Virus record (IMG/VR): IMGVR_UViG_3300025671_008697
DNA length: 64,000 nucleotides
DNA from: a virus
Taxonomy: Duplodnaviria > Caudoviricetes
Strand: one strand, 5' to 3'
Part shown: piece after piece, positions 1 through 64,000 of the stretch
Numbering within the stretch: position 1 is the stretch's first letter
Layout of the letters: the number at the start of each line of letters is the position of its first letter
Notes under the pieces: model-generated
Databases searched by the model: none
Told to the model about the DNA's origin: nothing
What the model saw: the letters and a program-made list of their open reading frames with translations, nothing else
Made by a program: the position numbers and the translations under genes

Positions 1-10
1 GGACTGCAAC

Positions 11-598
11 ATGATGTATCCTTGCCGCAACATGGAAATATTTGCACTACCTATGGTCACTAAACAAGCAAGTATGATACGTGTCATGCCCAGACATGAA
101 GATATGATATTGGATGCTGCTAACATATGCAGGCTAGGAGACACGTGGTTATATTTGTTAAGCCACAGTGGTAACCAAGCAGCATTGGAATGGTTACGAG
201 AGCAGTATCCTGAAAAGACTATCGAAGCCTGTAACTTTTATTCTGGCGTGCATATTGACAGCACTATTGTGCCAATTAGAGAAGGCGTAGCGTTAGTTAA
301 TGGGTCAAGAGTTAAACCAGACAATCTGCCGCATGCATTGAAAGATTGGCATTGTGTTTATATCAACGATGTTGTGGCACAGGATTTTTATCAGTATCCT
401 TATGCCAGTAAATGGATCGCGCTCAACATGCTAATGGTAAATCCCTACCTCGCAGTGGTTGATAAAAATCAGAAAGAGTTAATTAAGACCTTGCAAAAAT
501 TAAATGTAGAAGTTATAATGTTAGAACTAAGACATAGTAGAACACTAGGCGGTGGGTTCCATTGTGTTACACTTGATTTATTTCGTGAACATCAATAA
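11..598 (+). CDS. Amidinotransferase (pentein) family protein, C-terminal part, probably truncated at the window edge
   Basis: C-terminal LRHSRTLGGGFHCVTLD catalytic-Cys motif and HIDST motif; frame is open back to position 2. Confidence 0.8.
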   Translation: MMYPCRNMEIFALPMVTKQASMIRVMPRHEDMILDAANICRLGDTWLYLLSHSGNQAALEWLREQYPEKTIEACNFYSGVHIDSTIVPIREGVALVNGSRVKPDNLPHALKDWHCVYINDVVAQDFYQYPYASKWIALNMLMVNPYLAVVDKNQKELIKTLQKLNVEVIMLELRHSRTLGGGFHCVTLDLFREHQ

Positions 599-627
599 AT
601 AACTAATTAATTTTAATAATAAAAAGA

Positions 628-1347
628 ATGCAGAGTTTTATAGATTATAGCGACATTATTTTTGACGCTTTTTGCCTACACAGCAAAACCAAAGACATAG
701 TAGACCGTAAACAAGAAATCCTAACAAAGATTCAAGAACACTACAATCAAGGCGCCAGCACGATTTTGTTTGTGGGATTTAATCCTGCAATATTGGCCTG
801 CCCAGTCGACAATATCTATGTAGCAGAAGTCAGTGACCGTGTGTTAACATGGTTACAGGAACAAAACAAACGAGTATCGCTATTCAAAAACGAACCAATG
901 AAATTTGACATAGTGGTAGCGTTTGATGAATACTTGACGTTTGCTGACACCGAAGACCAACAGAAGTACTTGGTAGATAACTTGTGCAACCTTAGCACTG
1001 GTTTAGTTATTACTACAGTCAAAGATTACAAGAATCAGGAATTCAAAGACAGAGAATACAGCCAACCTGCAATTATTAAAGCCAACAATCGCATGACTGC
1101 GTTTACCGAAATACACGATTGGGATCACGCTGACAAGAACAGTTGGAGCACCATGGTCTACGAACTACAAGGTACAGATACCAAGTGCCATGGAGTATAT
1201 CGTAGACGAGCACTTTATTTCAAACAGTTAGCCAAATTTACTTTGGACAAAGGTGCCGCCGGATTTTTGGTTCACAAAAATTTAATGTACAAGAGTTTGA
1301 TTAAAAAGAACTACGAACACGTTATCAGTATCCATTTTGAGGATTGA
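628..1347 (+). CDS. Hypothetical protein, possibly a degenerate class I SAM-methyltransferase fold
   Basis: ORF track; TILFVGFN and KFDIVVAFDEYL loosely resemble MTase strands. Confidence 0.5.
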   Translation: MQSFIDYSDIIFDAFCLHSKTKDIVDRKQEILTKIQEHYNQGASTILFVGFNPAILACPVDNIYVAEVSDRVLTWLQEQNKRVSLFKNEPMKFDIVVAFDEYLTFADTEDQQKYLVDNLCNLSTGLVITTVKDYKNQEFKDREYSQPAIIKANNRMTAFTEIHDWDHADKNSWSTMVYELQGTDTKCHGVYRRRALYFKQLAKFTLDKGAAGFLVHKNLMYKSLIKKNYEHVISIHFED

Positions 1348-1372
1348 CAATAATAGTTAAAAGTCATACAAT
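1344..1372 (+). promoter_or_regulatory. sigma70-type promoter, leaderless start
   Basis: TTGACA-17 nt-TACAAT, ATG 6 nt downstream at 1379. Confidence 0.7.
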
Positions 1373-1378
1373 ACAAGT

Positions 1379-2086
1379 ATGTACTATGTTTTCGACGTTG
1401 ACGGCACACTGACACCCAGTAGAGGCTTGATTGATCCCGAATTTTGCCGGTTTTTAATTGGCTCTGCTCAAAAAGACAGTTTAGTTTTGGTAACAGGAAG
1501 CGACAGCGCCAAAACAGTTGAGCAGATCGGCGAAACGCTATTTCGTGCAGTAGAATACAGTTTTAACTGTAGTGGCAATGTAGTCTATCACCGCGGCGGC
1601 TTAATATTTACTAGCGATTGGGAATTGCCAGAGGCTCCTTGGCAGTGGTTAGAAAATCAATTATACAAAAGTGAATATCCTTGGAAGTTTGGTAGACACT
1701 TTGAACAACGTCCCGGGCTATTGAATTTTAGTTTTGTAGGCAGGAATGCCACAGGCAATAACCGAACAGAATACTATGAATGGGATCGACGCACCAATCA
1801 AAGAGCACAACTCTGCAATCAGTTTAATAGAAAGTTTCCAGATTTGGAAGCACAGATAGGCGGCGAAACTGGAGTTGACATTTTCCCCAAAGGAAAAGAC
1901 AAAGCACAGATTCTAGATTGGCTTACGGGACCTGTGTGCTTTTTTGGTGATAGGCTAGATCCAGAAGGCAACGACAGACCCTTGGCAGATAGAATTCAAA
2001 AGGACAAGCGTGGAGCAAGTTATGCAGTTAGAAATTGGCGGGACACATGGCAACTTTTAAAACTAATGAATCTAGTCCAAGAATAG
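1379..2086 (+). CDS. HAD-IIB phosphomannomutase-like protein
   Basis: FDVDGTLT motif I, VTGSD, GGETGVDIFPKG, FFGDRLDPEGND motif IV. Confidence 0.8.
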   Translation: MYYVFDVDGTLTPSRGLIDPEFCRFLIGSAQKDSLVLVTGSDSAKTVEQIGETLFRAVEYSFNCSGNVVYHRGGLIFTSDWELPEAPWQWLENQLYKSEYPWKFGRHFEQRPGLLNFSFVGRNATGNNRTEYYEWDRRTNQRAQLCNQFNRKFPDLEAQIGGETGVDIFPKGKDKAQILDWLTGPVCFFGDRLDPEGNDRPLADRIQKDKRGASYAVRNWRDTWQLLKLMNLVQE

Positions 2087-3102
2087 GCTTTGCCTGTAAA
2101 TGGATTGACACATCAGAACAAATTGATGGCATCAAACCCAAAGATGATGCTAAAAAGTACAACACTGGTACAACCACAATCACTTGGTTAAATAAACAAA
2201 CAAGGGAAGCTGCCGAGCAACGGCTATGGGACCTTATGGTCCAAAACATTGAATCTACTAGACTGCTAGTGGAGCGAGTAGGAGAACTAGATGAAAACTT
2301 ACGCATGGTTAGGCTTAGTAGCGATATCTTACCTGCTTATACTGAGCCCAATTGGAGTTACTTCTGGCAACGTAGAGATGTTCGTGAATACTGCGATTTT
2401 CATTTTAGCGTTCTCGGCGACAGTGCTCGCAAAAGCCGGACTCGTCTTAGTTTTCATCCTGGCCAGTTTACTGTGTTGGCTAGCGATAACCCCGACGTCG
2501 TCCAACGAAGCATAGAGGAGTTTGAGTATCATGCAGATATGGCCAGGTGGATGGGCTATGGTAGAGAATTTCAAGACTTCAAGATCAATGTTCACATCGC
2601 GGGTCGAGCCGGCCCAGAAGGCATTAAACGAGCGCTCACGAAACTCTCGCCTGAAGCAAGAAATTGTATCACAATCGAAAACGACGAAATATCCTGGGGA
2701 CTCGACGCCAGCCTCGAACTACGGGAAGATCTCGCTTTGGTGTTAGACATACACCACCATTTTATTAAGACAGGAGAATATATTGAAGCCACTGACCCAC
2801 GTATTCAACAAGTTGTTGATAGTTGGCGTGGTGTGCGTCCTGTTATACATTACAGCATTAGCCCTGAAAGCGTACTCAACGACCATAGCCGTTCAGATAG
2901 ACCAAGTTTGGAGTTTTTGCTCGAGTCTGGTTATAAAAAGCAAAAACTAAGAGCCCACAGTGACTTCTATTGGAATAGTGCAGTTAATGAATGGGCACTG
3001 ACACATAATGGGTGGGCAGACATTATGTGCGAATCAAAAGCCAAAAATTTAGCCAGTTTTGAACTGGCTAAATTCGGTAAGGAACACAATCTAATTACTT
3101 AG
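2047..3102 (+). CDS. uvsE: UV damage endonuclease UvsE/UvdE
   Basis: RIGFACK, RLSSDILP, RLSFHPGQF, INVHIAG, ITIENDE, LDIHHH, RAHSD, DIMCESKAKNLA; second Met chosen as start. Confidence 0.92.
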   Translation: MATFKTNESSPRIGFACKWIDTSEQIDGIKPKDDAKKYNTGTTTITWLNKQTREAAEQRLWDLMVQNIESTRLLVERVGELDENLRMVRLSSDILPAYTEPNWSYFWQRRDVREYCDFHFSVLGDSARKSRTRLSFHPGQFTVLASDNPDVVQRSIEEFEYHADMARWMGYGREFQDFKINVHIAGRAGPEGIKRALTKLSPEARNCITIENDEISWGLDASLELREDLALVLDIHHHFIKTGEYIEATDPRIQQVVDSWRGVRPVIHYSISPESVLNDHSRSDRPSLEFLLESGYKKQKLRAHSDFYWNSAVNEWALTHNGWADIMCESKAKNLASFELAKFGKEHNLIT

Positions 3103-3454
3103 ACTTTTTTGTTCCTGAAGTTTTTTTAGCAGGTGCTTTCTTGGCAGCAGTCTTAGTGGCTGCTGTCTTTTTGGCTGCTGTAGTTTTCTTGGCAGGTGCC
3201 TTCTTAGCGGCAGTGCTTTTTGCTGCTACTGCTTTAGGTTTAGGCTCTGCGTCTTTTTTTACACCAACTGCTGTTGGAAAAGGCCACTCACCTTGTTGTA
3301 AACTTGGTGGTTCAATTTTGTAAGGTGCTGCCGCTTCTTGAGCCCGGCGTGTAGCGGCTTCCATGGCTGAGTCCTCATGCTCTCTACCTTTTTGAAAACT
3401 ACGGTAAATTACATAACCACCAACTGCTACTACTGCAATAATTAATGCTTCCAT
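3095..3454 (-). CDS. Membrane-anchored protein with histone H1-like Lys/Ala-rich tail
   Basis: N-terminal hydrophobic helix; C-terminal AAKK/APAKK repeats. Confidence 0.7.
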   Translation of the reverse strand: MEALIIAVVAVGGYVIYRSFQKGREHEDSAMEAATRRAQEAAAPYKIEPPSLQQGEWPFPTAVGVKKDAEPKPKAVAAKSTAAKKAPAKKTTAAKKTAATKTAAKKAPAKKTSGTKKSK

Positions 3455-3465
3455 TGTGTTTTTCC

Positions 3466-4098
3466 TTATTGTTGATCAGCGAACTCTAGTTTCGTTCTCA
3501 AGTAATTTAGTAAAACACCATACGCTGGTAAGAACACTACCAAACCAACTAACATCTTAACGATTGTTTGGTTGAATGCAACATCGCCAACCCAGGGTGC
3601 TGGATAAAACGCTGTGTAAAAGAACGTATATGTGTCAATAATGTTTGCAGCCAATGTACTGACAGCAGGTGCAATCCACCAATTGTCTGCCCACTTTTCA
3701 CGAATATGTTGGAATACATAAACGTCAAGCATGGTACCTACACCATAAGCAACACCACTGGCCAAACCAATGCGTAATGCTTTTTCCCAGGGAGCGCCGC
3801 CCAAACCAATTACCAAAATACTGGCAATGATTGCAGGGACGATAGCCATTGCTACAACTGCTCTTCCTGTCTGCTTACCTAACATGCGTACAGTTAAGTC
3901 TGTACCAACTACAACCAATGGGAAAGTAAAGGCTGCGGCTGCTAATGGAAAGTTACCAAAAAATGGTAATTCTGCACCAGGGAAAAGGTCGAATTTAAAT
4001 TGAACAAGCCAATTGCTAACTGCAATGACTAGGGTGTGAAGTACGACTAGTTTTTTAACTAGAGCACTATCAACACCTTCAAGTAATTTACTAAACAT
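3466..4098 (-). CDS. yhhQ: Queuosine precursor (preQ0/preQ1) transporter, YhhQ/VUT family
   Basis: VIAVSNWLVQ, FTFPLVVVGTDLTVRMLG, DVYVFQ, DTYTFF; multiple TM helices; SD AGGAG and TAAATA upstream on - strand. Confidence 0.85.
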   Translation of the reverse strand: MFSKLLEGVDSALVKKLVVLHTLVIAVSNWLVQFKFDLFPGAELPFFGNFPLAAAAFTFPLVVVGTDLTVRMLGKQTGRAVVAMAIVPAIIASILVIGLGGAPWEKALRIGLASGVAYGVGTMLDVYVFQHIREKWADNWWIAPAVSTLAANIIDTYTFFYTAFYPAPWVGDVAFNQTIVKMLVGLVVFLPAYGVLLNYLRTKLEFADQQ

Positions 4099-4128
4099 TG
4101 AGATCTCCTTGTTCGTTGATTAGTGTAT

Positions 4129-4134
4129 TATTTA
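4129..4134 (-). promoter_or_regulatory. T4-like late promoter core TAAATA
   Basis: TAAATA about 30 nt upstream of the yhhQ start. Confidence 0.55.
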
Positions 4135-4194
4135 CGACCCGTGCGGTAAGGAAAAAAATTATTAAGAATTAGTATTCAGGTACTAATTCTGCAC

Positions 4195-4230
4195 TTGACT
4201 TTGTTTTTGTGCCTGTGTACAATATAAATA
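4195..4230 (+). promoter_or_regulatory. Overlapping sigma70 and late promoters
   Basis: TTGACT-17-TACAAT overlapping TATAAATA (4223-4230). Confidence 0.7.
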
Positions 4231-4292
4231 CTTTGTAGAGATGCTGCATGGTGCGGGTCTCACAGTAACATTTCGTCTTAAGGAGAAACACA

Positions 4293-4571
4293 ATGTTCAC
4301 AATGGATACAGTAATCGACGCCGTTCAAACAGGCAAAAAAGAATTCGTAAAAACCTTTGTTCGTCAAGAAGACATGGCTGACGTCATGAACCGTTATATT
4401 GACATTCAAACAGACTATGCTAAAGATGCTACCAAGTTGGCGACAGAAAGCATGGCTATTGTTGGTAAGCAAGCACAACAGGCTTTTGAAACTTTTGCTA
4501 AGTTTGACTTTATTAAATTTGGCAATGACATGACCAAAGCATTTCAAACTGCTACAGCCAAAGCCAAATAA
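4293..4571 (+). CDS. Small helical protein, phasin-like
   Basis: Amphipathic Ala/Gln/Lys-rich helical pattern; SD AAGGAG; followed by terminator. Confidence 0.5.
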   Translation: MFTMDTVIDAVQTGKKEFVKTFVRQEDMADVMNRYIDIQTDYAKDATKLATESMAIVGKQAQQAFETFAKFDFIKFGNDMTKAFQTATAKAK

Positions 4572-4592
4572 TAATACTTTAGTATTATAGAT

Positions 4593-4616
4593 AAACCCGC
4601 CTAGTGCGGGTTTTTT
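4593..4616 (+). terminator. Rho-independent terminator
   Basis: AAACCCGC-CTAGT-GCGGGTTTTTT. Confidence 0.85.
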
Positions 4617-4678
4617 ATTGGTTGACACGAATTCCCTATTTTAGTACAATTACCATATCGTAATTAGTTGGAGCCTGA

Positions 4679-4879
4679 ATGGCACACTATAGTTTCACAC
4701 CTGCTCGCAAGTTTGAACCCCGCAAGGGTTTGGAAGGACCTTTTTATTACAGTTCGGGCAGAGTTCTTTACTATGACCCAAAGCAGGGCGAATACTACGA
4801 CCCCACCACGGACTTTTATGTCAGTCATGAAGAAGTCCTGGAATTGCAACAACAAGACTTCAAGGTATTGGCACGATGA
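4679..4879 (+). CDS. Hypothetical phage protein
   Basis: ORF after TTGACA-17-TACAAT promoter (from 4622); VLYYDPKQGEYYDP. Confidence 0.7.
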   Translation: MAHYSFTPARKFEPRKGLEGPFYYSSGRVLYYDPKQGEYYDPTTDFYVSHEEVLELQQQDFKVLAR

Positions 4880-5607
4880 AACTGGGCAATCTTTTTCTCT
4901 ATAACGATGCAGTTGAACGTCTAAAGTCTAGGCATTGGTATCGTTATAACTCCGGTGCCACTCGTGAAAGTGACCAATTGCTGACTTTTACGCTGTCAGA
5001 AACTGCGGCACAGGACAGTGAAACTAACTTCGAGTATCTTCGCGAGTTTGCCCGTCGACACAGAGCGCCCTACTTTATCATCACCGACTATGGTGTACAA
5101 TTTGTTGGGCATGATCACGAAATACTTAAAACTGAGTTTATCACTGTAAGAATGATAGATGATTATCACACTTACCGAGAAAATGCCACAGACCACTATT
5201 ACTACCGAGATCAGAGTCTGTCATCAATAATGAATGAACGTAATTATCAAGGTGATGACACCGACCGGTATGCTAGTCAGTTTGACAGTTGGCGCATGGG
5301 CGGGTGTTGGGTGTTGCCCAAACGCCGAGGATTTTACAACACCGAGACTGGCGAAAAAATCTCCAACCGTCGTCAACAGATTGAAACTCTTTGGAAACTG
5401 GGTTTCATGAGTCGTCGTGGCAGACCTATAACTGCGGCCAGTCCCAGTGTCAGCATCACACGAGACGAAGTCAATGAACTGATAAGGCTGCTCCATAACA
5501 TTGAACGAAAACACAAATCGGGCAAACCCCCCAATGAATTTACCGTAACCATTCATAGGTTATACAGACGTGTTATTCGTTACTGCGCTTGGCCCGGGTT
5601 TTGGTAA
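4876..5607 (+). CDS. Hypothetical protein
   Basis: 243-aa ORF with ATGA overlap. Confidence 0.65.
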   Translation: MKLGNLFLYNDAVERLKSRHWYRYNSGATRESDQLLTFTLSETAAQDSETNFEYLREFARRHRAPYFIITDYGVQFVGHDHEILKTEFITVRMIDDYHTYRENATDHYYYRDQSLSSIMNERNYQGDDTDRYASQFDSWRMGGCWVLPKRRGFYNTETGEKISNRRQQIETLWKLGFMSRRGRPITAASPSVSITRDEVNELIRLLHNIERKHKSGKPPNEFTVTIHRLYRRVIRYCAWPGFW

Positions 5608-5687
5608 TACTAAAGTAGTACTTGCTCTAAAATACCATTTTCGCTTATAATACACTTACATTGAAACAAAAGGAGTTTGAAATGTAC
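5605..5687 (+). repeat. Promoter/RBS cassette repeat, copy 1
   Basis: TAATACTAAAGTAGTAC-TTGCTC-18-TATAAT...ACTTACATTGAAACAAAAGGAGTTTGAAATGTAC; near-identical to 5823-5905 and 6076-6146. Confidence 0.9.
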
Positions 5688-5825
5688 ACCTGGAGATATC
5701 GAGTAAAACTGCAAGGCGGCGGCGAAATTGAAACCACAATGTCTGGTTACAGTGACAGTGAATGTGCCCGAGCACTACAGTCCATGTATCCTGGAGCTTG
5801 GGTAATTTGCCTGGGTATGTGTTAG
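5682..5825 (+). CDS. Small hypothetical protein (47 aa, MYTWRYRVKLQGGG...), not in ORF track
   Basis: Hand translation; AGGAG SD; behind cassette promoter 1. Confidence 0.7.
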   Translation: MYTWRYRVKLQGGGEIETTMSGYSDSECARALQSMYPGAWVICLGMC

Positions 5826-5905
5826 TACTAAAGTAGTACTTGCTCGAAAATACCATTTTCGCTTATAATTGACTTACATTGAAACAAAAGGAGTTTGAAA
5901 TGTAC
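5823..5905 (+). repeat. Promoter/RBS cassette repeat, copy 2
   Basis: TAGTACTAAAGTAGTAC-TTGCTC-18-TATAAT...AGGAGTTTGAAATGTAC. Confidence 0.9.
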
Positions 5906-6085
5906 GCATATGATAACATTGGTAAGCGGGCTGTGTGGCATAAACTCGGTGTGAAGTTTGAGACTGGCGCTTGGTATGAAATCAAAGTGTTTGCAATGAG
6001 TTTAGAAAGTGCCCAGGCTATGGCAGAGGCTAAGGCAGAGACCGAAGGTCATAAAATAGTTGCATGGGCATGTGCTAGTACTTAA
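5900..6085 (+). CDS. Small hypothetical protein (61 aa)
   Basis: ATG after cassette-2 SD. Confidence 0.7.
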   Translation: MYAYDNIGKRAVWHKLGVKFETGAWYEIKVFAMSLESAQAMAEAKAETEGHKIVAWACAST

Positions 6086-6146
6086 GTAGTACTTGCTCGA
6101 AAATACCATTTTCGCTTATAATTGACTTACATTGAAACAAAAGGAG
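6076..6146 (+). repeat. Promoter/RBS cassette repeat, copy 3
   Basis: TAGTACTTAAGTAGTAC-TTGCTC-18-TATAAT...ACATTGAAACAAAAGGAG. Confidence 0.9.
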
Positions 6147-6153
6147 CCACAGT

Positions 6154-6312
6154 ATGTCTAAGAAACACTTTGAACTACTCGCCAAGTACATCAGTAGTAT
6201 GATGGACACCAATGCACGTCTGCAAGCGGCAGTTGCCGTTGCTAGTGCCTGCAAGGAGGCCAATCAGCGTTTTGATCAAGATCGTTTTTTCCGTGCCTGT
6301 GGCATCAACTAA
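6154..6312 (+). CDS. Small hypothetical protein (52 aa, MSKKHFELLA...NQRFDQDRFFRACG)
   Basis: Hand translation; SD of cassette 3. Confidence 0.7.
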   Translation: MSKKHFELLAKYISSMMDTNARLQAAVAVASACKEANQRFDQDRFFRACGIN

Positions 6313-6326
6313 GGAGTTTAGTTAAA

Positions 6327-6467
6327 ATGAAACAGGAAGACGTAAATCGAGAAAATGCTCAACAACAGAAAGAAGATATTGAGCATCAGAAAAAACAGAT
6401 TGACGAGCAGGCAGAAGAAATTAAACGTCAGCGAGAACTAATTGAAAAAAGATTGCGAGGCGAATAA
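6327..6467 (+). CDS. Small coiled-coil protein (46 aa)
   Basis: Hand translation; AAGGAG SD; Q/E/K-rich. Confidence 0.55.
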   Translation: MKQEDVNRENAQQQKEDIEHQKKQIDEQAEEIKRQRELIEKRLRGE

Positions 6468-6468
6468 C

Positions 6469-6723
6469 ATGAGCAAGAAACAAAGAGTTGATTACGGGCG
6501 TTATGGATTTGACCAGTATCAAATAACCGATTTGCAGATTATTATGAATTTGGAAACCAAAGAAGACATGCGAGAGTTTGCAGAAACTGTGGGACACGAA
6601 GATGTTCAGTACGGTTTGGCTTTATTAGAAACCTTGGCCTTGGCTGTACTTGATGAAGAAACAGAATCAATGACAGAATTTCCTCAAGCCCGTGAAGTAA
6701 TTGAGCGAGTACGACATGCCTAA
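6469..6723 (+). CDS. Hypothetical protein
   Basis: ORF track (internal Met chosen as start). Confidence 0.6.
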   Translation: MSKKQRVDYGRYGFDQYQITDLQIIMNLETKEDMREFAETVGHEDVQYGLALLETLALAVLDEETESMTEFPQAREVIERVRHA

Positions 6724-7306
6724 TTGGTGTATGAATACTATGACAGTGCGTGGACCCAGCAAACAGGTTCATGACTTATTTGACCGAATTGGTAAAGCGG
6801 ACGAAGATGCATTTTTTAACGTCATCAAACCGCGTCCTGCTGACCAAGAAGAAAATTGGTACGGATGGAACATAGAAAACTGGGGGACCAAGTGGGACAC
6901 TGATCCTGGTGAATTTACTATAGATGACGGCGATCCCGAAGAGGGCATGAGCACTGTACATCTAAACTTTGACACTGCTTGGGGACCTCCGGACGCAATT
7001 GCTGAAGAACTCACAGAACAGGGTTTTGATGTCGACCTAATGTACTACGAACCTGGTGTGGGATTTGCTGGCGTTTATACAAGTTGGGCCGGCACAGATC
7101 ATTATGACTTTGACGGGCGTTCAGCAGACGAACTTGAGGACATTCTGCCAGAAGAATTAAACGACTGTTTTGGCATTGCAGAAGATATTCGTAATTCAGA
7201 AGAACTGGAGGATGAAGATGAGTTTGTAGAATGGTACGAAGACGGCGTTGAAGAACGTAATCTAAAACCGCATGACCCTAAATCAATTTGGAAAGACGAG
7301 GACTAA
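6716..7306 (+). CDS. Api92/YubB-like ferredoxin-fold domain protein (DUF1281-like)
   Basis: MPNWCMN, WYGWNIENWGTKWD, FDTAWGPP, YYEPG motifs. Confidence 0.75.
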   Translation: MPNWCMNTMTVRGPSKQVHDLFDRIGKADEDAFFNVIKPRPADQEENWYGWNIENWGTKWDTDPGEFTIDDGDPEEGMSTVHLNFDTAWGPPDAIAEELTEQGFDVDLMYYEPGVGFAGVYTSWAGTDHYDFDGRSADELEDILPEELNDCFGIAEDIRNSEELEDEDEFVEWYEDGVEERNLKPHDPKSIWKDED

Positions 7307-7307
7307 C

Positions 7308-7463
7308 ATGGACAAAATTCTTAAATACGCAAACGAAGCAATTTTTCATTTTCAGATGGACATGAAAGCGGCTGTGCGTTATGTAGTAAAAAACACTAAA
7401 TGCGAACCTGTGGTAGCAACCACAGCCTTACAGGACGTCATGACGGGATATAAATCGCGATGA
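7308..7463 (+). CDS. Small hypothetical protein
   Basis: ORF track, internal Met. Confidence 0.55.
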   Translation: MDKILKYANEAIFHFQMDMKAAVRYVVKNTKCEPVVATTALQDVMTGYKSR

Positions 7464-7789
7464 GCAGTTTTGTTGCAGGCATTGTCTGCACCTTGATCAA
7501 TGGCTGTGGCCCGCAATTAGGATATGCACCGCCGCAACCTCCTACCAATCCCAACGTTATTGTTTATCAAGACCGAGGGCCCATGGTTAATCAAGCAGTG
7601 CAGGCAGTGGACTTTCAACAAATCGCCAACATTGGTTTAGATTGCAGGAAGAAGGATGTTATCATCGCTTTTATTGAAAGTAAAGTGGGCAACCAACCAA
7701 GACATCCAGAACACCTCAACGACTATGACAGACGTTTGAATGCAGTAGCACGGAGTAAGATATGGCAGCTAAGAACAAACTGTTACTAG
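7460..7789 (+). CDS. Putative exported/lipoprotein
   Basis: Hydrophobic N-terminus with LINGC. Confidence 0.5.
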   Translation: MSSFVAGIVCTLINGCGPQLGYAPPQPPTNPNVIVYQDRGPMVNQAVQAVDFQQIANIGLDCRKKDVIIAFIESKVGNQPRHPEHLNDYDRRLNAVARSKIWQLRTNCY

Positions 7790-8145
7790 GACTGGTTGTA
7801 GTTGCCTGCATTTACTCTACCGTGGAGGCACAGACTCTGGAAGGCAGAACTGAATGTCGTTATGAGCGCAATACTGAACAGAATGCCAATGGTTCAATCA
7901 GCACTTATCAACGTGAGCGCTGTGTGGAAGAGCCAGGCCAGACTGTACGACAGGTTCGAATTGGAGATTTGGTAAGGGAAAGTTGGGTACGAGAACACCC
8001 TGTAATCAAACAGGACTTTGCTTATCGTGGAAACCGTTGCCGTTGGTTTTTGGAATCCGGAACGGCAGAAAGAGATTTGGTACAGTACCAAGGAATTATC
8101 TGTGAAGTACAACCAAATGCGTGGCGAGTTATTGACAAATTTTAA
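7762..8145 (+). CDS. Putative secreted protein
   Basis: Signal peptide ending VEA-Q; Cys pairs. Confidence 0.55.
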   Translation: MAAKNKLLLGLVVVACIYSTVEAQTLEGRTECRYERNTEQNANGSISTYQRERCVEEPGQTVRQVRIGDLVRESWVREHPVIKQDFAYRGNRCRWFLESGTAERDLVQYQGIICEVQPNAWRVIDKF

Positions 8146-8193
8146 CGGATTTGTTATAATTGCTTATCGATTAACTGCTCTTGGAGAGAGTAA

Positions 8194-9060
8194 ATGAAAC
8201 TGAAACTTGTAACCTTAGCCGCATTGACAGCAGTCAGTGTAACTGTATCAGCACAAACTAATCCGGCTAATCCGCCATCTGAAACCAATGAGTTTTATCT
8301 CAAGCATCAGGCCTTGATTGAGCAAAACACCAAGTTAGCACAACAATTGGCACAACGTGATGCAGAAGCAAAAGCAAATACCACTGGTGCTCCCAGTTGG
8401 GTCTTGCGCTTGCCCGAATCCCCAGACTCTATTTTTGCGGTCGGTGTTGCTACCAGTATGAACGAACAATTGGCCTACGACAAAGCAAGGCTGTATGCAG
8501 AGCGCAGGCTAGTAGAAATTGCCAACAGTGAGATTGAAAGTCTTACTAAGAGTTATGCTCTTGAGCGTGATGAAAGTCTAAACGAAACTACCGAAATGGT
8601 AGTAAAGAAAACTGCTAACGGACAGTTAATTGGTACGAAACGTGTAGACACTCATGCAGAATATGATGGGCGCAGATACAAAGTCTACATGTTGGTTGCG
8701 TTACCATTGGACGAAAACAATCCTTTGCGTAAAGAGCGTGAAGCACGCCAGGCCAAACGTGAAGCAGAGATTCGTCAGCAACGTGCGTTTGAAGAACTGC
8801 AACGTCAAACCCAGGAACGCCGTGAACGTGAACTGGCAGAACAACAACGCAGGGAAGATCAACTCAAACAGAGTGCTCCACTACCGGTTACGCCAAGTGT
8901 ACCTGCTAGTCAAACGTTGAGTCCCGGTGAAAAGATAGTGGTTCCTGAGCAAAGTCAGGTACAGGCCACTCCGGAGCCAATGAACGGTGCAAAAGTTGAA
9001 CCCATTGTGCCCGGTACTCCACTCAAACCTTTGGCGGAAGAGACAAAATCCAACACTTAA
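8194..9060 (+). CDS. Secreted protein with LPP20-like domain and coiled coil
   Basis: Signal peptide; APSWV...IFAVGVATS...AYDKARLYA motif. Confidence 0.6.
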   Translation: MKLKLVTLAALTAVSVTVSAQTNPANPPSETNEFYLKHQALIEQNTKLAQQLAQRDAEAKANTTGAPSWVLRLPESPDSIFAVGVATSMNEQLAYDKARLYAERRLVEIANSEIESLTKSYALERDESLNETTEMVVKKTANGQLIGTKRVDTHAEYDGRRYKVYMLVALPLDENNPLRKEREARQAKREAEIRQQRAFEELQRQTQERRERELAEQQRREDQLKQSAPLPVTPSVPASQTLSPGEKIVVPEQSQVQATPEPMNGAKVEPIVPGTPLKPLAEETKSNT

Positions 9061-9075
9061 AGTGGTAGTATGACG

Positions 9076-9111
9076 AATGCTCCTGGGGTCAATAAATACT
9101 CTAGGAGCATT
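9076..9111 (+). promoter_or_regulatory. Hairpin with late promoter TAAATA in the loop and the SD in the 3' arm
   Basis: 13-bp stem AATGCTCCTGGGG/CTCTAGGAGCATT; TAAATA 9093-9098; AGGAG 9104-9108. Confidence 0.75.
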
Positions 9112-9116
9112 TTTTA

Positions 9117-9614
9117 ATGGCTAGACCAAACCCACTGAAAGCAGTGATGAGTAGTCCATTGCCTTCGATTACTTATCAACGCCGCAGATCCTTTCGTCCC
9201 TCACAACGGGAAGTGGAGTGGTATTACGACAAAATAAACTACTATGTTTTTAATGGTCAGTTAAGGCGCCCTATTATTAGGTTAGGCACTATTCGTAAAT
9301 GTTGGGGCATGTGTGAATGGGAAGAAGAACTGCAACCAACTCGTAGTCACTGTAAAATTAGATTAAGTGATAAATGGTTCTGTGCTCAGTGGTTTGTAAA
9401 CACTCTGGCACATGAAATGGTACATCAATGGCAATGGGATGTTTACAGATTTGAATATGAATCTCAATACAACAAGGGCATGCCCAGACTAAGCGGTGCC
9501 CATGGTCCAAGTTTTTTCAGTTGGCGCGATCGGTTTGCTGAATACGGGCTGTGTTTAAAAATTGCCTACGGACAGAAACGTTGGTTTCGTCATCAAGATT
9601 TCTACAAGTGTTAA
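9117..9614 (+). CDS. SprT-like zinc metalloprotease
   Basis: TLAHEMVHQWQW (HExxH) and downstream HGPSF. Confidence 0.85.
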   Translation: MARPNPLKAVMSSPLPSITYQRRRSFRPSQREVEWYYDKINYYVFNGQLRRPIIRLGTIRKCWGMCEWEEELQPTRSHCKIRLSDKWFCAQWFVNTLAHEMVHQWQWDVYRFEYESQYNKGMPRLSGAHGPSFFSWRDRFAEYGLCLKIAYGQKRWFRHQDFYKC

Positions 9615-9635
9615 TCAAATAAAATAATTATTTGT

Positions 9636-10835
9636 ATGTTCTTCTCGATCGACAAGACAAAGCAGGAAAACTTTGTCTGTGATTTTCAATTTGATAATTT
9701 CTTTATTTCAGTTGACTTTGGCTGGGAAACCTATGAAACCGAAAAACATGTAGTAATTTATAAAGGTTATGCGGATTACCATCATCTGCGTGATTTACTT
9801 GACGAATTAATAACAGAAACAGAACCGTCTCGGACTGGTAACTATTGCGCTATTGTTTATCACAAAACTGATAATACAATTAGTATTAAATCGGACAGGT
9901 ATAGATCGTTTCCGATCTATCTAAATAACGGAAACAAAGTTACAAATCTTGTCAAGCAAGATCGAACAGCCTGGACTGATAGTCTTATAACCATCACTGA
10001 CAATTTTGAAATAATTGAAAACAAATTTGATGCTATCGGGACCATTGATGTGTCTACAATTTCATTGGAATATGGGATAGAATCAATTGCATCTATATTA
10101 GATCGCAAAACAAAGTCCTTGATAGATTTACGATCATCTTTGCCGATGGCATTTAGAAAACCTATACATACTTTCCTTAGTGGAGGAGTTGACAGTTTAT
10201 TGGTTTATAGTTTCTTACAAAAACATACACAAGACTATAAATTGATAAAGTATGCTCATGTTGATTATACTGACTTTTGGTTAATGAATTCAGGAGATAT
10301 TGTAGATAATTGGGGATATAAGCAAATACATCATTGGATAAATCCTTGTATTCTTACCAGCGGTGCTCCAGGTGATGAATTTATGTTGCGAAGTCCTGTA
10401 ACTGCAAACATATTTTTACAAAATAACGGAACAGATTTATTAAAAATGAATCAAGACGTTACAAGTCTTCATTATTCTTATTTTAGTTTACCAAAACATA
10501 AAAAGGTTGTGGAAAATCTTGCTAGTGATTTTGAAGTGAATAAAAATTTAAATAAAAAAGAATTAATTTGGAAGTTGTGCAATATTATAATTAACGACTG
10601 GCAACATTGGCATATTGAAAATACTCTCACGTGGACTCCATTAAGAGATTTAGAAATATTTAAAATAATTTTACAAATGCCTTACGAAGTTCAAATCAAA
10701 CAAATATTTGATAGTTATATTAGCAAACGTCTTATCTCAGACATAAATCCTCAGTTTGTAAACCTTATCAGTCATCAAAAAAATACAGCATCAATGATGA
10801 GTAATTTAATTAACTTCTACAGACAGCATCATTGA
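9636..10835 (+). CDS. Asparagine synthase-like PP-loop ATP pyrophosphatase
   Basis: FLSGGVDS PP-loop, degenerate Ntn-like N-terminus (SDRYRSFP), SGAPGDEFMLR; AT-rich. Confidence 0.65.
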   Translation: MFFSIDKTKQENFVCDFQFDNFFISVDFGWETYETEKHVVIYKGYADYHHLRDLLDELITETEPSRTGNYCAIVYHKTDNTISIKSDRYRSFPIYLNNGNKVTNLVKQDRTAWTDSLITITDNFEIIENKFDAIGTIDVSTISLEYGIESIASILDRKTKSLIDLRSSLPMAFRKPIHTFLSGGVDSLLVYSFLQKHTQDYKLIKYAHVDYTDFWLMNSGDIVDNWGYKQIHHWINPCILTSGAPGDEFMLRSPVTANIFLQNNGTDLLKMNQDVTSLHYSYFSLPKHKKVVENLASDFEVNKNLNKKELIWKLCNIIINDWQHWHIENTLTWTPLRDLEIFKIILQMPYEVQIKQIFDSYISKRLISDINPQFVNLISHQKNTASMMSNLINFYRQHH

Positions 10836-11933
10836 AAGAAACTCGTCTGGTTTTTGATTTTTTAATTGATCCAATGACTGGGTAAGTGATTTCCATGAAT
10901 TGAATAATTCTTTGTCAAACGGTTGATTTCTAAGATTGTTTGATATGCTGGCAATTGCATTTATAGCATTGTGCCTTTGCCCTTCTTCTATAGAACTATT
11001 AGACAATTTTTTCACTATACGATTTAAACTAATAACAATTTGTTCTCGGTGCTCTAACGGTATAGACTTTTCACCCATTTCTTTTTGTTGAGCAACTCCA
11101 AAACTTACTACACTAGGCCAATCTTCTATTAGAAAGTCTATTAGTTTTTCTAATAAATGATAATTGTATGAACTTGTTGTTATATTGACTCGTTGTTCTA
11201 CATTGTTATATTTCTTACATTGTAGGTAGTTGTTGAGCACTTCCTGCCATACTGTCCCATTCCTTACATACTCGGCTGATTCACCAACTGCGTCCAAACT
11301 AAAAACTAATGTTATAGTTCCTTTATAGTTTTTAATAAAGTCATAGTCTATACAACTACCATTAGTAAACATTATAATATTGGCAGTTAAATTAGTTTCT
11401 GCAAATTTTAAAAACCTTAAACAGTTTTTATCATAGAAAGGTTCGCCGCCTAATAAGATTATGGTTTTTATTCTGTCGTTAAGTTCAAGAAGATATTCAA
11501 AATTAGTAATATTTTCATTGATATCTGTATCTTTGATTAAATTAAGTTTGATATAGTATTGTTTGACCCTGCTGCTGGCCGCAGGCCAGCAGGTTTGGCA
11601 AGCAAAGTTACAAGTGTTACCTGGTCTAAGTTCAAGTGTAATATCTCCGTCACTAAATTCGGCATATGCTTGCTCAGCGTTATATCTCATGCTGTCTTGT
11701 CTTCCCTGCTGTTCGATGTCTCGACATGCTGCACAAGAATCTGGCCATTCGTTGTTTGCTAACTGATTCCTTGCATCTGATATTTCTTTTAATTTATGGA
11801 ACTTTTGAATATTAATCTTAGAAGTATGAAAACTTTTATTATAGTTTTCATCTGCCGTCCAAGCACAACAAGGTTTGACTATTTGATTGTAACCAATGGC
11901 AAGGCCGTGCTCTAAAAATTTACATTCCATCAT
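10806..11933 (-). CDS. Radical SAM protein with N-terminal SPASM/twitch-like region
   Basis: CNFACQTC (CxxxCxxC), LLGGEPF, FTNGS, SLDAVG; N-terminal PCC...CAAC. Confidence 0.85.
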   Translation of the reverse strand: MMECKFLEHGLAIGYNQIVKPCCAWTADENYNKSFHTSKINIQKFHKLKEISDARNQLANNEWPDSCAACRDIEQQGRQDSMRYNAEQAYAEFSDGDITLELRPGNTCNFACQTCWPAASSRVKQYYIKLNLIKDTDINENITNFEYLLELNDRIKTIILLGGEPFYDKNCLRFLKFAETNLTANIIMFTNGSCIDYDFIKNYKGTITLVFSLDAVGESAEYVRNGTVWQEVLNNYLQCKKYNNVEQRVNITTSSYNYHLLEKLIDFLIEDWPSVVSFGVAQQKEMGEKSIPLEHREQIVISLNRIVKKLSNSSIEEGQRHNAINAIASISNNLRNQPFDKELFNSWKSLTQSLDQLKNQKPDEFLSMMLSVEVN

Positions 11934-11980
11934 AATACTTAGTGGGCAATTTTTGCTAAATACAAAATCAAGGAGTAAGT

Positions 11981-12415
11981 ATGCGAGTTTTTCTAATTTT
12001 ATTAACATCATTTTTAGCGTTTACAGCGTCAGCCAAAGAAGTCAAAATGGTTGAATATGACTGGAAAGTAACTAAAGTCGTGGACGGCGACACTGTTAAG
12101 TTTGAAGCACCTTGGGTGCCAGATCCCATTAAAAAGGAACTAAGCATTAGGGTCTATGGAGTAGATACTCCTGAAAAAGGATGGCGTGGTCAGTGTGATA
12201 AAGAAAAGAAGGCAGGTGATGCTGCCACTGCTTTTACAAAGGCCATGATTAAAAAAGGTAAATCAATTAAAATTGCTATTTCCGATTGGGACAAGTTTGG
12301 AGGTAGAGTACTGGGAGACGTAATTGTTGACGGTAAAAGCCTACGTAAAGAACTTATTGCAAACGGACACGCACGAGAGTACTACGGCGAGAAAAAGCAG
12401 AGTTGGTGTGATTAA
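11981..12415 (+). CDS. Thermonuclease (SNase family)
   Basis: VVDGDTV, IRVYGVDTPE, DKFGGRVLG, ELIANGHA; signal peptide. Confidence 0.9.
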   Translation: MRVFLILLTSFLAFTASAKEVKMVEYDWKVTKVVDGDTVKFEAPWVPDPIKKELSIRVYGVDTPEKGWRGQCDKEKKAGDAATAFTKAMIKKGKSIKIAISDWDKFGGRVLGDVIVDGKSLRKELIANGHAREYYGEKKQSWCD

Positions 12416-12480
12416 ATGCTGACCCTGCTCTAACACAGCAGACGACAGTTATAATAAACAGCATTAATTTCAATGCTTTA

Positions 12481-12509
12481 AGGACTTCTTAGTGGAAGTC
12501 CTTTTTTTT
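12481..12509 (+). terminator. Rho-independent terminator
   Basis: AGGACTTC-TTAGTG-GAAGTCCT-TTTTTTT. Confidence 0.85.
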
Positions 12510-12516
12510 ATAAATA
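12509..12516 (+). promoter_or_regulatory. T4-like late promoter TATAAATA
   Basis: Exact T4 late consensus, ATG 7 nt later. Confidence 0.75.
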
Positions 12517-12523
12517 CGATACC

Positions 12524-14821
12524 ATGCGCTTTAAAGAAGTAAAAAAAGTATTAAAAGAATTTGGTGGTTATGTGCCTGTCAACGACGCAGAAGCACGTGA
12601 TCCAAGATTTCAAATGGCCATTAGCCAAGACATCAAACCTGGCGAAGTACAGCGACAGGCCAAGAAGATGGGGTGGACGACGGACCCTGCAGGTGTGCCT
12701 CCCCTACTAACAACAAAGAACAAATTTGGGCGTGTACCTAAGTCTGCTTACAAAGACAGAATCACAGAAAGCAAGATACAGGAAGACGAGGACCTGTTTG
12801 AAATTAACATGAGTCCCAGCAACTTAGAAAAACTTGCTGGCGAAATCAATGCTCGTGCTGGTATGGAATTTGAAATGATTGTGCCAAATGCACAGGACGA
12901 AGACAGTGAATACGAGCCCGACTACGACCAAGATCAGCGCTCACGCAGTTGGTCCGACATCAGAGATTTCTTCTATGACGGTGACTACAACAGCAGTCGC
13001 GAAGTCAGCCGACTCATTGAACGTATGCAAGAAGAATTCTGGGAGTGGGAGGATGAACAGATTGGCGAAAATTGGCAGGAAGAAGAATATGAAATGGTCA
13101 AGGACTGGATCATCAACAATGTCAGCGACGACGACATCATGGACGCTGGCTATTACGAAGAAGATGACAGAGAAAAGTTTCAAAGAGACAAGGAATTTTA
13201 TAACAAAGTCATTGACGACTATGTACAAAACGCTATAGACAAAAAGACCAAAGACTGGCAAGAAGCATACGATCTGTATCGTGAAGATCAAATCGGTGAC
13301 ACTGATGAATCAGAATGGTTAGACCTTTACTATCGCTACATGAGCGATGTCGAAAACAATTTCGAAATAAACTGGCCTTATTGGACAAGTGGAGGTGGTG
13401 ACACCGACGTTGACACAGTGGCCAGCGATTTTGAACTTGCCATTGATAAACCCGTCAAAGCCAGTAGAAGTTATCACGGTGCTCGCAGAGATGACACAAG
13501 TTATATTGTAGAACCCGACAGCAGTTTAGACGCAGACGACACTAACGACGCAGGATTAGAATTTGTAAGTCCTCCCATGACAGTGGATGAAATGCTTAAC
13601 GATTTAGCCAAAGTCTACAAGTGGGCCAAGAGTTACGGTTGCTATACCAATGAAAGCACAGGCCTGCACATGAACGTCAGTATTCCTGACTTTAGTTTAG
13701 AAAAGTTAGACTATATCAAACTGGCACTGTTGGTCGGTGACGAGTATGTGTTGGATCAATTTGATAGACGTAGCAACACCTATGCTCGCAGTGCTATCAG
13801 TAAGATTAAAGAACGTGGCATAAATGATCCTGACAAAATAAAACAACTGTTTGACCACATGCGCGACAATCTTAACACCATGGCCAGTCAAACCATTCAC
13901 GGTCCTACCACTGCAAAGTACACCAGCATTAACATACACGACAACTATGTAGAGTTTCGTAGTCCTGGTGGCGACTGGTTAGGCCAGGACCTTGATAAAC
14001 TGAAAAACACAGTATTACGTTTTGTTGTGGCCTTAGATGCTGCCTGTAAACCAGACAAGTACAGACAGGACTACTTGAAAAAATTATACAAACTGTTTGA
14101 AATTAAGAGTGAAAAAGATCCACTGAGTTATTTTGCACAGTTTGTCAAAGGTGAACTGCCTTTCAGCGCACTAAAGAGTTTTATCAAACAGGCACAACTA
14201 ACTCGCAAAGCAAAAGCCGGCAAGTTAGAGCCCGGTGTAGACTATGTATGGGAAGTTAGAAAACAAGGATCCAGTGCCCTTATAAATGTAATTGCTCAAA
14301 CCGAGGAAGAAGCCATTGACAAAGCCACAAGAACAGATGGTTATCCAGAATGGCGCGGTGAACCCGGAGTTACAGCCAAAGTGGTACGCAAAGCCTCTAG
14401 TGGCACCAAAGATCGTTTCCAGGATATACCTTCGGTGACAGATCCAAGGCCAGCAGGCGAAGCAGGCAGCATTAAATATGAATTATTCAACAGAGGTTCA
14501 GGCATAGTGATGCGTACTTACTGGGCCGCCAACGATGACATGGCTTTAGAAATGGGCCGAAGATATCGCGAGGAAGCAGCCGCAGAATTTGACATGGACA
14601 CTGGCAGTATAGGCCTACGCAGAGCACGTTCACAGCCTGCACCACGTGGTGGCGATTTTACAGGTACTTGGTTAATTAAAGATGCTAATGGCAGAGTCAT
14701 ACACAGAATCAGCGGTATAGGTAATGCACAAAGCGATGCTAACCGTCATGCCATGAACTGGTTAAGACAGAATCCTGACCAAATGCAACAGGGTGTGGAA
14801 GTAGTTCCAGAACTAAGGTAA
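12524..14821 (+). CDS. Putative amidoligase (COOH-NH2 ligase type 2) domain protein
   Basis: AGMEFE, EPDSSL, GLEFVSPP, TNESTGLHMNVS, VEFRSPGG motifs; acidic insert; small C-terminal domains. Confidence 0.75.
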   Translation: MRFKEVKKVLKEFGGYVPVNDAEARDPRFQMAISQDIKPGEVQRQAKKMGWTTDPAGVPPLLTTKNKFGRVPKSAYKDRITESKIQEDEDLFEINMSPSNLEKLAGEINARAGMEFEMIVPNAQDEDSEYEPDYDQDQRSRSWSDIRDFFYDGDYNSSREVSRLIERMQEEFWEWEDEQIGENWQEEEYEMVKDWIINNVSDDDIMDAGYYEEDDREKFQRDKEFYNKVIDDYVQNAIDKKTKDWQEAYDLYREDQIGDTDESEWLDLYYRYMSDVENNFEINWPYWTSGGGDTDVDTVASDFELAIDKPVKASRSYHGARRDDTSYIVEPDSSLDADDTNDAGLEFVSPPMTVDEMLNDLAKVYKWAKSYGCYTNESTGLHMNVSIPDFSLEKLDYIKLALLVGDEYVLDQFDRRSNTYARSAISKIKERGINDPDKIKQLFDHMRDNLNTMASQTIHGPTTAKYTSINIHDNYVEFRSPGGDWLGQDLDKLKNTVLRFVVALDAACKPDKYRQDYLKKLYKLFEIKSEKDPLSYFAQFVKGELPFSALKSFIKQAQLTRKAKAGKLEPGVDYVWEVRKQGSSALINVIAQTEEEAIDKATRTDGYPEWRGEPGVTAKVVRKASSGTKDRFQDIPSVTDPRPAGEAGSIKYELFNRGSGIVMRTYWAANDDMALEMGRRYREEAAAEFDMDTGSIGLRRARSQPAPRGGDFTGTWLIKDANGRVIHRISGIGNAQSDANRHAMNWLRQNPDQMQQGVEVVPELR

Positions 14822-14823
14822 CG

Positions 14824-15402
14824 ATGAAAATAGTTTATATACATGGCGCTACTGCCAGCCATAACAGTTTCGCTTTCATTCAGGAAGTTATCAAAGCAGA
14901 AGACTACTTATATATTGATTATCCCCGAACTAAGACCGCACAAGAAAATTTAGAAGACATGACAAAACGGATAGGTTCTACAACAGGACCTCTTTTTATT
15001 ATCTGCCACAGCATGGGCGGACTGTATGCCTTACACCTACTGGAACAGTTTCCAAAACGCATCAAGCAAGTGGTCAGCCTTGCTACACCATTTGCAGGCA
15101 GTGAGTTAGCTATCTTAGGTAAAGTAATGAACAAAGACTATCTACTGTTCAACGACATTATGCCTCATAGCGAATTTGTCAAAACTACCAAGTACATCGA
15201 AGTCAAATGTCCTTGGACACAGATTGTTACCACAATAGGTGATGTGCCCTGGATGGAGGCACCTAATGATGGCGTAGTGACCAGAAAGTCAATGACTGCT
15301 CGCACAGACATCAACTATGTGGAAATCGACGACAATCACTACGAAATAGTGCAAAGCGGCAGGGTGGTCAAACTGTTAAAAGAACTAGTACTAAAGTATT
15401 AA
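14824..15402 (+). CDS. Alpha/beta hydrolase (lipase/esterase-like)
   Basis: YIHG, ICHSMGG nucleophile elbow, LATPFAGS, NDGVV, NHYEIV. Confidence 0.85.
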   Translation: MKIVYIHGATASHNSFAFIQEVIKAEDYLYIDYPRTKTAQENLEDMTKRIGSTTGPLFIICHSMGGLYALHLLEQFPKRIKQVVSLATPFAGSELAILGKVMNKDYLLFNDIMPHSEFVKTTKYIEVKCPWTQIVTTIGDVPWMEAPNDGVVTRKSMTARTDINYVEIDDNHYEIVQSGRVVKLLKELVLKY

Positions 15403-15445
15403 CACCAAAGTAGTACTTGACGTAAATAGTTTTTGAGCATATAAT
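15401..15445 (+). promoter_or_regulatory. Box-containing sigma70 promoter
   Basis: AAAGTAGTAC-TTGACG-17-TATAAT; a further TAGTACTAAAGTA copy at 15386; ATG 6 nt after the -10. Confidence 0.8.
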
Positions 15446-15451
15446 CACAGT

Positions 15452-15712
15452 ATGAAAACACTAATTCTACTCACTGCACTGGTTGTTGGTTCTGCTCATG
15501 CCCAAGTGGTATATCAAAGCCAACAGTATCAAGAACCCAGACTGAGGAATGTGGTACCCAATCCATTTCCTCCCAGTTATTATCAACAGAAAATGCAACA
15601 GTATAATTTCCGTCAACCTCCCCGTGTAATTATTGTTACACCACAACAGACTGTGATTCCTACTGGTCAGGTTTCACCACAGGATCAACAAATCATCAAC
15701 TTAATCAAATAA
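15452..15712 (+). CDS. Small secreted Gln/Pro-rich protein
   Basis: Signal peptide MKTLILLTALVVGSAHA. Confidence 0.6.
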   Translation: MKTLILLTALVVGSAHAQVVYQSQQYQEPRLRNVVPNPFPPSYYQQKMQQYNFRQPPRVIIVTPQQTVIPTGQVSPQDQQIINLIK

Positions 15713-15717
15713 TCATC

Positions 15718-16815
15718 ATGGCAACCTTAAGTAAAACAAAACAAAAAGAGCTGCGTGTCAAAAACTTTTTGTCACAATATTCCAATCCGTTTGAAATGGA
15801 AGATGCTGCAATTGATTTGCGTACGATGGCAACCAATTTTCAAAACGGCATTATTGACAATATGAGCATCGCCGATGCCGTTGATGCTATACTGGGTCCT
15901 AGTCCTATTCCACGTCTTAGTGTGGATCCAAGGTCATTGGGCGTCCCTCAGTTTGCATGGGCACCAATGGAAGATGTTGGTATTGATCCCAGGTTTCAAC
16001 GAGATGTAGCACCAAACCACGTGCAAAAAATTGAGGACGATTTTAAGGCAGACATGATTATTGTGCCTTGTGCAATCAAAGACCCTAACACAGGCAAATA
16101 TCTGTTATGGGATGGTCACCATACTACTCGTGTTTGCGTCCGTATGGGTTGGACTCATATTCCTGTTTGGTATACCGAAGCAGAAATTGATGACGAACAT
16201 AGCCTGGCAGAAGCAGAAAAGATTCTTATCTTAAAAGCAGGCCGCAGTTTTCTTACAATTAACAAAAAGAACAAGCGTCCAGTCAGCCGTTATGACGAAC
16301 ACATGGTTAGTGTCGAGTGCGGTGAGCCCGAAAGCGTCACGGTACAGAATATTATTGATGCAAACAACTGCCAAGTCAAACGTGTTAGCAGTAAAGCAGG
16401 AGATATCAGTCACATCGAGCACTTGTACGGCAGTTACGATTTGGTGCAGGCCAGTTCGGGCATTAAAGGCATTTACCTTGCCCGTAGTCTAAAGTTTCAT
16501 CGTGCTACTTGGCCCAAAGAAGAAGTCAGAGGTATTATGATGTTGGCTATGGCACGACTATATCAACAAACCGAAGTTCAAACTGGTAAATTGTTGCCAC
16601 AAGACTTTGATTTAGAATTTGGCGCCATACTTAAAAAGGTATATGGGCAAAGCGAAAAAGTGCATATTCGTATTAAGGAACAGTTTGAAGACCATTTTGG
16701 TAGTTTAGGTGCTCACCCGGTTGTAGTTACCAGTGGGTTGGTTTTAACATACAATAAACATCAAAAGAAAGGCTTTAAGTTGATGCAACCTGAAGCCACT
16801 TATCCAGTAAAATGA
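15718..16815 (+). CDS. ParB/Srx-like N-terminal domain protein
   Basis: IDPRFQRD...HVQKI, YLLWDGHHT motif. Confidence 0.65.
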   Translation: MATLSKTKQKELRVKNFLSQYSNPFEMEDAAIDLRTMATNFQNGIIDNMSIADAVDAILGPSPIPRLSVDPRSLGVPQFAWAPMEDVGIDPRFQRDVAPNHVQKIEDDFKADMIIVPCAIKDPNTGKYLLWDGHHTTRVCVRMGWTHIPVWYTEAEIDDEHSLAEAEKILILKAGRSFLTINKKNKRPVSRYDEHMVSVECGEPESVTVQNIIDANNCQVKRVSSKAGDISHIEHLYGSYDLVQASSGIKGIYLARSLKFHRATWPKEEVRGIMMLAMARLYQQTEVQTGKLLPQDFDLEFGAILKKVYGQSEKVHIRIKEQFEDHFGSLGAHPVVVTSGLVLTYNKHQKKGFKLMQPEATYPVK

Positions 16816-17225
16816 GACCATATGGACTTTATATTCGCAAGTGTCCTGGGGTAGAACACCCCACTGATTTCAAAGTTGGTGTTGCCGCTTTAGATAAAAC
16901 CAGAACACGACTAGCCGCTTATCAACAAGCAGTCGGTCCTGTTTGGCAAGAGCAATTTATTTTGTTTTGGACTGGCGAAGATGTTGATGTTAAAGAAGCA
17001 GAAACCAAAATTAAACGCCAATTTAAAAATCGGATTGCTAGTAGTGAAGCAGGTCTGAGTGAATGGATCAGCAATATTGAATTGAAAGAAATTTTGAATT
17101 TCATTGACGAATTAGTTAATGAACACTTTATCAAGTTGACTTTAGTTCCCAGCGAGTTTCTACCTTTGACTATGGATAACGTAGAAGATTTTACTGATTG
17201 GACACAAGAAGGTCTAGTATTATAA
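16812..17225 (+). CDS. GIY-YIG/T5orf172-like nuclease domain protein
   Basis: YGLYI, FKVG, RLAAYQ, EAETKIK, SEW pattern. Confidence 0.55.
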   Translation: MRPYGLYIRKCPGVEHPTDFKVGVAALDKTRTRLAAYQQAVGPVWQEQFILFWTGEDVDVKEAETKIKRQFKNRIASSEAGLSEWISNIELKEILNFIDELVNEHFIKLTLVPSEFLPLTMDNVEDFTDWTQEGLVL

Positions 17226-17228
17226 AAT

Positions 17229-17855
17229 ATGATTAATATAAAAAATAATTTAGTACAGGCTTTCAAATTACTAAAAGAAGTTGTAGATTTTACGGGTATA
17301 AATCTAATAGATAATTATAGTTATAGAGAATATACTGCTATAGACATTCTCAAAGATTATATTCCTAGTGTGCGTAAAACTATAGGAAGAACAGGTGATG
17401 ACGCAAGTGCGCCTGAAGATGGATATTTTCATATTGAGCAAAAGTCGGGAACAACTAAAAGTAAAACAATGACAGAAGCCAGTTTCCCTGACATGATGTT
17501 TGATAAACAAACCGACCCTGCCAGGCGTGAATACATTTACAAATATGATGGGCTTAGTCTCAGTCTTTTTGAACATTATCGACCTTATCCCACTGCGGTA
17601 GTGTTTGTGCCCAAAGAACAAGTGCCCAAATTACACCCTTTGTTCAAACAAAAGCAAGACATAAAAGTGGCAGACTTTGAGCATAGATTAAATGAGGGGA
17701 AAAACATCGGACATGATTCGATTGTAGTTTCTCTTGGTGAGATTAGGCAATGCGTGGGAGATAATAATTTAATCTGTTGGCTCCATGGGGAAGTAACCAA
17801 CCCGGTGGATTTTTTTGGTAAGTTGGATCGTAAGGAAGTAAAACTAAATCAATGA
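17229..17855 (+). CDS. Putative PD-(D/E)xK restriction endonuclease
   Basis: RTGDDA...HIEQKS catalytic-like motif; ATGA-coupled to the downstream MTase. Confidence 0.55.
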   Translation: MINIKNNLVQAFKLLKEVVDFTGINLIDNYSYREYTAIDILKDYIPSVRKTIGRTGDDASAPEDGYFHIEQKSGTTKSKTMTEASFPDMMFDKQTDPARREYIYKYDGLSLSLFEHYRPYPTAVVFVPKEQVPKLHPLFKQKQDIKVADFEHRLNEGKNIGHDSIVVSLGEIRQCVGDNNLICWLHGEVTNPVDFFGKLDRKEVKLNQ

Positions 17856-18703
17856 GCGATTATCAAGTTTACAATCAAGACTGCGTGTCGGGCATGCAAC
17901 AACATGTCCAAGACGATAGTGTGGATTTAATATTCACAGACCCACCGTATGGGATTGACGGTGACGGCCTGGACGTACATTATCACAGAGACGAAAGTAA
18001 TGTAGTTCCAGGATACATTGATGTTCCATTGAGCCAATACGCTAAGTTTAGCCAGGATTGGATTCAAGAATGTGCTAGAGTCTTGAGACCAGGTGGCAGT
18101 TTGTACATTGTGTCTGGCTATACCAATCTGCATCACGTATTAAACGCATTGCATACAACAGATCTCCAAGAAATTAACCACATCATTGCCAAATACAGTT
18201 TTGGTGTTAGTACCAAAAACAAGTTTGTGAGCAGTCATTATCATGTACTATTTTGGTCCAAACCAGAAAAAGGTAAGAATAAACGTACATTCAATTCGAA
18301 TTGGAAATATACTGACCAAAAAGACAGTTATCATGATAGACTAACTGTACAGGATATGCCCAGGGACTATAAACCTGGACAAGTCAAAAATAAAAATCAA
18401 CTCAGTGAAGATTTTATCAAAAAGTTTATTTTGTATTCTAGCAATCGTGGTGATACTGTTCTTGACTGCTTTGGTGGCGGACTGACCACTGCTAGAACTG
18501 CTTTGAGGTTTGGTAGAAAGTTTATTGGGTTTGAATTGAACAAAAATGCCTATGACGCATTTGTACCCACGCTGGACCAAGTTGAGCCAGAATCAGATCC
18601 TGTGCCTATTAGTCCAGACCCTACCGAATTGGCTAAACGGGAAAAGATGCGTGAAGGTTGGCGTCGAACTAGGCAGGAACGCAAGCAACAATCTGTTGTA
18701 TAA
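17852..18703 (+). CDS. N4-C/N6-A DNA methyltransferase, class beta
   Basis: IFTDPPY before VLDCFGGGLTT (motif IV before motif I), FIGFELN. Confidence 0.9.
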   Translation: MSDYQVYNQDCVSGMQQHVQDDSVDLIFTDPPYGIDGDGLDVHYHRDESNVVPGYIDVPLSQYAKFSQDWIQECARVLRPGGSLYIVSGYTNLHHVLNALHTTDLQEINHIIAKYSFGVSTKNKFVSSHYHVLFWSKPEKGKNKRTFNSNWKYTDQKDSYHDRLTVQDMPRDYKPGQVKNKNQLSEDFIKKFILYSSNRGDTVLDCFGGGLTTARTALRFGRKFIGFELNKNAYDAFVPTLDQVEPESDPVPISPDPTELAKREKMREGWRRTRQERKQQSVV

Positions 18704-18718
18704 AAACAACACTTTTGG

Positions 18719-18764
18719 TAGTACTAAAGTAGTACTTGACTGAAATTCACCATTTTGCTATAAT
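18719..18764 (+). promoter_or_regulatory. Box-containing sigma70 promoter
   Basis: TAGTACTAAAGTAGTA-C-TTGACT-17-TATAAT; same AGGAGTTTGAAATG RBS as cassettes 1 and 2. Confidence 0.85.
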
Positions 18765-18796
18765 TATGGCATAGGGTAACAAAACAGGAGTTTGAA

Positions 18797-19033
18797 ATGA
18801 GTGTGAAATCCATTGTTCGTAAAGTTTTAGATTTTATCGCAACCAACGACGCAGATATGTCTGACACTAAAAATCAATACTGGAAAAACAAGATTGCAAA
18901 CTATGCTCGTAGAGTTCGTGCTAACGACATCAACGGTGTCGTTGCAGAATGGAACACTATGAGCAAAAAAGACTATCAAGAAATGTGTGTGTGGGTTGTG
19001 CGTAATCGTGCAATTTGGAATCAAGCAGTTTAA
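18797..19033 (+). CDS. Hypothetical protein
   Basis: ORF behind box promoter and SD. Confidence 0.7.
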   Translation: MSVKSIVRKVLDFIATNDADMSDTKNQYWKNKIANYARRVRANDINGVVAEWNTMSKKDYQEMCVWVVRNRAIWNQAV

Positions 19034-19042
19034 GGAGTGGCA

Positions 19043-19210
19043 ATGATACCAATTACAGTTTTTTTGTTTTTTGTGGTGTTTTTTCTGGCTTGGTCAGCAT
19101 ACTATATGTTCCAAGCACTTGACCTAATCCATGAGTGCCGAATCGATGTTGCTGTCATGCAGGAGCAAATGCAACAGGCACGTCAAATCGCAGGAGAATA
19201 TCGTGTTTAA
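19043..19210 (+). CDS. Small membrane protein (55 aa)
   Basis: Hand translation; AAGGAG SD; N-terminal TM helix. Confidence 0.55.
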   Translation: MIPITVFLFFVVFFLAWSAYYMFQALDLIHECRIDVAVMQEQMQQARQIAGEYRV

Positions 19211-19331
19211 ATTTGTCACAGGATTTGTTTTAGGTGTTGTGGTTGCCAGTGTGGGATTCGGTGGTATTAGCCGCATCTTGGATAAAGGTGTTTCCGAAAT
19301 TCAAACCCAAAGCAAGGAATTGGCCAAATAA
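19203..19331 (+). CDS. Small membrane peptide
   Basis: GTG start, AGGAG SD, hydrophobic helix. Confidence 0.5.
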   Translation: MFKFVTGFVLGVVVASVGFGGISRILDKGVSEIQTQSKELAK

Positions 19332-19444
19332 TTTTGGCAAAACTAATTCAAAATATGGTTGACATTAATTCCAATATCAACTATAATTTGAATATGTTAG
19401 CACATGACGCTAACATGATTTTCAACTAACTTGGAGTGTTTTCT

Positions 19445-19762
19445 ATGTCTACTAAACTGTTTTCTGTTGCTGGTGTTTCTACCCAAAAGGGCGAAGTCAA
19501 AGTTCGTTTTGCCAACGACATGACTCGTGTTAAAGTGTTGGCCAAGTCCGGTCACACCGACATTGAGTTGATGGAGTTGCCCAAGGCTATGGACAAGCCC
19601 TCAATTGTGTCTTTCTTGAAGACTACGGAGTTGTATCAGACTCCCGCATATCAGGCTGCTATCGATGCGGCTGACACTAAGTACAACGGTAGTAACACCG
19701 TTAAGGTCTCGGGCGCCAAGGTGCGTTCCTCGCAGGCAGAAGCAGTTGCCGAAACGGCCTAA
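19445..19762 (+). CDS. Hypothetical phage protein
   Basis: TTGACA-17-TATAAT promoter upstream (about 19359), GGAG SD, downstream terminator. Confidence 0.7.
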   Translation: MSTKLFSVAGVSTQKGEVKVRFANDMTRVKVLAKSGHTDIELMELPKAMDKPSIVSFLKTTELYQTPAYQAAIDAADTKYNGSNTVKVSGAKVRSSQAEAVAETA

Positions 19763-19777
19763 GTAATAACTGCGTAT

Positions 19778-19808
19778 AAAACGGCGTTTTACATGGCGCC
19801 GTTTTTTT
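19778..19808 (+). terminator. Rho-independent terminator
   Basis: AAAACGGCG...CGCCGTTTTTTT. Confidence 0.75.
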
Positions 19809-19971
19809 GTGGATATAAATACCTTATATCGCAAGTGTGCGGATTTGGTAACGATGGTGGCTTTGAGTGTTGCACAACAATATTTCATAGTTGGTTTGGC
19901 TGTAGGCCTGGGCCTTGGCTTTGGTATCAGTCTTTGCATTGCGGTAATTAGATGGATGTCGAGGTAACTAT

Positions 19972-20184
19972 ATGGCAGAAACTATCAATCAAACAATGGC
20001 TCGCATTAAGAGCCTACAAGAATTCGAAGTGCAAGTAACTGTACCTGCCGATTTCAAATTTACTGGCCATGTGCCCTATGACATGAACATAGTCAGCGAC
20101 CAAGCATTCGTAACTGTGGTAGCAGAAAGTTTTGAACAGGCACTCAAAAGAGCACATGACTTTTTTGGTATCGAAAATGGTTGA
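19972..20184 (+). CDS. Hypothetical protein
   Basis: ORF track; GAGG SD. Confidence 0.6.
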   Translation: MAETINQTMARIKSLQEFEVQVTVPADFKFTGHVPYDMNIVSDQAFVTVVAESFEQALKRAHDFFGIENG

Positions 20185-20335
20185 AACCGTATTGACACTA
20201 ACTGTGATAGCCACTATAATATGGCTATGGGACTTTAATAAAAAGGTTGGATTTCACAATCTTTGGCATGATCCCCGAATAGGCAAAAGCACTTTTAGTA
20301 AATACGATACGGAGGAAGATGACGATGACCGTTGA
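20177..20335 (+). CDS. Small membrane protein
   Basis: N-terminal TM helix, acidic tail. Confidence 0.45.
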   Translation: MVETVLTLTVIATIIWLWDFNKKVGFHNLWHDPRIGKSTFSKYDTEEDDDDR

Positions 20336-20371
20336 AGAATATTGGAAGTGGATTCATAGTAACGTCCAATA

Positions 20372-21181
<810 letters not shown>

Positions 21182-21248
21182 GCACATGGTCTACTGGTGA
21201 ATGAGATAATAATGCTCATAATAAAAGTCCAAACTGTGTGTTTATGAT

Positions 21249-21428
21249 GGGGGTGTACAGGTTTCGACAGGGCACGGAGTAACAGAGTGGACAGCAGGGC
21301 AATGCGAAAGCCCAAGGGTTAGGACTACCTGGCCGAAGAAGCAAAAAACTATAAATGCCAATGATGAGGTATTTGCTCTAGCCGCTTGAGGCTAAGCCGG
21401 GGTTGGTAACCTTGTAACCCAATAACCA
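21249..21428 (+). ncRNA. ssrA: Two-piece tmRNA, coding piece with tag ANDEVFALAA (3' end approximate)
   Basis: 5' GGGGGTG pairs with CACCTCC including G3:U70; GTTTCGAC; CAGGGCAC pairs with GTGTTCTG; tag ORF 21357-21389. Confidence 0.92.
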
Positions 21429-21452
21429 AAAAGGCTCTCCGGAGCCTTTTTT
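21428..21452 (+). terminator. Rho-independent terminator after tmRNA
   Basis: AAAAAGGCTC-TCCG-GAGCCTTTTTT. Confidence 0.85.
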
Positions 21453-21476
21453 CATTTATAAATATAAGTCCAGGCT
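21441..21476 (+). repeat. 36-bp direct repeat containing TATAAATA, copy 1
   Basis: GGAGCCTTTTTTCATTTATAAATATAAGTCCAGGCT; one mismatch versus 21736-21771. Confidence 0.9.
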
Positions 21477-21490
21477 GATAATTTTTAACC

Positions 21491-21715
21491 ATGGAAAAAA
21501 TAAAAGCTCATCTTAAAGCTGCTAATAAATCTTACTTTTCACACACAAAATTTGCCATTGTAGCAGGTTTTGATTTGATACTCACTGGAATTATTAGCAT
21601 AATACATGGAATTATTCCTACACTGTTTCCTTTTTACGCAGAAAAAAAGATCAATAAGTATTATGAAAAGATTTTAGAATTAAAACGAAATAGAACAAAT
21701 ATTAACAAAACCTAA
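21491..21715 (+). CDS. Small membrane protein, DUF6356-like
   Basis: HLKAANKSYFSH...IIHGIIP pattern. Confidence 0.65.
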   Translation: MEKIKAHLKAANKSYFSHTKFAIVAGFDLILTGIISIIHGIIPTLFPFYAEKKINKYYEKILELKRNRTNINKT

Positions 21716-21735
21716 TAGTCTAAATTAGATTATTA

Positions 21736-21771
21736 GGAGCCTTTTTTCATTTATAAATATCAGTCCAGGCT
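21736..21771 (+). repeat. 36-bp direct repeat containing TATAAATA, copy 2
   Basis: GGAGCCTTTTTTCATTTATAAATATCAGTCCAGGCT. Confidence 0.9.
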
Positions 21772-21799
21772 CACAATTTTTTTAATCAAGGCACACATT

Positions 21800-23473
21800 A
21801 TGGATGGACGATATCAAGAAGTAGAAAATCTTATCAAAAAATTTACTAGGCAAATACCAGACACACCAGAATACAATCAAAGACTAGAACAAGAATTAGA
21901 AATAATCGCCAAACTTGGATTTGCCAAACACTTTTTACGTGTTAGAGAAATCCTAGATCTCACACAAGACATTCCACATATTACCAGAGGCTCAGCAGGC
22001 AGCAGTCTTATCTGTTACTTAATGGCTATATCAGATGTGGATCCTGTCAAGGAACGCATACCCCTATCACGTTTTATGAATCCCAGGCGTGATGACTTAC
22101 CAGACATCGACTTAGACTTTCCGCACTGGCAACAGGAAACTGTGATGAACAGAATCTTTAGACGTTGGCCTGGCCAGAGTGCCAGAGTGTCTAACTATGT
22201 TACTTACAAGGAAAAGTCTGCACTGCGTGAAGCTGCCAAACGCTATGGTGCCAAAGGCAAACTAAAACGCAACTTTAAGTTAGAAGACGTGGTACCAGAA
22301 TATGCAGAAGATGCCAAAAGGTTGGCCAACAAACTGCTAGGCAAGAAACGTTGCATCAGCAAACATTGTGGTGGTATTTTAATATTTGACAGAGCAGTGC
22401 CCAAAAGTCTAATCAACGCAGAAAATCAAATCTTGTTAGACAAGTATGAAATCGAAGACTTAGAACATTTTAAGATAGACATCTTGGCTAACCGCGGACT
22501 GAGCCAACTGTGGGAAATAGAGGAACGGGACTTAATGGACTATCCCGAAGAGGATGCAGAGACCAGTGAACTGCTATGCAGAGGGGAAATACTGGGAGTC
22601 ACTCAGGCGGAGTCGCCTGCTATGCGTAGACTGTTTCGTGCCATACAGCCCAAGTCACGTTCGGACTGTGTGTTGGCCACTGCACTGATCAGACCTGTGG
22701 CCACACAGGGCAGACGCAAAGCCAGTTTCTTTCAGGACTGGAGTAAAGACAACTTTGAAGGCACCATAGTATTTGAGGACGATGCCATAGAACTGATAGG
22801 TGAGATCCTAGGCTGTGACCAATATACCGCAGACATGTGGCGTAGAGCGTTCGCCAAAAAAGACGAAGAAAAAATGTTTGAGTTCATGCAGTTGGTTGGT
22901 GATCATCCCAGGCGTGACGACGTGTTCTTGGCCCTTAAAGAACTTAGCCACTTTGGTTTGTGTAGAGCACACGCCATAAATCTGGGTAGACTGATATGGG
23001 CTCTGGCCTATCAAAAAGTACACAACCCTAAGGGGTTTTGGCAAGCCGCACTCAAGCACTGCCAGGGATCGTATGCACGTTGGGTCTACTGGCAGGAAGC
23101 CAAACTGGCAGGTGCAGTGCCCGCTGTCATGGAAGGTGGTGAAGTGGACGACTTAATGCACTCGGGTTGTTGGCGTAGCAGTCGTTTTATTCCTGTCTGT
23201 AAAGAAATACGTAGACCCGGACAGATTGAATTTTGTGGATTGGTGGCAAACTATCGTGTGTTCAAAAGTGGGCCCAAAGAATACATTACGTTTGCTACAT
23301 TGGGTACAGGTAACGGCAAGTACTTAGACGTAGTACTGCCACATGCTACCAGTTTTCACGAACAGCCAATTGTGTGGGGTTTGGGCAAATTAGGCTACAA
23401 AAACAACACAGAATATGTTACAGTATACAAGCACAAAAAATTTCAACTTAGCGAAGTGAAGCACGTAAAATGA
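21800..23473 (+). CDS. dnaE: Compact DNA polymerase III alpha-like (family C, DnaE) protein lacking the PHP domain
   Basis: RGSAGSSL, PDIDLDF, KHCGG, KIDIL, GVTQAES, FCRAHA-like (LCRAHA), C-terminal OB-like strands. Confidence 0.88.
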   Translation: MDGRYQEVENLIKKFTRQIPDTPEYNQRLEQELEIIAKLGFAKHFLRVREILDLTQDIPHITRGSAGSSLICYLMAISDVDPVKERIPLSRFMNPRRDDLPDIDLDFPHWQQETVMNRIFRRWPGQSARVSNYVTYKEKSALREAAKRYGAKGKLKRNFKLEDVVPEYAEDAKRLANKLLGKKRCISKHCGGILIFDRAVPKSLINAENQILLDKYEIEDLEHFKIDILANRGLSQLWEIEERDLMDYPEEDAETSELLCRGEILGVTQAESPAMRRLFRAIQPKSRSDCVLATALIRPVATQGRRKASFFQDWSKDNFEGTIVFEDDAIELIGEILGCDQYTADMWRRAFAKKDEEKMFEFMQLVGDHPRRDDVFLALKELSHFGLCRAHAINLGRLIWALAYQKVHNPKGFWQAALKHCQGSYARWVYWQEAKLAGAVPAVMEGGEVDDLMHSGCWRSSRFIPVCKEIRRPGQIEFCGLVANYRVFKSGPKEYITFATLGTGNGKYLDVVLPHATSFHEQPIVWGLGKLGYKNNTEYVTVYKHKKFQLSEVKHVK

Positions 23474-23781
23474 ATGTAAAATCAAGACTGCATATCTATC
23501 CCTGCTCGGGACCAAAGACAGATGCTTATATTGTGGGCGAACCCCGAGCACTTAAACATTTGGCTGCACAGTTAAATCGAGCCGCAGACAGTGTGCTGGG
23601 TTTGGAAACTGTGGACATGTATAGCAGTGACGGACATGAGTACACCGTGGTAATTGCCAGCGATGTTGAAGAGGAAGAGTGGCAGGCAGTGCCTGCGCCC
23701 TATGAGCGTGGTAGCACACCTACTACCATAAAAGTTATACAAAACTATAACGAAATAAAACAAATATTGACAAAAACGTAG
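23470..23781 (+). CDS. Hypothetical protein translationally coupled to mini-DnaE
   Basis: ATGA overlap. Confidence 0.6.
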   Translation: MNVKSRLHIYPCSGPKTDAYIVGEPRALKHLAAQLNRAADSVLGLETVDMYSSDGHEYTVVIASDVEEEEWQAVPAPYERGSTPTTIKVIQNYNEIKQILTKT

Positions 23782-23845
23782 ACAGAACGTACAATACTAA
23801 ATACTCAGTAGAAACACTGATTTATCAACAAGGAGAAAATTGAAA

Positions 23846-24283
23846 ATGGCACAATCCGTAAAAGGAACTAAAACAGAACAGAGTCTTAAAGAAGCATTTG
23901 CTGGTGAAAGTCAGGCAAACCGTCGTTACCTCTACTTTGCAAACATGGCAGACGTAGCAGGTGAAAACGATTTGGCTGCACTATTCCGCAGTACTGCTGA
24001 AGGTGAAACTGGACACGCACACGGTCACATGGAATATTTGATTGATGGTGGTGCTGGTGATCCCGCAACTGGCATGCCTGCCAAGAACGTTAAGGAAGCA
24101 CTGGAAAGTGCTATTCATGGCGAAACACATGAGTACACTGACATGTATCCAGGTATGGCAAAAACTGCTCGTGACGAAGGCTTTGATGAGATTGCTGATT
24201 GGTTTGAAACACTGGCCAAGGCTGAACGTAGCCACGCTGGCAGATTCCAAAAAGCACTAGCAGCACACGAAGCAGGAGAGTAA
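23846..24283 (+). CDS. Rubrerythrin (short, without rubredoxin domain)
   Basis: [45 protein letters not shown]; TTGACA-17-TACAAT promoter upstream. Confidence 0.92.
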
Positions 24284-24290
24284 GTGAACT

Positions 24291-24596
24291 GTGCGGATTA
24301 TTGACTGGCAAGAGTGGTTAGATTCGCACATTCCCTACTATGAGAAACAACGGCAGGAGGCAAGGTATTTAGACAACCCTCCTGCAGTTGTACTACAACT
24401 CAGTGTTGTAGATAGATACGACAAACATCGATCCAGAAACACAATTTGGTTTAACTGGGACACTGCCAACAATGAAATACAGGATCTTGGCTATCAAAAC
24501 AGTCCTATATTCTTAGACACAGACACACACCAACAATGGTTTTGGGCATTCTGGGACAGAGACGAAGCACTGTTAGCTTTGCTCAAATTACAGTAG
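24291..24596 (+). CDS. Hypothetical protein (possible member of the small paralog family)
   Basis: C-terminal [16 protein letters not shown]. Confidence 0.6.
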
Positions 24597-24639
24597 TACT
24601 AAAGTAGTACTTGCTCAAAAAGACTCCCGATGTTATAAT
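24594..24639 (+). promoter_or_regulatory. Box-containing sigma70 promoter
   Basis: TAGTACTAAAGTAGTA-C-TTGCTC-17-TATAAT. Confidence 0.85.
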
Positions 24640-24660
24640 AATAGCATAGAAAGGGTCGAT

Positions 24661-25011
24661 ATGAAATTCTTTGAAGAAACTACCAAATGGGCAGACAGCA
24701 CACCTAACCATACGTACCTGCTAAGTGATGACAAAAGCAAAATGTACGCCTACGTTCCTGTAGGAAAAAAGTCTGTGGTAACTTTCAGTAAGCCAATTCG
24801 TATCAGTGCTTCAGGAAGAAAGTTTCGTGTGGTAGCAAACAAATGGCAGTATCGTATTCCCGAAGAAGAGCAGTCCTCAAACCCAAAATGGGAAGTTCGG
24901 GGAAGTAAGGGTGATGTTTATGTGGTGGAAAAAACCGAGACTGGTCTAACTTGTACTTGCACGGGATTCCGTTTCAGAGCAAAGTGTAAGCATTTAACTT
25001 TTTGTAAATAA
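24661..25011 (+). CDS. SWIM zinc-finger protein
   Basis: GSKGDVYVV...CTCTGFRFRAKCKH. Confidence 0.8.
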   Translation: MKFFEETTKWADSTPNHTYLLSDDKSKMYAYVPVGKKSVVTFSKPIRISASGRKFRVVANKWQYRIPEEEQSSNPKWEVRGSKGDVYVVEKTETGLTCTCTGFRFRAKCKHLTFCK

Positions 25012-25015
25012 ATTT

Positions 25016-25570
25016 ATGACTTACAAACCAAACATTGTAAATTATACTGACGCTGATTTTGACAACTGGTTATCCAAATTAGATAAGACAATTTTTGATT
25101 TGTATCCAGAATATGCAATGTTTACTGTTAGTGAAGCATATATTGAATCTCTGGCTGATTATATAAGAAATCCTTTAAAAGGATTTATTGATGAAATAGA
25201 AGGAGAATATATCTTCGAATCCAAAGATTCTTATGATAATTTAATGAACAGTAGATTTGAATTTCAGTACTCGAAAGGACAGGGAACGATAGACGTAGAT
25301 TATTCTGACACTGTTCGTGGCGAAAACACAGATTTCACCAATCAATGTAAACCTGGATCGTTAATAGGGTTTAGAGATGAGAATATCTTTGGTATAGTGG
25401 ACTCAATTGATAGTGAAAACACTTTAAAATTAAAATATTTTGCATCAAGAACGTCGTTATTCGGCAAGTCTGTTCCAATCCAGAAAAAACAAAAATATTG
25501 TATAGTAAAAGAAGTTCAATTACATCAATATATAAGCATTGCATACGATTTAAATTTACAAATGCGTTGA
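25016..25570 (+). CDS. Hypothetical protein (AT-rich)
   Basis: ORF track. Confidence 0.55.
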   Translation: MTYKPNIVNYTDADFDNWLSKLDKTIFDLYPEYAMFTVSEAYIESLADYIRNPLKGFIDEIEGEYIFESKDSYDNLMNSRFEFQYSKGQGTIDVDYSDTVRGENTDFTNQCKPGSLIGFRDENIFGIVDSIDSENTLKLKYFASRTSLFGKSVPIQKKQKYCIVKEVQLHQYISIAYDLNLQMR

Positions 25571-25628
25571 CAATAAATCCCAAATAAGTTATAATACTTG
25601 TATCGTAAACAATTTCGGAGCGTCCAAA

Positions 25629-26945
25629 ATGGATCAGCCCTGGCAAGTCATTAGTGCGTTAGAAGAGCATAACCTGCGTACCAACAAAGAGCAAATCATT
25701 GAAGCGCAGGCCCAAGCAAATAATTTGGAGTTTTTTGAAGGTTGCAGGCTTGCCTTGGACTCAATGATTACTTTTGGATTAAAACAGATTCCAGAAAAAA
25801 CAGATCAGGATGGTCCTGGTCTGCCTTGGGAGGCCTTTACACTGGCTATCACAGGTTTTGTAAATCGGGAAGTTACAGGCAATATGGCACGAGACATGGT
25901 TAACCAAATGATGTCTCGTGCTGGGAAAGAAGAGTGGAACCGTTGGTATCGTAGGATACTGATCAAGGACTTACGCTGTGGCGTAAGCGAAAAAACTATT
26001 AACAAGATTGGAAAGAAATATGGCTCAAATTATATTATCCCTGTTTTTGATTGTCAACTTGCTCATGATAGTGCTAATCACGAGTCCAAGGTACAAGGAA
26101 CTAAGAGGATCGAAGTTAAATTGGACGGCGTTAGAGTTCTTACTGTTGTTTATCCATCTGGTAGGGTGGATCAGTTTAGCCGTAATGGTAAGGAGTTAGC
26201 CAACTTCGAACACATCAAAGCAGAGTTGGCAGTAAACGCCGCCACGTTTTCAGAGCCAATGGTGCTGGATGGCGAAGTAATGAGTTCAAGTTTTCAAGAC
26301 TTGATGCGGCAAGTGCATCGCAAGGAAAATGTCAAGGCCAATGACGCCGTGCTTTATCTTTTTGATGCACTGCCACTCAGTGATTTTGAACAGGGCCGTT
26401 GCGCTGTCACACAGAAAGACCGCAGTGCATGGCTGAACGATTGGTATGACAACAAATTGAATAAAAGCATGAGTCATGTACAATGTTTGGACCATGCGGT
26501 GGTAGACTTAAATACTGACGAAGGGCAACAGCTCTTCTCAATGTACAACAAGTCAGCAATCGAAAATGGCTACGAAGGTATCATGATTAAGGACTTGGAT
26601 GCGGCTTATGAATGTAAACGCAGTCATGCTTGGCTCAAGATGAAACCTTTCATCGAAGTCAGTTTGGAGGTTCGAGAAATTGAAGAAGGTACTGGTCGAA
26701 ATCAAGGGCGCCTTGGAGCGTTTGTCTGCGAAGGAGTCGACGACGGCAGACATATTCGTGTTAATGTGGGCAGTGGCTTCACTGATAGCAATCGTGATGA
26801 TTTTTGGAGTCAGCGCAGTGACATTATCGGCAGTATTGTAGAAGTACGTGCAGATGCAGTCACACAGAATCAAGATGGTTCTTACAGTCTGCGCTTTCCC
26901 CGTTTTAAAACTTTTCGTGGCTTTCAACAAGGAGAAAAACTATGA
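25629..26945 (+). CDS. ATP-dependent DNA ligase
   Basis: EVKLDGVR (adenylated Lys), LDGEV, YEGIMIK, WLKMKP, SLRFPRF. Confidence 0.95.
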   Translation: MDQPWQVISALEEHNLRTNKEQIIEAQAQANNLEFFEGCRLALDSMITFGLKQIPEKTDQDGPGLPWEAFTLAITGFVNREVTGNMARDMVNQMMSRAGKEEWNRWYRRILIKDLRCGVSEKTINKIGKKYGSNYIIPVFDCQLAHDSANHESKVQGTKRIEVKLDGVRVLTVVYPSGRVDQFSRNGKELANFEHIKAELAVNAATFSEPMVLDGEVMSSSFQDLMRQVHRKENVKANDAVLYLFDALPLSDFEQGRCAVTQKDRSAWLNDWYDNKLNKSMSHVQCLDHAVVDLNTDEGQQLFSMYNKSAIENGYEGIMIKDLDAAYECKRSHAWLKMKPFIEVSLEVREIEEGTGRNQGRLGAFVCEGVDDGRHIRVNVGSGFTDSNRDDFWSQRSDIIGSIVEVRADAVTQNQDGSYSLRFPRFKTFRGFQQGEKL

Positions 26946-27000
26946 TTGCAGCTATTTGGCTTGTGGCAATGGTAATTTATTGGACATAAAGGAAACTAAA

Positions 27001-27465
27001 ATGAAAAAATTAACGGCTTTATTATTAACAGTGACTCTGCCACTTGTGGCTTTTGGTTATGCGGAATGCGACCCAGATGCCAACATAACCACTATCAATG
27101 GTGTGGGCTTGCCAGGTCGGATGGCTACCTTGACCAACGAACATGTCATGTTTGATGGTATTATTGACGGTGGAAAAAGAATGACCATTACTCGTGCAGT
27201 TCGTAAGGCAGGTACGAGGGTTGGCATTCACATTCACAAGTGGGGTGGCACTACCTGTGTTATCGAAGGTGCAATGACTGACTTTGTGGAAGGTCAGGCT
27301 CCCGCATATTATCCAGCTGGTACTTGCTACTACATGCCACCAAATACTTATATGGCTACCAGCAATATGGGCAGTGTAGATGCAGTGATCCAAGATCAAT
27401 TTATTGTGCCAGATGGACAGCCTTCAATCACTATCGTGGAGCCAGGATACCCTGCCTGCAAATAA
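27001..27465 (+). CDS. Secreted cupin-domain protein
   Basis: Signal peptide; IHIHKWGGTTCVIEG and CYYMPPNT cupin motifs. Confidence 0.7.
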   Translation: MKKLTALLLTVTLPLVAFGYAECDPDANITTINGVGLPGRMATLTNEHVMFDGIIDGGKRMTITRAVRKAGTRVGIHIHKWGGTTCVIEGAMTDFVEGQAPAYYPAGTCYYMPPNTYMATSNMGSVDAVIQDQFIVPDGQPSITIVEPGYPACK

Positions 27466-28017
27466 ATGAAAGATATTTGGGTAATCAGCGACACGCATTT
27501 TCATCATGCCAACATCTTACGGTTCAAAGATGCGGAAGGCAACCTTATCCGCGGCAGTCGTTTTTCGACTGTGGAAGAAATGGATGAGTGCATGTTGGAA
27601 AACTGGAACAGTGTAGTAAAGCCTGGGGATAAAGTTTACCACTTGGGTGATGTGCAAATGGGCACACACGAACAGTTTCGAAAGTTTTGGCCCAGACTAA
27701 ATGGTAAGAAAAATCTTATCGTTGGTAATCACGATGACATCAAGTACTTGGCACAAAATGGTTTTTTTGCTAAAATATATATGTGGCGTATGTTTCCCGA
27801 GTTTGGTTTACTGTTAAGTCATGTGCCCATACACGAAACCAGTGCTCGTAGATATCCGCCCAAAGACTATCCTGAAAGTGTAAAAGAAGTAGTTCAATTG
27901 TTAAACGTACATGGACATATTCACCAGAATGCCAGTCCCACACCACACCATCGTTGTGTCTGCGTTGAGCATATTGATTACACACCCATTAACATTGAAG
28001 AACTGAGAATACGATGA
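27466..28017 (+). CDS. Calcineurin-like metallophosphoesterase
   Basis: SDTHFHH, HLGD, GNHD, SHVP, HGHIH. Confidence 0.9.
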   Translation: MKDIWVISDTHFHHANILRFKDAEGNLIRGSRFSTVEEMDECMLENWNSVVKPGDKVYHLGDVQMGTHEQFRKFWPRLNGKKNLIVGNHDDIKYLAQNGFFAKIYMWRMFPEFGLLLSHVPIHETSARRYPPKDYPESVKEVVQLLNVHGHIHQNASPTPHHRCVCVEHIDYTPINIEELRIR

Positions 28018-28268
28018 ACGAACGAATTCGAGAACTTGCCAAACAAGCTGGTTATCAGGAAGATATGTTTGGTGTAGGACACTGGGATATACCTGAATGT
28101 AAAAAGTTCGCCGAGTTGATTGTTCGGGAATGTGTTCAGACATTGCTTGATAATTCACCTGAACTGTTTACCAACGAAGCGGCCGAAGAAGATTGGGACA
28201 AAGGATATGATCGAGCAATGCGAGATTGTGTACATCATATCAAAGAACATTTCGGAGTTGAAGAATGA
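28014..28268 (+). CDS. Hypothetical phage protein
   Basis: MNERIRELAKQAG...KFAELIVREC...IKEHFGVEE. Confidence 0.7.
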   Translation: MNERIRELAKQAGYQEDMFGVGHWDIPECKKFAELIVRECVQTLLDNSPELFTNEAAEEDWDKGYDRAMRDCVHHIKEHFGVEE

Positions 28269-28462
28269 TGGAACAGTACGAACGTAAAGCAAGATTTACA
28301 GAACTCAAACCCTATGACATCCTCGCCAAAGAGCATGACTTTATGGAAGTATGTGAGTGGAATAATGGTGAGGGTTTTGATGTTACAAAAAACGAACAGC
28401 AGTTCTCACTTACTTGGGGACAATGGGAATGTTTGCAAGCACTGGTTGCTTTTAAAGGTTGA
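28265..28462 (+). CDS. Hypothetical protein
   Basis: ORF track, overlap coupling. Confidence 0.6.
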   Translation: MMEQYERKARFTELKPYDILAKEHDFMEVCEWNNGEGFDVTKNEQQFSLTWGQWECLQALVAFKG

Positions 28463-28557
28463 AGGATGAATGAACTATCTCTTTTAGTCACTGGTCTGTC
28501 GTCATTTGGAATTGGTTTATCAGTGGGTTTTGTACTGGGTTACTTTGGAGTTAAAGA

Positions 28558-28728
28558 ATGACTAAATGGATTGATCCACCAAGTGGATGGAAATATGGAT
28601 TTCCTAAGCCTATTCCCGAAGATGTAGTTAACTTCGAAGATTGGCTCGTGTCTGAGGGGTATCCTCGTGCTGAAATAGAAAAGATGGGTGATTACTTCTT
28701 TTGTAGTCAATGGGAAACTGAAGAATGA
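28558..28728 (+). CDS. Small hypothetical protein (56 aa, MTKWIDPPSGWKYGFPK...)
   Basis: Hand translation; overlap-coupled on both sides. Confidence 0.6.
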   Translation: MTKWIDPPSGWKYGFPKPIPEDVVNFEDWLVSEGYPRAEIEKMGDYFFCSQWETEE

Positions 28729-28991
28729 AACGACTCTGTAAAGACTGTAGACACGCCAAAGCCAAATTTCTTGATAAACTTTGGCAGGGCAGTTTTGCCT
28801 ACAAGTGTCAGTTACCAACCAATTATGTAGAAGGCCATCAGAATCCTGTGACTGGTCAAACCACTAAAGGCTACTATCAAACCTGTGCTGTGGCTAGAGT
28901 AGACCATAACATCTGTGGCAGTCGCGGCGCAAATTGGTTACCCCGTGACACTCACCGGCATCTTTTTACAATGATATCTGATGAAACTTAA
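28725..28991 (+). CDS. Cys-rich hypothetical protein
   Basis: CKDCRH...C...C...CG; possible Zn-binding. Confidence 0.55.
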   Translation: MKRLCKDCRHAKAKFLDKLWQGSFAYKCQLPTNYVEGHQNPVTGQTTKGYYQTCAVARVDHNICGSRGANWLPRDTHRHLFTMISDET

Positions 28992-29790
28992 AATCGGCAT
29001 TATAGGATATGGATATGTAGGCCGCGCAGTTGCCGCAAGTTATCCCAATGCAGAAATTTTGGTTTATGATCCTAGATACACCAACGACCCACTGTTCGCA
29101 CCATTTGGCACTATTCACAGTGTCTGCGATGCTGTGTTTGTCTGTGTGCCCACGCCACAGTCTGACACCGGTGAGTGTGACACCAGTATTTTAAATCAAA
29201 CTTTGATCAATCTCAAAGGCAGCGCCGCAGTTGTAATCTGTAAAAGCACTGCACCGCCTGACTTTTATACTGCTTGGGAAAACACAGACAGCATGCGACT
29301 AGCACACGTGCCTGAATTCCTAACACAGGCCCGTGCCAGTCTGGACTATGTAAATCCACACAAAATACTAGTGGGCTGTCGGGAAACTCTACAGTCCACT
29401 GTGGCCGACATACTCATGGCCAGTATGATTAACTTTGAACGTGTACGTATCGAATACTGCTCAATTGCTGAAGCCAGTTTCTTTAAGTATATGGCTAACA
29501 GTATGTTGGCAATGAAAGTTATCATCAACAATGAGTTGGCTGACTTGGCTGAACGCATGGGCATCAGTTGGGAGGCTGTGAGTGCGATTGCTAAAACTGA
29601 CAGTAGACTGGGTAGCAGTCATTGGCGTGTGCCTGGAGACAATGGTGAACTGGGCTATGGTGGTGCCTGCTTTCCCAAAGACACAGCAGCCTTAAAAAAT
29701 CTTGCAGATCAAAACGGCGCAGAACTCAGTGTACTTGAGGCCGCAATGATTAAAAATCACAAATTAAGGACTAAAAATGGATCGCGATGA
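28981..29790 (+). CDS. ugd: UDP-glucose/GDP-mannose dehydrogenase family protein
   Basis: GIIGYGYVG, VCVPTP, KST, PEFL, GYGGACFPKD. Confidence 0.88.
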   Translation: MKLKIGIIGYGYVGRAVAASYPNAEILVYDPRYTNDPLFAPFGTIHSVCDAVFVCVPTPQSDTGECDTSILNQTLINLKGSAAVVICKSTAPPDFYTAWENTDSMRLAHVPEFLTQARASLDYVNPHKILVGCRETLQSTVADILMASMINFERVRIEYCSIAEASFFKYMANSMLAMKVIINNELADLAERMGISWEAVSAIAKTDSRLGSSHWRVPGDNGELGYGGACFPKDTAALKNLADQNGAELSVLEAAMIKNHKLRTKNGSR

Positions 29791-30022
29791 ACTAAAACAG
29801 ATGTTGCAGGAAAATCAGTGCGAAGTCACATTTACCAAAGTAGATGGAAGTGTGCGAGTCATGCCCTGTACACTGAAATCTGACTTACTGCCTGTAATCG
29901 AAACTAAAACTGAAAAAGCCGCTAAAAAAGAAAACTTAGACACGCTCAGTGTGTGGTGTTTGGATAAGAAAGAATGGCGCAGTTTTAGAGTGGCCAATGT
30001 TCAAACGGTTCGGACAATTTAA
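29777..30022 (+). CDS. Small SH3/WYL-like beta-barrel protein (DUF2693-like)
   Basis: VTFTKVDGSVRVM...WCLDKKEWRSFR. Confidence 0.7.
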   Translation: MDRDELKQMLQENQCEVTFTKVDGSVRVMPCTLKSDLLPVIETKTEKAAKKENLDTLSVWCLDKKEWRSFRVANVQTVRTI

Positions 30023-30116
30023 TTCTGCCAGAACTGTTGACTTTAGTTCACACACACTATACAATAACAAAATCTGCTCCAAGAGTAGTGTATTTTTAAC
30101 AGAAGGAACTTTTATT

Positions 30117-30383
30117 ATGATGTTTTCTACCGAAACTAAAACTGGTAAACTATTGGCTGCATTGAAAAGCGGCGAGCAATTGACCGAAGCACAGATCCGT
30201 GCTCGTTTCGGTCTTAAGAACCCACGTGCATCTGTCAGCGACTTGCGTTACAGTGGTTTTGCTGTCTATGCAAACCGTCACGTTGATACCAAAGGTCGTG
30301 AGACCACCAAGTATCGCTTGGGTCAACCCAGCCGTGCAGTTATTGCCGCTGGTATGCGTGCCTTGGGTGGCATGGCTGCTTAA
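30117..30383 (+). CDS. Winged-helix DNA-binding protein
   Basis: LLAALKSGEQLTEAQIRARFGLKNPRASVSDLR; TTGACT-17-TACAAT promoter upstream. Confidence 0.65.
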   Translation: MMFSTETKTGKLLAALKSGEQLTEAQIRARFGLKNPRASVSDLRYSGFAVYANRHVDTKGRETTKYRLGQPSRAVIAAGMRALGGMAA

Positions 30384-30402
30384 TTAACTGAGCAGTAAAT
30401 AC

Positions 30403-30425
30403 AAAGGCACTTAGGTGCCTTTTTT
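30403..30425 (+). terminator. Rho-independent terminator
   Basis: AAAGGCAC-TTAG-GTGCCTTTTTT. Confidence 0.8.
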
Positions 30426-30428
30426 CGT

Positions 30429-30503
30429 CTGGCGTTAGTTCAACGGATAGAACAAGGGTCTTCTAAACCCTAAATAGAGGTTCGATTCCTCTACGCCGGA
30501 CCA
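30429..30503 (+). tRNA. tRNA-Arg (anticodon UCU)
   Basis: CTGGCGT/ACGCCGG acceptor stem, AGGGT-CTTCTAA-ACCCT anticodon arm, AGAGG-TTCGATT-CCTCT T-arm, encoded CCA. Confidence 0.93.
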
Positions 30504-30655
30504 AGAATTTTTTTGGCAGATTTATAGTCTGTTAAATACTGCATATACCAGTGTAAATACTGAGTTGACTTTGGTCCACATTGGTATTATATTGTATATT
30601 ATCAATTGCCATTGATTGGCAAACTAAAAAACGTTTTTTATATAAGGAAAATTTA

Positions 30656-31477
30656 ATGAAAAAAACTCTATTGGCTTTGGCCGCTGTCACCGCAATGGGC
30701 GTGGCCAGCGCACAAGTAACAGTAAGCGGTAGCGTTGCAGTTGCAGTTCAAAACACTGTAGCCGCAAGTGCTGGAAAATTCGATCTATCTGATGCAGACA
30801 TCAACTTTTCTGTTAAAGAAGATCTTGGTGGTGGCATGTCAGTAACTGCTGGTACCAGCATTAGCAACGAAGCAATGCGTGGTAACGGTGTTACTGTTAA
30901 TAATACTGCTATGTCACTTGACGGTGGCTTTGGTTCATTGGCATACAAAAATGTACTAAGTGGTAAGGCAAAAATGAGCGCAGGTGTTAGCGTCGAAGAT
31001 GACATGAGCGACTTAATGGGCGGATACAGCACCGTAAACGTATTCAGTTACACACTACCTGCTATTGCTGGTGTACGTGTTGGCGTTGAATACGCTGGCG
31101 ATGATGCCACTGCACTTGAACTAAAAGGCACACCAAATGTATTTGGTACTGCTCAATTGGGTGACGTAACCGTTTATGCTGAAAACGGCGGCGCTGACAA
31201 AGTATGGGATGTTCGTGTTGGAATGGCAGCAGGTCCTGCTACAGTTGGTCTACGTACTACCAAAGAGAAGTTCAGTGAAGTTGCTGTCACAGTACCAGCA
31301 GGTGCTATGACTTTTGGTGTACACTATGCAACAAAAGACAACGGCGACAAAGCAACTGGTGTAAATGCTACATACGCAATGAGCAAGCAGACCAGTGTAC
31401 AAGTTGGTTATGTAACCGGTAAAGGCAATGGCTTTGACGGTAACAACTACCGTGTACAGTTGAAAAAAGCATTCTAA
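30656..31477 (+). CDS. Gram-negative outer-membrane porin
   Basis: Signal peptide, AQVTVSG start, alternating beta strands, YAMSKQT, C-terminal Phe. Confidence 0.85.
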   Translation: MKKTLLALAAVTAMGVASAQVTVSGSVAVAVQNTVAASAGKFDLSDADINFSVKEDLGGGMSVTAGTSISNEAMRGNGVTVNNTAMSLDGGFGSLAYKNVLSGKAKMSAGVSVEDDMSDLMGGYSTVNVFSYTLPAIAGVRVGVEYAGDDATALELKGTPNVFGTAQLGDVTVYAENGGADKVWDVRVGMAAGPATVGLRTTKEKFSEVAVTVPAGAMTFGVHYATKDNGDKATGVNATYAMSKQTSVQVGYVTGKGNGFDGNNYRVQLKKAF

Positions 31478-31496
31478 ACAATGTTTAGAGTATAAG

Positions 31497-31518
31497 AACC
31501 CACTTCGGTGGGTTTTTT
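31497..31518 (+). terminator. Rho-independent terminator
   Basis: AACCCAC-TTCG-GTGGGTTTTTT. Confidence 0.88.
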
Positions 31519-31554
31519 ATTGACTATATAACATAAACCTGTTACATTACTGCT

Positions 31555-31899
31555 ATGAAACCAGACGACATTATTACCATTACTGCCGACACAATTGACT
31601 TAGATAGTTTTACGATTGACTACGATGCTCTTAAAGGAAGTTACAACGGCATCTCTATCACAGACTTTGGAGATTCTGCGCCCAAAGGAATAAAACTCAA
31701 AGAAGGTGAAGACATCACCATTGGTGACCGTAGTCTACTAAAAACATTAGACGCTATTGCAGAACGTTTAGCCATACTGGAAACAAACACCAACTTGGAG
31801 GCTGAGTTTGAAGAATTACACAGACTAGGCAATCAATATCGAAAAATGGAAGCAGAACTAAAGGATAAAATTGCAACCTGGAATATTTTGAAAAAATGA
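31555..31899 (+). CDS. Hypothetical protein with coiled-coil C-terminus
   Basis: ORF; leaderless promoter TTGACT-17-TACATT. Confidence 0.65.
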   Translation: MKPDDIITITADTIDLDSFTIDYDALKGSYNGISITDFGDSAPKGIKLKEGEDITIGDRSLLKTLDAIAERLAILETNTNLEAEFEELHRLGNQYRKMEAELKDKIATWNILKK

Positions 31900-32714
31900 T
31901 TTATCTCGGGGAAGTTTTAGAAATCTATATAACAAACGAATGCAATTTAACATGTAGTAATTGTAATAGATTTAATAACTATGATTTCAGAGGACATTAT
32001 TACTGGAAAGATTATAGATTGGCAATTGCGGCTTGGTCCAAAAGGATTACTGCAGATACTATTAGTATAATAGGTGGAGAGCCTACACTACACCCAGAGT
32101 TGTTTATATGGAAAAGAAATTTAGAAAGACTTTGGCCCGACTCGGTAGTAATGGTGCAGTCTAACGGAATTTATACCAAAGAAAAGATTAAAGAACTAAA
32201 CGCAAGTAAAATAATACCGGTGATTTCCATTCATGACAAAAAAATGTTTAAAAAACATGAAGAATACATTGCTACCCATAAAATGAGTATTCCGGGCGGA
32301 AATAATGAACCTAATTCATTGATAATAGATGCAACCGAATTTACAGATTGTGCTTTGATAGATAATCAAAACAGTTTTAGTTTACATAATAGCGATCCAG
32401 AAAGCGCATTTATTTGTTGCTCAATGAAATACAGCCATACAATTTTTGAGGGTCGATTGCATAGATGTCCTTTGTTGGCAGTTTTACCAGAATTTGCAAA
32501 GCAGTATAAGGTGAAGATGTCTGAAGAAGATCTGGAGTTATTGAAAAATCCAGAATATGTTTTAGAACATGATTGTAGTGAAGAAGATTTAAAGAAGTTC
32601 TTTTATTCGATTATGACTCCAATGAACGTTTGTAAGTTTTGTCCCGGAGAATATAAATTATCTGAAGTAAAAATGGACTCAAAAAGAAAATTGCATCAAC
32701 GATTATCAAACTAG
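31896..32714 (+). CDS. Radical SAM protein
   Basis: CNLTCSNC, IIGGEPTLHP, QSNG, C-terminal RCP...CKFCP. Confidence 0.88.
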   Translation: MIYLGEVLEIYITNECNLTCSNCNRFNNYDFRGHYYWKDYRLAIAAWSKRITADTISIIGGEPTLHPELFIWKRNLERLWPDSVVMVQSNGIYTKEKIKELNASKIIPVISIHDKKMFKKHEEYIATHKMSIPGGNNEPNSLIIDATEFTDCALIDNQNSFSLHNSDPESAFICCSMKYSHTIFEGRLHRCPLLAVLPEFAKQYKVKMSEEDLELLKNPEYVLEHDCSEEDLKKFFYSIMTPMNVCKFCPGEYKLSEVKMDSKRKLHQRLSN

Positions 32715-32715
32715 T

Positions 32716-32961
32716 ATGGGACTTATTCGAGAAAAACGATCAATGAGTCTCACAGTTGTACGTGACAAGTATCAAGTATATTGGTACGATGATCGAAACC
32801 GAGCATTCGAAGCCGCACAATGGTGTACGGACACATACGGTCCAGAATGGGGACATTTTCGTTGGCGTGATGTGGACCGAGTCGGCGCCAGCAAAAACTA
32901 CTTTACCTTTCATAGAATGGATCATGCACGTTGGTTTGTTCTAAAATGGGACACACTCTAA
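32716..32961 (+). CDS. Small paralog-family protein
   Basis: QWCTDTYGP...FTFHRMDHARWFVLKW. Confidence 0.65.
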   Translation: MGLIREKRSMSLTVVRDKYQVYWYDDRNRAFEAAQWCTDTYGPEWGHFRWRDVDRVGASKNYFTFHRMDHARWFVLKWDTL

Positions 32962-32996
32962 TAGACAGAAAATAGCAAATAAGTTATAATAGAGGT

Positions 32997-33173
32997 ATGA
33001 ATATTGTAACCATTGACGGGCAACGTGTGAGCACCTATGACGCAATCATGTGGGCCAGTAAACAATTTGGTCATAACGGCTTCAGTGTGAAAAACTGTTT
33101 CCCAAACTATAATTGGCAATTTGAGTTTGACAATCCTCAACACGCCACACATTTTGCACTGCGATGGCTATAG
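32997..33173 (+). CDS. Small paralog-family protein (58 aa), not in ORF track
   Basis: Hand translation MNIVTIDG...MWASKQFG...FEFDNPQHATHFALRWL; TATAAT 6 nt before ATG. Confidence 0.65.
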   Translation: MNIVTIDGQRVSTYDAIMWASKQFGHNGFSVKNCFPNYNWQFEFDNPQHATHFALRWL

Positions 33174-33385
33174 TAGAAGCCATACACTCACATAGGGTAG
33201 TTATACCCTGGCATAATACCATAGAGCATGTAGCAGAGTGGACTGAGGGTAGTGTTTGGGCTATAGAAAAATTTGGACTTCCGGGCGATCGGTACGTTTG
33301 CAGTCCTACTAGGGAAGGTATGGAGTTTTGGTTCAGGGAAGAATCAGATGCTGTTTTTATGATACTGAGATGGACCAAGAACTGA
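33164..33385 (+). CDS. Small paralog-family protein
   Basis: VWAIEKFGLPG...FWFREESDAVFMILRW. Confidence 0.65.
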   Translation: MAIVEAIHSHRVVIPWHNTIEHVAEWTEGSVWAIEKFGLPGDRYVCSPTREGMEFWFREESDAVFMILRWTKN

Positions 33386-33633
33386 CATTCACATACGCAT
33401 CTGCACCTCAGTGGTTTAGGAACTACTGTACAACGGTGTTAAATTTAGAAAATAAGATGGCAGACTGGATAGTGCAAACAGGTCCAGGTATAGGTCAGCG
33501 AACTGCGTCTGAATTTATCAAATGGTTTTTTGATGAACACAATATAGCAACATATATTGATGACAGCAACAGACTTTGGGTTACACTGCCAGATACTACG
33601 GAAACTACCAAACTAATTCTCACGCACTCATGA
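33328..33633 (+). CDS. Hypothetical protein (start uncertain)
   Basis: ORF track; divergent paralog-like C-terminus. Confidence 0.5.
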   Translation: MVQGRIRCCFYDTEMDQELTFTYASAPQWFRNYCTTVLNLENKMADWIVQTGPGIGQRTASEFIKWFFDEHNIATYIDDSNRLWVTLPDTTETTKLILTHS

Positions 33634-33893
33634 CTTTTACGGTACTTAAGAAACATAGAGTAGACTTGTTGATTTGGCTCCATAAAAATGTGGAACCTGC
33701 AGACAGCGGTAGTCGTAAAGGCAATGAAGCAGAGCCCATACCACCATATCATGTCAGCACAATTAGCCAACGAGCAGAATGGAAAGGTCGGACTGCACAA
33801 TGGCATATCGTTCAATCTGGTATGAGTAAAGAAATTACAGTAGATGTCAACGATGCTCGCATTGGGTTAATGCTTAAATTGAAATATGCGTAG
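33630..33893 (+). CDS. Small paralog-like protein
   Basis: LIWLHKNVEP...VDVNDARIGLMLKLKY. Confidence 0.55.
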   Translation: MTFTVLKKHRVDLLIWLHKNVEPADSGSRKGNEAEPIPPYHVSTISQRAEWKGRTAQWHIVQSGMSKEITVDVNDARIGLMLKLKYA

Positions 33894-33959
33894 TTAATGA
33901 CAGCCATTTTTAGTCCAAATTCTTGTAAATACTGTTAGTCAATCAAGAAGGAGTAAAAA

Positions 33960-34301
33960 ATGGCTGAAGACAAAAAGAAAGTTACAATCGATGAAGACGC
34001 AGTTAACGGAATGGACACAGACGGAGATGGACACATCACCAAAGCAGAATACGACATGCACCTGGAGTTCAAACGTAGAGAACTGGAAGATCAAGACGCA
34101 CAGCGTGATGCCATGCGTAAAATGACTTGGTTTGCACTATTTGGTATGTTGCTGTACCCTGCCACCATCGTAGTAACCAGCCTACTGGGAGCAGACAAAG
34201 CAGCAGGTATCATTGGTGATATTGCACCTACTTACTTTGTGGCTATTTCAGCATTGGTAGCAGCATTCTTTGGTGCTGATGCTATCAAGAGCAAAAAATA
34301 A
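33960..34301 (+). CDS. EF-hand-containing two-TM membrane protein
   Basis: Canonical loop DTDGDGHITKAE then two hydrophobic helices; AGGAG SD. Confidence 0.7.
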   Translation: MAEDKKKVTIDEDAVNGMDTDGDGHITKAEYDMHLEFKRRELEDQDAQRDAMRKMTWFALFGMLLYPATIVVTSLLGADKAAGIIGDIAPTYFVAISALVAAFFGADAIKSKK

Positions 34302-34304
34302 TCA

Positions 34305-34556
34305 ATGAAGTTTCCACAAGTAATTGTTGGAGTACAAAATCAAGACCAGTGTTATGAAATTGTTAATGATTTGATAGCATCTGGTCTTGAATGCTTTAAG
34401 GATTTTCATTTTGAATACAGAAAGAATAACTATTGGAACAACCCAGAATTCGCAGATTGGGAATACGATAGAACTGCGGTATTCGAATTTAGAAACGAAA
34501 AGATCCAGACTTGGTTTTTGACAAAGTATGGCCAATTACACTGTAAGGCAATTTAA
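34305..34556 (+). CDS. Small paralog-like protein
   Basis: AVFEFRNEKIQTWFLTKY. Confidence 0.6.
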   Translation: MKFPQVIVGVQNQDQCYEIVNDLIASGLECFKDFHFEYRKNNYWNNPEFADWEYDRTAVFEFRNEKIQTWFLTKYGQLHCKAI

Positions 34557-34758
34557 TCGTTGTTGGGTTGAGATTAACGTTGAACCATCAGACGAACAGA
34601 CCTTTGATAACGATTTAACTGACGTACAGGTACAACAAGTAAATAGTTGGGTCCAAGAAAAAGACTTGGGCAAATGGATGAGTTTTAATCAATGGAAATT
34701 AAAAACACCAAGTGCCGTAACCGCATTCATAATGTTTTGGCACGGGCGCATCGTTTAA
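34528..34758 (+). CDS. Small paralog-like protein
   Basis: NSWVQE...WKLKTPSAVTAFIMFW. Confidence 0.6.
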   Translation: MANYTVRQFNRCWVEINVEPSDEQTFDNDLTDVQVQQVNSWVQEKDLGKWMSFNQWKLKTPSAVTAFIMFWHGRIV

Positions 34759-34770
34759 GTCGGGGTCACC

Positions 34771-34968
34771 GTGGTTGACATAGTAATTCCCTACAAGCAC
34801 GAATCTTACTATTGGCGAGATTGGGAAGATCACTTGCTTTGGTGTTTGGATGAATTTGGCATGCCCGGTGATCAATACGATTTGGAATATTTGGACGAAG
34901 GTGTCAAGTATCAGTTCCAAAATGAGCAGGATGCTGTTGTATTTTCACTCAAGTGGGTTGGCAGATAA
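34771..34968 (+). CDS. Small paralog-family protein
   Basis: LWCLDEFGMPG...YQFQNEQDAVVFSLKW. Confidence 0.65.
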   Translation: MVDIVIPYKHESYYWRDWEDHLLWCLDEFGMPGDQYDLEYLDEGVKYQFQNEQDAVVFSLKWVGR

Positions 34969-34992
34969 CGAATTTTCTGTTATAATTACAGT

Positions 34993-35709
34993 ATGAAAGC
35001 ATATATAGGACCTTATAAATCTTGGTTTGGACCATACCAGTTGGCCGAGCTACTTTGCTTTTGGGCAAAAGACGTAGAAGACGAATACGGCATGAAAAGC
35101 AAGCCAGACTGGGTACACGACTTTGGTGAATGGCTGGCTCACGGCAGTGTAGAGCCCGAAGCAGAAGTAGGTGAAATGCGTTCGTGGAATCGTAACCGTC
35201 ACCATACTTGGCTGTACAAGTTTTTTATATGGGTTGAGAGTAAACGTAAACGTAAAATCAAAGTACGTATCGACCGGTGGGACACTTGGAGCATGGATCA
35301 TACACTGGCTTATATTATTGTGCCCATGCTGAAACAACTCAAGGCCACTCAACATGGCGGTCCTTATGTTGATCCCAAAGACTGCCCACCGGAACTAAAA
35401 CCCGCAAAACAGACTAAAGAAGAAAAAGCCAACGGCAGTACAGACAGCACACACTTTGAGCGTTGGGATTGGGTCTTAGACGAAATGATATTTGCGTTTA
35501 GCACCAAGTTAGACGATTCATGGGAAGATCAGTTTCGCAAAGGCGAACATGACATACAGTGGAAGCAGTTGGAAGGTGGCATGAGTCAAGTGGTCAAAGG
35601 TCCCAACGACACATACGAGTTTGACACAGACGGGCATGCAAAATTTCATGCTCGTATCAAAAACGGCTTTAGACTGTTTGGCAAATACTACGAATCGCTT
35701 TGGGACTAA
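34993..35709 (+). CDS. Hypothetical phage protein
   Basis: DRWDTWSMDHTLA, RWDWVLDEMIFAF, GFRLFGKYYESLWD. Confidence 0.75.
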   Translation: MKAYIGPYKSWFGPYQLAELLCFWAKDVEDEYGMKSKPDWVHDFGEWLAHGSVEPEAEVGEMRSWNRNRHHTWLYKFFIWVESKRKRKIKVRIDRWDTWSMDHTLAYIIVPMLKQLKATQHGGPYVDPKDCPPELKPAKQTKEEKANGSTDSTHFERWDWVLDEMIFAFSTKLDDSWEDQFRKGEHDIQWKQLEGGMSQVVKGPNDTYEFDTDGHAKFHARIKNGFRLFGKYYESLWD

Positions 35710-35711
35710 CT

Positions 35712-35897
35712 ATGTTTGAATACAGTGTTTGGTTTCTGGTTTTTGTAGCAAACGGTACTGCCGTCACAGTAGAAAAAATGCCAGTGGCCAATCAAGGGCA
35801 GTGTATGCAGTTGGTAAAAAATATTAACGAAGTGCGTAAGCCTGGTGGCAGATCCGTATACGCAAGTTGTGTGGCTACAAAAAAACAGGAGCAATAA
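35712..35897 (+). CDS. Small exported protein
   Basis: Hydrophobic N-terminus, two Cys. Confidence 0.5.
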   Translation: MFEYSVWFLVFVANGTAVTVEKMPVANQGQCMQLVKNINEVRKPGGRSVYASCVATKKQEQ

Positions 35898-36257
35898 GTG
35901 GCTGAAATTTTTACATGGGTAATGCAGATAGTTTTTTGGTGGTTTACTATTAGCCTTGTGCTTGCTTGGATTAAAAGTAAGGCAGACCAGGAAGAAACAG
36001 TCAGATTTGAACGTGCTGTAGAAATACTGAACAATCTTGTACACAGAGTCAAAGTAGAAGAACATCAGGGTATCTTTTACTGGTGGGATGAGGATTCAGA
36101 CACTTTTCTTGCCCAAGGCAGAACTATTGAAGAAGTAATTGATAATCTTAAGAAGCGTTTTCCCGAGCATCACTTCTTTGTCAAAGACAACGAAGACGTA
36201 ACTTATAGACTTAAAGGCCCTGAATGGGCAATGGAAGTTTACAAAATTGCGAAATAA
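35898..36257 (+). CDS. Membrane-anchored hypothetical protein
   Basis: N-terminal TM; FYWWD...FLAQG. Confidence 0.6.
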   Translation: MAEIFTWVMQIVFWWFTISLVLAWIKSKADQEETVRFERAVEILNNLVHRVKVEEHQGIFYWWDEDSDTFLAQGRTIEEVIDNLKKRFPEHHFFVKDNEDVTYRLKGPEWAMEVYKIAK

Positions 36258-36741
36258 AGTCAAAGCAGATATTATAAAGTGGCTTATAGACTTTGTTGAA
36301 AAACCAAACCCACTGCTAAACAACTGGGCACCTTGTCCCTATGCAAGACAGGCAAGAGTTAACCGAAAGATTGCTTTTGTAGATTGTACATTCAACAATC
36401 TCGCGCTTGAGATACTAAAAAACTTGCCGCAGTTAGACACAAAAGATGTTGTTATATTCTATTACGATCCTACAGAATCAACTGCGGAAGAGTTAGAAGC
36501 CATTGTAGAAAAAATTAATCGTGTTGTTATGGCAGAAAATTATGTCTTGCTAGAAGATCATCCCGAACGGGAGGAATTAGTTAACGGCGTCAAAATGAAT
36601 TTCGGTAAAGCCGCACTAGTTCTTGCACAACGATTAAGCAAATTAAATGATGCTAGCGAGCAGTTAAAGGCCAAAGGATATTATCATCACTGGGATCAAG
36701 CAGCATTAAATAACGTTGTTACATGGCGTTTCAATAATTGA
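36247..36741 (+). CDS. DUF1415-like protein
   Basis: WAPCPYARQA, VLLEDHP, LVLAQRL motifs. Confidence 0.6.
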   Translation: MRNKVKADIIKWLIDFVEKPNPLLNNWAPCPYARQARVNRKIAFVDCTFNNLALEILKNLPQLDTKDVVIFYYDPTESTAEELEAIVEKINRVVMAENYVLLEDHPEREELVNGVKMNFGKAALVLAQRLSKLNDASEQLKAKGYYHHWDQAALNNVVTWRFNN

Positions 36742-37166
36742 TGTATGCACGAATAGATTTAAGTCAAACTGATTATCCTTTATTAGACACTGCTTGGTCA
36801 GTTATACAAATACCCGATCCAGACCAACTAAACGAAATATACAAAAAGTATTGTAGGTATAAGAAGTTTAATAGTGTAATGCCTATATTCGACAGTGAGT
36901 ACATTGATCAAAGAAGTGACGTTATAGGGTACTGGCATAATGACAGATTGGTAGCATTTAGTTTAATGCGTAGATATGACTATATCAATGTAGAAGCAGT
37001 GCAGTTTGCTTGGGACTATGCGGAACCCAAACTTGGACTAGGCATTGCCAGTTTAAAAAATGAATGTGCTTACTATAAACAACGAGGGTTTCAGTATCTT
37101 TATCTTGGCGGAGCAGATGAATATAAACAACAAATTGACGGATTTGAAATTTTAGGAACAATATGA
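36738..37166 (+). CDS. Stand-alone Arg/Leu-tRNA:protein transferase (ATE/Bpt) C-terminal GNAT-like domain
   Basis: GYWHNDRLVAFS, FAWDY...LGLG..SL..E, GFQYLYLG, EYK. Confidence 0.65.
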   Translation: MMYARIDLSQTDYPLLDTAWSVIQIPDPDQLNEIYKKYCRYKKFNSVMPIFDSEYIDQRSDVIGYWHNDRLVAFSLMRRYDYINVEAVQFAWDYAEPKLGLGIASLKNECAYYKQRGFQYLYLGGADEYKQQIDGFEILGTI

Positions 37167-38320
37167 CATATTCAGTTTACCAACATTGGGACCCACTTAA
37201 AGTCTGCATAGTGGGAAGGAGTTATGGTCCGGAATTTTATAGTTTTATTAAAAACAAAAAAGTAAGGAATATTTTAGAACGCATTGCCTACGAAACCGAA
37301 GAAGACTTTCTAAAACTAGTTTCTCTCTTGGAATCGTTCGGCGTAGAAGTTTTACGTCCAACAGTTTCAAATAACTATAAAAACTATCTTTCTGCAAACG
37401 GTCAAATCTATCCTCCTCCAATGGTACCTCGAGACCATAGTATAATGATAGGAGATACTTTCTATCATAATTGGGTTTCTGAACTCCAAGTTTATCAAGA
37501 TATAAAAGCAGATCATTGGCCGGAAATTAAATGTATAGAAGACTTTAAAAAAATCGATCAATATATGAAGGACGAAGTATATGCAGCAGTTAATTCTACC
37601 GGATACCTGAGTGTATTAGATCATAGACATTTGCTCGATAAAATTAGAAAAAATTGCAATATTATTGAACGACCTTTAAAATCCGCGGCTAATATACTTA
37701 ACGGTGCTCTTATAAGTAGAGTAGGTAAAGATTTATATATTGGCACATGGAACAAGGATGAAACTCAATCAAAAAAAGTAGCTGGCTTGTTCCCGCAATA
37801 CAGAACAACTATAGTTAATACTGAAGGTCATTCGGATTCTACATTTTGTCCGATTGTTCCAGGTTTGCTTGTTTCAATTGGAACGGATGAGTTTGGAGTG
37901 CCAGAAATGGTGTCCCATCACGAAACTTTCCCGGGTTGGGAAGTAATATATCCAGGAGATAACAATTTTTCTAAGGTAAAGTCATTTTTAGAATTAAAAC
38001 AAAGAAACAAAGGAAAATGGTGGGTACCTGGAGAAGAACTAAACAATGAATTTATTGACTTTGTTGAATCCTGGATAAGTCACTGGTTAGGGTATGTCGA
38101 AGAAACTATTTTTGATGTAAACATTCTGAACATAGATGAAAAAAATGTAATTGTTAATTCTTATAACGAAAAAGTATTTCGTGCATTTGAACGCTACGGT
38201 ATAACACCACATGTAGTGAATTTCAGACATAGATATTTTTGGGATGGTGGAATTCATTGTATTACCAGTGACATACACAGAGAAGGTACTATGAAAGATT
38301 ATTTCCCTGAGCGAGGATAA
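37163..38320 (+). CDS. Glycine/inosamine-phosphate amidinotransferase family protein
   Basis: WDPLKVCIVG, PRD, GHSDSTF, FDVN, DGGIHCITSD. Confidence 0.85.
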   Translation: MTYSVYQHWDPLKVCIVGRSYGPEFYSFIKNKKVRNILERIAYETEEDFLKLVSLLESFGVEVLRPTVSNNYKNYLSANGQIYPPPMVPRDHSIMIGDTFYHNWVSELQVYQDIKADHWPEIKCIEDFKKIDQYMKDEVYAAVNSTGYLSVLDHRHLLDKIRKNCNIIERPLKSAANILNGALISRVGKDLYIGTWNKDETQSKKVAGLFPQYRTTIVNTEGHSDSTFCPIVPGLLVSIGTDEFGVPEMVSHHETFPGWEVIYPGDNNFSKVKSFLELKQRNKGKWWVPGEELNNEFIDFVESWISHWLGYVEETIFDVNILNIDEKNVIVNSYNEKVFRAFERYGITPHVVNFRHRYFWDGGIHCITSDIHREGTMKDYFPERG

Positions 38321-38321
38321 C

Positions 38322-38651
38322 ATGGACATTTATCACATTTGGGCAGACAAAGAAGGCGATATATCAGACACTGAGTTTGTCAACAATATGAAATCCTTCT
38401 TGGAGCATTTAAAGTTGGAAGGTAAGATGGAAACTTATCGAATTACCAGATGTAAAATGGGATTCCGTAGCATGGACATTCCAGAATGGCACATAATGAT
38501 GGAATTCCGGAACATGGCACAAATGGACTCAGCATTTGAACGTGTGGCACCACTGGAAGGTGAACTTGAAGGCAAGCATCGTAGTTTTAACCAATTTGTT
38601 GCTGATAATATACAACACGCTCTATACCGGGATTGGCCCGACAATTTGTAG
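38322..38651 (+). CDS. DUF6614-like protein
   Basis: YHIW...YRITRCKMGF...EWHIMMEF...LYRDWPD. Confidence 0.65.
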   Translation: MDIYHIWADKEGDISDTEFVNNMKSFLEHLKLEGKMETYRITRCKMGFRSMDIPEWHIMMEFRNMAQMDSAFERVAPLEGELEGKHRSFNQFVADNIQHALYRDWPDNL

Positions 38652-38694
38652 TACTAAAGTACTACTTGACAGAATTACCAAAATCCCTTATAAT
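38649..38694 (+). promoter_or_regulatory. Box-containing sigma70 promoter
   Basis: TAGTACTAAAGTACTA-C-TTGACA-17-TATAAT. Confidence 0.85.
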
Positions 38695-38723
38695 AAACTA
38701 TATTTGACACACTAGGAGTCGCT

Positions 38724-39113
38724 ATGACCATGCATCTTGAAGGACCTTGGCTCAGTCTATCTGGCAAACGAAAAGGCAAAATAAAGTTTCGTACCGCCGA
38801 ACAGGCTCGCCGGCATCGCGAGTTAGAAGACAGTTGGGCAAAACTTATGAACAAGCATGGTGTAGAGCAAGAACAACGACGTCAGCGCAAAGGTCTTGAC
38901 GCCGAACCCTTACAGTATAACCTCAGTGCGCCGCCTGGACGTGAAACTAAGTATATCCCTAGTTTGGGCAACGGCATGGGCAATGCCGCAAAACGTGAGG
39001 CTCCGCAGTATACTGGTAACAAGATTAAAGGTATTGGCACCATGCACAAAAGCAACGCGGTTCCTATCTTTAGTGATGACGAAGCCGAGGCAATTGCTCA
39101 CATGCGACGATAA
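38724..39113 (+). CDS. Hypothetical phage protein
   Basis: YTGNKIKGIGTMHKSNAVPIF; AGGAG SD. Confidence 0.75.
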   Translation: MTMHLEGPWLSLSGKRKGKIKFRTAEQARRHRELEDSWAKLMNKHGVEQEQRRQRKGLDAEPLQYNLSAPPGRETKYIPSLGNGMGNAAKREAPQYTGNKIKGIGTMHKSNAVPIFSDDEAEAIAHMRR

Positions 39114-39120
39114 GTATGTG

Positions 39121-39309
39121 ATGCTATATTGGATTTTGGTGTTCAGTTTCTTTGACAGTAGGCCCGAAGGATTTGTCAGTTACCAAGTATTAGGTAGTGC
39201 AAAAACTCAGCAAGAGTGTAATAAAGAACTGATGAGGTTAAATACAATTCACAGGCACGGGACTGGGTATTGTTTTAGGGAATCAATTAAAGATGGCAAT
39301 AGCAAATGA
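39121..39309 (+). CDS. Small exported protein
   Basis: Hydrophobic N-terminus, ECxxEL...YC. Confidence 0.45.
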   Translation: MLYWILVFSFFDSRPEGFVSYQVLGSAKTQQECNKELMRLNTIHRHGTGYCFRESIKDGNSK

Positions 39310-39472
39310 CAAAGAATGGTTAGACAAAGTCTACCAAGCATATTTGGTATGGACTGATGTAGAAGATATCACACGAAAACGTGAAGCAGAAAAGTTTGTA
39401 AATTTTTTATATAGAACCTATGGCGTGGTTCTTCCCAGTCAAAGATATAAATCTTCAGTGCTCAGTAATTAA
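39293..39472 (+). CDS. Small hypothetical protein (59 aa)
   Basis: Hand translation MAIANDKEWLDKVYQAY... Confidence 0.5.
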   Translation: MAIANDKEWLDKVYQAYLVWTDVEDITRKREAEKFVNFLYRTYGVVLPSQRYKSSVLSN

Positions 39473-39482
39473 GGATCAGTAA

Positions 39483-39704
39483 TTGCCCAAAGAAGAAATG
39501 ATGCGCTATACAGGGCGTGTACTAGAATGTTTGCCTAATGCAGTTTTTAAAGTAAAATTAGACGAACTTGAACATATAGTAACTGCCTACATCGGCGGCA
39601 AAATGCGGAAAAACGATATTAAAATTATTACAGGAGACTCAGTGGTAATGGAAATGAGTCCCTATGATTTAAATCGTGCTAGAATAGTATATAGGACAAA
39701 ATAA
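39483..39704 (+). CDS. infA: Translation initiation factor IF-1
   Basis: GRVLECLPNAVFKVKL, AYIGGKMRKNDIKIITGDSV, EMSPYDLNRARIVYR; TTG start. Confidence 0.93.
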   Translation: MPKEEMMRYTGRVLECLPNAVFKVKLDELEHIVTAYIGGKMRKNDIKIITGDSVVMEMSPYDLNRARIVYRTK

Positions 39705-39711
39705 ATACATA

Positions 39712-40263
39712 ATGCGTGATTATATAAATTTAGTTGAAGCGAAAAGTGGACAGGAACTGGTATTAGAAAAATTACCATATCGGGAAACTCAACTCAGCCC
39801 TGTTATGAGTAAAGCCACTCTTGAATATCATTATGGCAAACTGGCACGTGGTTACGTTGAACGCTATAACAAAGGCGAAGGCGACAAAACTTTTAACGAG
39901 GCCGGTGCATTTTTACACAACATATTTTTTCCTCAACTTTATCCTCCACGCAACAACAATAAGCCGCGCGGCGCGAGCCTTGAACTAATTAATCGCAAAT
40001 TTGGCAGTTTTGCTGAATTTAAAGAACGTTTCGCCGAAGAAGCAATGAAGATACAGGGCTCGGGTTGGATCTATCTTAGCCGCAGTGGCGAGATTAAACG
40101 TATTCCCAACCACCAGAAACGAGCAGACATTGCACTACTTGTGGATTGGTGGGAACATGCATGGGCCAAAGACTATGGTGCAGACAAAAAACGTTACCTT
40201 GCTAACATATGGCGCATAATCAATTGGGATAGAGTTAACATTAGGATTTATTCTGGCAAATGA
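39712..40263 (+). CDS. Fe/Mn superoxide dismutase
   Basis: [33 protein letters not shown]. Confidence 0.9.
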
Positions 40264-40586
40264 TTACAATTACAGAATCAGCAGTTGAAAAATTAAAAGA
40301 CCTGCTGGCAGAAGAAAATAATCCGGACCTTAAACTACGTACTTTTGTACAGGGTGGTGGTTGCTCTGGCATGCAGTATGGTTTTACTTTCGATGAAATT
40401 GCCAACGAAGACGATTGGGAGGAAGATTTTGACGGTGTTAAAATTCTTATAGACTCAATGAGTGCCACATACTTAGATGGTGCTCGAATTGACTATAAAG
40501 AAGATCTAATGGGTGCTAGTTTTAGCATCAACAACCCCAACGCTGAAACAACCTGCGGTTGCGGAAGCAGTTTTAGCCCATATTAA
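40260..40586 (+). CDS. erpA: A-type Fe-S carrier (ErpA/IscA, HesB family)
   Basis: [42 protein letters not shown]. Confidence 0.9.
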
Positions 40587-40640
40587 TCACTGAAGCCTAA
40601 ACTCTAAGTCCGATAAATAACTAAAACGGATTCTAGAACT

Positions 40641-41609
40641 ATGGCTCTTTTACCTAATATTAATGTCGGAACCTCTCCCAACGATGGAACAGGAAGCAGT
40701 CTCCGCGATGCGTTTATTATTGTAAACGAAAATTTTCAACTTATTGAAGCATTTTTCCCCAACTCCAGTGTTGCTAATTTAGCAGCGAACATTGAGAGCA
40801 CCGGAACTAGTGTGTTTAATATTGCTAACGTTGATGTGTTGAATGTTAACACAATATCTAGTTATACTACAACAGATATTACAGCAACAAATATTACTGT
40901 TGACGTTCTTAGTGCAAACACTATTACTGGCTTCACTGTTTCGGGGAACATTACCGCCAACATAGAAAGTACTGGAGAAAGCACATTTAACCTAGCAACT
41001 TTTTCAGGAAACAGTACATTCACCGCCAATCTAATTGCAGATACAACTATTGCAAACATCGCAAATTTAGACATTATTAATGCTACTAATGTGGTTGCAA
41101 GTGCAAACATAACTGCAGGAAATTTAAATATTTTAGAGACGACCAGTGTTACTTCTCTAACAATTAGTCAAGATGCAGTCGTAACTGGTAATGTAAGTTC
41201 TGGTGGAACCTTTAGCACTATAAGCACGCAAAGTGGTCTTCTTGTAGTACCAGGAACTTTTAAAGCCAACGGACGGTTTAGCGCAAACACCCATACTATC
41301 ACATCTGATGCAAATTTAGCGGCCAGTCCTATCTATGCACAAACCATAGTTGCAAATTTAACTGCAGGAAATATTACTATAACTTTGCCAAATGCCAGTG
41401 TGCCGTATTCCAAAGGAATATGGTATACATTTATTTGTTACGATGAAGGCGGTCTAGATAACAGAACACTAACAATAAACGTGCAACCTTCAGCAGGAAA
41501 CATTTGGACTAGTGCAAATACGCAGAATACTTTTGTTAATGTTGGCGCAGAATTAGGTACGAATTCAGTTAATTTAAAAACCAATGAAATATATTGGTTC
41601 ACTAGTTAA
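40641..41609 (+). CDS. Baseplate/tail-fiber structural protein
   Basis: INVGTSPNDGTGSSLRDAF (T4 gp9/gp10-like N-terminus); N/T-rich beta repeats; TAAATA at 40614-40619. Confidence 0.75.
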   Translation: MALLPNINVGTSPNDGTGSSLRDAFIIVNENFQLIEAFFPNSSVANLAANIESTGTSVFNIANVDVLNVNTISSYTTTDITATNITVDVLSANTITGFTVSGNITANIESTGESTFNLATFSGNSTFTANLIADTTIANIANLDIINATNVVASANITAGNLNILETTSVTSLTISQDAVVTGNVSSGGTFSTISTQSGLLVVPGTFKANGRFSANTHTITSDANLAASPIYAQTIVANLTAGNITITLPNASVPYSKGIWYTFICYDEGGLDNRTLTINVQPSAGNIWTSANTQNTFVNVGAELGTNSVNLKTNEIYWFTS

Positions 41610-41617
41610 TACATTAT

Positions 41618-44600
41618 ATGGCAGCGACTTGGATAACCCCCGCAGGTAGTTTAGGCGTAATTCCTGAACTGCAAACTTATACACTAAACCTCGAAACTTA
41701 TAGTCCTGGTTCAAGTGTAACATATACTCTTATATCCGGAGCACTACCTTCAGGTTTATCTTTAGCATCAAATGGAAACATATCGGGAAATACTTTAAAT
41801 GTTACTGGAACTATTACCAGTAACTTTACAGTAAGAGCAACAGATACCATTGGTGCAGTAGCAGATAGAAGTTTTAACTTAACAGTTGCCAGCGTACTTC
41901 AACCTGAGATCACACCCAACACAGGTGCATTAAGTTTTCAAATTGCAGGTAGTTATTTTCAACAAACTTTCACCCTAGTTGATACTTCCAATTTGGCAGA
42001 TACTAGTTTTATTATACTTGCTGGTAATGTCGCTCCTAATCTTACATTGTATGCAAATGGTAATTTGTTTGGCCATATAGAACCGGTAACTGCCAACACA
42101 AACTTTGAATTCGATATTAGAGCAACTGACGGAACAAAATTTGATAATAACTACTTTTCGCAGTGGGTTATAAACAGAAAGAGTCTAACTGCAGACACCA
42201 CTTACTATAATACTGACAACGTTAGTATCATTACCGCAGATACAAGTTCGTTGTATTCTCCATTTTTGGTTACACCTGCTGGCCTATTAGGAAATGTCAG
42301 AGAAGGTAATAACTTTAACGTGCAAGTTCTAGCAACAGATTATGATGAAGATTATCTTACATATGAACTGGTGTCAGGTACACTGCCGACGGGACTTTCC
42401 TTAGTTGCTAATACTGGCTGGATTACAGGTACTATTCCTTTGTCAGGAAATGTAAGAGGAACTCTTAGCACGTTTGAAGTTAGGGCATTTAAGAGGTTTA
42501 ATACCGATTTTGTGTCAGAAACCAGAGAGTATAGTATACAAGTAATAGGTGCGCTCGACGAAGAAGTTATTTGGATTACTAGCAGTAACATTGGATCAAT
42601 TTACAATGGCGAAATCAGTGAACTATATGTAGAAGCAGAACTTAGTTCTGGATCACAACTACAATATAGTTTGGTAGGAAATGGTTTAGGTGGTTTGCCG
42701 GCCGGACTAGAGTTTGTATCAGACGGTACCATAGCAGGCAGAGTAAGTTTCGAAACAAATGCAGCGGTAGACACATATACTTTTACAGTCAGAGCCAGCG
42801 ATGTCAATGGGTTATTTTACAGCGATAAAGAATTTACTTTAAATGTTAATCAACGTAATGCAAGACCTTATGAAAATTTATATGTTCAAGTTTTACCTGA
42901 CAGAGCAGGGCGCCTAATCTATAACGAATTGCTAAACACCACCGACATATTCCCTCCAGATTATATCTACAGATATTGGGATCCTTGGTTTAGCAAAAAT
43001 ACACTGCGTCGAATGTTGTTCTTAACTGGATTAAACCCCGACACAGACAGTCAGTATATCAATGCCATGACCTTAAACCACTATTGGAAAACACTAAGGT
43101 TTGGTGAGGTCAAAACTGCCGTTGCCAAAGATGATAACTTTAATACTGTGTACGAAGTTGTTTATATTGACATTATTGATCAGCAGGTAAACGCCAGTGG
43201 CGTTGGCCCTAACATTGCTGAAACTGTGCCCACAAACAGTCAAAACATCAGCACAGTTTACCCCAACAGTTTCCCCAATATGATTCAAAGGTTGGCAGGT
43301 AATAATACCAGCACAACCACAGAATACACATTCTACACTGACGCAAACCTCACTATCGAAAACCCCAATCCCAATATTACAAGCAATCTTGATTATTTTG
43401 GCTTCAGTACAAGTTTATATGGCGACTATGTAGCAGTAAGTGCTATGCATGAAGATAACGACATTGAAGGAACAAACTCAGGTAATGTCTATATTTTTAA
43501 TGCCACAACCGGCTCATTAATTGCCAACGTTGGAAATAACAATGGCACCGCAGTAGACGGCCGATTTGGTTACTCAGTGAGTATAGATAATCAAGCAGGT
43601 AATGTCATGGCTGTGGGTGCGCCCTATGATGATGTAGGAATATATACTCAAACAGGCACAGTAACAATTTTTAAAACAGACACTGGCGATTGGTCTGATA
43701 TTACCAGAGTTATTAAAATCGATAATCCCATTTCATCTTCCAACGAATATTTTGGTTGGTCTGTAAGCGTAAGCGGAAAATATGTGCTTGTTGGAGCAGT
43801 GCAAAATGATACCGAGGGATCGAACTACGGTCGAGCATATGTTTATGACACAGCAGGCACGTTACTACATATCTTAAAAAATCCATTTACAGATTGGGAT
43901 CCTACAAGCGACCAATTTGGTTATGCGGTTGCTGCTTATGGACAGTATGGCGTTGTCACTTCTTACCTTGCAGATCCTTTGGGATCAAACTATGAAGGAG
44001 CAGTTGCAATCTTCAATCTCAGTACAGGGCAACTAATAAAAATAATAACCAATCCCAATTTCTATGGCGGGTCTGTTGCTGATCAGTTTGGTTACCGAGT
44101 GGCCATGTCTGCAAACTATATGGCAGTAACTGCAAACCTTGCTGATGAGCCTGACCCTTCTATCGTGTCCGATGGACTTGTTTATGTTTATCGTTCAATC
44201 AGCGGCTCTTGGCAAGACTGTGAGTTATTATATACATTGCGTAATCCAAAATATGGCAACGATAATTCTACAAGCCAGAATTTTGGTATTGGCCTGGCCA
44301 TAAACGATAGATACGTTGTTGCTGGTGCTTATGGTGCAAACTACCCTGTATCAAATAGCGGTGTTGGCTATGTGTTTGATTTGCGTAACGGTCAGTTGGT
44401 GCAGACCGTGCCAAATCCTAACCCACAAGTGAATGATTATTTTGCTTGGGCTCCATTTATAGACAAAAACAATAACATAGCATTTACGACTCGTGGTTTA
44501 TCTACAAGCGGAAACGTTTACATATTCAATCCAGATTCCTCAACAACTTCAGTTGACAACAGTGTGGGCTATCAGGACAGGGGTATACTGCCACGCTGGA

Positions 44601-45547
44601 TGACCAGTAGACAACCAGACGGCACTGTACTTGGCTTTACCAGAGCACTTGTGTTGTGTTATACCAATCCAGGTCGCAGTGCAGAAGTTGCTTACAGAGT
44701 GCGCAATGCTTATCAGGACTTTAACTTAATAGATTTTACAATTGATAGGTATGAATGGGACAGCATCCTCAGCAACAACTACATTAAATCCAATGAAGCA
44801 GTTGCAGGTACTGGCTATTTGATTGCAAACACACAAAGCAATATTGTGACAGGTAACAGCACAATATTCAGCGGCGAGTTAGCAGCCAACGCAACACTGT
44901 ATGTAGGTGGTGTTATTATCGGAAATGTTGTAACCATTACAGGCAACACAACACTGGTTATGGATGCAAACAGTTACAGTAACGTTTCCAACCTTTCCTT
45001 TACCTACAGTAACATATTCTTGAATAACAACTATGTGATTGCGACAGGTAACATATCTGCAAATACTACTAGTAATGTAATCACAGGTATTGCAGCCAAC
45101 ATCACAGGTACAGGCACAATTACAGGTAACACAGAAAGTACCACAATTACTGGCACAGGCACTACGTTTACCACAGAAGCAACTGTTGGTAAAAACATTT
45201 ATGTTTCTGGAAATAGTATTGGTACTATTCGCAGCATTATAAGTGCAAACACACTCACGGTGCTCAACCCGCTACCATCTAATGTTTCAAGTGCAAGTTT
45301 TGAAATTGAAGGAGTAAGTACTCTATTCACATCAGAGTTGCATATAGGTGATGCTGTTGTAGTAAATACTAACGTAGTTCTTGGCTATGTAAGCAGCATT
45401 ACAAGCGATACTAGTATGAATTTAAGTGCTAATAGTACTGCAAACGTAAATAATTTGTCATACAGTCACACATTTAGAGATCCTTACACTACCCCAACAA
45501 GTGGTGATAAATATCTTAAGTATCCACAATTTGGAGTTTTAAGTTAA
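41618..45547 (+). CDS. Large baseplate wedge-like protein with Ig/cadherin-like repeats and an FG-GAP beta-propeller
   Basis: WITPAGSLG, LPSGLSL repeats, seven FG-GAP-like blades, LPRWMTSRQ, DKYLKYP C-terminus. Confidence 0.75.
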   Translation: MAATWITPAGSLGVIPELQTYTLNLETYSPGSSVTYTLISGALPSGLSLASNGNISGNTLNVTGTITSNFTVRATDTIGAVADRSFNLTVASVLQPEITPNTGALSFQIAGSYFQQTFTLVDTSNLADTSFIILAGNVAPNLTLYANGNLFGHIEPVTANTNFEFDIRATDGTKFDNNYFSQWVINRKSLTADTTYYNTDNVSIITADTSSLYSPFLVTPAGLLGNVREGNNFNVQVLATDYDEDYLTYELVSGTLPTGLSLVANTGWITGTIPLSGNVRGTLSTFEVRAFKRFNTDFVSETREYSIQVIGALDEEVIWITSSNIGSIYNGEISELYVEAELSSGSQLQYSLVGNGLGGLPAGLEFVSDGTIAGRVSFETNAAVDTYTFTVRASDVNGLFYSDKEFTLNVNQRNARPYENLYVQVLPDRAGRLIYNELLNTTDIFPPDYIYRYWDPWFSKNTLRRMLFLTGLNPDTDSQYINAMTLNHYWKTLRFGEVKTAVAKDDNFNTVYEVVYIDIIDQQVNASGVGPNIAETVPTNSQNISTVYPNSFPNMIQRLAGNNTSTTTEYTFYTDANLTIENPNPNITSNLDYFGFSTSLYGDYVAVSAMHEDNDIEGTNSGNVYIFNATTGSLIANVGNNNGTAVDGRFGYSVSIDNQAGNVMAVGAPYDDVGIYTQTGTVTIFKTDTGDWSDITRVIKIDNPISSSNEYFGWSVSVSGKYVLVGAVQNDTEGSNYGRAYVYDTAGTLLHILKNPFTDWDPTSDQFGYAVAAYGQYGVVTSYLADPLGSNYEGAVAIFNLSTGQLIKIITNPNFYGGSVADQFGYRVAMSANYMAVTANLADEPDPSIVSDGLVYVYRSISGSWQDCELLYTLRNPKYGNDNSTSQNFGIGLAINDRYVVAGAYGANYPVSNSGVGYVFDLRNGQLVQTVPNPNPQVNDYFAWAPFIDKNNNIAFTTRGLSTSGNVYIFNPDSSTTSVDNSVGYQDRGILPRWMTSRQPDGTVLGFTRALVLCYTNPGRSAEVAYRVRNAYQDFNLIDFTIDRYEWDSILSNNYIKSNEAVAGTGYLIANTQSNIVTGNSTIFSGELAANATLYVGGVIIGNVVTITGNTTLVMDANSYSNVSNLSFTYSNIFLNNNYVIATGNISANTTSNVITGIAANITGTGTITGNTESTTITGTGTTFTTEATVGKNIYVSGNSIGTIRSIISANTLTVLNPLPSNVSSASFEIEGVSTLFTSELHIGDAVVVNTNVVLGYVSSITSDTSMNLSANSTANVNNLSYSHTFRDPYTTPTSGDKYLKYPQFGVLS

Positions 45548-46744
45548 ATGGCCAGTCAGATTAATCAAAATACCATTGATGCTACTTATCCTATAGCAGG
45601 ACAGGATAATAGCAGTCAAGGATTTCGCAACAACTTTAGTGCAATTCAAACTAATTTTGGATATGCTTATAACGAAATTAGCAGTTTGCAGTCTAACGCT
45701 ATTATAAGAAATCAAAACAACGATTTGGGTGGAAATACTACAATCACTTCAGGTACATTTAGGACTAGCAGAGAAACTATTTTTGCTATAGGATCCGTAT
45801 CAGGCAATATTCCTTTAGATTACCTAAACGGAAGTTATCAAACTATTACACTAACTGGTAGTACAGTTTTAACTTTCAATAGTTTTAGTGGTGCTAATGG
45901 ACAGCAAACAAGATTTAGACTAGAAGTTACAATTACAGATACCAGTTTTACACTTACAATACCTGCCTCAGTTAGTATTAACAAAGACACTATCGCTGGA
46001 ATTAGTGGAAATACCATTTATTTTTCAGATCCTGGTACTTACATTTTTGAGTTTGCTACTAATAATGGTGGTACAAGTTTTCATGTTTCTGACCTGAGTA
46101 GGCCACGTAACGAAATGCAAGGTAATGTAAGTGTTGTTACTTCGATCAACAATGCAGCACAAGCCGGCATCACAATGACTGTAACAAATGTCAGCGGGAA
46201 TGCATATGGTACTATTACTTGTGACGAAATAGTAACAGGCAATTTAACGTATGATGCTAACGGTGCAGTATTCAGTGGCAACGTAGAAGCAGATTGGTTT
46301 ATCGCTAATAGTGGATATATCGGAAATATACGAACACCTAGCCAAACTTTTATTACAGATTTAGGCACACTTAATAGTTTGAGTGTTAGCGGAAACGCTA
46401 ATATTGGTAACCTAACAGTCAATGGCATCACAGACATGTGTGCAGGAACAGTTTACGGGTTACAGTTTGTACCTAATGCTGCGGCAGCATCAAGTACTCA
46501 GATATATAGTAATGTTGGTACTGTAATTATTGCCCCAAATGCAGTAATTGCCAGTTATACATTAACTATGCCATCAACTCCGATGAATGGACAAATTATT
46601 AAAATTGCCTTTGCAAATACAATTACAACATTAACACACACAACTGTTGGAGGCCAAACCTTACTAGGTGCTCTAACAACTGCTGGTGTAACTACTGGCG
46701 GAGAATGGCTATATTACGACAGTGTTTGGTACAAAACTACTTAA
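45548..46744 (+). CDS. Virion structural (tail fiber-like) protein
   Basis: MASQINQNTIDATYPIAGQDNSSQGFRNNF; Asn/Thr-rich; in structural cluster. Confidence 0.7.
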   Translation: MASQINQNTIDATYPIAGQDNSSQGFRNNFSAIQTNFGYAYNEISSLQSNAIIRNQNNDLGGNTTITSGTFRTSRETIFAIGSVSGNIPLDYLNGSYQTITLTGSTVLTFNSFSGANGQQTRFRLEVTITDTSFTLTIPASVSINKDTIAGISGNTIYFSDPGTYIFEFATNNGGTSFHVSDLSRPRNEMQGNVSVVTSINNAAQAGITMTVTNVSGNAYGTITCDEIVTGNLTYDANGAVFSGNVEADWFIANSGYIGNIRTPSQTFITDLGTLNSLSVSGNANIGNLTVNGITDMCAGTVYGLQFVPNAAAASSTQIYSNVGTVIIAPNAVIASYTLTMPSTPMNGQIIKIAFANTITTLTHTTVGGQTLLGALTTAGVTTGGEWLYYDSVWYKTT

Positions 46745-46804
46745 TCGAATTATTTGACAATTTCCTAATTTGGTTGTAAAATTCTATAACAAATAGGAGA
46801 ATGA

Positions 46805-47215
46805 ATGCAAGTAGACCTAAAAAAATACGAAAAGTTTGTAAACGCTGTAACTTCTGCGGAAAGTAACTCCATAAACCATTTCCAAAATCGATTAAGAGAT
46901 CTTGCCTACAATAACGACGGCTACAATTTTTCTTTGCTTTTAACTGCAGGAATTGGATTGGCTAGTGAAGGCGGTGAGTTTAATGAGATCGTTAAAAAAA
47001 TATTTTTTCAAGGAAAAGAGTTCAACCAAGAAAATGTTTTTCACATGAAGCGCGAATTAGGAGATATTATGTGGTACTGGGTTAATGCTTGTAGGGCATT
47101 GAATCTTGATCCGAATGATGTTATTGCTGAAAATGTACGTAAATTGGAATCTAGGTATCCAGATGGTCAATTTGATGTTTATTACAGTGAGAATCGAAAA
47201 GAAGGCGACCTGTGA
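46805..47215 (+). CDS. MazG-like NTP pyrophosphohydrolase
   Basis: GLASEGGEFNEIVKK, RELGDIMWY, NVRKLESRYP. Confidence 0.88.
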   Translation: MQVDLKKYEKFVNAVTSAESNSINHFQNRLRDLAYNNDGYNFSLLLTAGIGLASEGGEFNEIVKKIFFQGKEFNQENVFHMKRELGDIMWYWVNACRALNLDPNDVIAENVRKLESRYPDGQFDVYYSENRKEGDL

Positions 47216-47360
47216 TTAACGATAAAAAGTACATTGAACTACCCGACGAGATAGTTGACAAACTGGAGGAAATTCTACTATACTTAGAAGATGGTAGAGT
47301 ATACCTGGCACGTGAGCAACTAGAGCAGTTGTTGGGCATAGAACACAAGGACCACGCATA

Positions 47361-47600
47361 ATGCATCCACTAACTCCAGATTTAAGCACGTTGAGCGACG
47401 AAGAACTTGCCAAAAAAGTTCAAGACTTAAATAGACGTATGACTCAGGCTTGGAGTTCGGGTAATGGAGAATTACTACAACAAGTTCAAATGATGTTGGA
47501 AGACTATAACGAAGAACTTAATAAACGTCAACGCAAGATGATGGAAGATCTCGCCAAAAAAGCCGGCCGAGACTTTGACGACATTATCGACATCAAATGA
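47361..47600 (+). CDS. Hypothetical helical protein
   Basis: ORF; coupled to the next gene. Confidence 0.7.
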   Translation: MHPLTPDLSTLSDEELAKKVQDLNRRMTQAWSSGNGELLQQVQMMLEDYNEELNKRQRKMMEDLAKKAGRDFDDIIDIK

Positions 47601-48109
47601 GATATGACGCAGTAGGTCAGGCATGGTGTACAACTACAGAGTTGTGCGACTTGCTTTATAAAAATCCCGACTTAGATATAACTAACTTCCTTGTCGAAGA
47701 TGGACATAAGTTCAATCACAGTGTGAGAACACTATTTGCAGAGATGCCATTACTTAAAAACTATACTGAGTGGATTGGAGACGTCAACGAGTTCCATGAT
47801 TCTAAACAGAACACATGGCTAATGCCCGCAGAGTATCGAGAATTAGATATTGCGGCATGGCTGCTAAGTCAATGTACTAAAGAAGCAGAACTACAAAGAG
47901 TTGGTGAAGAATTACTACTTTATCAAGAGCGAGACTTGTTCAACTTACTTCGTTTTATGAAATATCTAGTAGATACACTTAGAAAAAACAACGTAGTTTG
48001 GGGTGTTGGGCGTGGATCCAGTGTAGCCAGTTATATACTTTACTTAATTGGTGTACATAAAATCAACAGTCTATATTATGACCTGGACATCCAGGAATTT
48101 CTTAAATAG
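47597..48109 (+). CDS. Stand-alone fragment of a split DnaE-type polymerase (region before the catalytic PDID motif)
   Basis: RVGEEL, WGVGRGSSVASYILYLIGVHKIN; ends EFLK. Confidence 0.78.
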   Translation: MRYDAVGQAWCTTTELCDLLYKNPDLDITNFLVEDGHKFNHSVRTLFAEMPLLKNYTEWIGDVNEFHDSKQNTWLMPAEYRELDIAAWLLSQCTKEAELQRVGEELLLYQERDLFNLLRFMKYLVDTLRKNNVVWGVGRGSSVASYILYLIGVHKINSLYYDLDIQEFLK

Positions 48110-48124
48110 TTTACTAGGGAGAAC

Positions 48125-48352
48125 ATGATGGCACGTGGCGTATACAGAACAGCACAGGGCAAGTTCATTAATATGGATAATTTAAGACTGCAAAACGAAC
48201 AAGAACGTGCAGTTGGAAATATGGCAGTAAACGCCAGAGGTGATCAAGTAAACAAACAAGGTCAAGTCGTAAAAGGACGTAACCAAGCAATCAATGAACG
48301 CTATCACGAACGTGATCAAGCAGCAAGACAAGCAATGAGGAAACCTAAATAA
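48125..48352 (+). CDS. Hypothetical phage protein
   Basis: YRTAQGK.INMDNL, AVGNMAVNARGD. Confidence 0.65.
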   Translation: MMARGVYRTAQGKFINMDNLRLQNEQERAVGNMAVNARGDQVNKQGQVVKGRNQAINERYHERDQAARQAMRKPK

Positions 48353-48775
48353 ATGGCAATTGAAAACCCTTTCGATCAAAAAATTGGATTTAAATTTACT
48401 AATAAAATCAAAAGTGTAAGAGCACTTAAAAATCATATTCTTGCAAGGGATATGGCATTTGGTAGTAGACAACTTAGTAGTGGTATCGTATTACTAGACG
48501 ACGACGGCAAGTCAGATGGTATTAGACCACGTTGGTGTCAAGTATATGCAGTTGGACCAGAACAAAAAGATGTCGAAGTTGGACAATGGATTCTGGTTGA
48601 GCATGGTCGTTGGACCCGAGGTGTCAAAGTAGATATCGACAATGCCGAGTTTACACTACGCAGGATTGACGGTGATGCTGTCATGCTGGTCAGTGATGAA
48701 CTGCCACCAGACGACACAGTCAGTACCGCAGTTGATGGTAACGCACAGCAAAGGATTGACTGGAGTCAACAGTGA
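48353..48775 (+). CDS. GroES/Cpn10-like co-chaperonin
   Basis: RALKNHIL, SSGIVL, VYAVGP, VEVGQWILV. Confidence 0.8.
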   Translation: MAIENPFDQKIGFKFTNKIKSVRALKNHILARDMAFGSRQLSSGIVLLDDDGKSDGIRPRWCQVYAVGPEQKDVEVGQWILVEHGRWTRGVKVDIDNAEFTLRRIDGDAVMLVSDELPPDDTVSTAVDGNAQQRIDWSQQ

Positions 48776-49011
48776 TCCGAGACTGGAACAGAGAAAAGAT
48801 TGAGCAGGAAATTTGGAAAATAAAATTTGCTGCTACGGATCCCAGAATGGACGGATTTACTACTTGGGGTTGCAAACAAGATTTAATTCGTTTAAAATAC
48901 TACATTGAAGACGCATTAGAAGATTGCTCAACCTACGTAGGTGAACAAGAGTTTATTAATAAACTTGAAGCAGAACGAACTTTCCGCGAATTAAAAAAGA
49001 CTCATGCTTAA
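48772..49011 (+). CDS. Hypothetical protein
   Basis: DPRMDGFTTWGCKQDL. Confidence 0.6.
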   Translation: MIRDWNREKIEQEIWKIKFAATDPRMDGFTTWGCKQDLIRLKYYIEDALEDCSTYVGEQEFINKLEAERTFRELKKTHA

Positions 49012-49174
49012 AACAGTCAGGGCTGTGCTTTGGAGTTTTCTTGGGGTACGTGGTAAAGAAGAATTCGAACAAGACAAAACACAGTTAACACCTATCACAT
49101 TAATAGCAGTGGGGTTCGTGCTCTGTGTTGTATTTGTAATAGCATTAATGATTTTAGTAAACATTGTAGTATGA
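49004..49174 (+). CDS. DUF2970-like small membrane protein (56 aa), not in ORF track
   Basis: Hand translation: RAVLWSFLGVR...EQD then TM helix. Confidence 0.7.
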   Translation: MLKTVRAVLWSFLGVRGKEEFEQDKTQLTPITLIAVGFVLCVVFVIALMILVNIVV

Positions 49175-49632
49175 TATTCAATAAAGTAAGAGAACTTAAA
49201 CAACAAGGTCTCAAGATAGGAATTACGTTTAGTACATTTGACTTGCTACACGCAGGACATGTTGCTATGCTCAGTGAATGTAAAAACCACTGTGATTATT
49301 TGATTGCTGCACTACAAACTGATCCCACAATTGACAGACCAGACACAAAAAATCCACCAGTACAGAGTATAGTAGAACGGCAGATACAGTTGGCTGCTAC
49401 TCGCTACGTAGATGAGATAGTGGTATACCAAACTGAAAAAGATTTGGAGGACATATTGTTAACACTACCCATAGATGTTAGAATTTTGGGTGTAGAATAT
49501 GCTGACAAAGATTTCACCGGCCGTCAAATTTGCATTGACAGAGACATTGAAATTGTTTACAATAAGCGGGATCACTCGTTTAGTAGCAGTAACTTACGCA
49601 AACGAGTAGCAGAGGCACAGAAAAATGGGTGA
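49171..49632 (+). CDS. Cytidylyltransferase (TagD-like)
   Basis: STFDLLHAGH, QSIVER, YVDEIV, SSSNLR. Confidence 0.88.
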   Translation: MIFNKVRELKQQGLKIGITFSTFDLLHAGHVAMLSECKNHCDYLIAALQTDPTIDRPDTKNPPVQSIVERQIQLAATRYVDEIVVYQTEKDLEDILLTLPIDVRILGVEYADKDFTGRQICIDRDIEIVYNKRDHSFSSSNLRKRVAEAQKNG

Positions 49633-49757
49633 CGGTGGTAAAGGCTCGAGCCCTAGACCTTATAGTGTAGATCAAAAAACATTCAGCGACAATTGGGACG
49701 CTATTTTCGGCAAGAAGAAAAAACCATCACCTGACGACAATCAAAAGAAAGATAACA

Positions 49758-50681
49758 ATGAAAGAACTTTGGACAGAGAAGTACAGACCCCGGACAGTTG
49801 ACAGTTATGTGTTCACTGACCCCGCAGTTCGAGAGCAAGTGCTAACTTGGATTAAGGAAGGCAGCGTTCCACATTTGTTGCTACATGGTCCAGCAGGCAC
49901 TGGCAAAACTACATTGGCCAAAGTATTAGTAAACCAACTTGAGATTGATGACTATGACTTTTTACAGGTTAACGCATCGCGTGACAATGGCGTGGATTTC
50001 CTTAAGACTAAGATTGAGGGTTTTGTCAGCACACTACCATTTGGTAGCCTTAAAATTGTACTTCTGGATGAGGCGGACTACTTATCGCCTAACGCACAAG
50101 GCCTGTTAAGAGGATTGATGGAAACTTATGCAGCACAGGCAAGATTTATTTTAACTTGTAACTTTGCCAACAAAGTTATCCCCCCACTAAAAAGTCGCTG
50201 TCATGAAATTCATGTACACAAAACTGATCAAGTTGAATTTACCGCAAGAGCAGCCACAGTGTTAGTTGAAGAAAATGTAGAGTTTGAATTAGACACACTG
50301 GACACGTATGTGCGTACCACATATCCAGACTTGCGTAAGTGTTTGAATTTGCTACAGGCAAACAGTACAACAGGTAAACTGGTGCAACCACGTGAAGGCG
50401 AAGGTGGCACAGATGATTGGAAACTTAGTGTTACAGAACTGTTCAAAGCACGTCGTATCAAAGAAGGACGCAAACTGTTGTGTGATCAAGCCAGACCAGA
50501 AGAAATGGAAGACGTGTTTCGTTGGATGTATGACAACTTAGATTTGTGGAGCCAGACAGACTCGGGACAAGACGAAGCAATTGTAATCATACGTCGAGGA
50601 TTAGTTAATCACAGTATGGTAGCAGACCCAGAAATTAATCTAAGTGCAACTATTGTAGAGTTAGCAGGTATCGCAGAATGA
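49758..50681 (+). CDS. Clamp loader subunit (RFC small subunit/gp44-like)
   Basis: LWTEKYRP, GPAGTGKTT, NAS, LDEADYL, SRC. Confidence 0.93.
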   Translation: MKELWTEKYRPRTVDSYVFTDPAVREQVLTWIKEGSVPHLLLHGPAGTGKTTLAKVLVNQLEIDDYDFLQVNASRDNGVDFLKTKIEGFVSTLPFGSLKIVLLDEADYLSPNAQGLLRGLMETYAAQARFILTCNFANKVIPPLKSRCHEIHVHKTDQVEFTARAATVLVEENVEFELDTLDTYVRTTYPDLRKCLNLLQANSTTGKLVQPREGEGGTDDWKLSVTELFKARRIKEGRKLLCDQARPEEMEDVFRWMYDNLDLWSQTDSGQDEAIVIIRRGLVNHSMVADPEINLSATIVELAGIAE

Positions 50682-51025
50682 CAAATCGAGACATCCATTT
50701 AATTGCTTACTATCATCAAAAACCCAAGGATCCTAAACGTACCAAGGAACCCGGTTACATGACCAACGTGGAAAACATTGCCTACGATGAATCCATAAAT
50801 ATTACAAGAGGTATCAAAACAAGGGATCAACTGCAGGCCAGTGTTATTTTAAATTTGAACAAAGAAACTGTAGTTAAAAACAGTTTCAATAGTGGAGCAG
50901 ACTATGCCAGTTTACTAGCACACTATCAAGAAGGTTATCCTAAGTATATTAATCCTTTACTAGCAGAATTATACCCAGAGGTAAAAGACAATGGAAATGT
51001 ACCAACAGAAAAAGAAGAAGCGTGA
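50678..51025 (+). CDS. Hypothetical protein
   Basis: ORF track, overlap coupling. Confidence 0.65.
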   Translation: MTNRDIHLIAYYHQKPKDPKRTKEPGYMTNVENIAYDESINITRGIKTRDQLQASVILNLNKETVVKNSFNSGADYASLLAHYQEGYPKYINPLLAELYPEVKDNGNVPTEKEEA

Positions 51026-51224
51026 AGTAGACCCCAATGCTCCTCCACGCCCTACTCTGTTGGGACATGAAAAAGAAATGAAAGTATGGCGCAATCAGTT
51101 TGAAAAACTGGCCAGTACTAACACAGAACAGGCAATTACAATCGCCACCCTTGAAAGAAAACTAAATCGATTACAAAGTCAGGTTGACGCCATGACTAGT
51201 TTTATCAACAGAAAGATTAGATGA
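50991..51224 (+). CDS. Coiled-coil hypothetical protein
   Basis: ORF track. Confidence 0.55.
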   Translation: MEMYQQKKKKREVDPNAPPRPTLLGHEKEMKVWRNQFEKLASTNTEQAITIATLERKLNRLQSQVDAMTSFINRKIR

Positions 51225-51811
51225 GAAAAAAAGTTATACTTACAGATTCGGATGGTGTACTAACTGATTGGGAATATGCTTTCGATATTTGGATGCAGGA
51301 GCATGGATTCCGGCGCCAAGAAGGCAGTGAATTTGAGTACAACATTGGCAAACGCTACGGCATTGACTACGAGCAAGGCAAAAAGTTAATAAAACTTTTT
51401 AACGAAAGTGCCAGTATAGGATTTCTACCCGCACTACGTGACAGTATGTTTTACGTTAAAAGACTACACGAAGAACACGGATACGTGTTTCACTGTATTA
51501 CCAGTCTAAGTCTAAATGAAAACGCACAAGAACTTAGGAAAATGAATCTAAAAAAACTGTTTGGGAAAACAGCGTTTGCTAAATTTATTATCTTAGATAC
51601 AGGTGCAGACAAAGACGAAGCACTAGAACAGTATCGCGACACTGGATGTTTTTGGATAGAAGATAAAATTACTAATGCAGAAGTTGGAGTTAAACTAGGG
51701 TTAAAAAGTCTGCTAGTAGAACACGGTCACAATATGCATCACAATAATCCTGCAATACCTAAAATGAAAAACTGGCGGCAAATCTACGAAAGAATTTTAA
51801 GTAGTAGTTAA
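51221..51811 (+). CDS. HAD 5'(3')-deoxyribonucleotidase-like protein
   Basis: LTDSDGVLTDW, CITS, WIEDK, HGHN. Confidence 0.8.
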   Translation: MRKKVILTDSDGVLTDWEYAFDIWMQEHGFRRQEGSEFEYNIGKRYGIDYEQGKKLIKLFNESASIGFLPALRDSMFYVKRLHEEHGYVFHCITSLSLNENAQELRKMNLKKLFGKTAFAKFIILDTGADKDEALEQYRDTGCFWIEDKITNAEVGVKLGLKSLLVEHGHNMHHNNPAIPKMKNWRQIYERILSSS

Positions 51812-51838
51812 TAAGGGAGCCTGGCTCCCTTATTTTTT
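51811..51838. terminator. Hairpin terminator between convergent genes
   Basis: ATAAGGGAGC-CTG-GCTCCCTTAT-TTTTT. Confidence 0.8.
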
Positions 51839-52571
51839 ATATCTCCTGATAAATTTTTAAGACTTCAATAACCGCAGGGTGACGTTGAATATCTCGGCCT
51901 TCCAATTCAACACCAGCCACATATTGGCAATCTCTATAACTTTCTACAAGTGATTTGAAGTCTAATAGACCATTGTCAGGGTCACGCCTATCTGCTTGGC
52001 GTGTGTCTCCAGTAACTATCATCTTACTGGCTTCACCTAAACGTGTCAGCAACATTTTCATTTGATTGGGAGTTGCATTCTGCATTTCGTCTGCAATGAT
52101 CCAAGCATTCTTAAATGTGCGTCCACGCATAAATGCTAGTGGAGATATCTCAATGATTTGTTCATCTAGCATTCTGGTAACTTCTCTTTTGTCGTAGTAT
52201 TCCATAAGAACATCAAACAACGGTCTGGTCCAAGGCTCCATTTTTTGATTTAGGTCACCTGGTAAAAACCCATGGCGTTCATCGTCTACTCCCACTGCTG
52301 GTCTGGTCAGCACTATCTTTGTTACCCTCCCGTCTTTTAGTGCCTGTATACCCGCAAGCATGGCCAACATAGTTTTACCCGTACCAGCAGGACCTGTGGC
52401 AAACACAATTAGTTTGCTGGGATCTGTTAGTAGGTTTACGTATGTTTCTTGATTGAGGGTTTTTGGAAGTAAATCGACTCTGCGTCGCTTGTTGTAGTAT
52501 GTGTTTAATTGTATAATGTTATCTGTATCACGGACTTGCTCCTGATACATTCTTTGCTTACGTTTTGACAA
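51837..52571 (-). CDS. phoH: PhoH family protein
   Basis: GPAGTGKT, RPAV, GFLPGD, PLAFMRGRTF, DEMQN, GDTRQ, RHP. Confidence 0.95.
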   Translation of the reverse strand: MSKRKQRMYQEQVRDTDNIIQLNTYYNKRRRVDLLPKTLNQETYVNLLTDPSKLIVFATGPAGTGKTMLAMLAGIQALKDGRVTKIVLTRPAVGVDDERHGFLPGDLNQKMEPWTRPLFDVLMEYYDKREVTRMLDEQIIEISPLAFMRGRTFKNAWIIADEMQNATPNQMKMLLTRLGEASKMIVTGDTRQADRRDPDNGLLDFKSLVESYRDCQYVAGVELEGRDIQRHPAVIEVLKIYQEI

Positions 52572-52709
52572 TGTGTCCTCCTGATCGTAAACGTAGTTTT
52601 CGGTGTTAGCAGACCGGCTAACACCCTGTCTACTAGAATATTTAAATCTGGTTTACAGGAGGAATATTACACTATAATTCTAAAACTTAAGGCATAAGTA
52701 TTTGGCTGT

Positions 52710-53444
52710 TTAACGCTTAGTGTAAACAAAATATAGTCTACTGTTAGCATCTTTCTTAAAAGTATCTAGTGTGAGATTGTACTTTTCGGCAAACTCATTC
52801 ACCGTTTCAAAATCCCAAAGAAAGATATCTACATAAGGTCCTGTTTTATGGGGAATCCCTGGATTAGCACGTAAGAAAAACTTACCCCCAGATTTCAACA
52901 AATTTACACAGTGACTGAAACGCTGTTCAATTTCATCTTTTGAATTAAAGTTAATGGAGCCCAATGCTATTATAACATCAAAACTTTCTGGTGCTACACG
53001 ATATTCTAAGATATCTACTTCGTAGTCTGCACAATTATTATAGGGGTCTATACCTACCAAATTGTTGATTCGTCCTTTAAAAGGATGGTATCCACAACCT
53101 ACGTCCAACACTTTACTGGGATTGAGTTTGTTAACTTCATCTGCTAATTGCCAACCGGTATATTCAAATTCGTTAGTTCTAGGTTTCCATATTTCACTAA
53201 AAAATCTTAGCGTATAACGTTCACTTAAGTCTGCAACAATATTTTTTACAGTACCATAATAGTCGCTGTCCAAACTGAGTTCAGATTCCATAGCATTTTT
53301 AAATTTACGATAACGGGCAGGAGTCCACGGCAGTTTGTCGACTTCAGTTTCCCCTCCGATAGCGTCATAAATTTTTTGATACTTGGGTAAATTAAACGCA
53401 CTCTTTAAATTTTTTTCTAAAAGAGCAAAAATTTTCGTATTCAT
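52710..53444 (-). CDS. Class I SAM-dependent methyltransferase with an extra N-terminal helical domain
   Basis: VLDVGCG, VGIDP, FDVIIALGSINF, LKSGGK. Confidence 0.85.
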   Translation of the reverse strand: MNTKIFALLEKNLKSAFNLPKYQKIYDAIGGETEVDKLPWTPARYRKFKNAMESELSLDSDYYGTVKNIVADLSERYTLRFFSEIWKPRTNEFEYTGWQLADEVNKLNPSKVLDVGCGYHPFKGRINNLVGIDPYNNCADYEVDILEYRVAPESFDVIIALGSINFNSKDEIEQRFSHCVNLLKSGGKFFLRANPGIPHKTGPYVDIFLWDFETVNEFAEKYNLTLDTFKKDANSRLYFVYTKR

Positions 53445-53527
53445 ATAAAATTTTTTACTTTCGACTAAATAAATTTGTCAATCAATAATTTTTTGACTAA
53501 GTAACTTTAATTATCAATAAATTCTGT

Positions 53528-54169
53528 ATGAAATATATTTTTGTGGCAGGTGCACCAGGATCAAAATGGAGTAGTGTAGTTAAAAACATCTACTATAGTG
53601 CCAGCATTGACCGCACAGATTATACTGAGGCTCGTACATACCATCACGATGCTTCAGGGACTATGCAGTTAATGCACTTGGGTGCTTATTTTGATCCAGG
53701 CATGGAATTTGGTGATTTTTTCGATAAAATGGACCAGTACAGTCGAGAGGACTTAGAACTAGAGTTTGACCGTCCTTTCTCGGGCAAGGGTGTACGTATT
53801 ATTAAAAGTCATGTTTTTGCACATCATATCGATTTTATTCAACGTACTTGGCCCGACTGTCCCATTGTACTTGTACACAGGCCCAACGACAGTTGTTTAG
53901 GCTGGTGGACGATGTGTGGAGAATTTGCAATTACCTATCCAGACTATAGCAGTTATTACAAAAACCTAAAACACATGACAACACAAATACGTGCTCAAAA
54001 TCAGGATATTATTAAAGCAATGGAAGACCGGCCGGGATTTTTTTCTTACGATAATAGAACTGCTTGTTTAAACTTGCACATCGAGCAGCCTCCAGAAGAA
54101 TACAGACAGGATTATTCTCAAGACGATATTAAAGTTAAAATTCTATCTTTTACAAAGGAAATAAAATGA
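53528..54169 (+). CDS. P-loop/sulfotransferase-like protein
   Basis: IFVAGAPGSKWSS, IIKSH, IVLVHR. Confidence 0.5.
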   Translation: MKYIFVAGAPGSKWSSVVKNIYYSASIDRTDYTEARTYHHDASGTMQLMHLGAYFDPGMEFGDFFDKMDQYSREDLELEFDRPFSGKGVRIIKSHVFAHHIDFIQRTWPDCPIVLVHRPNDSCLGWWTMCGEFAITYPDYSSYYKNLKHMTTQIRAQNQDIIKAMEDRPGFFSYDNRTACLNLHIEQPPEEYRQDYSQDDIKVKILSFTKEIK

Positions 54170-55221
54170 AGCGACTACTAGCAATGTTAGCATTGGTGAT
54201 TGGCACACAAGCCCATGCAGACTATACTTTAATTGTGCCACAAGGTCCCGGATTGGGTACTGCTGTTTGGGCTGGCATTATAGCACAGAATCTCAGCAAA
54301 TACACAGACGAACCTGTTGTTGTAAGACATATTCCCGGAGCACGTGATATTCCTGGATACAATGAATTTCACAACAAACTAAGATTCGACGACAAAACTA
54401 TTATGGTGGCCCACGGCGGCAACGGTGTTAGTTTTTTGTTGGATCGGGTAGACTACGATTACAGACAGTACGATGCCATTGGCATGATGAACTTGGATAT
54501 TGTGGTAGGAAAACGTGTGGGCACAGATCCCAAAAAGGACACATTTAAAGTAGCAGGCGGTTCTGGACTAGAACCCGACGGTATGGCCATGGCCATGATG
54601 GTTTGTGGACCACAAAAAGATGGTAGTATTTCTGCTTATCTTGACTGCTGGAAAAAACGTGTAGTATGGGTCAACGGTGTTAAAGGTGCAGAAAAGCGTT
54701 TGGGATTTTTACGTGGCGAACTAAACATTACTCGTGAAAGTCCTCCTGCTTGGATTAAGTTCTGGACTGACAAGGCTAAAAATAACGAAGTATGGTTTAC
54801 ACATGGCACTTACGACTTAGCCAATAAACGTCAAGTTGCTGACGCAAACTTTCCAAATACACAGTTCGAAGATGTATATCAGAAATTATGGGGTCAAGCA
54901 CCTAGTGGTGAATTGTATGAAGCATATCGTCTGACTCGTAACTGGCGTGATGTTATTCAAAAATCACTATGGGTTAATAAGGGTAATCCCAATACAGAAA
55001 AACTTCGTGCGGCACTACGTAAGATGTTAGCAGATCCCGAAGCAGTTCGTGCCATTGAACAACGTACAGGACGTTATGGTTGGATTGTGGGTGACGATGG
55101 TAATGCAGTTATTGGTGAACTCAGCAAGTTAATCACAGAGCCAGCACTTAAAGGTGCAGTACGTTGGAATCAAGAAGCCTACGGTTTCCCCAGTGTTTAC
55201 AAACCTGAATTAGTCAAGTGA
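54166..55221 (+). CDS. tctC: Tripartite tricarboxylate transporter substrate-binding protein (TctC/Bug-like, divergent)
   Basis: Signal peptide; LIVPQGPGLGT, PVVVRHIPGA; adjacent to TctA. Confidence 0.7.
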   Translation: MKRLLAMLALVIGTQAHADYTLIVPQGPGLGTAVWAGIIAQNLSKYTDEPVVVRHIPGARDIPGYNEFHNKLRFDDKTIMVAHGGNGVSFLLDRVDYDYRQYDAIGMMNLDIVVGKRVGTDPKKDTFKVAGGSGLEPDGMAMAMMVCGPQKDGSISAYLDCWKKRVVWVNGVKGAEKRLGFLRGELNITRESPPAWIKFWTDKAKNNEVWFTHGTYDLANKRQVADANFPNTQFEDVYQKLWGQAPSGELYEAYRLTRNWRDVIQKSLWVNKGNPNTEKLRAALRKMLADPEAVRAIEQRTGRYGWIVGDDGNAVIGELSKLITEPALKGAVRWNQEAYGFPSVYKPELVK

Positions 55222-56660
55222 TCGCTTACTTACTTTGGATTTTAGCAGGCAGTTTATACGGTCTGCTGATAGGAGTGATACCAATTGCAGGAGTAACTAC
55301 TGCGTTAATCACTGTGTTTGGTTTCGCTCCTTATTTCCTTAGTGACCCTTATGCTGGTATCGTGTTTCTTACCAGCATTATTGCTGCCTGCGCGGCTGCG
55401 GACAGTTATACCAGCATACTGACAGGCATACCCGGGGCGTCAACCACTGCAGCCTGTGTTATAGATGGATACCCTATGACACAACAGGGCCAAGCAGGTC
55501 GTGCAATGGGCATTGCTATCTTCGACAGTACTGTCAACGGTGTGTTATACGGCACACTGGCATTTTTGTTGCTGCCATACTACGGACAAATTATTCTATG
55601 GTTTGGCATGCCTGAGTTTGCAGGCTTTATGTTAATGAGTCTTGCCTGTGTAGGATTTGTTGCCAGCAAAAATCCCTTTAAAAGTTTAATTGCAATTGCA
55701 CTTGGATTATTCGTTGGTGTTATAGGACAGGATCCTGCCACAGGTGCTTACCGTTTTACTTTTGGCTGGGAGTACTTAGGTGCAGGTGTACAAATGATTG
55801 CACTGATATCTGGCTTGTTTGGCATTCCAGAACTACTATGGGGGTTGAAAAATAGACATAAGCGTCCTCCAGTATTTGACCAGTACTGGCATCAATTACG
55901 TCAAGGTGTGCGTGACTGTATAGAATATAGACGTGACATGATGCGTGGTGGTGTAATAGGATTTGTCACAGGCTTACTGCCAGGTGTAGGTGGTGCAATA
56001 GGAGACTTTTTAGCCTATGGTTCCACAGTGGCGCGGCATCCAGATAAAAAGTTTGGTGAAGGCAATCCATTAGGCTTATTAGGATGCGAAGGTGCTAACA
56101 GTGCTCAAAAAGTGTCAAGTATGTTGCCCACAGTGTTGTTTGGGATACCAGCCGCGCCTTTTGCTGCTATCATGATGGCACTGTGTATCTACTTTGGCAT
56201 TGAACTGGGTACACCCATGTTAATTTACGACACAGACTTTGTACTAAGCCTTGCTGCAGGATTTGTGGGCGGCAGTATTGTAGTAGGCATAGTCAGCGTA
56301 GTGTTCATGCGTTACATTGTAAAAATATTGGAAATACCCTATTGGATATATGCTACTATTATTTTAGCAGTTATTGTGTGGGCAAACTTTCAATACACAC
56401 AGGGTTGGCAGGACATGGCCATGCTGACATTATGTGGTACGTTAGGTATTGCGTGTAAATATTATGATATCAGCAGACCGGCATTGTTAGTAACTTATGT
56501 GGTAGCCGAACGTTTAGAAGGTTACATCTTACAGACCAATCAACTGTACACATGGGACCAATTGGTCACACGACCTTTGTTTGTGTTGACTGTGGCAGTG
56601 GCTGCATGGATTGTGTATAGAAGCATAAGAAATAAAAACCGAGGATTAAATTATGTCTAA
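55218..56660 (+). CDS. tctA: Tripartite tricarboxylate transporter permease TctA
   Basis: GVIPIAG, GIPGAST, DGYPMTQQG.AGRA, GLLPGVGG, EGANSA, LFGIP. Confidence 0.9.
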   Translation: MIAYLLWILAGSLYGLLIGVIPIAGVTTALITVFGFAPYFLSDPYAGIVFLTSIIAACAAADSYTSILTGIPGASTTAACVIDGYPMTQQGQAGRAMGIAIFDSTVNGVLYGTLAFLLLPYYGQIILWFGMPEFAGFMLMSLACVGFVASKNPFKSLIAIALGLFVGVIGQDPATGAYRFTFGWEYLGAGVQMIALISGLFGIPELLWGLKNRHKRPPVFDQYWHQLRQGVRDCIEYRRDMMRGGVIGFVTGLLPGVGGAIGDFLAYGSTVARHPDKKFGEGNPLGLLGCEGANSAQKVSSMLPTVLFGIPAAPFAAIMMALCIYFGIELGTPMLIYDTDFVLSLAAGFVGGSIVVGIVSVVFMRYIVKILEIPYWIYATIILAVIVWANFQYTQGWQDMAMLTLCGTLGIACKYYDISRPALLVTYVVAERLEGYILQTNQLYTWDQLVTRPLFVLTVAVAAWIVYRSIRNKNRGLNYV

Positions 56661-57336
56661 GAGTAATTGGGAAATTACTAAGCAAAGAAGTCAGTATCAT
56701 TTTAACACTATGATCAATGATCCAAAATACGATACTGTAGTTAAACTTGGAAGAATCAAACCCACATGGACTGCAGAGTTGGAGCAGGCTATTGCAGATG
56801 CATACCCAGTTACTTGGCGTACTCGTGGCAGACCCAACGACACACTGGTCAGAGCAAGTGAAGAATACGATCAAGAAGAGTACGACTTAGAATCGTACGG
56901 CATGAGCAAAGACTATGTTGTAACAGACATGAACTATTCTGTAAGTGCTATATATCAACGTATAGCAGACCAGTTTGCTTTAGACTTACCAATGACGAGA
57001 GTGCATGTACAACGCCCCGGACAAGTTTGGAACTTGCACTTGGACAAGTTAGAAAAGTGGATGCCTGAAGATCCCGCACAAGTTGTTAGATACTTTGTAC
57101 AGTTGACTGATTGGCAAATGGGCCATTTTTGGAACTACGGAAACTATCAGTACGCAGGATGGCGTGCGGGTGATGTTACCACATTTGATTGGTTAAACGT
57201 GCCTCACAGCACTGCCAATGCCGGGCATACGCCCAGAGTTACACTACAAGTTACCGGAGTAAAAACCAAAGAGACTGATTTTTTTCTCGCTAAATTACAG
57301 TATAATCATCAAGTTGAAATCAATGAACAAAGTTGA
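56653..57336 (+). CDS. Cupin/2OG-Fe(II) dioxygenase-like (Asp/Asn beta-hydroxylase-like) protein
   Basis: QRPGQVWNLHLD (HxD) and PHSTANAG.TPRVTLQVTG. Confidence 0.65.
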   Translation: MSKSNWEITKQRSQYHFNTMINDPKYDTVVKLGRIKPTWTAELEQAIADAYPVTWRTRGRPNDTLVRASEEYDQEEYDLESYGMSKDYVVTDMNYSVSAIYQRIADQFALDLPMTRVHVQRPGQVWNLHLDKLEKWMPEDPAQVVRYFVQLTDWQMGHFWNYGNYQYAGWRAGDVTTFDWLNVPHSTANAGHTPRVTLQVTGVKTKETDFFLAKLQYNHQVEINEQS

Positions 57337-57940
57337 ACCGGGGCACAAATATTTTGATTGGGGTTATTCAGATTCTGAACTTTATGCACTGTATTCTCCT
57401 ATATTAGATAAAATTATGTTTTTGTGCAATGATTTAGAACATACTATTTCATTGGGTTTACTTATTTCTTCTAAGATGCATTTATTTCCTATTAGAATAG
57501 ATCAATCACACAACTATTCAAAAGAATTAATTGACAATTCTTGTTGTTACTACAGAACATTCTCTGACTTAAAAAATATCAAAAAAATAAACTATCCTTA
57601 CTTTAGAATTTTTGCAAGAGATATTGTAAGTTACAAAAATAAAATTACCGAATCTAAAGAAAAAATAGATGAATCTGTTACCACTATAAGAAATTTTTTA
57701 TTTTTAAGCAATTGGACCCTTCACCAATTTGGCAATGTAGATTTATGCTTAAAATATTCTCAAGAACTTTTGCCAATTTTACCTAATGGAATATTTGAGA
57801 CATATTACAATCAAAAAAAGAAATGCCTGGAACAGATTTATCTCGGTGAAAACTTCGAAGTAGCAAGTGATTTTATAGAAACTCATATTAAAAATAATAT
57901 AATACAATATGGCCCGAATAATATATTTTCCTTGGAATAA
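57323..57940 (+). CDS. Hypothetical protein (very AT-rich)
   Basis: ORF track, internal Met. Confidence 0.55.
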   Translation: MNKVEPGHKYFDWGYSDSELYALYSPILDKIMFLCNDLEHTISLGLLISSKMHLFPIRIDQSHNYSKELIDNSCCYYRTFSDLKNIKKINYPYFRIFARDIVSYKNKITESKEKIDESVTTIRNFLFLSNWTLHQFGNVDLCLKYSQELLPILPNGIFETYYNQKKKCLEQIYLGENFEVASDFIETHIKNNIIQYGPNNIFSLE

Positions 57941-59033
57941 TTTTAGATTTACTAGTAGTAGTACCAAGTCTAGATATCAAAATTATTTTAATTTTGACTT
58001 CGGGTTATGGGGTATTCCGGACGGTGTAAGCAAAGCAAGGTATGGAAAAGATTCATCTGAACTTTTAATCCATACCGCTTCAATAATTTCAGATGGACCG
58101 TTATTGGGAGAAGAAACAGAAAACTTTGAAACAGTTACTGATAAGAGAAGTGTCGATATTTTAGAAACAGTAAACAAAAAAAATAAAAAATTAGCAATTT
58201 TTTGGAGTGGAGGAATAGACAGTTCTGTTATGATTTCTTCAATTTTAAAAAATTGGTCTACTCATGATCAAAAAAACGTAGTTGTTTTTCTAAATGACTA
58301 CAGTCTTGTAGAAAACCCTATATTCTTCCATAAAGTTATTAAGAAAAAGTTGAAGTATCAACTTTTTAATAATTTAAAGTCTTTTCCTAAGTTAAACAAT
58401 TATATTGTAACAGACGGAGAACTAGCAGACAAGCTTTGGATTCCGCAAATGGCTATAAACTATTCGTATATCTATGGAGATAATTCTGCCCAGAATCTGT
58501 GGAGCAACGAAAAAGATAATTTTATCGATTTTCTAACGACTAATTACTTGAAAGATTCTGCAACAAAAATTATAGAAAGAATAGAATATAATATCCAATC
58601 TTTAAATTTTGAAAAATTATCTTTAAAAGACATTTTAGGTTGGATAAACTTTAATTTTTTCTGGCAGCAAATTTATTTGTCTAGATATCAGTTATTGACT
58701 GATCCTTCACCCGAATCTTTTAAAGAATATAAAGAAAATTACATTCCATGGTACTGTAGCAATGATTATCAGAAATGGGCTTGGGCACCATCAACTAGAG
58801 CAATGATTAATCAAAGCGGCTTAAAAAAATACAAGGACACTGCTAAAAAATACATACATGGTATTGTTAAAGATAAAATATTCGAATACAAAACTAAAGT
58901 CCCATCAAAATTAAGTTCTACCAATTTTTATTCCGAAAATATAATTTTTGAAGATGGCTCAGTAATTAAAACAAACAGTGATAATTACGAAGAATTATTT
59001 TATCAGCACTTATTAGAAAGAAAAAATGCATAA
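57909..59033 (+). CDS. Asparagine synthase-like PP-loop protein
   Basis: FWSGGIDSS, VTDGELAD, YQKW, YKDTAKKYI; AT-rich. Confidence 0.65.
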   Translation: MARIIYFPWNNFRFTSSSTKSRYQNYFNFDFGLWGIPDGVSKARYGKDSSELLIHTASIISDGPLLGEETENFETVTDKRSVDILETVNKKNKKLAIFWSGGIDSSVMISSILKNWSTHDQKNVVVFLNDYSLVENPIFFHKVIKKKLKYQLFNNLKSFPKLNNYIVTDGELADKLWIPQMAINYSYIYGDNSAQNLWSNEKDNFIDFLTTNYLKDSATKIIERIEYNIQSLNFEKLSLKDILGWINFNFFWQQIYLSRYQLLTDPSPESFKEYKENYIPWYCSNDYQKWAWAPSTRAMINQSGLKKYKDTAKKYIHGIVKDKIFEYKTKVPSKLSSTNFYSENIIFEDGSVIKTNSDNYEELFYQHLLERKNA

Positions 59034-59466
59034 ACCAATTAAAATATTAATCATGGGTTTGCCTGGAAGCGGCAAGACTACCTTAGCAAAGCCTTTTGCA
59101 GAATTATTAGGCGCAGTACATTTAAATGCGGATGCTATCAGAACAGAATATGATGACTGGGATTTTTCGCCCGAAGGTAGAATTAGGCAGGCCATGCGTA
59201 TGCGTTATCTGGCGGATGGAGTAGTGAAAGCAGGTAAGATAGCAGTAGCAGATTTTGTATGCCCTACAGAAAAATCTAGACTGGAATTTGGCCCCGACTT
59301 TACTGTGTGGATGGATACTATTAAAGAAGGAAGATTTGAAGACACAAATCGCATGTTTGAGCCTCCAGCAAATTATAATTATCATGTTGCTGAATGGTTT
59401 GATGATACGGATGAACAACTCGTACAAGTTATATCAGAATATATGAAGAGAAACAATAATGTTTGA
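59026..59466 (+). CDS. Adenylylsulfate kinase-like protein (CysC family)
   Basis: MGLPGSGKTTLA, LNADAIR, DFSPEGRIRQA, ADFVCP, FEPP. Confidence 0.8.
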   Translation: MHKPIKILIMGLPGSGKTTLAKPFAELLGAVHLNADAIRTEYDDWDFSPEGRIRQAMRMRYLADGVVKAGKIAVADFVCPTEKSRLEFGPDFTVWMDTIKEGRFEDTNRMFEPPANYNYHVAEWFDDTDEQLVQVISEYMKRNNNV

Positions 59467-59869
59467 TTGGAAAAAACCAACTACACAGATGTTAGGTAGG
59501 TGGCAACCGTGGCATGATGGCCACACTGCCCTATTTAAAAAAGCACTAATGGAAACAGGCCAAGTCTGTATTATGATTCGGGACGTTGGTGGTATAGTAG
59601 GCGAAGATGCAGGCGGCGGACGTACAGTTGCACAAGACGATAATCCATTTGATTTTGAAACTGTTAAAAATAATATTATTGAAGGTTTAGGAAAAGAAGG
59701 ATTTGTTTACAACAAAGATTATATTATTATGCTTGTTCCTAATATTGTTGATATTAGTTATGGTCGTGGGGTTGGATACACGTTCACCCAACATGATTTG
59801 GGTGAGGAAATTCACGCAATTAGTGCAACACAGATTAGAAAAAAATTAAGAGAAGGAGGCAAAATCTAA
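59459..59869 (+). CDS. HxGH nucleotidyltransferase (cytidylyltransferase-like)
   Basis: GRWQPWHDGH, NPF, ISYGRGVGY, ISATQIR. Confidence 0.8.
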   Translation: MFDWKKPTTQMLGRWQPWHDGHTALFKKALMETGQVCIMIRDVGGIVGEDAGGGRTVAQDDNPFDFETVKNNIIEGLGKEGFVYNKDYIIMLVPNIVDISYGRGVGYTFTQHDLGEEIHAISATQIRKKLREGGKI

Positions 59870-60026
59870 TGTTACTTCCTGACTTATGTGTCAACAGTAA
59901 AAAATTTTTTAACTCTGATTACTGCGGCATAGATTCTTATAAGGAATGTCAGGATAAAGAGCACTTTAAGAACTTTCTGTACATTGTAAATTGCAACATA
60001 ATTATCAGGTGGAAATAAAGTAAGTC

Positions 60027-60752
60027 TTATGATGTGAGAAGATTTTTTAGGTAATCATTGTGTAATGATAGCCAAAACTTATTATGATCAATGTTGTCTT
60101 GTTTTATTTTATAATTTAATGGTTCAAGTAAAGATTGACCCGAAGTTTTTATAATATCTTGTAATTTTAAAACTAAGTCGGCCGATAAAAAATTTTCTAA
60201 TTTATAATCTACTTTTTGCTTGCAATATGTTATAGTGTTATAATTGTTTAAATCTACATCCTCATGGTTAAAACCATGAGCTTTTTTAAAAAACGCAAGT
60301 TGTTTTTGTGTGTCCCAATCAGTATATAATAATATTTGAAAATCATTTTTATGAAATGTATAATCTTCGATGCTGGGATTACAATAAAAAAATAACTTAT
60401 TATTATAGCAGGATGTTTTTGTTTCTTCGTTTAAAGGCCATATTTCTGTTTTTTTCCAATTTTCTATATTATTAATATTCCAATGAATTTCATAAATTTT
60501 TGGTAGTAATTTATAATACTTTTGGTAAAAAAATAGGTTATTCAATAAACGCATTTCTTTTAAAATGTCTTCAGTCAATTCTGCATAGTTTTCTGGAAGA
60601 TTTTTCGGCCAGCCTGATCCCTTAATAGTTTCGTAGTTTTCTAAGATTAATTTCTTACTTGCGAATTCGCATTTAAATTTAGTTCCTAACAATATATGCC
60701 ATAAAGCATAAAAACCACCACTCCCCCCAAAATAATACAAAGCAACATTCAT
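60027..60752 (-). CDS. Hypothetical protein, possibly sulfotransferase-like (AT-rich)
   Basis: N-terminal YYFGGSGGF loop; TAAATA 6 nt upstream on the - strand. Confidence 0.5.
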   Translation of the reverse strand: MNVALYYFGGSGGFYALWHILLGTKFKCEFASKKLILENYETIKGSGWPKNLPENYAELTEDILKEMRLLNNLFFYQKYYKLLPKIYEIHWNINNIENWKKTEIWPLNEETKTSCYNNKLFFYCNPSIEDYTFHKNDFQILLYTDWDTQKQLAFFKKAHGFNHEDVDLNNYNTITYCKQKVDYKLENFLSADLVLKLQDIIKTSGQSLLEPLNYKIKQDNIDHNKFWLSLHNDYLKNLLTS

Positions 60753-60801
60753 GGCAAATATTTATAGGCATGCCTGTTATTGTATTTGATAAATATCTTG
60801 T

Positions 60802-61326
60802 ATGGCCACTAATATTAAATCAGTACTTGACAACGTCAAGAAAATCTACATGACAGACAGCGTACTTGAAAGTTTGCTGGACTACGAGCGTGTACTTGAC
60901 GAACTGGATCTGTACACATTTGCTAACTGGAAAACCGGCGAATTGCTGGCTGGGCCGGACTACGAAAAATACTTTGTAACCTGCAAGTGGATGTTTAGAT
61001 ATCGCGAAATGCCCGATCCAGCAGGTGCTGAACGTTTACTAAATTATGGCTGTGAAGTAACCTACGAGAAGGATATGTTAGAATATCCAGTTGAAGTCAA
61101 AACCCCAGATGACTTTAAGCCAGGTACAAAAGTTCCTAAACTAGTCAGCACCCCAATTTGGGTAGTTACAATTACCATGCCTAAACGTTTGATGAGCGAC
61201 ATTCAAGCAGGTGCTCTAGAACTTGAGAACGAAACACTGGACATGGAAGACGTTGAGGACGCTTACGAAGACGGACTTGACCAAGTACAACAAACAGGAA
61301 TAAACAATGAGCAACCAGCTATTTGA
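60802..61326 (+). CDS. Late-expressed hypothetical protein
   Basis: TAAATA 60790-60795; LLDYERVLDELDLY, PDPAGAERL. Confidence 0.7.
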   Translation: MATNIKSVLDNVKKIYMTDSVLESLLDYERVLDELDLYTFANWKTGELLAGPDYEKYFVTCKWMFRYREMPDPAGAERLLNYGCEVTYEKDMLEYPVEVKTPDDFKPGTKVPKLVSTPIWVVTITMPKRLMSDIQAGALELENETLDMEDVEDAYEDGLDQVQQTGINNEQPAI

Positions 61327-61858
61327 AGGTCTTGAAGAAGGCGACTTGGCAAGACTGGTCAGCAATGTCTATAGTATTGATGAGTTTAAAAGCAAGATGG
61401 GCGATGATGCTGACATCATTGTACTAGGGTTTGTTGTTGATGATAAAAACCCTGCAATGGATTTAATGAACTTTGTTGAACGTGGATACGATTTTGTCTT
61501 AGACGCAGATGTAAGTGCAGGTGAGGCACAAAACGGCGAGTACATGGTATTCGTTGAAATGGAACGCAACGAAGATGCACCTGAACATATTCACCAGTTA
61601 ATCAGTGATATTACAAACCTAACAGACATAGACATGGCGGATTGGGAATTTAAGTATCGCAAAAGCAACACCAAATACGACTGCACAGAAGAAAACATTG
61701 CTAGAATTGTTCCCTTAACTGCACGTCAATACAGAGCAAAGTTTGGAGCAGATGATGAACTTAATGCCATGCGTGAATCAGCCCGTGTTCCTATGAAGTC
61801 ATTGGGCGAGCCTGACAAATTTAAAGAACAAATTCAAATAGCAGCTGGCATCAGATAA
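61307..61858 (+). CDS. Hypothetical protein
   Basis: IDEFKSKMGDD, VERGYDFVLDADVS. Confidence 0.7.
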   Translation: MSNQLFEGLEEGDLARLVSNVYSIDEFKSKMGDDADIIVLGFVVDDKNPAMDLMNFVERGYDFVLDADVSAGEAQNGEYMVFVEMERNEDAPEHIHQLISDITNLTDIDMADWEFKYRKSNTKYDCTEENIARIVPLTARQYRAKFGADDELNAMRESARVPMKSLGEPDKFKEQIQIAAGIR

Positions 61859-62012
61859 CAACATTGCTAAATACAGCAAATGTTGAGTAAACTCGAAAAA
61901 AACGCATCACAAGTTGTAAAACCCACAGCAAAATCAGTGCAAAAGCCATGGTACTTTATCAGCGTGGGCGTAGGTACTCAAGCACAGCCACTGAGAAAAG
62001 GAGCACAAAAAA

Positions 62013-62891
62013 ATGGCAACTGAATTTGAATTTGATTTTACAAAAGAACACCTAGCAGAAATTATATCTGCTGACGCAGATGATTGGTATGATGCACTGT
62101 GCGAACTGTTACCTAAATATGGTATTACCACAGAGCGCAGAGTAGCGCACTTTCTTAGCCAGTGTGCTCATGAATCAGCAGGCTTTAAGCGTCTAGAAGA
62201 AAATTTAAATTACAGTGCCAAGGCACTACGTGCAGTATTTGGTCGTTATTTTGGTGAACCACCCAAGCGTGACGCAGACGAATATCATCGTCAACCTGAA
62301 ATGATTGCCAACTACGTGTACATGGACGAGTTCCGCAAGTACAAAATGGGCAACGTTAATGAAGGTGATGGTTGGCTATTCCGTGGCCGAGGACTCAAGC
62401 AGTTGACAGGGCGTGAAAACTACACACGTTTCGGTGCCAGCGTAGACATGACTGCAGAAGAAGCAGCAGAGTATGTGGCAACTCCTGCGGGTGCTATTGA
62501 AAGTGCCTGCTGGTTCTGGGACGCAAACAACTTAAACGATATTGCAGACAGTGACGATGTCAAGCGTATGACTAAAAAGATCAACGGTGGTACTATTGGA
62601 CTTGAAGACCGTCAAAAACGTTATGTGCATGCCATGAAAGTGTTAGGCATGAGTGCAGAAGAAATAGCAGCAGATGATGACGACGAAGTAGAGATAGAAG
62701 ATATCGGTGTACTACGTAAAGGCTGCAGAGGTGACGGTGTCAAGATGATGCAGGCTGCATTAGGTCTAGATGCTGACGGTGTGTTTGGTCCCGGCACAGA
62801 ACGTGCATTGAAGCAATGGCAGACAGACAACGGTTTAACTGCTGACGGTATTGCAGGTCCTAAGACTTTAGAAAAACTTTTAGAGGACTGA
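62013..62891 (+). CDS. Endolysin: GH19 catalytic domain plus C-terminal peptidoglycan-binding domain
   Basis: AHFLSQCAHESAG, LEENLNYS, FRGRGLKQLTGRENY, TKKINGG; LRKG...DGVFGPGT...DGIAGPKT. Confidence 0.93.
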   Translation: MATEFEFDFTKEHLAEIISADADDWYDALCELLPKYGITTERRVAHFLSQCAHESAGFKRLEENLNYSAKALRAVFGRYFGEPPKRDADEYHRQPEMIANYVYMDEFRKYKMGNVNEGDGWLFRGRGLKQLTGRENYTRFGASVDMTAEEAAEYVATPAGAIESACWFWDANNLNDIADSDDVKRMTKKINGGTIGLEDRQKRYVHAMKVLGMSAEEIAADDDDEVEIEDIGVLRKGCRGDGVKMMQAALGLDADGVFGPGTERALKQWQTDNGLTADGIAGPKTLEKLLED

Positions 62892-62892
62892 C

Positions 62893-63057
62893 ATGTTTAC
62901 ACAATGGATAAAAGATAGAATCAGTGAACGCACCAGCTGGAATGGTGCAGCACTGATTGTAATGGGATTATTAGCAGTTTTTGCTGCCAACTTGGCAAAG
63001 TTAGTTGGTGGCATCGCAGTTCTATATGGTATCTGGACCATATGGAAAAAAGGTTAA
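62893..63057 (+). CDS. Small two-TM protein, holin-like (54 aa), not in ORF track
   Basis: Hand translation; directly after endolysin; GAGG SD. Confidence 0.55.
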   Translation: MFTQWIKDRISERTSWNGAALIVMGLLAVFAANLAKLVGGIAVLYGIWTIWKKG

Positions 63058-63087
63058 TCGATTAGTTTTAGATTCAAAGGAGAAAAA

Positions 63088-64000
63088 ATGAAAAAACTAT
63101 TTGTAGCACTAGTGGCTAGCGTAATCGGCTTGGCTGTTATTCCAACACAGGCCAAAGATCCAATCAAAGCAGCATGGGTATATGTTGGACCTGTAGGAGA
63201 TGCAGGTTGGACATTTGCACATGACCAAGGCCGTAAGGCAGTAGTAGCCAGATTTGGCGATGCTGTACAAACCACGTATGTAGAAAACGTGCCTGAGGGT
63301 GCCGACGCTGAGCGTGTGATTCGTGATCTTGCTCGTCAAGGTAACGATATCATCTTTGCTACATCGTTTGGTTTTATGGACCCAATGCTAAAAGTAGCAA
63401 AGGAATTCCCCAAAGTAAAATTTGAGCATGCCACAGGTTACAAGACTTCAAAAAATATGCGTCTATATGATGCCAGTTTTTATCACGACACCTACATGGC
63501 AGGTATTATTGCAGGCACAATGACCAAAACAAATACCTTAGGTTTTGTTGGTAGTTTTCCTATTCCAGAAGTATTACGCAATATCAATGCATATACCTTA
63601 GGAGCACAATCAGTAAATCCTAACGTCAAAGTAAAAGTTGTTTGGGTTAATACTTGGTTTGATCCTCCCAAGGAAACAGATGCCGCCCAGAGTCTAATTA
63701 ATGCAGGTGCTGACGTACTATTGCAAAACACAGACAGTACAGCTGTGCTACAGACTGCTGATAAGAACGGCAAGTATGCATTTGGTTGGGACAGTGACAT
63801 GAGTAAGTTTGCTGGCAAGGCGCACCTGGGCTCCGCCATTGCCAACTGGGGTCCATACTATATTCAGGCAATTGAAGAACTCAAGGCTGGCACTTGGAAA
63901 ACCAAGCGTACAGTATGGGGTGTTAAAGAAGGCTTGAATGACCTTATCAAAATCAGCAAAGAAGTTCCAGCAGACGCTGTTGCCCGTGTAAATAAAGTTA
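63088..64000 (+). CDS. BMP family ABC-transporter substrate-binding protein (3'-truncated by window end)
   Basis: Hand translation: signal peptide, YVGPVGDAGWTFAHDQGR, VENVPEG, FATSFGF, FEHATGYK, WFDPPKE; AAGGAG SD. Confidence 0.9.
   Translation, partial: MKKLFVALVASVIGLAVIPTQAKDPIKAAWVYVGPVGDAGWTFAHDQGRKAVVARFGDAVQTTYVENVPEGADAERVIRDLARQGNDIIFATSFGFMDPMLKVAKEFPKVKFEHATGYKTSKNMRLYDASFYHDTYMAGIIAGTMTKTNTLGFVGSFPIPEVLRNINAYTLGAQSVNPNVKVKVVWVNTWFDPPKETDAAQSLINAGADVLLQNTDSTAVLQTADKNGKYAFGWDSDMSKFAGKAHLGSAIANWGPYYIQAIEELKAGTWKTKRTVWGVKEGLNDLIKISKEVPADAVARVNKV

What the first reader, a model, noticed from the sequence alone, without database searches (positions are those of the whole stretch)
21752..23781. 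Mini-DnaE: a 557-aa family C polymerase without PHP domain, behind a late promoter, with a coupled partner
It keeps the catalytic PDIDLDF and KIDIL aspartates, RGSAGSS and an OB-like C-terminus, but is about half the length of E. coli DnaE and starts after the PHP region. It coexists with a different DnaE fragment at 47597, so it is probably not the main replicase. A late promoter and a coupled 103-aa gene suggest a specialised repair or mutagenic role (inference).
Basis: partly seen in the sequence, partly recalled or inferred. Interest (0 to 1): 0.7.

Follow-up and report, generated by a model that had tools for sequence, protein, structure and literature searches.

The report
PHP-less one-piece mini-DnaE of jumbo phage
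An uncultured freshwater T4-like giant phage carries an intact half-size bacterial-type (family C) DNA polymerase with no proofreading-associated PHP domain and no clamp-binding part, and it belongs to a large virus-only clade that I found described in no paper; it is most likely an extra, late-made repair or gap-filling polymerase rather than the phage's replicase.

Summary
ORF 21800-23473 encodes a 557-aa family C polymerase. It has palm, thumb, shortened fingers and a C-terminal OB fold. It has no PHP domain, no beta-clamp-binding/HhH domain and no tau-binding tail. All three catalytic aspartates and the nucleotide-binding motifs are invariant across relatives. The length (540-630 aa) is conserved in more than a thousand metagenomic homologues, so it is not a truncation.

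The longer relatives are SF2-helicase fusions, not PHP-bearing forms; one that I checked lies on a giant-virus-like contig. All PHP-less forms make one strongly supported clade. Its nearest cellular relatives are imuB-linked DnaE2-like polymerases, but an AU test leaves that affinity unproven.

The host phage is a group 2.2 T4-like jumbo phage. Two relatives also encode a family B polymerase. The "DnaE fragment" at 47597 is the N-half of the split minimal Pol III alpha described in 2021; I found its C-half outside the window.

A T4-type late box and a gene-specific AGGCA-repeat leader are conserved upstream. The 103-aa partner is real and weakly Imm32-like, but only the closest sub-clade has it.

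First readers of this scan flagged the same protein family on at least seven other genomes.

The parts
21736..21799 (+). Upstream control region. It holds a 24-nt element (21736-21759) that ends in the T4-type late box TATAAATA (21752-21759). The leader that follows has AGGCT (21767-21771) and AAGGCA (21788-21793, Shine-Dalgarno-like) before the ATG.
   Evidence: Sequence read. The 24-nt element is repeated at 21441. ATAAATA lies 31-62 nt upstream of the ATG in most of the 48 of 72 distinct upstream regions of relatives that carry it (two lie closer), against 1.5 % of random 90-nt windows. Two or more AGGC[AT] repeats occur in 49 of 72 leaders against 0.9 %. In the window ATAAATA occurs 12 times on + and once on -, mostly just before gene starts. 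RNA contigs from two metatranscriptomes begin at 21776 and 21779, which is a weak hint only.
21800..23473 (+). One-piece mini-DnaE, 557 aa. Palm and thumb span about residues 1-230, fingers about 240-448, a linker follows, and the OB fold spans 468-548. There is no PHP domain, no beta-binding/HhH domain and no tau-binding tail.
23201..23443 (+). The part of the gene that encodes the C-terminal OB fold (residues 468-548).
   Evidence: Beta-barrel in the model. Best matches are PriB and SSB OB folds at Z 7.6-8.4 and rmsd 2.0-2.8, and the Taq alpha alignment runs on through its OB domain.
23470..23781 (+). 103-aa partner gene, translationally overlapped (ATGA), weakly Imm32-like.
   Evidence: Searches show conserved RLHxYPH, SDGHEY and EEWQ motifs. 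13 of 25 family members hit PF15566 Imm32 (best E 4.8e-5), but the window protein itself has no hit at E <= 1. The model has pLDDT 91.7 and no PDB fold match.
47597..48109 (+). 170-aa N-terminal (nucleotide-binding, RGS motif) unit of the split minimal Pol III alpha of group 2.2 jumbo phages. It is a separate system from the 557-aa gene.
   Evidence: PF07733 positions 18-94. It shares only 23 % identity over 65 aa with the 557-aa protein. Homologues occur in Atu_ph07, PA5oct, SCTP-2, 121Q and about 100 cultured jumbo-phage records, with conserved synteny in Atu_ph07 and 121Q (N-unit, gp31-like, clamp loader, with MazG also upstream in Atu_ph07). Its C-terminal unit (193 aa, beginning at the DIDIDF metal motif) lies outside the window at G000:C1:136270-136851 (-).
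21441..21464 (+). First copy of the same 24-nt late-box element, upstream of the 74-aa DUF6356 gene (21491-21715).

Best explanation
The gene encodes a catalytically competent, stand-alone family C DNA polymerase core: palm, thumb, shortened fingers and an OB fold that would bind single-stranded DNA. It belongs to a deep clade, found so far only on viral or virus-like contigs, that has lost the PHP domain, the beta-clamp-binding/HhH domain and the tau-binding tail. The host is a T4-like jumbo phage. Relatives of this phage replicate with a gp43-type family B polymerase, and the phage also carries the split minimal Pol III alpha. The mini-DnaE is therefore an accessory enzyme. It is probably transcribed from a T4-type late promoter through a conserved, gene-specific leader. 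It most likely does proofreading-free, clamp-independent short-patch synthesis late in infection, such as gap filling, lesion-tolerant synthesis or recombination-associated synthesis on branched, gapped replication products. Shown here: the fold, the domain content, the conservation of catalytic residues, clade membership, conserved upstream signals, and co-occurrence with PolB in relatives. Inferred: polymerase activity, late timing, lack of clamp use, and the repair-type role.
For: Domain content and fold. Invariant catalytic and dNTP-binding residues, including H391 at the position of the FNKSH histidine. Conserved length in 120 of 120 best hits (554-584 aa) and in diverse 540-630-aa representatives. 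No PHP match in the own contig or in the 484-kb relative. No Pfam or NCBIfam equivalog cut-off for DnaE1, DnaE2 or PolC is reached. The PHP-less clade has SH-aLRT 100 and a stem of 0.8 to 1.2 depending on the tree and rooting. PolB is present in LR756508.1 and about 3 kb from the mini-DnaE in relative G001. No cultured phage carries it; LR756508.1 is the only full-length hit above 30 % identity, and Atu_ph07 and 121Q gave no match. Late box and leader conservation. The sister group in the ML tree is imuB-linked DnaE2-like enzymes, and the best NCBIfam model is 'error-prone DNA polymerase'. An ATP-dependent DNA ligase gene lies 2 kb downstream.
Against: There are no biochemical data. The own contig is only 45 % complete and shows no PolB, so 'accessory' rests on two relatives. 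Late timing rests on a promoter motif plus two short RNA contigs that cannot prove a start. The gene neighbourhood varies and holds no repair genes, so context gives no functional support. The DnaE2 affinity is not significant once one misplaced row is removed (p-AU 0.08). No conserved clamp-binding motif was found, but an unconventional one cannot be excluded.
Confidence: 0.55

Rival explanations
1. It is the phage's main replicative polymerase, working with the phage clamp and clamp loader.
For: A clamp-loader gene lies in the window (49758-50681). No family A or B polymerase was found on the 167-kb contig.
Against: The contig is only 45 % complete. Relatives with the same gene have a gp43-like PolB. 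The protein has no clamp-binding domain, no conserved C-terminal clamp motif and no proofreader: the DnaQ model gave no match in the own contig, and the hits in two relatives lie far from the gene. The gene sits behind a late box among variable accessory genes.
Confidence: 0.06
2. It is one half of a helicase-polymerase repair machine, analogous in layout to Pol theta. The phage form works in trans with a phage or host SF2 helicase for strand-displacement or end-joining synthesis.
For: In the representative search, 20 of the hits are SF2 helicase (ResIII/DEAD plus Helicase_C) fused to the same PHP-less core plus OB. They nest inside the PHP-less clade.
Against: No homologue of that helicase domain occurs on the own contig or within 8 kb of the gene in 80 related viral loci. 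The one fusion I checked lies on a giant-virus-like contig, not a phage.
Confidence: 0.12
3. The polymerase and the Imm32-like protein form a regulated pair. The small protein binds and holds the polymerase inactive, or protects it or the cell, until late infection.
For: An ATGA overlap is kept in 29 of 39 loci of the close clade. The family has weak similarity to the Imm32 immunity family, whose members neutralise several unrelated toxins (PMC3482391).
Against: The partner is absent from the 57-60 % identity clade, from P0122's locus and from LR756508.1, where the polymerase is equally conserved. It evolves much faster than the polymerase (39 % versus 85 % identity). Start/stop overlaps also join other neighbouring ORFs in this window. 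The window protein itself has no Pfam hit at E <= 1.
Confidence: 0.1
4. It is a late-made protein packed into the capsid and injected to act on the incoming genome.
For: The late-type promoter. Other notes on this genome describe capsid-targeted cargo proteins.
Against: The N-terminus is part of the folded palm, aligning from E. coli alpha residue 284. By my reading of the sequence it shows no hydrophobic-x-Glu targeting or cleavage motif.
Confidence: 0.05
5. It is a catalytically dead decoy or scaffold that binds DNA or host replisome parts.
For: It has lost several domains relative to cellular DnaE.
Against: All three metal-binding aspartates, the RGS triphosphate motif, the K-x-D motif, the RP motif and the steric-gate-position histidine are invariant over sequences only 30-40 % identical.
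Confidence: 0.03

Closest known systems
Split minimal DNA polymerase III alpha of group 2.2 (T4-like) jumbo phages (Iyer, Anantharaman, Krishnan, Burroughs, Aravind 2021, Viruses 13:63, PMC7824862)
   Same: It is a phage-specific, PHP-less, stripped-down C-family catalytic module that coexists with a family B polymerase in T4-like jumbo phages. This same phage carries it (N-unit at 47597-48109, C-unit outside the window).
   Different: That enzyme is two genes (170 + 193 aa here) lying far apart and has no OB fold. The finding is one 557-aa chain with thumb, longer fingers and an OB fold. It shares only 23 % identity over 65 aa with the N-unit. It has CxxH where the split form keeps the KQSH motif. 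Atu_ph07 and 121Q, which carry the split form, gave no match to it, though that search had no positive control.
DnaE2 / ImuC error-prone polymerase of the bacterial imuA-imuB-dnaE2 mutasome
   Same: It is the best-scoring NCBIfam model (NF004225, 174 bits). In the ML tree, imuB-linked DnaE2-like genes (Geomonas, Acidobacteriota, Desulfobacter) are the sister group with SH-aLRT 100. Both lack the tau-binding tail, and neither has an active proofreader of its own (the DnaE2 point is from general knowledge).
   Different: DnaE2 keeps a PHP domain and the beta-binding/HhH region and works with ImuB. The finding has neither domain. No ImuB-like gene is on the contig or near relatives. The score is far below the family cut-off (939). 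The sister relation is not secured (p-AU 0.08).
Bacterial replicative DnaE1 (E. coli, T. aquaticus, M. tuberculosis Pol III alpha; PDB 2HNH, 2HPI/3E0D, 5LEW/7PU7)
   Same: Same palm-thumb-fingers fold (Z 27-36), same catalytic motifs, and an OB fold in the same relative position.
   Different: About half the size. It lacks PHP (residues 1-270 in E. coli), the distal fingers plus beta-binding domain (about 818-1000) and the tau-binding C-terminus. It scores 134 bits against a cut-off of 1002 for the equivalog.
SF2 helicase fused to minimal DnaE, in giant-virus-like contigs
   Same: Same PHP-less core plus OB, 36-43 % identical, inside the same clade.
   Different: They carry a 370-630-aa N-terminal helicase. 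The one I checked sits among eukaryotic-virus-type genes (viral rhodopsin, RING finger, eIF-1a). The phage form stands alone with no such helicase nearby.

Membership tests
Family C DNA polymerases (Pol III alpha superfamily) | Pol-beta-like palm with three catalytic aspartates, plus thumb and fingers of the DnaE/PolC type | tested here: met
   PF07733 at 142.7 bits (cut-off 23.9) and PF17657 at 58.1 bits (cut-off 22). D102, D104 and D227 are invariant and aligned to the Taq catalytic motifs. Structural Z is 27-36 to DnaE1 and about 30 to PolC.
Bacterial DnaE1 (replicative alpha subunit) | N-terminal PHP domain | tested here: not met
   No PF02811 hit in the protein, in the whole contig or in the 484-kb relative. 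The model starts at the equivalent of E. coli residue 284.
Bacterial DnaE1 (replicative alpha subunit) | Beta-clamp-binding domain with (HhH)2 and the tau-binding C-terminal domain | tested here: not met
   No PF14579 hit, although the PHP-bearing relative P0219 shows one. The model goes from the fingers (to 448) through a short linker to the OB fold (472-550) and ends at 557.
Bacterial DnaE1 (replicative alpha subunit) | Curated NCBIfam equivalog score | tested here: not met
   NF004226 at 134.4 bits against a cut-off of 1002; TIGR00594 at 146.8 against 434.
DnaE2 / ImuC | PHP-bearing protein of about 1000-1100 aa encoded with imuB (and imuA) | tested here: not met
   There is no PHP domain. 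No ImuB-like ORF occurs in the contig or in the flanks of 88 related loci. NF004225 scores 174 bits against a cut-off of 939.
DnaE2 / ImuC | Phylogenetic placement with DnaE2 rather than DnaE1 | tested here: inconclusive
   In the ML tree rooted on five DnaE1, the sister group is six DnaE2-like sequences, several of them imuB-linked, with SH-aLRT 100. The AU test does not reject a tree with all PHP-bearing non-DnaE1 rows together (p 0.08; it was 0.005 only with a misplaced row included). No DnaE3 or PolC was included.
Split minimal Pol III alpha (Iyer et al. 2021) | Catalytic module divided into an N-terminal NTP-binding protein and a C-terminal metal- and template-binding protein encoded far apart | tested here: not met
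   The 557-aa protein carries both halves in one chain plus an OB fold. The definition is met instead by the 170-aa ORF at 47597 together with the 193-aa ORF at G000:136270-136851.
Imm32 (PF15566), for the 103-aa partner | Significant match to the Pfam model | tested here: inconclusive
   The window protein has no hit at E <= 1. 13 of 25 family members do hit, best E 4.8e-5. One atlas cluster with the same fold (TM 0.71) has 11 % Imm32-annotated members.
T4-type late promoter | TATAAATA box shortly upstream of the gene, strand-specific and used before late (structural) genes | tested here: met
   The box is at 21752-21759. ATAAATA occurs 12 times on + and once on - in the window, including before the tail-fibre-like genes at 40641 and 45548. 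It is conserved upstream of the gene in 48 of 72 relatives.
T4-type late promoter | Late transcription by a gp55-type sigma factor | not testable with these tools
   Only two short metatranscriptome contigs were found, starting 17-20 nt after the box. There is no time course.

The most novel reading that the evidence does not exclude
The 557-aa protein represents an undescribed lineage of family C polymerases found only in viruses: a PHP-less, clamp-domain-less 'mini-DnaE plus OB' clade. It descends from DnaE2/ImuC-type translesion polymerases. T4-like jumbo phages use it as a stand-alone, late-expressed enzyme, and giant viruses of eukaryotes use it fused to an SF2 helicase. If so, a bacterial-type polymerase module has moved between viruses of different host domains, and it can work without PHP, ImuB or the beta clamp.
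Probability: 0.35. Interest if true: 0.75.

Novelty: new variant of a known kind. Interest (0 to 1): 0.6.

Why it matters
In the literature I could search, every characterised C-family polymerase carries a PHP domain and a clamp-binding region, and the only published exception is the two-piece phage form inferred by computation in 2021. An abundant, well-conserved one-piece core of 557 residues with an OB fold would be the smallest natural single-chain Pol III alpha-type enzyme on record there. That makes it a convenient object for structural and mechanistic work on this family. It also shows that some jumbo phages keep three polymerase systems (PolB, split mini-Pol III, one-piece mini-DnaE), which raises the question of how labour is divided among them in phage DNA replication and repair. 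The link to helicase fusions on giant-virus-like contigs and the possible descent from error-prone DnaE2 bear on how viruses acquire and trim cellular replication modules.

Tried and rejected
(1) A PHP domain encoded separately: PF02811 gave nothing in the own contig or in LR756508.1.

(2) The gene as the C-terminal unit of the split Pol III: rejected. It contains its own RGS half, and the true C-unit was found elsewhere.

(3) An orthologue in cultured jumbo phages: none turned up in Atu_ph07 or 121Q (a search without positive control). tblastn against 50,697 phage records gave only LR756508.1 as a close full-length hit.

(4) A conserved C-terminal clamp-binding peptide: the tails are not conserved.

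(5) An adjacent or contig-borne helicase like the fused one, or an ImuB-like gene: none.

(6) A DnaQ-type proofreader: the model gave no match on the own contig, and the matches in two relatives lie far from the gene.

(7) A PDB fold match for the partner: none. The atlas search returned only its own family.

(8) TATAAATA enrichment by plain count: 5 observed against 4.8 expected. The signal shows only in position, strand bias and conservation.

(9) Expression evidence: only five short contigs in two metatranscriptomes, and the uncovered parts say nothing.

(10) AU test for nesting inside DnaE2-like sequences: significant only while a mislabelled truncated row (P0209) was included, p 0.08 without it.

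(11) The search for related loci with the 42-sequence alignment in genome contigs failed for lack of a conserved stretch. A 10-sequence alignment worked.

(12) The literature searches found no paper on a one-piece PHP-less DnaE or on the helicase fusion. The library is limited to open-access text.
Full report
**What is there**

The window is the reverse strand of positions 26141-90140 of a 167-kb IMG/VR virus contig rated 45 % complete. ORF 21800-23473 (+) encodes 557 residues. Pfam finds the Pol III alpha catalytic domain PF07733 at residues 14-230 (E 2e-41) and the fingers domain PF17657 at residues 242-363 (E 9e-16). It finds no PHP domain and no HHH_6 domain. PHROGs gives only the generic phage DnaE family, phrog_405, matching profile positions 346-828 of 1190.

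Against solved structures the protein aligns from residue 18-28 to about 419 with E. coli alpha 314-786 and Taq alpha 386-845. The motifs PDIDLDF and KIDIL fall on the catalytic aspartate motifs.

In an alignment of 42 homologues that are 30-87 % identical, these residues are invariant: R63-G64-S65, R91-F92, R97, P101-D102-x-D104-x-D106, H189, G192, K225-x-D227, R298-P299, R348, C388 and H391. H391 occupies the position of the histidine of the FNKSH motif. From the literature, that histidine is the steric gate in E. coli (title and abstract of PMC8485763).

**Fold**

AlphaFold2 with that alignment gave a confident model (mean pLDDT 89.6, pTM 0.89).

- Foldseek's 19 significant hits are all Pol III alpha or PolC chains.
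- VIA-align puts model residues 1-448 on M. tuberculosis DnaE1 312-845 (Z 35.8), on E. coli alpha 283-817 (Z 27.5) and on PolC 827-1359 (Z 29.8).
- It puts residues 6-549 on Taq alpha 305-1122, including the Taq OB domain (Z 34.1).
- Residues 472-550 alone match PriB and SSB OB folds (Z 7.6-8.4, rmsd about 2.2).

The architecture is therefore palm, thumb, shortened fingers, a short linker and an OB fold. Three parts of cellular DnaE are missing: the PHP domain, the distal fingers with the beta-binding (HhH)2 domain, and the tau-binding tail.

**Not a truncation, and a large clade**

- The word-seeded search returned 1278 hits. The best 120 are all 554-584 aa long and 81-99 % identical.
- The exhaustive representative search found 604 clusters at E <= 1e-30. 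The top ones are 540-630-aa proteins that cover the whole query at 35-58 % identity.
- IMG/VR holds at least 560 viral stretches that encode a relative.
- Among 185,579 species genomes only four MAG contigs of 3-42 kb carry the short form. I suspect these are mis-binned phage contigs but did not check. All other hits are at most 35 % identical and cover only the core.
- Among 50,697 phage records the only close full-length hit is the 484-kb uncultured phage LR756508.1 (38 %, a 574-aa ORF). Cultured phages give only about 25 % identity to full-size DnaE-like genes.

**Longer relatives are helicase fusions**

Proteins of 895-1184 aa in the same search carry an N-terminal SF2 helicase (ResIII/DEAD, Helicase_C) followed by the same core. 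My profile matches them through the OB fold. One of them, P0152, lies on a 41-77-kb contig with a viral-type rhodopsin, a RING finger and an eIF-1a gene. That is a giant-virus-like context.

**Trees**

On 432 core columns, one branch separates 82 of 83 PHP-less rows (stand-alone, helicase-fused, or with other short N-extensions) from all 76 PHP-bearing rows. That branch has SH-aLRT 100 and length 0.79. The exception, P0209, looks like a truncated ordinary DnaE. The helicase fusions nest among stand-alone forms, on a poorly resolved backbone.

I then added the DnaE1 gene and the second dnaE copy of five bacterial genomes and rooted on DnaE1.

- The PHP-less clade (support 100, stem 1.2) is sister, with SH-aLRT 100, to six PHP-bearing proteins.
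- These six include the Geomonas and Desulfobacter second copies and two Acidobacteriota genes.
- A Y-family, ImuB-like gene lies within the fetched flank on the same strand, mostly just upstream, in 27 of 76 such cellular loci. These include Geomonas, Desulfobacter and both Acidobacteriota loci.
- NCBIfam's best model for the query is 'error-prone DNA polymerase' NF004225, at 174 bits. Every C-family model is far below its cut-off.
- The AU test rejected a tree with all PHP-bearing non-DnaE1 rows together at p 0.005. After the misplaced P0209 was removed, p rose to 0.08.

Descent from the DnaE2/ImuC branch is therefore the best-fitting reading but it is not secured. No DnaE3 or PolC was included.

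**The phage and its other polymerases**

The 170-aa ORF at 47597 matches only PF07733 positions 18-94. It ends just before the metal-binding motif. Its homologues occur in about 100 cultured jumbo-phage records, among them Atu_ph07, PA5oct, SCTP-2 and the 121Q/PBECO4 group. The gene order is shared with Atu_ph07 and 121Q: N-unit, gp31-like co-chaperonin, clamp loader, with MazG also upstream in Atu_ph07.

Iyer et al. 2021 (PMC7824862) described exactly this. In group 2.2 T4-like jumbo phages, a minimal Pol III alpha is split into an N-terminal NTP-binding protein and a C-terminal metal- and template-binding protein. The two are encoded far apart and accompany a family B polymerase.

With a profile of the mini-DnaE I found the missing half on the same contig, outside the window at G000:C1:136270-136851 (-). 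It is 193 aa and begins at the DIDIDF motif. It also carries the K-L-D, IRPA and FKQSH motifs. It has homologues in 96 phage records with essentially the same make-up by phage group as the N-unit's 101.

The one-piece 557-aa gene is a different lineage. It shares 23 % identity over 65 aa with the N-unit. Atu_ph07 and 121Q gave no match to it, in a search that lacked a positive control.

Family B polymerases are present in LR756508.1. In relative G001, whose mini-DnaE is 76 % identical, a 904-aa PolB lies about 3 kb away on the opposite strand. The own contig shows neither PolA nor PolB, but it is less than half a genome. The DnaQ model gave no match on the own contig, and its matches in the two relatives lie far from the gene.

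**Upstream signals**

TATAAATA lies at 21752-21759, inside a 24-nt element that recurs at 21441 before the neighbouring DUF6356 gene. A plain count of TATAAATA shows no enrichment: 5 on the + strand against 4.8 expected.

The 7-mer ATAAATA is more telling.

- It occurs 12 times on the + strand and once on the - strand.
- Most copies lie 10-45 nt before start codons, including those of the tail-fibre-like genes at 40641 and 45548.
- Upstream of the mini-DnaE gene it is present in 48 of 72 distinct related loci, mostly 31-62 nt before the ATG. The rate in random 90-nt windows is 1.5 %.

The leader that follows carries two to four AGGCA-type repeats in 49 of 72 loci, against 0.9 % of random windows. 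On the 167-kb contig this arrangement in an intergenic leader is essentially unique to this gene. Its meaning is unknown. A translational operator of the kind T4 uses for gene 43 is one possibility; that comparison comes from general knowledge and is inference.

Two metatranscriptome assemblies hold short contigs of the gene that both begin at 21776-21779, which is 17-20 nt after the box. Contigs cannot prove a transcript start, so this is a weak hint.

**The 103-aa partner**

The partner overlaps the polymerase stop by ATGA.

- Homologues follow the polymerase in 29 of 39 loci of the 71-88 % identity clade, with overlaps of 1-14 nt in nearly all of them. Several of the other 10 loci end at the contig edge.
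- No homologue follows it in the 41 loci of the 57-60 % clade, in P0121's or P0122's loci, or in LR756508.1.
- It diverges much faster than the polymerase: 39 % against 85 % identity in one pair.
- The family has conserved RLHxYPH, SDGHEY and EEWQ motifs and a confident alpha/beta model (pLDDT 91.7).
- The model has no PDB match and matches only its own family in the ESM Atlas.
- 13 of 25 members hit Pfam Imm32 weakly (best E 4.8e-5), but the window protein itself does not.
- Imm32 is a predicted immunity protein paired with several unrelated toxins (PMC3482391).

The partner is thus a real, clade-specific add-on, not a defining subunit. Its link to the polymerase is unproven.

**Reading**

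The conserved catalytic apparatus argues for an active DNA polymerase. The loss of PHP, of the clamp-binding domain and of the tau tail argues for a proofreading-free enzyme. So does the lack of a DnaQ match on the own contig or near the gene in two relatives, and the lack of any conserved clamp motif. Such an enzyme would not be tethered in the bacterial way. The retained OB fold suits single-stranded template.

PolB in relatives, the variable non-replicative neighbourhood and the late-type promoter argue against a replicase role. They favour accessory synthesis late in infection: gap filling, lesion tolerance or recombination-linked synthesis. The possible DnaE2 ancestry and the helicase-fused relatives point the same way. 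All functional steps remain inference.

**Novelty**

The searchable literature describes the split two-gene form. It does not describe a one-piece PHP-less DnaE with an OB fold, nor the helicase fusion. Public annotation merely calls these proteins 'DNA polymerase III alpha subunit' or 'error-prone DNA polymerase'.

First readers of this scan flagged the same family on at least seven other genomes, several of them noting a PolB in the same phage. I rate it a new variant of a known kind.

Noticed in passing
window 21054-21480 (+): A phage-encoded tmRNA lies directly upstream of the cassette. Rfam scores it as beta_tmRNA (137 bits) and tmRNA_permuted (110 bits). ARAGORN calls a permuted tmRNA with the tag ANDEVFALAA. 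The betaproteobacterial type may hint at the host. The ORF 20372-21181 (HODM_asu-like) overlaps its 5' part, so one of the two calls is probably too long.
   Followed up: partly
window 21441-21480 and 21736-21775 (+): A near-identical element of about 40 nt (T-run, TATAAATA, AGTCCAGGCT) precedes two neighbouring genes. It looks like a duplicated promoter-leader cassette of the kind that flanks mobile gene cassettes in T4-like phages.
   Followed up: partly
window 21760-21799 and the same region of L021-L100: A gene-specific leader with 2-4 AGGCA-type repeats at roughly 10-nt spacing is conserved across the 57-88 % identity clades of the mini-DnaE gene. Some versions can form a CTGCCT/AGGCAG hairpin. 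Its function is unknown.
   Followed up: partly
G000:C1:136270-136851 (-), outside the window (L186:1271-1852): The 193-aa C-terminal unit of the split minimal Pol III alpha. It has no Pfam or NCBIfam hit, yet it carries the DIDIDF, KLD, IRPA and FKQSH motifs. Public phage records annotate its homologues variously, as hypothetical protein, DNA polymerase or even 'putative membrane protein'.
   Followed up: yes
L003:14232-16277 (LR756508.1) and L017:3086-3280: In distant relatives the gene after the mini-DnaE is a full EF-G homologue (681 aa) or a ribosomal protein L33 homologue (64 aa). Both are phage-borne translation genes.
   Followed up: no
LR756508.1 260623-262308 and 266583-266900 (L007-L009): The family B polymerase of the 484-kb relative is matched in two separate open frames (1022 and 625 aa) about 4 kb apart. 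It may be split by an intervening element.
   Followed up: no
P0172 (1184 aa, helicase fusion): A Hint/homing-endonuclease (intein-type) domain sits at the N-terminus, before the helicase domain of one helicase-mini-DnaE fusion.
   Followed up: no
window 23840-24283, 25629-26945, 55218-56660, 30429-30503: A rubrerythrin gene, an ATP-dependent DNA ligase, a TctA-family tricarboxylate transporter subunit and a tRNA-Arg(TCT) gene lie on the same strand as the polymerase.
   Followed up: no
window 21776-21993 and 22598-22966: Short contigs 90-99.5 % identical to this freshwater phage's gene occur in a marine and a marsh metatranscriptome. DNA runs from 15 freshwater samples hold more than half of the sampled words of the stretch.
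   Followed up: partly
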